A stretch of DNA of 20,017 nt. It comes from Leidyana gryllorum EB-2025a (Eukaryota > Protista > Apicomplexa). Made by a program: the position numbers and the translations under genes. The DNA lies in assembly GCA_048772705.1 (NCBI GenBank), contig JBLWGC010000068.1, forward strand, positions 1-20,017. Direction: 5' to 3'. Position 1 is the stretch's first letter. Every line of letters begins with the position of its first letter. The notes under the pieces were generated by a model. That model saw only the letters and a list, made by a program, of their open reading frames with translations, ran no database searches and had not been told where the DNA came from. Below, piece by piece: positions 1 through 20,017 of the stretch.

Positions 1-14
1 TACGTTGTAAGAAG

Positions 15-569
15 TGTTGTAGTTCGTGTTTGCCTGATGGTCAACTTCCTATCGGGTGGCCAAATTCGACTTGGTGGAATTTCCAATCGAATTAACATCC
101 ATCTGGATACTTCCCTACATATTTGGCACTTATATAGGGGCATGTATAAGATGGTGAAAAGGCATTATTAACGAACGTAAAGCAACTGCTACTAAAGCGT
201 AAAGGCTAATGCACCCTAGTGGTCTGAACTCTCTGCGACAGTGTAACTGTGCAGACACTCGCATGAATGATCAGAGTGTGGTGTCGGGGAGAACTACCGT
301 GTGTGTCCAGCGCGAGGCTCCGCAAGAGTGCGAGCGACTGGCACATGGGTGGAGTGAGAGAGACACCAGAGTGAGAGACACACGCAAGCAAAGTTGGCTA
401 AGTCAGAGTTGGACTAGGCAAGAGGCGGCCTACGATAACTTTTGCACTTGGTACAACAAGTCGTAGTTGTATCGACAAAAGTTAGCCGGGTGCCACGTGC
501 ACGGCGGGCTGTCCCGCGCGCATCGTGGGGGCATGCTGGGATGAAGTCGCAGGTTGTCCTGACTACAAC
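15..569 (+). mobile_element. Solo-LTR-like element, family A, right terminus damaged
   Basis: Starts TGTTGTAGT; 15-468 is near-identical to the reverse complement of ~3828-4278; ACTACAAC at 562-569 matches the expected inverted terminus but the final A and the TSD are missing; left flank TACGTTGTAAGAAG recurs uninterrupted at 18220-18233. Confidence 0.8.
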
Positions 570-572
570 GCC

Positions 573-652
573 TGACAAGAGTGGGATTCGAACCCACGCC
601 CTTTCGGACTGCGGCCTGAACACAGCGCCTTGGACCACTCGGCCATCTTGCC
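573..652 (-). tRNA. trnL: tRNA-Leu(CAG), same body as the Leu(AAG) copies
   Basis: GGCAAGATGGCCGAGTGGTCCAAGGCG CTGTG TT CAG GC CGCAG...GGTTCGAATCCCACTCTTGTCA; full cloverleaf with variable arm. Confidence 0.9.
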
Positions 653-746
653 GAAATGTTGTTGGCTCGCCGCCCCACGCGTTTTCTATCCGTGGAATCT
701 CAAAATGGAAGAACTTCTGGGGTTGGAGGCCGGCGTATCCAGAGCG

Positions 747-817
747 TCCGAGATAGTATAGCGGTTAGGATTTCCGCCTATCACGCGGAAGACCAGGGTC
801 GATTCCCGGTCTCGGAG
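747..817 (+). pseudogene. tRNA-Asp pseudogene (anticodon ATC, damaged T arm)
   Basis: Paralog of 5184-5255; GTC>ATC; CCAGGGTCGA replaces CCCGGGTTCGA. Confidence 0.8.
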
Positions 818-909
818 CACAGTTCGTTTTTCCGCTTCAAATTTTGCAGCCCTCTCAGGTCGTTATCGAGACTCGAGAGACCAGCCAGAAAAGCTTGAGC
901 TCGTGAGCA

Positions 910-981
910 AGCCTTCTGCCGGAATCGAACCGGCGACCTTTCGCTTACTAAGCGAATGCTCTGCCCCTAAGCTAAGAAGGC
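910..981 (-). tRNA. trnT: tRNA-Thr(AGT)
   Basis: GCCTTCT/AGAAGGC acceptor; TTCGC TT AGT AA GCGAA; GGTTCGATTCC. Confidence 0.93.
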
Positions 982-1049
982 AATCCAAGCCGAAGATCAC
1001 GAATCAGTTACTATTGACGGGGATTACTGGAGCACTTTGCTCGAGTAAC

Positions 1050-1122
1050 TTCCACTGCCGGGACTTGAACCCGGATCGTGCGGGTGAAAGCGGCATATCC
1101 TAGCCACTTAGACTACAGTGGA
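1050..1122 (-). tRNA. trnE: tRNA-Glu(TTC), one anticodon-stem mismatch
   Basis: TCCACTG/CAGTGGA; TGCCG CT TTC AC CCGCA; GGTTCAAGTCC. Confidence 0.8.
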
Positions 1123-1153
1123 CAAGCTCCCGAGATGACCAAAGCTTGTCTAT

Positions 1154-1189
1154 GGTGCGGTGGCCTAATGGATATGGCCATCCGCATCA
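1154..1189 (+). pseudogene. tRNA-Arg remnant with internal deletion
   Basis: GGTGCGGTGGCCTAATGGATATGG joined directly to CCATCCGCATCA; compare 17596-17668. Confidence 0.75.
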
Positions 1190-1277
1190 TAGCCTCGCAC
1201 GCGGAAGACGTTCCGTTTCGACCGAGGCAAGCTTGCTAGCTGTATGGGGGCCACTGCTGCGCATGTCGAATTGAAGT

Positions 1278-1338
1278 GCTCGTGAAATAATTTTCCTCCA
1301 CTTGGAGGAAGTGCTCAATTCGATTCCCGAACAGTCCT
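1278..1338 (+). pseudogene. Highly degenerate tRNA-Pro-like remnant
   Basis: 3' end TTCGATTCCCGAACAGTCC resembles the Pro copies; paralog at ~17757-17816. Confidence 0.5.
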
Positions 1339-1438
1339 TTTTTAGTAGGGTGCAGACCGCCCTACCGAAGTGGGCTAACGAGGTGGCTGTATTGGTTCTG
1401 AAGGCAACTTGTCCCGTCGGGTCAACCGACGACCAAGA

Positions 1439-1509
1439 GGGCTGTTCTGGGAATCGAACCCAGGAATTCTCCACCCAAAGGAAGAATCATACCACTAGAC
1501 CAAATAGCC
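1439..1509 (-). pseudogene. tRNA-Pro(TGG), probably defective
   Basis: GGCTATTTGGTCTAGTGGTATGATT CTTCC TT TGG GT GGAG..; 1-nt deletion plus acceptor mismatch. Confidence 0.75.
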
Positions 1510-1589
1510 GAATGGGAAGGGGGATACAACCGGCTACGTACAGCCGTAAACTCGAAGTGATGGCTAATTCGTCCTGAAATGAGTACCGT

Positions 1590-1633
1590 TGCGCAGAATG
1601 GGGCCCGCACCCATGCAGACTTGCGCCTACCAG
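1590..1633 (-). pseudogene. tRNA-Leu(CAA) 3'-half fragment
   Basis: Matches the 3' half of 11490-11573. Confidence 0.7.
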
Positions 1634-1768
1634 TATGTGGCAAGATGCCCTAGTGGGTAAGGCGCTATTTTCAGACCCCACTCACATGGTCGTGAGTATC
1701 TTTCTCCCGCCTTGAAAGGGCACTGGCTACCCGCAGAAACCCCAGACTACTTTTTTCGACGCTGCATT

Positions 1769-1849
1769 GCGAGAATGCCCGAGAGGTTAAGGGGGTGGCC
1801 TTAAGATCCACTGGTTAATTCCGCGTGGGTTCGAACCCCACTTCTCGCA
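1769..1849 (+). tRNA. trnL: tRNA-Leu(TAA)
   Basis: GCGAGAA/TTCTCGC; GTGGC CT TAA GA TCCAC (C31.T39 mismatch); GGTTCGAACCC. Confidence 0.85.
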
Positions 1850-2005
1850 TAAGGGGAGGGGAATGGAACGGTCGACTACCCGCCGCAGTCAGATGCTGTA
1901 CCAAGTGAGCGAACGCCTGTCGTGTAACCCTTGGACATCGAGGTTTGCTCCCGAACCGCACCTTTTGAGTGAGCACCAAACGAAGTCTAAAGCGGAACGA
2001 GCTGT

Positions 2006-2060
2006 GCTGTAAGACCGGCAGTCGAACCCAGGTCTTCCGCGTGACGCGCGAAAATACTAA
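2006..2060 (-). pseudogene. tRNA-Asp(GTC) remnant
   Basis: GTCACGCGGAAGACCTGGGTTCGA on minus strand. Confidence 0.65.
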
Positions 2061-2132
2061 GGACTCCGGTCGACCTGCCCAATGACTTGCATGACTCCAC
2101 CCTGAGGCAAATAGAGTGTAACGAGTTTCCTT

Positions 2133-2205
2133 GTCGTCCTAGCTCAGTCGGTGGAGCGCGAGCCTCTTAATCTTGCAGTCGCAGAGTGAAGTCCCGTGGG
2201 CGGTG
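2133..2205 (+). pseudogene. tRNA-Lys(CTT) pseudogene
   Basis: TAGCTCAGTCGG..CTCTTAATCTTG; B box destroyed. Confidence 0.75.
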
Positions 2206-2266
2206 CGGACGAGTGGGCCGGGGAGTAAGAATGCAGTATGTTGCCTACAAGCACACCCAGCTGCAT

Positions 2267-2339
2267 TTGCGCTGCCGAGACTCGAACCGGGATGGTGCGG
2301 GTTGGCGCCGCATATACTAGCCACCGAGACCATAGTGGA
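2267..2339 (-). pseudogene. tRNA-Glu-derived pseudogene
   Basis: Degenerate Glu body in the Lys-Glu cassette position. Confidence 0.7.
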
Positions 2340-2456
2340 CACGTCACGAAAGTTGCACGGACGAATGGGGGCAGAAAAGGCCTGAGAATTTTGCAACCCC
2401 CTCAGGTCGTCATCGAGACCGAGAGACCAGCCCGAAAAGCTTAAGCTTGTGAGCAA

Positions 2457-2528
2457 AGCCTTCTGCCGAAATCGAACCGGCGACCCATCGCTTACTAAGC
2501 GAATGCTCTGCCCCTAAGCTAAAAAGGC
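2457..2528 (-). pseudogene. tRNA-Thr(AGT), probably defective
   Basis: Several substitutions; GCCTTTTT creates an internal T5 run. Confidence 0.75.
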
Positions 2529-2594
2529 ACTCCCTGTCTCGATCCATATGAGGGTTTGATGCTGGGCATAGCATCATTTCCACCACAGAATTCA

Positions 2595-2713
2595 ACTGGG
2601 CCTGGGCCGCGCTGGTGCAGATCCAGCAGTTGTCGTGCGATATGATTGGAGGGGTCAGACACCAACTTACGCATAAATTCCGGTCTACCCCCCTTCCCCA
2701 CTCGGGCAAGTTG
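2595..2713. pseudogene. tRNA-Ser halves in opposite orientation
   Basis: 3' half on + at 2595-2635; 5' half on - at 2683-2713. Confidence 0.65.
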
Positions 2714-2791
2714 GCTACTGTCGATTTCGCCATGCGGCGAGGAGTGGGGGAATCCAGCATCCGGCTCGGTGCCATCTCTCGTGGCAGAAGT

Positions 2792-2865
2792 GGTCGCGTA
2801 GCTCGGTCGGCTAGAGCGTGAGCCTAATAAGCTCAACGTCCCCGGTTCGAGCCCGGGCGTGACCA
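2792..2865 (+). tRNA. trnI: tRNA-Ile(AAT)
   Basis: GGTCGCG/CGTGACC; TGAGC CT AAT AA GCTCA; GGTTCGAGCCC; A14>G. Confidence 0.85.
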
Positions 2866-2965
2866 AGTGAGTGGATCTTCGATAAAGAGTCGCCCTGCAC
2901 TCGAGCAACCCTCAACATTCTGCGACCAATACGAAAGGTACGTGTTATAAAGTCCTCACTTCCCT

Positions 2966-3030
2966 GCCGCGCCAGCTCTGTCGGTAGAGCGCAAAACTTT
3001 CAATGGAGAGACCGCGGGTTCGGGCAGCGC
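2966..3030 (+). pseudogene. tRNA-Lys-derived remnant
   Basis: GCCGCGCCAGCTCTGTCGGTAGAGCGCAA; paralogs at 13129 and 15281. Confidence 0.6.
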
Positions 3031-3100
3031 CAGCAGTCCGAGTCAAGCTTGCTGAACCGTATGTGAAGCCACTGGCCGCTAAATGCCGAGTTCGACAGGT

Positions 3101-3182
3101 GGCAACTTGCCCGAGTGTTCAAGGGGGTAGACTAGAAATCTACTGGGCCTGGCCCGCGCTGGTTCAAATCCAGCAGTTGTCG
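3101..3182 (+). tRNA. trnS: tRNA-Ser(AGA), D-loop GG altered
   Basis: GTAGA CT AGA AA TCTAC, long variable arm, G73. Confidence 0.8.
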
Positions 3183-3263
3183 TGCGATGTGATTGAAGGG
3201 TCAGACACCAACTGACCCGTGAAACCCTGGAATGTGGCAAAACCAACCATGGATTATCTCCTC

Positions 3264-3334
3264 TGCATCTGCCGGGAATCGAACCCGGGTCGTCTCGATA
3301 GCAACGAGACATTCTACCACTAGACCACAGATGC
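3264..3334 (-). tRNA. tRNA-Gly body with GCT anticodon (GCC>GCT)
   Basis: GCATCTGTGGTCTAGTGGTAGAATG TCTCG TT GCT AT CGAGA CGACCCGGGTTCGATTCCCGGCAGATGCA; short variable loop. Confidence 0.8.
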
Positions 3335-3388
3335 CTGACACGTCCATCGCTCACCACAAAGTAATGAGTCTGGAGCGGGGATGGTCTT

Positions 3389-3454
3389 GGGCCGATGGCG
3401 CAACGCGTCTGACTCCAGATCAGAAGGTTGGGTTTTCGAATCACTCTGGGCTCA
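3389..3454 (+). pseudogene. tRNA-Trp(CCA) pseudogene
   Basis: TCTGA CT CCA GA TCAGA; D-arm deletion; G53>T. Confidence 0.75.
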
Positions 3455-3490
3455 ATCAGACCCTTTCTTTTTCCCGTGTGAGGCGCAACC

Positions 3491-3570
3491 TGAAAAGAGT
3501 GGGATTTGGACCCACGTCCTCTCGGAGTGCGACTTGCATACAGCGCCTTAGACCCCTCAGCCATCTTACC
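3491..3570 (-). pseudogene. tRNA-Leu-derived pseudogene
   Basis: Degenerate copy of the Leu(AAG) body. Confidence 0.7.
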
Positions 3571-3677
3571 AGCTCGGTTTCTGTCCCGCCACTTCAATTG
3601 TTCCCTGTCTGTTTGAAGCTAGAGAATGGATAGGCTGGGCTCTAAGGTTGGGGGTCAGGCGCCTCCGACATGGTATC

Positions 3678-4278
3678 TGTTGTAACCCCAAGTCGCTACT
3701 CGAGGGGAACGAGGCCCAGTTCTCATCTCTGCATACTTTCGACCACAAGTCAGACTTAGAACCCAGTTAGTATTTTTGCCGACAAGTCTACCACGAATAT
3801 GTCGCACACGACGGCGCAAAACAAGAACTACGACTTGTTCTACCAAGTGCAAAAGTTATCTTAGGCCGCCTCTTGCCTAGTCCAAATCTGACTTAGCCAA
3901 CTTTGCTCGCGTGTGTCTCTCACTCTGGTGTCTCTCTCACTCCACCCATGTGCCAGTCGCTCGCACTCTTGCGGAGCCTCGCGCCGGACACACACGGTAG
4001 TTCTCCCCGATACCACACTCTGATCATTCATGCGAGTGTCTGCACAGTTACACTGTCACAGAGAGTTCAGACCACTAGGGTGCATTAGCCTTTACGCTTC
4101 AGTAGTAGTTGCTTTACGTTCGTTAATAATGCCTTTTCACCATCTTATACATGCCCCTATATAAGTGCCAAATATGTAGGGAAGTATCCAGATGGATGTT
4201 AATTCGATTGGAAATTTCACCGAGTCGAATTTGGCAACCCGATAGGAAGTTGATTATCGGCAAATACGAACTACAACA
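3678..4278 (-). mobile_element. Complete solo LTR, family A, 601 bp
   Basis: TGTTGTA...TACAACA termini; 5-bp TSD GTATC at 3673-3677 and 4279-4283; empty site GACATG-GTATC-AAAGAG at 15981-15997; strand is relative to the 15-569 copy. Confidence 0.93.
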
Positions 4279-4386
4279 GTATCAAAGAGTAGTCCCGCCT
4301 GTCACGCGAACGACCTGTGGGTACCAGCTCTGAGAGCGGAGCCACTTCAAATGTCAGGCTATCGGGTTTTGTGTCCTTGCTTTCCT

Positions 4387-4459
4387 GCCGCCCTAGCTCA
4401 GTCGGTAGAGCGCAAGACTCTTAATCTTGCAGTCGCGGGTTCGAGCCCCGCGGGCGGTG
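4387..4459 (+). tRNA. trnK: tRNA-Lys(CTT)
   Basis: Intact cloverleaf; CAAGA CT CTT AA TCTTG. Confidence 0.95.
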
Positions 4460-4519
4460 TGGATCTATCTCCGTTGGAGTAAGAATGGAACTGTTACCTA
4501 CAAGCTCACTCAGCTGCAT

Positions 4520-4592
4520 TTCCACAGCCGGGACTTGAACCCGGATCGTACGGGTGGGAGCCGCATATCCTAGCCACTCACACTACAGTGGA
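4520..4592 (-). pseudogene. tRNA-Glu pseudogene (anticodon CCC)
   Basis: Glu body; CT CCC AC loop; D-stem and acceptor mismatches. Confidence 0.75.
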
Positions 4593-4732
4593 CAACCTCC
4601 TCAGCTGCAGCTTTAGCGAGAGCCGTATCCTCTTGACAAGACGTGGTCTGGTGAACCTACAACAAAGGGGTTGCAGAATCCTGCGGTAGAAAGCGGAGGG
4701 TCTCTAAACTGACCTCTGAAACATTGCAAATG

Positions 4733-4805
4733 GGTCCTGTAGCTCAGTCGGCAAAGCGTGTAGCTGTTCACCACAAAGTCCGAGTTTCGAAGCCTAGCAG
4801 TACCG
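4733..4805 (+). pseudogene. tRNA-Asn(GTT) pseudogene
   Basis: Degenerate relative to 7045-7117. Confidence 0.75.
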
Positions 4806-4881
4806 GGAGCCGCGATACCCGACTCTCTCTTAGAGCTGCAACTCTGTATTTAACGACCAGCAGGTGCCGCCCTACTGAGTT

Positions 4882-4954
4882 TGGACGACCTGGGTATCGA
4901 TCCCAGTACCTCTCGCATGCAAAGCGAGCGCTCTACCATCTGAGCTAGCCGCCC
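4882..4954 (-). tRNA. trnA: tRNA-Ala(TGC)
   Basis: G3:T70 identity pair; CTCGC TT TGC AT GCGAG; GGATCGATACC. Confidence 0.93.
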
Positions 4955-5014
4955 ATCCGCACTACACGGAAGACCTATTGCATCCAGAAACTGACCGAGT
5001 GCCGATACAACGGC

Positions 5015-5086
5015 TGACAAGAGTGGGATTCGAACCCATGCCCTTTCGGACTGCGGCCGCGCCTTAGACCACTCGGCCATCTTGCC
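5015..5086 (-). pseudogene. tRNA-Leu with 8-nt deletion in the anticodon arm
   Basis: TTAACACA missing relative to 18027-18106. Confidence 0.85.
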
Positions 5087-5183
5087 GGAGTGTTTGTGGC
5101 TCGCCGCTCTACACATTTTCCGTCCGTAGAATCTCGAAACTGGTAAGACGTCTGAGGCTGAAGGCCGGCGTAGTTTGCGAGCG

Positions 5184-5255
5184 TCCGAGATAGTATAGTG
5201 GTTAGTATTTCCGCCTGTCACGCGGAAGACCCGGGTTCGATTCCCGGTCTCGGAG
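5184..5255 (+). tRNA. trnD: tRNA-Asp(GTC)
   Basis: Intact; TCCGC CT GTC AC GCGGA. Confidence 0.95.
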
Positions 5256-5311
5256 CACACAGTTGATTTCGCTTAAGATTCCCCCTTTGGTTCCCGCTGA
5301 ATGTTGCGAGC

Positions 5312-5384
5312 TACAGCCACCGAGGATCGAACTCGGGACCTTCTGCGTGTGAAGCAGACGTCGTGACCACTAGACCATGGCTGC
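5312..5384 (-). tRNA. trnV: tRNA-Val(CAC)
   Basis: GCAGCCA/TGGCTGT; TCTGC TT CAC AC GCAGA; AGTTCGATCCT. Confidence 0.92.
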
Positions 5385-5447
5385 AGCGAAGGACCCGCAG
5401 ACCAAGAGAAGTGGCGAGGTTTTACGAAGTAGTGAGGACTAGTTTTG

Positions 5448-5519
5448 AGGTCGCGCCGGGAATCAATCCCAGGTCGGGGGATTCAGAGTCTCCAGTTCTA
5501 ACCACTACACCACGCAACC
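5448..5519 (-). pseudogene. tRNA-Gln(CTG), B box damaged
   Basis: GGTTGCGTGGTGTAGTGGTTAG..GGAGA CT CTG AA TCCCC; T loop GGATTGATT. Confidence 0.75.
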
Positions 5520-5638
5520 CATTCAGTCCTTCCCAAAAAGGAGTTGGTAGAGCCATCGGACTAGCGCTCCTTCAAGTAGGTCATCAGGTTACGTGTTTCC
5601 AGAGACACACGCCTTTTTTCCCAATCCGCAAGCTCCGT

Positions 5639-5711
5639 GCAGTCATGGTCTAGTGGTCACGACGTCTGCTTCACACGCAGAAGTTCCCGAGTTTGATCCT
5701 CGGTGGCTGTA
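5639..5711 (+). pseudogene. tRNA-Val(CAC), C56>T, probably defective
   Basis: Inverted paralog of 5312-5384 with GTTTGA T loop. Confidence 0.75.
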
Positions 5712-5766
5712 GCTCGCAACTCTCAGCGAGAACCAAAGGAAACAATCCTAAGCGCAACCAAGTGTG

Positions 5767-5816
5767 CTCCGAGACCGGGAATCGACCCTGGTCTTCCGCG
5801 TGATAAGCGGAAATAC
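5767..5816 (-). pseudogene. 5'-truncated tRNA-Asp (ATC)
   Basis: Shares the ATC and CCAGGGTCGA lesions with 747-817. Confidence 0.75.
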
Positions 5817-5897
5817 ACGCCGGCCTCCAATCCCAGCAGTCTTTATATTTTGACTCACGAACAGAAAACGTGTAAAGCGGCGAGCCAAGAGCACTCC

Positions 5898-5977
5898 GGC
5901 AAGATGGCCGAGTGGTCTAAGGCGCTGTGTTAAGGCCGCAGTCCGAAAGGGCGTGGGTTCGAATCTCACTCTTGTCA
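5898..5977 (+). tRNA. trnL: tRNA-Leu(AAG)
   Basis: CTGTG TT AAG GC CGCAG; intact. Confidence 0.92.
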
Positions 5978-6037
5978 ACCGTTGTATTGTCATCCGGTCA
6001 GCTACTCAATGCAATAGCTCTTCCATGTTGTGCCTCT

Positions 6038-6110
6038 GGGCGGCTAGCTCAAATGGTAGTGCGCTCGCTTCGCATGCGAGAGGTACTGGGATCGATACCC
6101 AGGTCGTCCA
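6038..6110 (+). tRNA. trnA: tRNA-Ala(CGC), D-stem mismatch
   Basis: CTCGC TT CGC AT GCGAG; G3:T70. Confidence 0.8.
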
Positions 6111-6144
6111 AAGTACATACGGCTGCACGTGGCAGGATCCAAAC

Positions 6145-6958
6145 TGTTATATCCGCAGTCGGGCGTACGACCGGATTCAAGGTAGCACAAGCGACATGAA
6201 CTGATCAAGAACATGAACTGATCAGCTGAAGAGCTAAGCTTAGTGTGGTAGTGCTGTCGTAGGGCGAGTGGATCAGCAGGCTCGACTCCGAGTCCCCGTT
6301 CAACCTATGAGTGTGTCCCATAACTATCGGGTGCCTCACTATCGGGTTCCGGATTCTGACTCTATGTGATTCCGCCAGTGGGATGAACATCCATCTGGAT
6401 ACTTCCCTACATATTTGGCACTTATATAGGGAGTACCTCTGAAAAGGGGGACGACCTATCACCTACGGAATCCCTGCTACCACTACCACGCCCGTGCCCT
6501 ACTACGACCTACACACACGCCCGCCACCACACGCTACCGTCCCGACTACGACCCTTGGCCTCTACAGTCACCTCCCGGCGTACTCTACCTCGCCCTCAGG
6601 ACGTGCGCCTCGACGACCCGACTACGGTCCGGACTCTAGCTGGTATTGGGTTCTGGCTCGACGCTACGGCTACAGCTACTACTCAGTTGGACAGCCTTAG
6701 GCTGGACGACGCCAGCGTAGAGTCGCAGCGGACGGCGAGAGGACACGGACACAGGAGCGACGGTCAGAGTTCTACAACAACAGGATACAAGAAGTCTTTT
6801 CCCCGGAAGACTCAGGTAGTCCTCGTGTTGTCTTTTCCGTGTGCGGCTCGTCCGCAATGCATGAAATATTTCTTCCAACTATGTCCTTCAGAATACCCGG
6901 GACGAAGGGTTCGGACGACAAGCCATCGTTCTGGAGAGTGGGAGCACGGCAAATAACA
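6145..6958 (+). mobile_element. Complete solo LTR, family B, 814 bp
   Basis: TGTTAT...ATAACA termini; TSD CAAAC at 6140-6144 and 6959-6963; shares an identical 46-nt core (6386-6431) with family A. Confidence 0.9.
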
Positions 6959-7044
6959 CAAACAAACTTACATCTTTGAAGAGTCGCAGACCACAAGTGC
7001 CATTGGGAGAGCAGCGCAGTCAGTGTTTAGTGTGCCTCTGAAAC

Positions 7045-7117
7045 CGGTCCTGGCAGGTTTCGAACCTGCGACTTTGTGGTTAACAGCCACACGCTCTGCC
7101 GACTGAGCTACAAGACC
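7045..7117 (-). tRNA. trnN: tRNA-Asn(GTT)
   Basis: Intact; TGTGG CT GTT AA CCACA. Confidence 0.94.
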
Positions 7118-7232
7118 CAGCTACAATGGTTCACAGGTTAGTATAGACATCCTCCTTTTTGTACCGCAGGATTGCAACCACGTCTTGTCAAGAGGGTACG
7201 GCTCTCGGGTAAAGCTGCAGCTGAGGGAGTTG

Positions 7233-7305
7233 TCCACTGTAGTCTAAGTGGCTAGGATATGCGGCTCTCACCCGCACGATCCGGGTTCAAGTCCCGGCAG
7301 TGGAA
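7233..7305 (+). tRNA. trnE: tRNA-Glu(CTC)
   Basis: Intact; TGCGG CT CTC AC CCGCA. Confidence 0.95.
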
Positions 7306-7365
7306 ATCCAGCTGAGTGTGGTTGTAGGCAACGGTTCCATTCTAACTCCCAGAGACATTGATTTG

Positions 7366-7438
7366 CACCGCCCGCGGGGCTCGAACCCGCGACTGCAAGA
7401 TTAACAGTCTTGCGCTCTACGGACTGAGCTAGGGCGCA
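7366..7438 (-). pseudogene. tRNA-Lys body with GTT anticodon; 5' end and D loop altered
   Basis: CAAGA CT GTT AA TCTTG; first two acceptor pairs broken. Confidence 0.75.
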
Positions 7439-7539
7439 ACGAAGCTCTAGACTTAGTTACACCCTATTTGCCGTTGGGCGGAGCAGTGGAAGTCATTGGA
7501 CCGGTGGAACAATGTGCTTCAGTAACTTCCGTTAACATT

Positions 7540-7597
7540 GCCTTCTCAGCTTGTGGCAGAGCATCCGCTTAGTCAGCGAAAGGTCGCCGGTTCGATA
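7540..7597 (+). pseudogene. 3'-truncated tRNA-Thr(AGT)
   Basis: GCCTTCTCAGCTTGTGGCAGAGC...GGTTCGAT then deletion. Confidence 0.7.
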
Positions 7598-7619
7598 ACT
7601 GTTCCCTTCTGCGCACACT

Positions 7620-7691
7620 TAGCAGTGTGCCGCTTCGATCGACGGACCTTTGGGCTATGAGCCCAACACTCTTCCACTGAGCTACATTGCT
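7620..7691 (-). pseudogene. Initiator tRNA-Met(CAT), several mismatches
   Basis: A1:T72; TTGGG CT CAT AG CCCAA; GATCGAA T loop (eukaryotic initiator hallmarks). Confidence 0.75.
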
Positions 7692-7833
7692 CAGTCTGCA
7701 ACATGGAAGAGGTAGCCGAAATGCGATTCTTGAGATGCTAGTATGTCCTGACTGCCCTACCCAAGTGCGCTAACGAGGTGGCTGTGTTGGTTCTGAGGGC
7801 AACTTGTCCCGTCGGGTCAACCGACGACCAAGA

Positions 7834-7904
7834 GGGCTGTTCTGGGAATGGAACCAGGACTCCTTCCACCCTGAGGAGGGATCATAGCACTAGACCAAAC
7901 AGCC
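7834..7904 (-). pseudogene. tRNA-Pro(AGG) pseudogene
   Basis: Pro body with damaged D and T loops. Confidence 0.75.
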
Positions 7905-7992
7905 CATCGGTCGGTGGTGCAAATGGCTGGTACAGTGGGGAGACTGGTTATAATATGTCAAGAACCACTAAATGCTATGGGGTCTGCACAGC

Positions 7993-8065
7993 GGGCGACT
8001 AGCTGGAATGATATAGCACTCGCTCAGCATGCGAGAGATACTGGGATGGATGCCCAGGTCGTCCA
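7993..8065 (+). pseudogene. tRNA-Ala(AGC) pseudogene
   Basis: Ala body with damaged A and B boxes. Confidence 0.7.
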
Positions 8066-8141
8066 AACTTCTAACGGCTACACCTGCGGTATTTGAAAAC
8101 AGAGTCACGACCGAATGGAGTTGATGCCCGATCACATAACA

Positions 8142-8223
8142 CGACAACTGCTGGATTCGAACCAGCTCGGGCCAGACCCAGTAGATTTCAAGTCTACCCC
8201 CTTAACCACTCGGGGAAGTTGCC
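8142..8223 (-). tRNA. trnS: tRNA-Ser(TGA)
   Basis: GTAGA CT TGA AA TCTAC; stems intact, G9>C and C48>A. Confidence 0.82.
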
Positions 8224-8307
8224 AACTGTCGAATTCGACATGCCGCGAGGAGTGACCAAATACCCCTATGTTCAGCCTGTCCTGCGGCATTGATAGGTGT
8301 CTAAACT

Positions 8308-8355
8308 GACCTCTCGCGTGCAAAGTCACCGCTCTTCCACTTGAGATAGCCGCCC
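8308..8355 (-). pseudogene. tRNA-Ala 5' remnant
   Basis: GGGCGGCTATCTCAAGTGG...TTTGCACGCGAGAGGT. Confidence 0.55.
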
Positions 8356-8437
8356 ACCCGCCAAACCTAGGTGAACTTCCCACGATCGACTCACAGTTCC
8401 CTGGCGCCTCATTCGTCAGTGCAACTGTTGTGACTCG

Positions 8438-8509
8438 TCCACTGTAGTCTAAGTGGCTAGGATATGCGGCTTTCACCTGCACGATCGGGTTCAAGTCCCG
8501 GCAGTGGAA
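8438..8509 (+). tRNA. trnE: tRNA-Glu(TTC), 1-nt deletion near the variable loop
   Basis: TGCGG CT TTC AC CTGCA; GATCGGG versus GATCCGGG. Confidence 0.7.
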
Positions 8510-8585
8510 GTCATTAGAGTACTCGATCAAAGTGCTTTAATAGCTTGTGTCAATAGGAACTGATGGGTGACTCCCGGCTTGCATT

Positions 8586-8654
8586 GCCTTCTTAGCTTAG
8601 GGGCAGAACATTCGCTTAAGCGAAAGGTCGCCGGTTCGATTCCGGCAGAAGGCT
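8586..8654 (+). pseudogene. tRNA-Thr with anticodon deleted
   Basis: TTCGC TTAA GCGAA (3 nt missing). Confidence 0.85.
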
Positions 8655-8771
8655 TTGCTCACAAGCTTTAGCTTTTCGGGCTGGTCTCTCGGTCTCGATA
8701 ACGACCTGAGGGGGTTGCAAAATTCTCAGGCCTTTTCTGCCCCCATTCGTCAGTGCAACTTTGGTGACTTG

Positions 8772-8844
8772 TCCACTATAGTCTCGTTGGATAGTATATG
8801 CGGCGCCAACCCGCACCATCCCGGTTCGAGTCTCGGCAGCGCAA
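8772..8844 (+). pseudogene. tRNA-Glu-derived pseudogene
   Basis: Inverted copy of 2267-2339. Confidence 0.7.
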
Positions 8845-8905
8845 ATGCAGCTGGGTGTGCCTGTAGGCAACATACTGCATTCTTACTCCCCGGCCCACTC
8901 GTCCG

Positions 8906-8978
8906 CACCGCCCACGGGACTTCACTCTGCGACTGCAAGATTAAGAGGCTCGCGCTCCACCGACTGAGCTAGGACGAC
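8906..8978 (-). pseudogene. tRNA-Lys(CTT) pseudogene
   Basis: Inverted copy of 2133-2205 with the same lesions. Confidence 0.75.
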
Positions 8979-9058
8979 AAGGAAACTCTAAACTAAGTTA
9001 CACTCTATTTACCTCAGGGTGGAGTCATGCAAGTCATTGGGCAGGTCGACCGGAGTCC

Positions 9059-9097
9059 TTAGTATTTTCGCGCGTCACGCGGAAGACCTGGGTTCGA
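9059..9097 (+). pseudogene. tRNA-Asp remnant
   Basis: Inverted, further deleted copy of 2006-2060. Confidence 0.6.
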
Positions 9098-9272
9098 GCT
9101 CGTTCCGCTTTAGACTTCGTTTGGTGCTCACTCAAAAGGTGCGGTTCGGGAGCAAACCTCGATGTCCAAGGGTCACACGACAGGCGTTCGCTCACTTGGT
9201 ACAGCATCTGACTGCGGCGGGTGCGGCAGGTAGTCGACCGTTCCATTCCCTCCCCCGACACTTGCCTCCTTA

Positions 9273-9353
9273 TGCGAGAAGTGGGGTTCGAACCCACGCG
9301 GAATTAACCAGTGGATCTTAAGGCCACCCCCTTAACCTCTCGGGCATTCTCGC
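9273..9353 (-). tRNA. trnL: tRNA-Leu(TAA)
   Basis: Inverted copy of 1769-1849. Confidence 0.85.
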
Positions 9354-9487
9354 AATGGAGCGTCGAGACAAGTAGTCTGGGGTTTCTGCGGGTAGTCAGT
9401 GCCCTTTCAAGGCGGGAGAAAGGTACTCACGACCATGTGAGTGGCGTCTGAAAATAGCGCCTTACCCACTAGGGCATCTTGCCACAT

Positions 9488-9531
9488 ACTGGTAGGCGCA
9501 AGTCTGCATGGTGCGGGTCCCATTCTGCGCA
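9488..9531 (+). pseudogene. tRNA-Leu(CAA) 3' fragment
   Basis: Inverted copy of 1590-1633. Confidence 0.65.
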
Positions 9532-9612
9532 ACGGTACTCATTTCAGGACGGAATTAGCCATCACTTCGAGTTTACGGCTGTACGTAGCCGGTTGTATCC
9601 CCCTTCCCATTC

Positions 9613-9680
9613 GGCTGTTTGGTCTAGTGGTATGATTCCACGGGTGGAAGAAGTCCTGGGTTCGATTCTCAGAACAGCCC
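9613..9680 (+). pseudogene. tRNA-Pro with anticodon-arm deletion
   Basis: GGCTGTTTGGTCTAGTGGTATGATTCCACGGGTGGAAG... Confidence 0.8.
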
Positions 9681-9737
9681 CGTTGGTTCAGATCAAGAGG
9701 GTACGGCTCTCGGCTAAAGCTGCAGCTGAGGGAGTTG

Positions 9738-9810
9738 TCCACTGTAGTCTAAGTGGCTAGGATATGCGGCTCTCACCCGCACGATCGGGGTTCAAGTCCC
9801 AGCAGTGGAA
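9738..9810 (+). tRNA. trnE: tRNA-Glu(CTC), T-stem mismatch
   Basis: TGCGG CT CTC AC CCGCA. Confidence 0.78.
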
Positions 9811-9871
9811 ATCCAGCTGAGTGTGCTTGCAGGCAACAGTTTCCATTCTTACTTCCAGGGATATAGATCCA

Positions 9872-9944
9872 CACCGCCCGCGGGGCTCGCACCCGCGACT
9901 GCAAGATTAAGAGTCTTGCGCTCTACCGACTGAGCTAGGGCGGC
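9872..9944 (-). tRNA. trnK: tRNA-Lys(CTT), T55>G (possibly defective)
   Basis: Otherwise matches 4387-4459. Confidence 0.72.
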
Positions 9945-10192
9945 AGGAATGCAAGGACAAAAAACCCGATAGCCCGACATCTTAAGTGGCTTTGGTACCC
10001 ACCAGCCTCACTTGAAGATTGTCGGGTCGTCTAGGTGCTTACAACACCAAGTTGTGGCCGTGCATACCCAGGCCCGAATCCTGGCTTGGATAGTATGTCC
10101 CCGATGTCTCGAATGGGAGATGTGGGCATCGGGCGTAGCTGCCCATGTCCTGTCTTGATCGCTACACACTCCCATTAGACGGCTCCGCTAGT

Positions 10193-10265
10193 GGCGCTAT
10201 GGCCTAATGGATATGGCATCGGTCTACGGAACCGGGGATTCTGGGTTCGAGTCCCAGTAGCGTCT
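10193..10265 (+). tRNA. trnR: tRNA-Arg(ACG)
   Basis: GGCGCTA/TAGCGTC; TCGGT CT ACG GA ACCGG; GGTTCGAGTCC. Confidence 0.92.
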
Positions 10266-10366
10266 GGACGAATGGCCGGGTTGCAGCCTGTTGAGTCAAC
10301 AACTCAGATCCTGTCTTAGCTGTCCGGGATGGGTCGAGTGCCGTGTTGCGTCAACAACTATCAGAC

Positions 10367-10423
10367 GGGCTGTTCTGGGAATCGAACCCAGGACTCCTTC
10401 CACCCTGAGGAAGGATCATACCA
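10367..10423 (-). pseudogene. 5'-deleted tRNA-Pro(AGG)
   Basis: Pro 3' two-thirds only. Confidence 0.75.
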
Positions 10424-10627
10424 TAGCCGCCTGGCGGTGGTTCAACCCGCTGGGTAAGTCGAGAACTCGTCTCCATGTGAAGTATCACTCAATGCCACTT
10501 AGCCCAGATGATGAAACTGCACGAAAGGTTGTGGGATCGATTCTCAGGAAGGATCATACTAGTTGGCCTATCAACGCTGTCTGCCAAAATCATCAGGTTG
10601 AGTAGTACTTTGCCAATCAACTCTACT

Positions 10628-10668
10628 TCCGGTGGGACGGAATCGAATATCTGATCGGTCAGATGCAA
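10628..10668 (-). pseudogene. tRNA-Tyr remnant
   Basis: Deleted inverted paralog of 18492-18571. Confidence 0.5.
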
Positions 10669-10744
10669 TGCAACCGACTGCTGCGAGATTCGAAGGCTCA
10701 ACCTCAGACCCTCAACAGTGGCGCTCTCAAGCTCAGAAGTACGG

Positions 10745-10803
10745 CACGGATTTCGGGGTGGTCCAAGGTGCCAGACTCGAGTTCCGGTAAGATTGCACGA
10801 GCT
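10745..10803 (+). pseudogene. tRNA-Leu(CAA)-derived remnant (loop CT CGA GT)
   Basis: GTGGTCCAAGGTGCCAGACTCGAGTTCCGGT; paralog at ~18357-18418 on minus. Confidence 0.55.
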
Positions 10804-10863
10804 GGGTACCACTGATTTCCAACACGGTACAGCTCTAGGCCGAAGGCTGAGCTCGGGGGCTTG

Positions 10864-10936
10864 TTCACTGTAGTCTAAGTGGCTAGGATATGCGGCTTTC
10901 ACCCGCACGATCCGGGTTCAAGTCCCGGCAGTGGAA
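10864..10936 (+). tRNA. trnE: tRNA-Glu(TTC)
   Basis: Intact apart from a T2:G71 wobble. Confidence 0.9.
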
Positions 10937-11004
10937 GTTACTCGAGCAAAGTGCTCCAGTAATCCCCGTCAATAGTAACTGATTCGTGATCTTCGGCTTG
11001 TATT

Positions 11005-11076
11005 GCCTTCTTAGCTTAGGGGCAGAGCATTCGCTTAGTAAGCGAAAGGTCGCCGGTTCGATTCCGGCAGAAGGCT
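11005..11076 (+). tRNA. trnT: tRNA-Thr(AGT)
   Basis: Intact; matches 910-981. Confidence 0.94.
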
Positions 11077-11125
11077 TTGCTCGCGAGGCAATCTATTCTA
11101 TAACGGTTCCCCTTCTGCGCACACT

Positions 11126-11196
11126 TAACAGTGCGTCGTTTCGATCGACGGACCTTTGGATTATGAGCTCAACACTTTTCACTGAGCTACACTGCT
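11126..11196 (-). pseudogene. Initiator tRNA-Met(CAT) pseudogene
   Basis: Paralog of 7620-7691 with different lesions. Confidence 0.72.
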
Positions 11197-11336
11197 CAGT
11201 CTGCAACATGGAAGAAATAGCCGAAATGCAATTCTCCAGATGTTAGTTGCCCTGACTGCCCTACCGAAGTGGGCTAATGAAATGCTGTGTTGGTTCTGAG
11301 GGCAACTTGTCGCGTCGGGTCAACCGACGACCAAGA

Positions 11337-11400
11337 GGGCTGTTCTGGGAATCGAACCCAGGACTCCTTCCACCCCAAGGAAGGATCCAGAACAACAGCC
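11337..11400 (-). pseudogene. tRNA-Pro (GGG) with D-arm deletion
   Basis: CTTCC TT GGG GT GGAAG; D arm lost. Confidence 0.75.
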
Positions 11401-11489
11401 GAATACTTCGGTGCATGCAACCGGATATACGGATGGAGACTCGAATCTACTGTGGCCTTTTCCAGCTTATTTTTGGTAATGATCGCCGT

Positions 11490-11573
11490 TGCACAGAATG
11501 GGATTCGAACCCATGCAGACTTGCGCCTACCAGAACTTGAGTCTGGCCCCTTAGACCACTCGGGCATCTGTGC
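11490..11573 (-). tRNA. trnL: tRNA-Leu(CAA), intronless
   Basis: GCACAGA/TCTGTGC; CCAGA CT CAA GT TCTGG; long variable arm. Confidence 0.94.
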
Positions 11574-11663
11574 GTTACTTCCCTTCTGAGTTTCAGCGTG
11601 CAAACGGCTTCCCTTGCCTGAGATAGAATTGAATGTGAGTTACGCGGTGGAACGGCAGTGATA

Positions 11664-11737
11664 GCTCCCCTAGCTCAGCTGGTTAGAGCATCGGCCTTAT
11701 GTGCCGAAGGTCGAGGGTTCGATCCCCCCGGGGAGCA
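11664..11737 (+). tRNA. trnI: tRNA-Ile(TAT), intronless
   Basis: GCTCCCC/GGGGAGC; TCGGC CT TAT GT GCCGA; one T-stem mismatch. Confidence 0.87.
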
Positions 11738-11876
11738 AATCAATCCAATGACAGCCGAACGCGACCGCCGAGTACTCCAGCATTTGACACCTATCAGTGC
11801 CCTAGCCGGGCAGGCCGACCAGGACGCTGTTTGGTCTGAAGGTATGATTTTTCTCGCTTAAAAGAAATTGCAACTG

Positions 11877-11949
11877 GGTCTTGTAGCTCAGTCGGCAAAG
11901 CGTGTAGCTGTTCACCACAAAGTCGCAGTTTCGAAGCCTGGCAGTACCA
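11877..11949 (+). pseudogene. tRNA-Asn(GTT) pseudogene
   Basis: Shares lesions with 4733-4805. Confidence 0.75.
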
Positions 11950-11969
11950 GGAACTGCGGCACCCGACTC

Positions 11970-12029
11970 TCTGTCAGAGGTCGCAACTCTGTACTTAACT
12001 TCTGTCAGAGGTCGCAACTCTGTACTTAA
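11970..12029 (+). repeat. 31-bp tandem duplication
   Basis: TCTGTCAGAGGTCGCAACTCTGTACTTAA at 11970 and 12001; single copy in the paralog at ~4826-4853. Confidence 0.9.
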
Positions 12030-12057
12030 TTACCGCCAGGTGCCGCCCTACTGAGTT

Positions 12058-12130
12058 TGGACGACCTGGGTATCGATCCCAGTACCTCTCGCATGCAAAG
12101 CGAGCGCTCTACCACCTGAGCTAGCCGCCC
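12058..12130 (-). tRNA. trnA: tRNA-Ala(TGC)
   Basis: Intact; G3:T70. Confidence 0.93.
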
Positions 12131-12188
12131 AGGCGCACAGATGAGAAGCTATTGCATCCAGTGGGTGACCAAGCGCCCATACAACGGC

Positions 12189-12268
12189 TGACAAGAGTGG
12201 GATTCGAACCCACGCCCTTTCGGACTGCGGCCTTAACACAGCGCCTTAGACCACTCGCCCATCTTGCC
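12189..12268 (-). tRNA. trnL: tRNA-Leu(AAG), D-stem mismatch
   Basis: One substitution relative to 18027-18106. Confidence 0.82.
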
Positions 12269-12362
12269 GGAGTGTTTTTGGCTCGCCGTTCCACCCGTTT
12301 CCTGTCCGTGAAATCTCAAAATGCGAGGAGTTCTGGGGTTGGAGGCCGGCATCTCTACTAGG

Positions 12363-12434
12363 TCCGAGATAGTATAGTGGTTAGTATTTCCGCCTGTCAC
12401 GCGGAAGACCCGGGTTCGATTCCCGGTCTCGGAG
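12363..12434 (+). tRNA. trnD: tRNA-Asp(GTC)
   Basis: Intact; matches 5184-5255. Confidence 0.95.
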
Positions 12435-12535
12435 CAGTTCCAGCCCTCACAACTGGTGCAACTCAGATTTTGTCTCAGCTGGTCTGGACTTCATTCGGGA
12501 TTGTACGAGTGGGAGCCGCGTATAGTAGGCGACCT

Positions 12536-12607
12536 TGGAGAAACGTGGCATTGAACCCAGGACTTCTTCCAGCCGAAGAAAGAATCATATAACTAGACCA
12601 AACAGCC
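12536..12607 (-). pseudogene. tRNA-Pro(CGG)-derived pseudogene
   Basis: GGCTGTTTGGTCTAGTTATATGATT...; 3' end degenerate. Confidence 0.65.
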
Positions 12608-12622
12608 CCCTGTGGGTGCCTC

Positions 12623-12690
12623 AGGTACTGGGAGGTTCCAAACCTGCGACTTCGTGGCTGAGAGACTTACCTCTGATGGCTGAGCTACGA
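12623..12690 (-). pseudogene. tRNA-Asn-derived remnant
   Basis: GTAGCTCAG...CCACGAAGTCGCAGGTTTGGAACCT. Confidence 0.5.
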
Positions 12691-12737
12691 TTATTGGAGT
12701 TTGCGAGCAACTTGCCGGTACCCAGTCGATGCAGTCG

Positions 12738-12809
12738 AGCCTTCAGCCGGAATCGAACCGGCGACTTCTCGCTTACGAAGCGAACGCTCTGCCCCTAAAC
12801 TAAGAAGGC
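12738..12809 (-). tRNA. trnT: tRNA-Thr(CGT), T7.T66 mismatch
   Basis: TTCGC TT CGT AA GCGAG. Confidence 0.75.
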
Positions 12810-12885
12810 AATGGAAGCCGGAGATGACGAAACAATCGCTATTGACGGAGATTAGTGGAGCACTTTGCTAGAGTAGTTCAATGAC

Positions 12886-12958
12886 TTCCACTGCCGGGAC
12901 CGGAACCCGGATCGTGCGGGTGAAAGCCGCATATCCTAGCCACTTAGACTACAGTGGA
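12886..12958 (-). pseudogene. tRNA-Glu(TTC), T loop mutated
   Basis: GGTTCCGGTCC replaces GGTTCAAGTCC. Confidence 0.75.
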
Positions 12959-13128
12959 CGAGTGGTTGAGTTGGGGCTTCGGCCGAGAGCCGTACCGTCT
13001 TGGAAAACATGGTATGTTGGCGTGATCAAGTGAGTGGATCTCTGATACAGATTCGGACTTAGTAACCAATTCCATTTGTATTGATCGTGGAATATTGGGC
13101 CTTCCTCGGGTACGGGGCGAGCTTCCTT

Positions 13129-13193
13129 GCCGCCCCAACTCCGTCAGTAGAGCGCAAGACTTTTGAAGGGAGATCCGCGGGTTTGGGCGGCCC
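13129..13193 (+). pseudogene. tRNA-Lys-derived remnant
   Basis: GTAGAGCGCAAGACTTTT; paralog of 2966-3030. Confidence 0.6.
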
Positions 13194-13262
13194 GAGCAGT
13201 CCTAGTAAAGCTCGCTGAACCGTATGTGAAGCCACTGGCCGCAAAATGCCAAGTTCGACAGC

Positions 13263-13344
13263 GGCAACTTGCCCGAGTGGTTAAGGGGGTAGACTCGAAA
13301 TCTACTGGGCCGGGCCCGCGCTGGTTCAAATCCAGCAGTTGTCG
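13263..13344 (+). tRNA. trnS: tRNA-Ser(CGA)
   Basis: Intact; GTAGA CT CGA AA TCTAC. Confidence 0.93.
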
Positions 13345-13408
13345 TGCGATGTGGTGGAAATGATGCAATTCCCAGCATCAAAAACTCATATGGGTCGAGA
13401 CAGGGAAT

Positions 13409-13480
13409 GCCTCCTTAGCTTAGGGGCAGAGCATTCGCTTTGTAAGCGAAAGGTCGCTGGTTCGATTCCGGCAGGAGGCT
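13409..13480 (+). tRNA. trnT: tRNA-Thr(TGT)
   Basis: TTCGC TT TGT AA GCGAA; compensatory C5:G68 pair relative to the AGT copies. Confidence 0.92.
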
Positions 13481-13527
13481 TCAGTCATTAGCCTAAACAT
13501 GGTTGCGATCCTCTGCCCGCATTTCGG

Positions 13528-13562
13528 ACGGCGGCTTGCACACAGCACTCGGCCATCTTGCC
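13528..13562 (-). pseudogene. tRNA-Leu remnant
   Basis: GGCAAGATGGCCGAGTG joined to CTGTG. Confidence 0.6.
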
Positions 13563-13656
13563 GGAGTGTTCTTGGCTCGCCGTTTCACCCATTTCCCGTC
13601 GGTGAAATCTCAAAATGCGAGGACTTCTGGGGTTGGAGGCCGGCGAGTTTACTAGC

Positions 13657-13728
13657 TCCGAGGTAGTATAGTGGTCAGTATTTCCGCCTGTCACGCGGCA
13701 TACCCTGGTTCGATTCCCGGTCTCGGAG
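13657..13728 (+). pseudogene. tRNA-Asp(GTC), several mismatches
   Basis: Anticodon-stem and T-stem mismatches. Confidence 0.72.
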
Positions 13729-13783
13729 CACAGATGGCTTCGCTGAAGATTCTCTCCTTTGGTTCTCGCTGAACGTCGCGAGC

Positions 13784-13857
13784 TACAGCCACCGAGGACC
13801 GAACTCGGGACCTTTTGGGTGTTGAGCAGACGTCGTAACCACTAAACCGTTGACTGC
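13784..13857 (-). pseudogene. tRNA-Val(AAC) pseudogene
   Basis: Val body; TC AAC AC loop; broken stem. Confidence 0.72.
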
Positions 13858-14021
13858 ATGAATGGGCCCCGCAGCCCAAGAGGAGTGGCGAAGTTTTACG
13901 GAGCAGTGAGGACCAGTTCCAAGGTCGCGCCGGAAATCGAACCCAGGTCGGGAGATTCAGAGTTGTTGTGCTCCAGGGTGAGTGCCGACTGTCGAGTTCG
14001 TTCCCCCTTTTTTCCTTTTCT

Positions 14022-14026
14022 AAAAA
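14022..14026 (-). terminator. Candidate Pol III terminator (T5)
   Basis: Only minus-strand run of 4 or more T within the element, downstream of all three modules. Confidence 0.5.
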
Positions 14027-14180
14027 GCATCTAAGTTGGACCTAACGCTACCTATGTGCTACGGCTAAGGTCTTGCCTCAAATGTCTTGGCGCGCGCGTG
14101 TACAGCCTTCACCTGCACACGTATGGACAAGACTTACCTTAAGCAGCCAGTCCCGTTGACAATGCCGTGAGAGTCAGGCT

Positions 14181-14253
14181 TGTCCGCGGGGAGACTCGAA
14201 CCACCGACCTTCAGAACATAAGTCCGTAGTCATTACCATTGTGCTATTGGCGC
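14181..14253 (-). promoter_or_regulatory. tRNA-like A/B-box module 3
   Basis: A box TAGCACAATGG (14246-14236), B box GGTTCGAGTCT (14202-14192); tRNA spacing; stems poorly paired. Confidence 0.7.
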
Positions 14254-14396
14254 AGTCGCCGAACATGACGTGGCACTGCAGACCAGTGTGCAGCTTAGAC
14301 GTGCGTGTACGAAGCTGTGGGGCCTTCTGGGGGCTCCCCCACCCGTCCTCCATCCTCGACCTGCCCTCACCCGTCACCTGGGGGTCTTGGCACAGT

Positions 14397-14468
14397 TGTC
14401 CGAGGTGGGATTCGATCCGCCGACCTGCGGGTCCCAAGTCCGAGTAGTTACCACTGCACTACTGGATC
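14397..14468 (-). promoter_or_regulatory. tRNA-like A/B-box module 2
   Basis: A box TAGTGCAGTGG (14461-14451), B box GGATCGAATCC (14418-14408). Confidence 0.7.
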
Positions 14469-14520
14469 ACAATACTAAGGGCAGCCATGTGCCGGTCGAG
14501 GTGGCTAGCCAAGGGCGGAG

Positions 14521-14593
14521 TGCAGGGCCGTGGATTCGATCCTGCGACCTCCAGGTTGCGAGCACAAGACACTTCCCATTGCACTAACTGATA
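14521..14593 (-). promoter_or_regulatory. tRNA-like A/B-box module 1
   Basis: A box TAGTGCAATGG (14586-14576), B box GGATCGAATCC (14542-14532). Confidence 0.7.
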
Positions 14594-14821
14594 CACCACA
14601 ACAAGAGTCTCCAGTGCTAACCACTCACCACGCAACCGCTTCAGCCCATCCCAGAAGAGTCGTAGAACTATCCGGACTAGCCCTTTCTCAAATGAACACA
14701 CGCAACACGAGTCCCTCTACTGACCGCTGAAATAATTAACTGGCTCCTGTATATAGCGCCCAGCGTAGAGCGTTCTATTTGAGTCGGACAATCATTGAAG
14801 CACGCTCTCCGCGAATGCTAC

Positions 14822-14903
14822 CGACAAGGGTGAGATTTGAACTCACCCGGGTGAAACCCAACGGCTTAGCAGGCCGCCGCCTTAACCACTCGGCCACCTT
14901 GCG
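14822..14903 (-). tRNA. trnS: tRNA-Ser(GCT), 1:72 mismatch
   Basis: GCGGC CT GCT AA GCCGT; long variable arm; G73. Confidence 0.82.
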
Positions 14904-15106
14904 GAGAGTGGAAGCGGCTACACATTCCATCGGGAATCCCGTGCGAATTGGTAGTGCCCCTTTTCGATGTCCGTATTTGCCTTTGGAATGACTGCTTGGC
15001 GGGGTGGACGAAGGTCGGAGTGGCCGGTTCAGTACCAATCATAAGGCGTTGCTGAACACATCAGTCGGCTCCTTCGGCTAGTGACTGTTCACCTCAACTC
15101 TGAAGC

Positions 15107-15180
15107 GGTCGCCTATTTCAAGCGGCCATAGGGTGAGCCTAATAAGTTCTGAGTCCCCGGTTGGAGTCCGGGCGTGACCA
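15107..15180 (+). pseudogene. tRNA-Ile(AAT) pseudogene
   Basis: Degenerate paralog of 2792-2865. Confidence 0.7.
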
Positions 15181-15280
15181 AGTGAGTGCATCTCTGATAC
15201 AGCTTCGCCCTGTACCCGAGGAAGGCCCAAGACTCAACGATCAATACGAATGGAATTTGTTACTAAGTCCGAGCTTCGTC

Positions 15281-15345
15281 GCCGCCCCAAGTCCGTCGGT
15301 AGAGCGCAAGACTTTTGATGGGAGACCGCAGGTTCGGGCAGCGCG
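15281..15345 (+). pseudogene. tRNA-Lys-derived remnant
   Basis: Paralog of 2966-3030. Confidence 0.6.
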
Positions 15346-15413
15346 AGAAGTCCGAGTCAAGCTTGTTGAACCGTATGTGAAGCCACTGGCTGCAAAATGC
15401 CAAGCTCGACAGC

Positions 15414-15494
15414 GGCAACTTGCCCGAGTGGTTAAGGGGTAGACTAGAAAGCTACTGGGCCTGGCCCGCGCTGCTTCAAATCCAGCAGTTGTCG
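15414..15494 (+). pseudogene. tRNA-Ser(AGA) pseudogene
   Basis: 1-nt deletion, G53>C, stem mismatch. Confidence 0.78.
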
Positions 15495-15570
15495 TGCGAT
15501 GTGGTTGGAGGGGTAAACACCAACTCACGCATGAATTTCTGGAATGATGGAAAAACAACCATGTGTCCTC

Positions 15571-15641
15571 TGCATCTGCCGGGAATCGAACCCGGGTCGT
15601 CTCGATGGTAACGAGGCATTCTACCACTAGACCACAGATGC
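15571..15641 (-). tRNA. trnG: tRNA-Gly with ACC anticodon (GCC>ACC), possibly a pseudogene
   Basis: CCTCG TT ACC AT CGAGA; paralog of 3264-3334. Confidence 0.72.
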
Positions 15642-15696
15642 GTGACACCTCCATTCCTGACCACAAAGTAATGAGTCTGGAGCGGGGGATGGTTTT

Positions 15697-15767
15697 GGGC
15701 CTATGGCGCAACGTAGCGCGTCTGACTCCAGATCAGAAGGTTGGGTTTTCGAATCACTCTGGGCTCA
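15697..15767 (+). pseudogene. tRNA-Trp(CCA), probably defective
   Basis: TCTGA CT CCA GA TCAGA; D-loop deletion, G53>T. Confidence 0.75.
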
Positions 15768-15803
15768 ATCAGACTATTTGTTTTTCCCGTGTGAGGCGCA
15801 ACC

Positions 15804-15883
15804 TGAAAAGAGTGGGATTTGGACCCACGTCCTCTCGGAGTGCGACTTGCATACAGCGCCTTAGACCCCTCAGCCATCTTACC
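15804..15883 (-). pseudogene. tRNA-Leu-derived pseudogene
   Basis: Copy of 3491-3570. Confidence 0.7.
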
Positions 15884-16094
15884 AGCTCGGTTTCTGTCCC
15901 GCCACTTCAAGCGTTTCCTGTCTGTTTGAAGCTAGAGAATGGAAAGGCTGGGCTCTAAGGTTGTGGGGTCACGCGCCTCCGACATGGTATCAAAGAGTAG
16001 TCCCGCCTGCCACGGGAACGACCTGTGGGCACCAGCTGTGGGAGCGGAGCCACTTCAAATGTCAGGCTATCGGGTTTTGTGTCCTTGCATTCCT

Positions 16095-16167
16095 GCCGCC
16101 CTAGCTCAGTCGGTAGAGCGCAAGACTTTTAATCTTGCAGTTGCGGGTTCGAGCCCCGCGGGCGGTG
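16095..16167 (+). tRNA. trnK: tRNA-Lys(TTT)
   Basis: CAAGA CT TTT AA TCTTG; same body as Lys(CTT). Confidence 0.9.
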
Positions 16168-16227
16168 CAAATCAAAGTCTCTGGGAGTAGGAATGGAACC
16201 GTTGCCTACAAGCACACTCTGCTGGAT

Positions 16228-16300
16228 TTCCACTGCCGGGACTTGAACCCGGATCGCGCGGGTGAAAACCGCATATCCTAGCCACTTAGACTACAGTGGA
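16228..16300 (-). tRNA. trnE: tRNA-Glu(TTC)
   Basis: TGCGG TT TTC AC CCGCG; stems intact. Confidence 0.85.
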
Positions 16301-16381
16301 CAACTTCCTCAGCTGCAGCTTTGGACGAAAGCCGTACCATCTTGAGATGAGATGGAGCGTCGGGTCAACCGACAAGCAACG

Positions 16382-16453
16382 GGGCTGTTATCGGAATCGA
16401 ACCCAGGACTTCTTCCACCCGAAGGAAAAATCATACCACTACACCAAACAGCC
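16382..16453 (-). pseudogene. tRNA-Pro(CGG), T stem broken
   Basis: TTTCC TT CGG GT GGAAG; internal T5 run. Confidence 0.75.
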
Positions 16454-16553
16454 GCCTGTCGGTCGTGCAACCCGCTGAGGACAGTTGAGATAGTGGTCAC
16501 CACATACGGCCGCGGTAAGTGCTTATTTTCACCGCATGTCCTGACTACCTACC

Positions 16554-16626
16554 GCCTCGGTAGCTCAGTTGGGAGAGCGCCAGACTGAAGATCTGGAAGT
16601 CCCGTGTTCGATCCACGGCCGAGGCA
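16554..16626 (+). tRNA. trnF: tRNA-Phe(GAA)
   Basis: GCCTCGG/CCGAGGC; CCAGA CT GAA GA TCTGG; G20. Confidence 0.95.
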
Positions 16627-16732
16627 GAGAGGCTGTGACATTTGGTGTCATCCCTCGCACCCGTGCGAGCGTTTTGCCCCTCAGCTAACCAGGCAAGCCC
16701 TGTCTCGATCACATGAGGGTCTGGCTGAGGCC

Positions 16733-16788
16733 GGCTGGGATATGCGGCTCTCACTCGCACGGTCCGGGTTCAAGTCCCGGCAGTGGAA
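16733..16788 (+). pseudogene. 5'-degenerate tRNA-Glu(CTC)
   Basis: 3' two-thirds of the Glu body. Confidence 0.7.
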
Positions 16789-16864
16789 GTCCTCGGACTA
16801 TCCGATCACAGTCCTTCAGTAAGCTCCCTCAATGAGAACAGATGCGTAATTTCTTGCTTGGACT

Positions 16865-16916
16865 GCCGTCTTAAGTTAGGGGCAGAGCGTCGCCGGCTCG
16901 ATTCCGACAGAAGGCT
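16865..16916 (+). pseudogene. tRNA-Thr lacking the anticodon arm
   Basis: GGCAGAGC joined to GTCGCCGG. Confidence 0.75.
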
Positions 16917-17060
16917 TCAGTCATAGCCTAAACATGGTTGCGATCCTCCGCCCGCATTGTGGATGGTCGTGGCATCGGATCTTTTGCGGTTCATTTCTAT
17001 CCCACCGCAAGCTTGGGCGTTATTTCCCCCACGTACCTCAGCTTACTCCCCCCGCCGACC

Positions 17061-17133
17061 GGCACCATAGCCTGATGGATATGGTATCCTTTTAGCGAAG
17101 TGGGGGTGCTGTGCTCGAGTTCCAGTGACGCCT
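17061..17133 (+). pseudogene. Highly degenerate tRNA-Arg-like copy
   Basis: GGCACCATAGCCTGATGGATATGG resembles the Arg(ACG) 5' end. Confidence 0.5.
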
Positions 17134-17189
17134 GCCCCAGTCCGGCGGTCCGGTGGGCAGAAGGCGATGCTGGAGTAATCCACTACGAT

Positions 17190-17259
17190 CGCCTTGACCT
17201 ACTCGAACTTGGAGCGTGTGGGTGAGAGCCGCATACCTGGCCACTTAGACTGTAGTGGA
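17190..17259 (-). pseudogene. tRNA-Glu(CTC) pseudogene
   Basis: TCCACTACAGTCTAAGTGGCCAGG..CTCTCAC; 3' end degenerate. Confidence 0.65.
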
Positions 17260-17380
17260 CAAGATCCGGGAAGTGGAGCCTCGGTGGAGAGCTGTACCGT
17301 CTTAAAAAAGGTGGAGTGTCGGGTCGATCGAGAGCAAAACGGGCTGGTTCTGGGAATCGAACTCAGCGCAGCCTGTCCAT

Positions 17381-17452
17381 GGTGCGGTGGCCTAATGGAT
17401 GGGGCATCTGGCCGCGGAACGGGAGTTGTGGGTTCGAGTCCCATCCGCATCA
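17381..17452 (+). pseudogene. tRNA-Arg pseudogene (anticodon arm damaged)
   Basis: Arg(TCG) body; loop CC GCG GA. Confidence 0.72.
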
Positions 17453-17595
17453 TAGATTCTGACATCTCACTCGCGGACATGATGAAGGAAGCGGAAACGC
17501 TGGCTGTTGAACTTTTTCACAACGGTTTGGGGGAGGTTCTGAGATCGAAGACTTCTTTCACCCCACGAGTACCGAGATGACCGAAGCCTCTCCAT

Positions 17596-17668
17596 GGTGC
17601 GGTGGCCTACTGGATAGGGCATCGGTCTTCGGAACCGGGAGTTGTGGGTCCGAGGCCCATCCGGATCA
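17596..17668 (+). pseudogene. tRNA-Arg(TCG), B box damaged
   Basis: TCGGT CT TCG GA ACCGG; GGTCCGAGG. Confidence 0.75.
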
Positions 17669-17888
17669 TAGCCTCTCACTCGGAAGACGTTCCGTTTCGA
17701 CCGAGGCAAGCTTGCTAGCTGTATGAGAGCCGCTGCCCCGCATGTCGAGTTGAAGTGCTAGTGGTATCAGTTTCCTTCGTCTGTGGAAGTGCTCGATTCG
17801 ATCCCCGAACAGTCCGTTTTTGAGTAGGTTGCAGACCGGAAGCAGAAATTGCCCGAGTCTCTCGGGGTGCTGCAGATCTTTCGCAATT

Positions 17889-17959
17889 GCACTTGTGGTC
17901 TAAGGGTAAGATGCGACCCTTCCAAGGTCGTAACCTGGGTTCGAGTCCCGGCAGGTGCA
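17889..17959 (+). tRNA. trnG: tRNA-Gly(TCC)
   Basis: GCACTTG/CAGGTGC; CGACC CT TCC AA GGTCG. Confidence 0.93.
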
Positions 17960-18026
17960 GCCGTATGTAGCTCGACCGACCTGTCTATCGGTGAAGAGAG
18001 GGGACGACTCAATACAATACAACGGT

Positions 18027-18106
18027 TGACAAGAGTGGGATTCGAACCCACGCCCTTTCGGACTGCGGCCTTAACACAGCGCCTTAGACCACTCGGCCAT
18101 CTTGCC
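18027..18106 (-). tRNA. trnL: tRNA-Leu(AAG)
   Basis: Intact. Confidence 0.95.
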
Positions 18107-18247
18107 GGAGCGCCCTTGGCTCGCCACTTTACACGCTTTCTGTCTGTGAAGTTTCGAGAAGGGAGGACTTTTGGGGTTGAAGGCCGGAGTATGGAATGGA
18201 ACAGGAGCCTCAGACGAATTACGTTGTAAGAAGTCCACTCCTCAACT

Positions 18248-18329
18248 CCCGGTGGGACGGCATTTACCCGTCGAATATCTGATGCCACCACTACAATCAG
18301 ATGCGTTGCCATCTAAGCAACTCAGGCCG
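18248..18329 (-). pseudogene. tRNA-Tyr(GTA) pseudogene retaining a 7-nt insert
   Basis: TCTGA TT GTA G TGGTGGC A TCAGA. Confidence 0.6.
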
Positions 18330-18491
18330 TGAGAGTACTTCGGGGCGGTACACCGCAGGTCGTGCAATCTTACCGGAACTCGAGTCTGGCACCTTCGACC
18401 ACCCCGAAATCCGTGCCGTTCTTCTGAGCTTGAGAGCGCCACTGTTGAGGGTCTGAGGTTGAGCCTTTCGAACCCCGCACCAGTTGGACGG

Positions 18492-18571
18492 CCGGGGGTA
18501 GCTCAGTTGGTGGAGCATCTGACTGTAGTGCTGGCATCAGATAGTCGGCGGTCCGATTCCGTCGCACCGGA
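18492..18571 (+). pseudogene. tRNA-Tyr(GTA) with apparent 7-nt intron (18529-18535); acceptor and T-loop mismatches
   Basis: TCTGA CT GTA G [TGCTGGC] A TCAGA; C1:G72, A73. Confidence 0.75.
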
Positions 18572-18826
18572 AGTAGAGGGGTGATCGGCAAACTACTACT
18601 CAACCTGATGGACAGCGTTGATAGGCCAACTAGACTACTCCGGCGAGGGTTCCATCTATCTAGTTCGGATGAGCTGAGAATCGATCCCAGAACCTTTCGT
18701 ACACTAAGCACCGTTTCATCATCTGGGCTAGCCTCCCTCTGTGCCTACCTCATGGCATTGAGTGATACTTCACATAGTGAGACGAGTCTCTCGACTGTAC
18801 CCAGCGGGTTGAACCACCAGCTAGGC

Positions 18827-18898
18827 GGCGGTTTGGTCTAGAGGTATGATTCTTCCTTCGGGTGGAAGAAGTCCTGGGTTCGATTCCCAGAACAGCCC
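18827..18898 (+). tRNA. trnP: tRNA-Pro(CGG), one acceptor mismatch
   Basis: CTTCC TT CGG GT GGAAG; GGTTCGATTCC. Confidence 0.8.
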
Positions 18899-18956
18899 GT
18901 CTGATAGTTGTTGACGCAACACGGCACTCAACAGGCTGCAACCCGGCCATTCGCCC

Positions 18957-19029
18957 AGACGCTACTGGGACTCGAACCCAGAATCCCCGGTTCCGTAGAC
19001 CGATGCCATATCCATTAGGCCCTAGCGCC
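18957..19029 (-). tRNA. trnR: tRNA-Arg(ACG), T8>G
   Basis: Inverted copy of 10193-10265. Confidence 0.8.
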
Positions 19030-19262
19030 GACTAGCGGAGCCGTCAAATGGAAGTGTGTAGCGATCAAGACAGGACATGGGCAGCGACGCCCGATGGTGG
19101 GTCTGGACAGACTTCACCCACATCTCCCATTCAAAACATCGGGGACATACTATCCAAGCCAGGATTCGGGCCTGGGTATGCACGGCCACAACTTGCTGAG
19201 GCTGGTGGGTACCAAAGCTACTTTAGTTGTCAGGCTGTCGGGCTTTGTGTCCTTGCTTTGTT

Positions 19263-19335
19263 GCCGCCCTAGCTCAGTCGGTAGAGCGCAAGACTCTTAA
19301 TCTTGCAGTCGCGGGTTCGAGCCCCGCGGGCGGTG
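19263..19335 (+). tRNA. trnK: tRNA-Lys(CTT)
   Basis: Intact; matches 4387-4459. Confidence 0.95.
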
Positions 19336-19369
19336 TGGATCTGTTGCCTGCAAGCACACTCAGCTGGGT

Positions 19370-19442
19370 TTCCACTGCCGGGACTTGAACCCGGATCGTG
19401 CGGGTGAGAGCCGCATATCCTAGCCACTTAGACTACAGCGGA
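19370..19442 (-). tRNA. trnE: tRNA-Glu(CTC)
   Basis: Intact apart from a G4:T69 wobble. Confidence 0.9.
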
Positions 19443-19560
19443 CAACTCCTTCAGCTGCAGCTTTTGCCGAGAGCCGTACCCTCTGGACAAGACGTGATTG
19501 CAGAATCCTGCGGTAGGATAAGGGAGGATCTCTATACTAAGCTCTGAAACATTGTAGCTG

Positions 19561-19633
19561 GGTCTTGTAGCTCAGTCGGCAGAGCGTGTGGCTGTTAACC
19601 ACAAAGTCGCAGGTTCGAAACCTGCCAGAACCG
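19561..19633 (+). tRNA. trnN: tRNA-Asn(GTT), one acceptor mismatch
   Basis: TGTGG CT GTT AA CCACA. Confidence 0.85.
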
Positions 19634-19754
19634 GTTTCAGAGGCACTCTCCAAGGGAAGGAAAATCATATCACGAGCACTCCAACTCGACATGCGCGGCA
19701 GTGGCTCCCCATACAGCTAGCAAGCTTGCGGAACGTCTTTCGCGCGAAAGGCTA

Positions 19755-19827
19755 TGATGCGCATGGGACTCGAACCCACAACTCCCGGTTCCGAAGACCG
19801 ATGCCCTATCCATTAGGCCACCGCACC
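19755..19827 (-). tRNA. trnR: tRNA-Arg(TCG), 7:66 mismatch
   Basis: TCGGT CT TCG GA ACCGG; GGTTCGAGTCC. Confidence 0.85.
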
Positions 19828-19908
19828 ATAGACAAGCTTCGGTCATCTCGATACTAGTTGGGTGTAAGAGGAGACAGCTTGGGGCAGCTCGGTGGATGGG
19901 TTGCGAAT

Positions 19909-19981
19909 GCGGTTGTGTCGCAATGCATAGCGCGTTGCCCTCCTAAGGCGAGGGTTGAGGATTCGGGTCCCTCCAGCCGTT
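19909..19981 (+). pseudogene. tRNA-Arg(CCT) pseudogene
   Basis: TTGCC CT CCT AA GGCGA; A and B boxes mutated. Confidence 0.7.
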
Positions 19982-20017
19982 TCCTGCGTGGCTTCGTTTG
20001 TGCAAAGTGGAGAGACT

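Follow-up and report, generated by a model that had tools for sequence, protein, structure and literature searches.

The window, as we refer to the entire stretch of 20,017 nucleotides that was analyzed, carries part of a very large tRNA array, with 62 tRNA genes detected by ARAGORN and 66 by Rfam within its 20 kb. One of these genes is interrupted. A 640-bp insert occupies positions 13964 to 14603, beginning with TGTTGTG at 13964 and ending with CACAACA at 14603, and inspection of the sequence places one copy of the 5-bp target-site duplication AGAGT (unstranded) on its left at 13959-13963 and the other on its right at 14604-14608. The insert separates the two parts of a minus strand tRNA-Gln(CTG) gene: the 3’ part, which extends from the anticodon loop to the 3’ end and includes the B box, lies at 13922-13963, while the 5’ part, comprising the acceptor, the D arm, and the 5’ side of the anticodon stem, lies at 14604-14637. 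When the empty site was rebuilt by removing the insert together with one AGAGT, ARAGORN recovered an intact 71-nt tRNA-Gln(CTG) on the minus strand, so the insert is a true integration into the anticodon loop of that gene. Thus, the insertion originally predicted from its TGTTGTG/CACAACA ends and its AGAGT duplication is present in every respect, and it is a solo LTR left by a gypsy-type retrotransposon that had integrated into a tRNA-Gln anticodon loop inside the array.

The accessible genome, which comprises 15.5 Mb in 237 contigs, was searched for further copies of the LTR. Its beta-tubulin is 95-96% identical to proteins from the transcriptomes of Gregarina sp. and Blabericola migrator, which marks the host as a eugregarine-like apicomplexan. 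This identified a total of 14 full copies (97-100% identity) along with one half copy and one old relic (82%), and all 14 full copies have the TGTTGTG...CACAACA termini. Comparison of the flanks resolved ~9 independent insertion sites, each with its own 5-bp duplication (AGAGT, TGGGC, ACTGT, ACCTT, CTCTG, GATTC, CAAAC, and ACTGA are those listed). Three to four of the insertions occur twice, on other contigs or at other positions, with identical flanks and duplications (L001/L002, L003/L004, L005/L008, and L011/L012), which indicates either that array segments carrying LTRs have been segmentally duplicated or that haplotypes are uncollapsed. A full element of ~6.2 kb was found at C43:173686-179925, where the same LTR is present at both ends, 4,961 bp apart. 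Its primer binding site (PBS), TGGTGGACGACCTGGG, starts 2 nt past the 5’ LTR and is complementary to the 3’ end of the tRNA-Ala genes of the window, while a polypurine tract (PPT), GGGGGAG, directly precedes the 3’ LTR. The interior contains a gag-like ORF of 332 aa and a pol ORF of 1180 aa in the -1 frame, the latter with Pfam matches to an Asp protease (residues 19-101), RVT_1 (232-391, 2e-33), RT_RNaseH (480-582, 3e-38), Integrase_H2C2 (670-728), rve (743-839, 1e-13), and a C-terminal Chromo domain (1116-1169, 2e-13). The proposed LTR nature of the insert is therefore borne out both by the many copies with differing 5-bp duplications and by this full copy with its PBS, gag-pol, and PPT. The layout LTR-PBS-gag-pol(PR-RT-RNaseH-IN-chromodomain)-PPT-LTR identifies the family as an autonomous, tRNA-Ala-primed Ty3/Gypsy chromovirus of ~6.2 kb. 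It also establishes that the LTR sense strand corresponds to the minus strand of the window. The full-length element was the only one found, its flanks form no duplication, and its two LTRs are 96.9% identical; the family may consequently be nearly extinct, and this particular copy may be both recombinant and old.

Within the window LTR, three tRNA-like units are located on the minus strand, and hence in sense orientation, where the original prediction had placed them. Unit 1 spans LTR nt 11-83 (window 14521-14593), unit 2 spans nt 136-208 (14468 down to 14396 or, as predicted, 14397), and unit 3 spans nt 351-423 (14181-14253). Together they occupy the 5’ two-thirds of the LTR (nt 11-423), which is presumably U3. 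A sequence-only tRNA HMM trained on the tRNAs of the window itself matched the LTR at exactly these three units (E=8e-8, 9e-6, and 6e-8 for units 1, 2, and 3) and nowhere on the other strand. The A boxes are TAGTGCAATGG (14586-14576), TAGTGCAGTGG (14461-14451), and TAGCACAATGG (14246-14236), while the B boxes are GGATCGAATCC in both unit 1 (14542-14532) and unit 2 (14418-14408) and GGTTCGAGTCT in unit 3 (14202-14192); a pattern scan returned the B boxes as GGATCGAATC for units 1 and 2 and GGTTCGAGTC for unit 3. As anticipated, the boxes stand at tRNA gene spacing, since the distances from the start of A to the start of B determined by regular expression (44, 43, and 44 nt) are canonical for tRNAs. 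All of the canonical box positions (T8, G10, A14, GG18-19, G53, T55, C56, A58, and C61) are intact in all three units, and the B boxes of units 1 and 2 have an A at the T54 position. Unit 3 additionally contains an anticodon loop remnant, CTTATGT. The combined A..AGGTCG..B pattern yielded 43 matches across the 15.5 Mb, every one of them inside a copy of this LTR, and the reversed control yielded 0. By tests of folding, the units fail as functional tRNA genes. The Rfam tRNA covariance model RF00005 gave zero matches to the LTR even at E≤10, a result in line with the low Infernal score that had been forecast, and ARAGORN called no tRNA within the units, which rules them out as genuine host array tRNAs. 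With one crude anchoring applied to all sequences, the units form only 11-12 of 21 stem pairs (12/21 for unit 1), compared with 8.1±2.2 for shuffled sequences and 16.6 for real tRNAs. The predicted combination of poor stem pairing and preserved boxes is therefore what we observed: the units no longer fold as tRNAs, yet each keeps A and B boxes of consensus quality at tRNA spacing.

The best match of unit 3 is the tRNA-Ile(TAT) gene at window positions 11664-11737, with an alignment score of 27 against a shuffle maximum of 13, and the similarity includes the anticodon loop CTTATGT. Unit 3 is thus derived from a tRNA-Ile(UAU)-like gene. Unit 2 resembles the same gene weakly (score 17) and aligns with unit 3 at a score of 29, whereas unit 1 is more distant, its nearest relative being unit 2 (score 18). 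It had been claimed that the units resemble each other rather than the tRNAs of the array; the mutual likeness of units 2 and 3 stands, but unit 3 fits an array tRNA about equally well. Units 2 and 3 also differ from tRNA-Ile in the same ways (TGGTAA, CGGACTT, and a 3’ CGGACAA), and because these are shared derived states, the two are likely to be duplicates of a single unit that had already been altered and was duplicated within the lineage, which upholds the proposed duplication of a captured promoter for this pair. Searches with single units returned only the LTR copies, the relic, and one rearranged LTR fragment, with no free-standing copies in the genome. As all 43 pattern matches are inside LTR copies, there is no free-standing SINE source, and we rejected the units as a tRNA-derived SINE because the dispersed free-standing copies expected of one are absent. 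Two further candidates were likewise rejected. The U3 is not a captured chunk of existing array, as its spacers have no match outside the LTR copies, and the units are not a primer source for self-priming, as their 3’ ends do not fit the PBS, which instead fits tRNA-Ala.

Since it was of interest whether other LTRs share the units, we should note that they are confined to this family among those examined. A sister family in the same genome (45-47% pol identity) has a 602-bp LTR with TGTTGTA...TACAACA ends, and neither its LTRs nor those of four further families sampled in the genome contain tRNA-like units. The same is true of the LTRs of three metagenomic relatives that have the same tRNA-Ala PBS (L031, L036, and L038). 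The closest pol in a large protein database (P0001, 53% identical) is encoded on contig L030, in which a weak tRNA-like stretch (18.7 bits) begins ~40 nt into a possible 5’ LTR and is absent from the 3’ LTR; these LTRs are only 88% alike, and the contig, which is possibly chimeric, is ambiguous and was counted on neither side. A metagenome scan with pol found only distant relatives (26-36% identity). Because the LTRs of the sister family, the four further families, and L031, L036, and L038 are devoid of the units, these look like an acquisition of this family, and the earlier description of them as tRNA-derived and family-specific agrees both with this distribution and with the similarity of unit 3 to tRNA-Ile(TAT). 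As a separate observation, positions 627-698 of L030 resemble a tRNA (Rfam, 37 bits), and further tRNA-like pieces are likewise present upstream of the element, so its host may have tRNA-rich regions as well.

Ten independent LTR copies were aligned, and their variable columns were counted. Only 3 of 219 columns vary within the units, compared with 44 of 421 in the rest of the LTR (Fisher p=8e-6) and 14 of 194 in the U3 spacers between the units (p=0.005). With each indel scored as one event, the units account for 3 of 40 events (binomial p=9e-5). Overall, variation among copies is ~5-7 times lower in the units than in other LTR sequence. Neutral decay after insertion would spread variation evenly along the LTR, whereas the observed variation is skewed away from the units. 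Much of it would thus stem from the replicating lineage, which suggests that the units were constrained there. The conservation that had been predicted to be specific to the boxes fails at the available divergence, however, as 1 of 66 box columns varies compared with 2 of 153 columns of inter-box sequence. The constraint could thus act on something besides TFIIIC binding. The 82% relic does not preferentially keep the units either (identities of 0.71, 0.70, and 0.84 for the units vs. 0.73 and 0.87 for the spacers), and the A at T54 in two of the three B boxes likewise speaks against a constraint specific to the boxes.

Our preferred reading of these data is that the insert is a chromovirus solo LTR whose units were acquired in the lineage of the family, were then kept under constraint as the family replicated, and most likely still recruit TFIIIC and Pol III. 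We place the probability of this explanation as a whole slightly above an even chance, and the component that invokes TFIIIC and Pol III binding would, taken separately, stand at roughly even. Homology searches are consistent with the requisite machinery, as the genome encodes a homologue of the TFIIIC subunit Tau95 (E=1e-12) along with a marginal B-block domain match.

A doubtful, but still serious, competitor is that the units are passenger relics, i.e., tRNA, pseudo-tRNA, or SINE-like pieces that entered the LTR by accident and have no present Pol III role. Such pieces could have arrived by insertion, by recombination with the array, or by template switching onto a packaged tRNA, and their low variability would then reflect either the constraint on a U3 Pol II promoter or simply young copies. 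Accidental capture would be easy given the very high tRNA load of this genome (~10^4 genes), and many Repbase LTRs contain tRNA-like parts (PMC10886601). The lack of better conservation of the boxes among copies fits this explanation as well, as does the relic, where decay has affected the boxes of units 1 and 2 like the rest of the LTR. On the other hand, three units have each kept every canonical A and B box position and the exact spacing while their stems are close to random, which seems unlikely under uniform neutral decay. Accidental capture also has to contend with the several-fold lower variability of the units relative to the neighboring LTR, and with their absence from ~9 other LTRs examined, six of which reside in the same tRNA-rich setting. 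Less probable again is a role at the level of RNA or Pol II, in which the U3 units serve as an enhancer or promoter or as packaging, dimerization, or stability signals and their tRNA ancestry is incidental. This would account for the near invariance of entire units, rather than of the boxes alone, among copies, and by eye there is no TATA-like element elsewhere in the LTR; it leaves unexplained why three diverged units should have perfect A and B boxes at tRNA spacing, and the decayed stems make a tRNA-like fold signal unlikely.

If the units do recruit Pol III, the position of its putative stop determines what could be transcribed. A TTTTT run followed by a purine-rich run is located at LTR nt 578-582 (window 14022-14026, minus strand), past unit 3 and ahead of the PBS, and no other T4+ run occurs on the LTR sense strand. 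Pol III starting from the units would consequently yield at most a ~570-nt RNA confined to the LTR, and the genomic RNA would have to be a Pol II product. This argument is itself weakened by the host array, where the 60 nt downstream are free of T4+ runs in 51 of 62 tRNA genes and only 4 genes have such a run in the first 15 nt, meaning that array genes either employ non-canonical Pol III termination or are mostly silent. The suggestion that the units drive Pol III transcription of the element therefore does not hold for its genomic RNA, subject to the same caveat. We also rejected the lack of T4+ runs upstream of the T5 run as evidence, because only ~0.7 such runs would be expected by chance, as estimated from base composition. 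The T5 run is part of a motif near the 3’ end of the LTR, TTAGA(T/C)-N-CTTTTT-purine run (GAAAAGGAAAAAAGGGGG; LTR nt 565-600, window about 14004-14039), which by eye can also be seen on the minus strand of the 82% relic (L025 about 2625-2660) and in the metagenomic relative L030 (about 1225-1255 and 6470-6490). This recurrent GAAAAGGAAAAAAGGGGG-type motif may be a conserved R/U5 or termination/polyadenylation signal.

The nearest described relative of this LTR is Helenus, which has been grouped with Cassandra and Ajax as TRIMp3, that is, TRIMs with tRNA-like LTR sequence, conserved A and B boxes, and 4-5-bp duplications (Kojima 2024, Biology 13:119, PMC10886601). The original prediction knew of no tRNA-based counterpart of Cassandra, but Helenus/TRIMp3 is one (PMC10886601), and in the same source tRNA-like parts are said to occur in “not a few” Repbase LTRs (PMC10886601). 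Like our LTR, Helenus has a tRNA-derived stretch in which the A and B boxes are conserved but which probably does not specify a functional tRNA, as well as 5-bp duplications (in fungal and plant Helenus), frequent solo LTRs, and a proposed origin in which a tRNA-type unit inserted itself within an LTR. In contrast, Helenus elements are non-autonomous TRIMs of 311-1263 bp with one tRNA-like sequence per LTR, are presumed to be transcribed in their entirety by Pol III, and occur in fungi, animals, and Selaginella, whereas the LTR described here belongs to an autonomous 6.2-kb chromovirus of a gregarine-like apicomplexan and has three tandem units and a T5 run before its PBS. Compared with TRIMp3 elements generally, the LTR has the tRNA-derived A/B-box sequence, but the element is not a short one of up to about 1.3 kb without ORFs, and the T5 run argues against Pol III transcription of the whole. 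It is therefore highly improbable that we are dealing with a Helenus-type element, short, non-autonomous, and transcribed whole by Pol III from a tRNA-like promoter: the tRNA-like unit in the LTR, the 5-bp duplication, and the many solo LTRs are as in Helenus, but here the LTR is found on both sides of a 6.2-kb element whose gag and pol are intact, none of the 15 genome copies pairs up around a short interior, and the T5 run precedes the PBS.

Other known systems share individual features. Cassandra TRIMs similarly embed the promoter of a small RNA gene within an LTR, but theirs is a 5S (type 1) rather than a tRNA (type 2) promoter, and they are non-autonomous plant elements with a single unit. 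The tRNA-derived heads of SINEs (SINE2) similarly combine a decayed cloverleaf with A and B boxes kept at tRNA spacing; the gregarine units differ in having no free-standing copies, LINE-type tail, or poly(A), as all 43 are inside LTR copies. What is new relative to Helenus/TRIMp3 is that the element is autonomous, that it has three units, and that its host is a gregarine-like apicomplexan with ~11,000 tRNA genes. The first description of LTRs bearing tRNA-type Pol III promoters dates from 2024 and was restricted to tiny non-autonomous TRIMs. Their autonomous partners were expected not to share such LTRs and to produce their genomic RNA by Pol II (PMC10886601). Here, three units are found in the LTR of a protein-coding chromovirus, and in an apicomplexan lineage in which transposons are scarce and poorly described; gypsy-like LTR elements of gregarines are known at survey level only (PMC9141347).

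If, as we favor, TFIIIC and Pol III are recruited by the units, the question arises of what the element would gain. Pol III would give only the non-coding ~570-nt LTR RNA, while Pol II would make the 6-kb genomic RNA. As Pol III would be unable to make the genomic RNA, the likeliest benefit would be TFIIIC/Pol III occupancy itself, with the short LTR transcript as the alternative. By analogy with known barriers, such occupancy might create an open chromatin patch that shields the element from silencing, and this would be fitting for an element that is expected to be directed to silent chromatin by its chromodomain. In fission yeast, a tDNA barrier is Pol III-dependent (PMC2040200), and in the mouse, B2 SINEs are mobile chromatin boundaries (PMC8136502). 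The likeness is that one or more Pol III promoter units could, by binding TFIIIC, halt the spread of heterochromatin, with a mobile carrier already known for B2; the link of these barriers to the gregarine LTR is one of analogy, its units being known from their sequence. Taken further, the U3 could be a miniature tDNA array, its three TFIIIC-binding units forming a portable heterochromatin barrier or mimicking the giant tRNA arrays of the host, but we consider this extension rather unlikely. If the units bind TFIIIC, the family would offer a natural system in which to study mobile chromatin barriers as well as the interplay of Pol II and Pol III promoters within one LTR. If the barrier or mimicry idea were true, a chromodomain-targeted element could stay expressible in silent tRNA-rich chromatin, and as a barrier the units would constitute the first Pol III-type insulator that an autonomous LTR retrotransposon carries for itself, as well as the first such case in Apicomplexa.

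The tRNA load of the host bears upon the choice of insertion sites. A first-pass search with a tRNA model gave about 11,600 tRNA candidates in the 15.5 Mb, and the tRNA-Ala 3’ end alone has 734 genome matches at ≤1 mismatch, from which we extrapolate that about one-fourth of the genome may consist of arrays. The arrays recall the tRNA arrays of Entamoeba, and a limited full-text literature search found no report of such arrays in gregarines. Five of the nine insertion sites are in tRNA arrays, four have no nearby tRNA, and two are inside anticodon loops (tRNA-Gln and tRNA-Pro). Given the estimated array share of the genome, the five array sites do not establish targeting. The LTR elements Ty3, Ty1, DGLT-A, and Tj1 target Pol III genes and insert upstream of them at fixed distances (reviewed in PMC5911963). 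The gregarine LTR resembles these in its occurrence in or near tRNA genes; it differs in that its sites are scattered, including the four without a nearby tRNA. The anticodon loop insertions are independent events, the one in tRNA-Pro(TGG) being L009 (G000:C71:32761-33399), and their duplications, CTCTG in Pro-TGG and ACTCT in Gln-CTG when written in the tRNA sense, overlap the same loop positions, which could be either a local target preference or chance.

There are also consequences for annotation, as tRNA-like matches in this genome can stem from LTRs and LTR insertions break array tRNA genes. The rearranged LTR fragment is located beside a real tRNA gene within a tandem duplication (L024 2396-2464, plus strand, and 2562-2599, minus strand; G000:C43 about 119.4-123.1 kb). 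It consists of LTR nt 55-123 and nt 14-51 in opposite orientation, ~100 bp apart, with the break falling within unit 1, and it recurs 3,492 bp onward. Lastly, a 46-nt segment of the window at 6386-6431, which includes the TATATAGGGG motif, matches by eye nt 81-126 of the 602-bp sister family LTR (L028, sense 1672-2273), indicating that the window also holds relics of the sister family.
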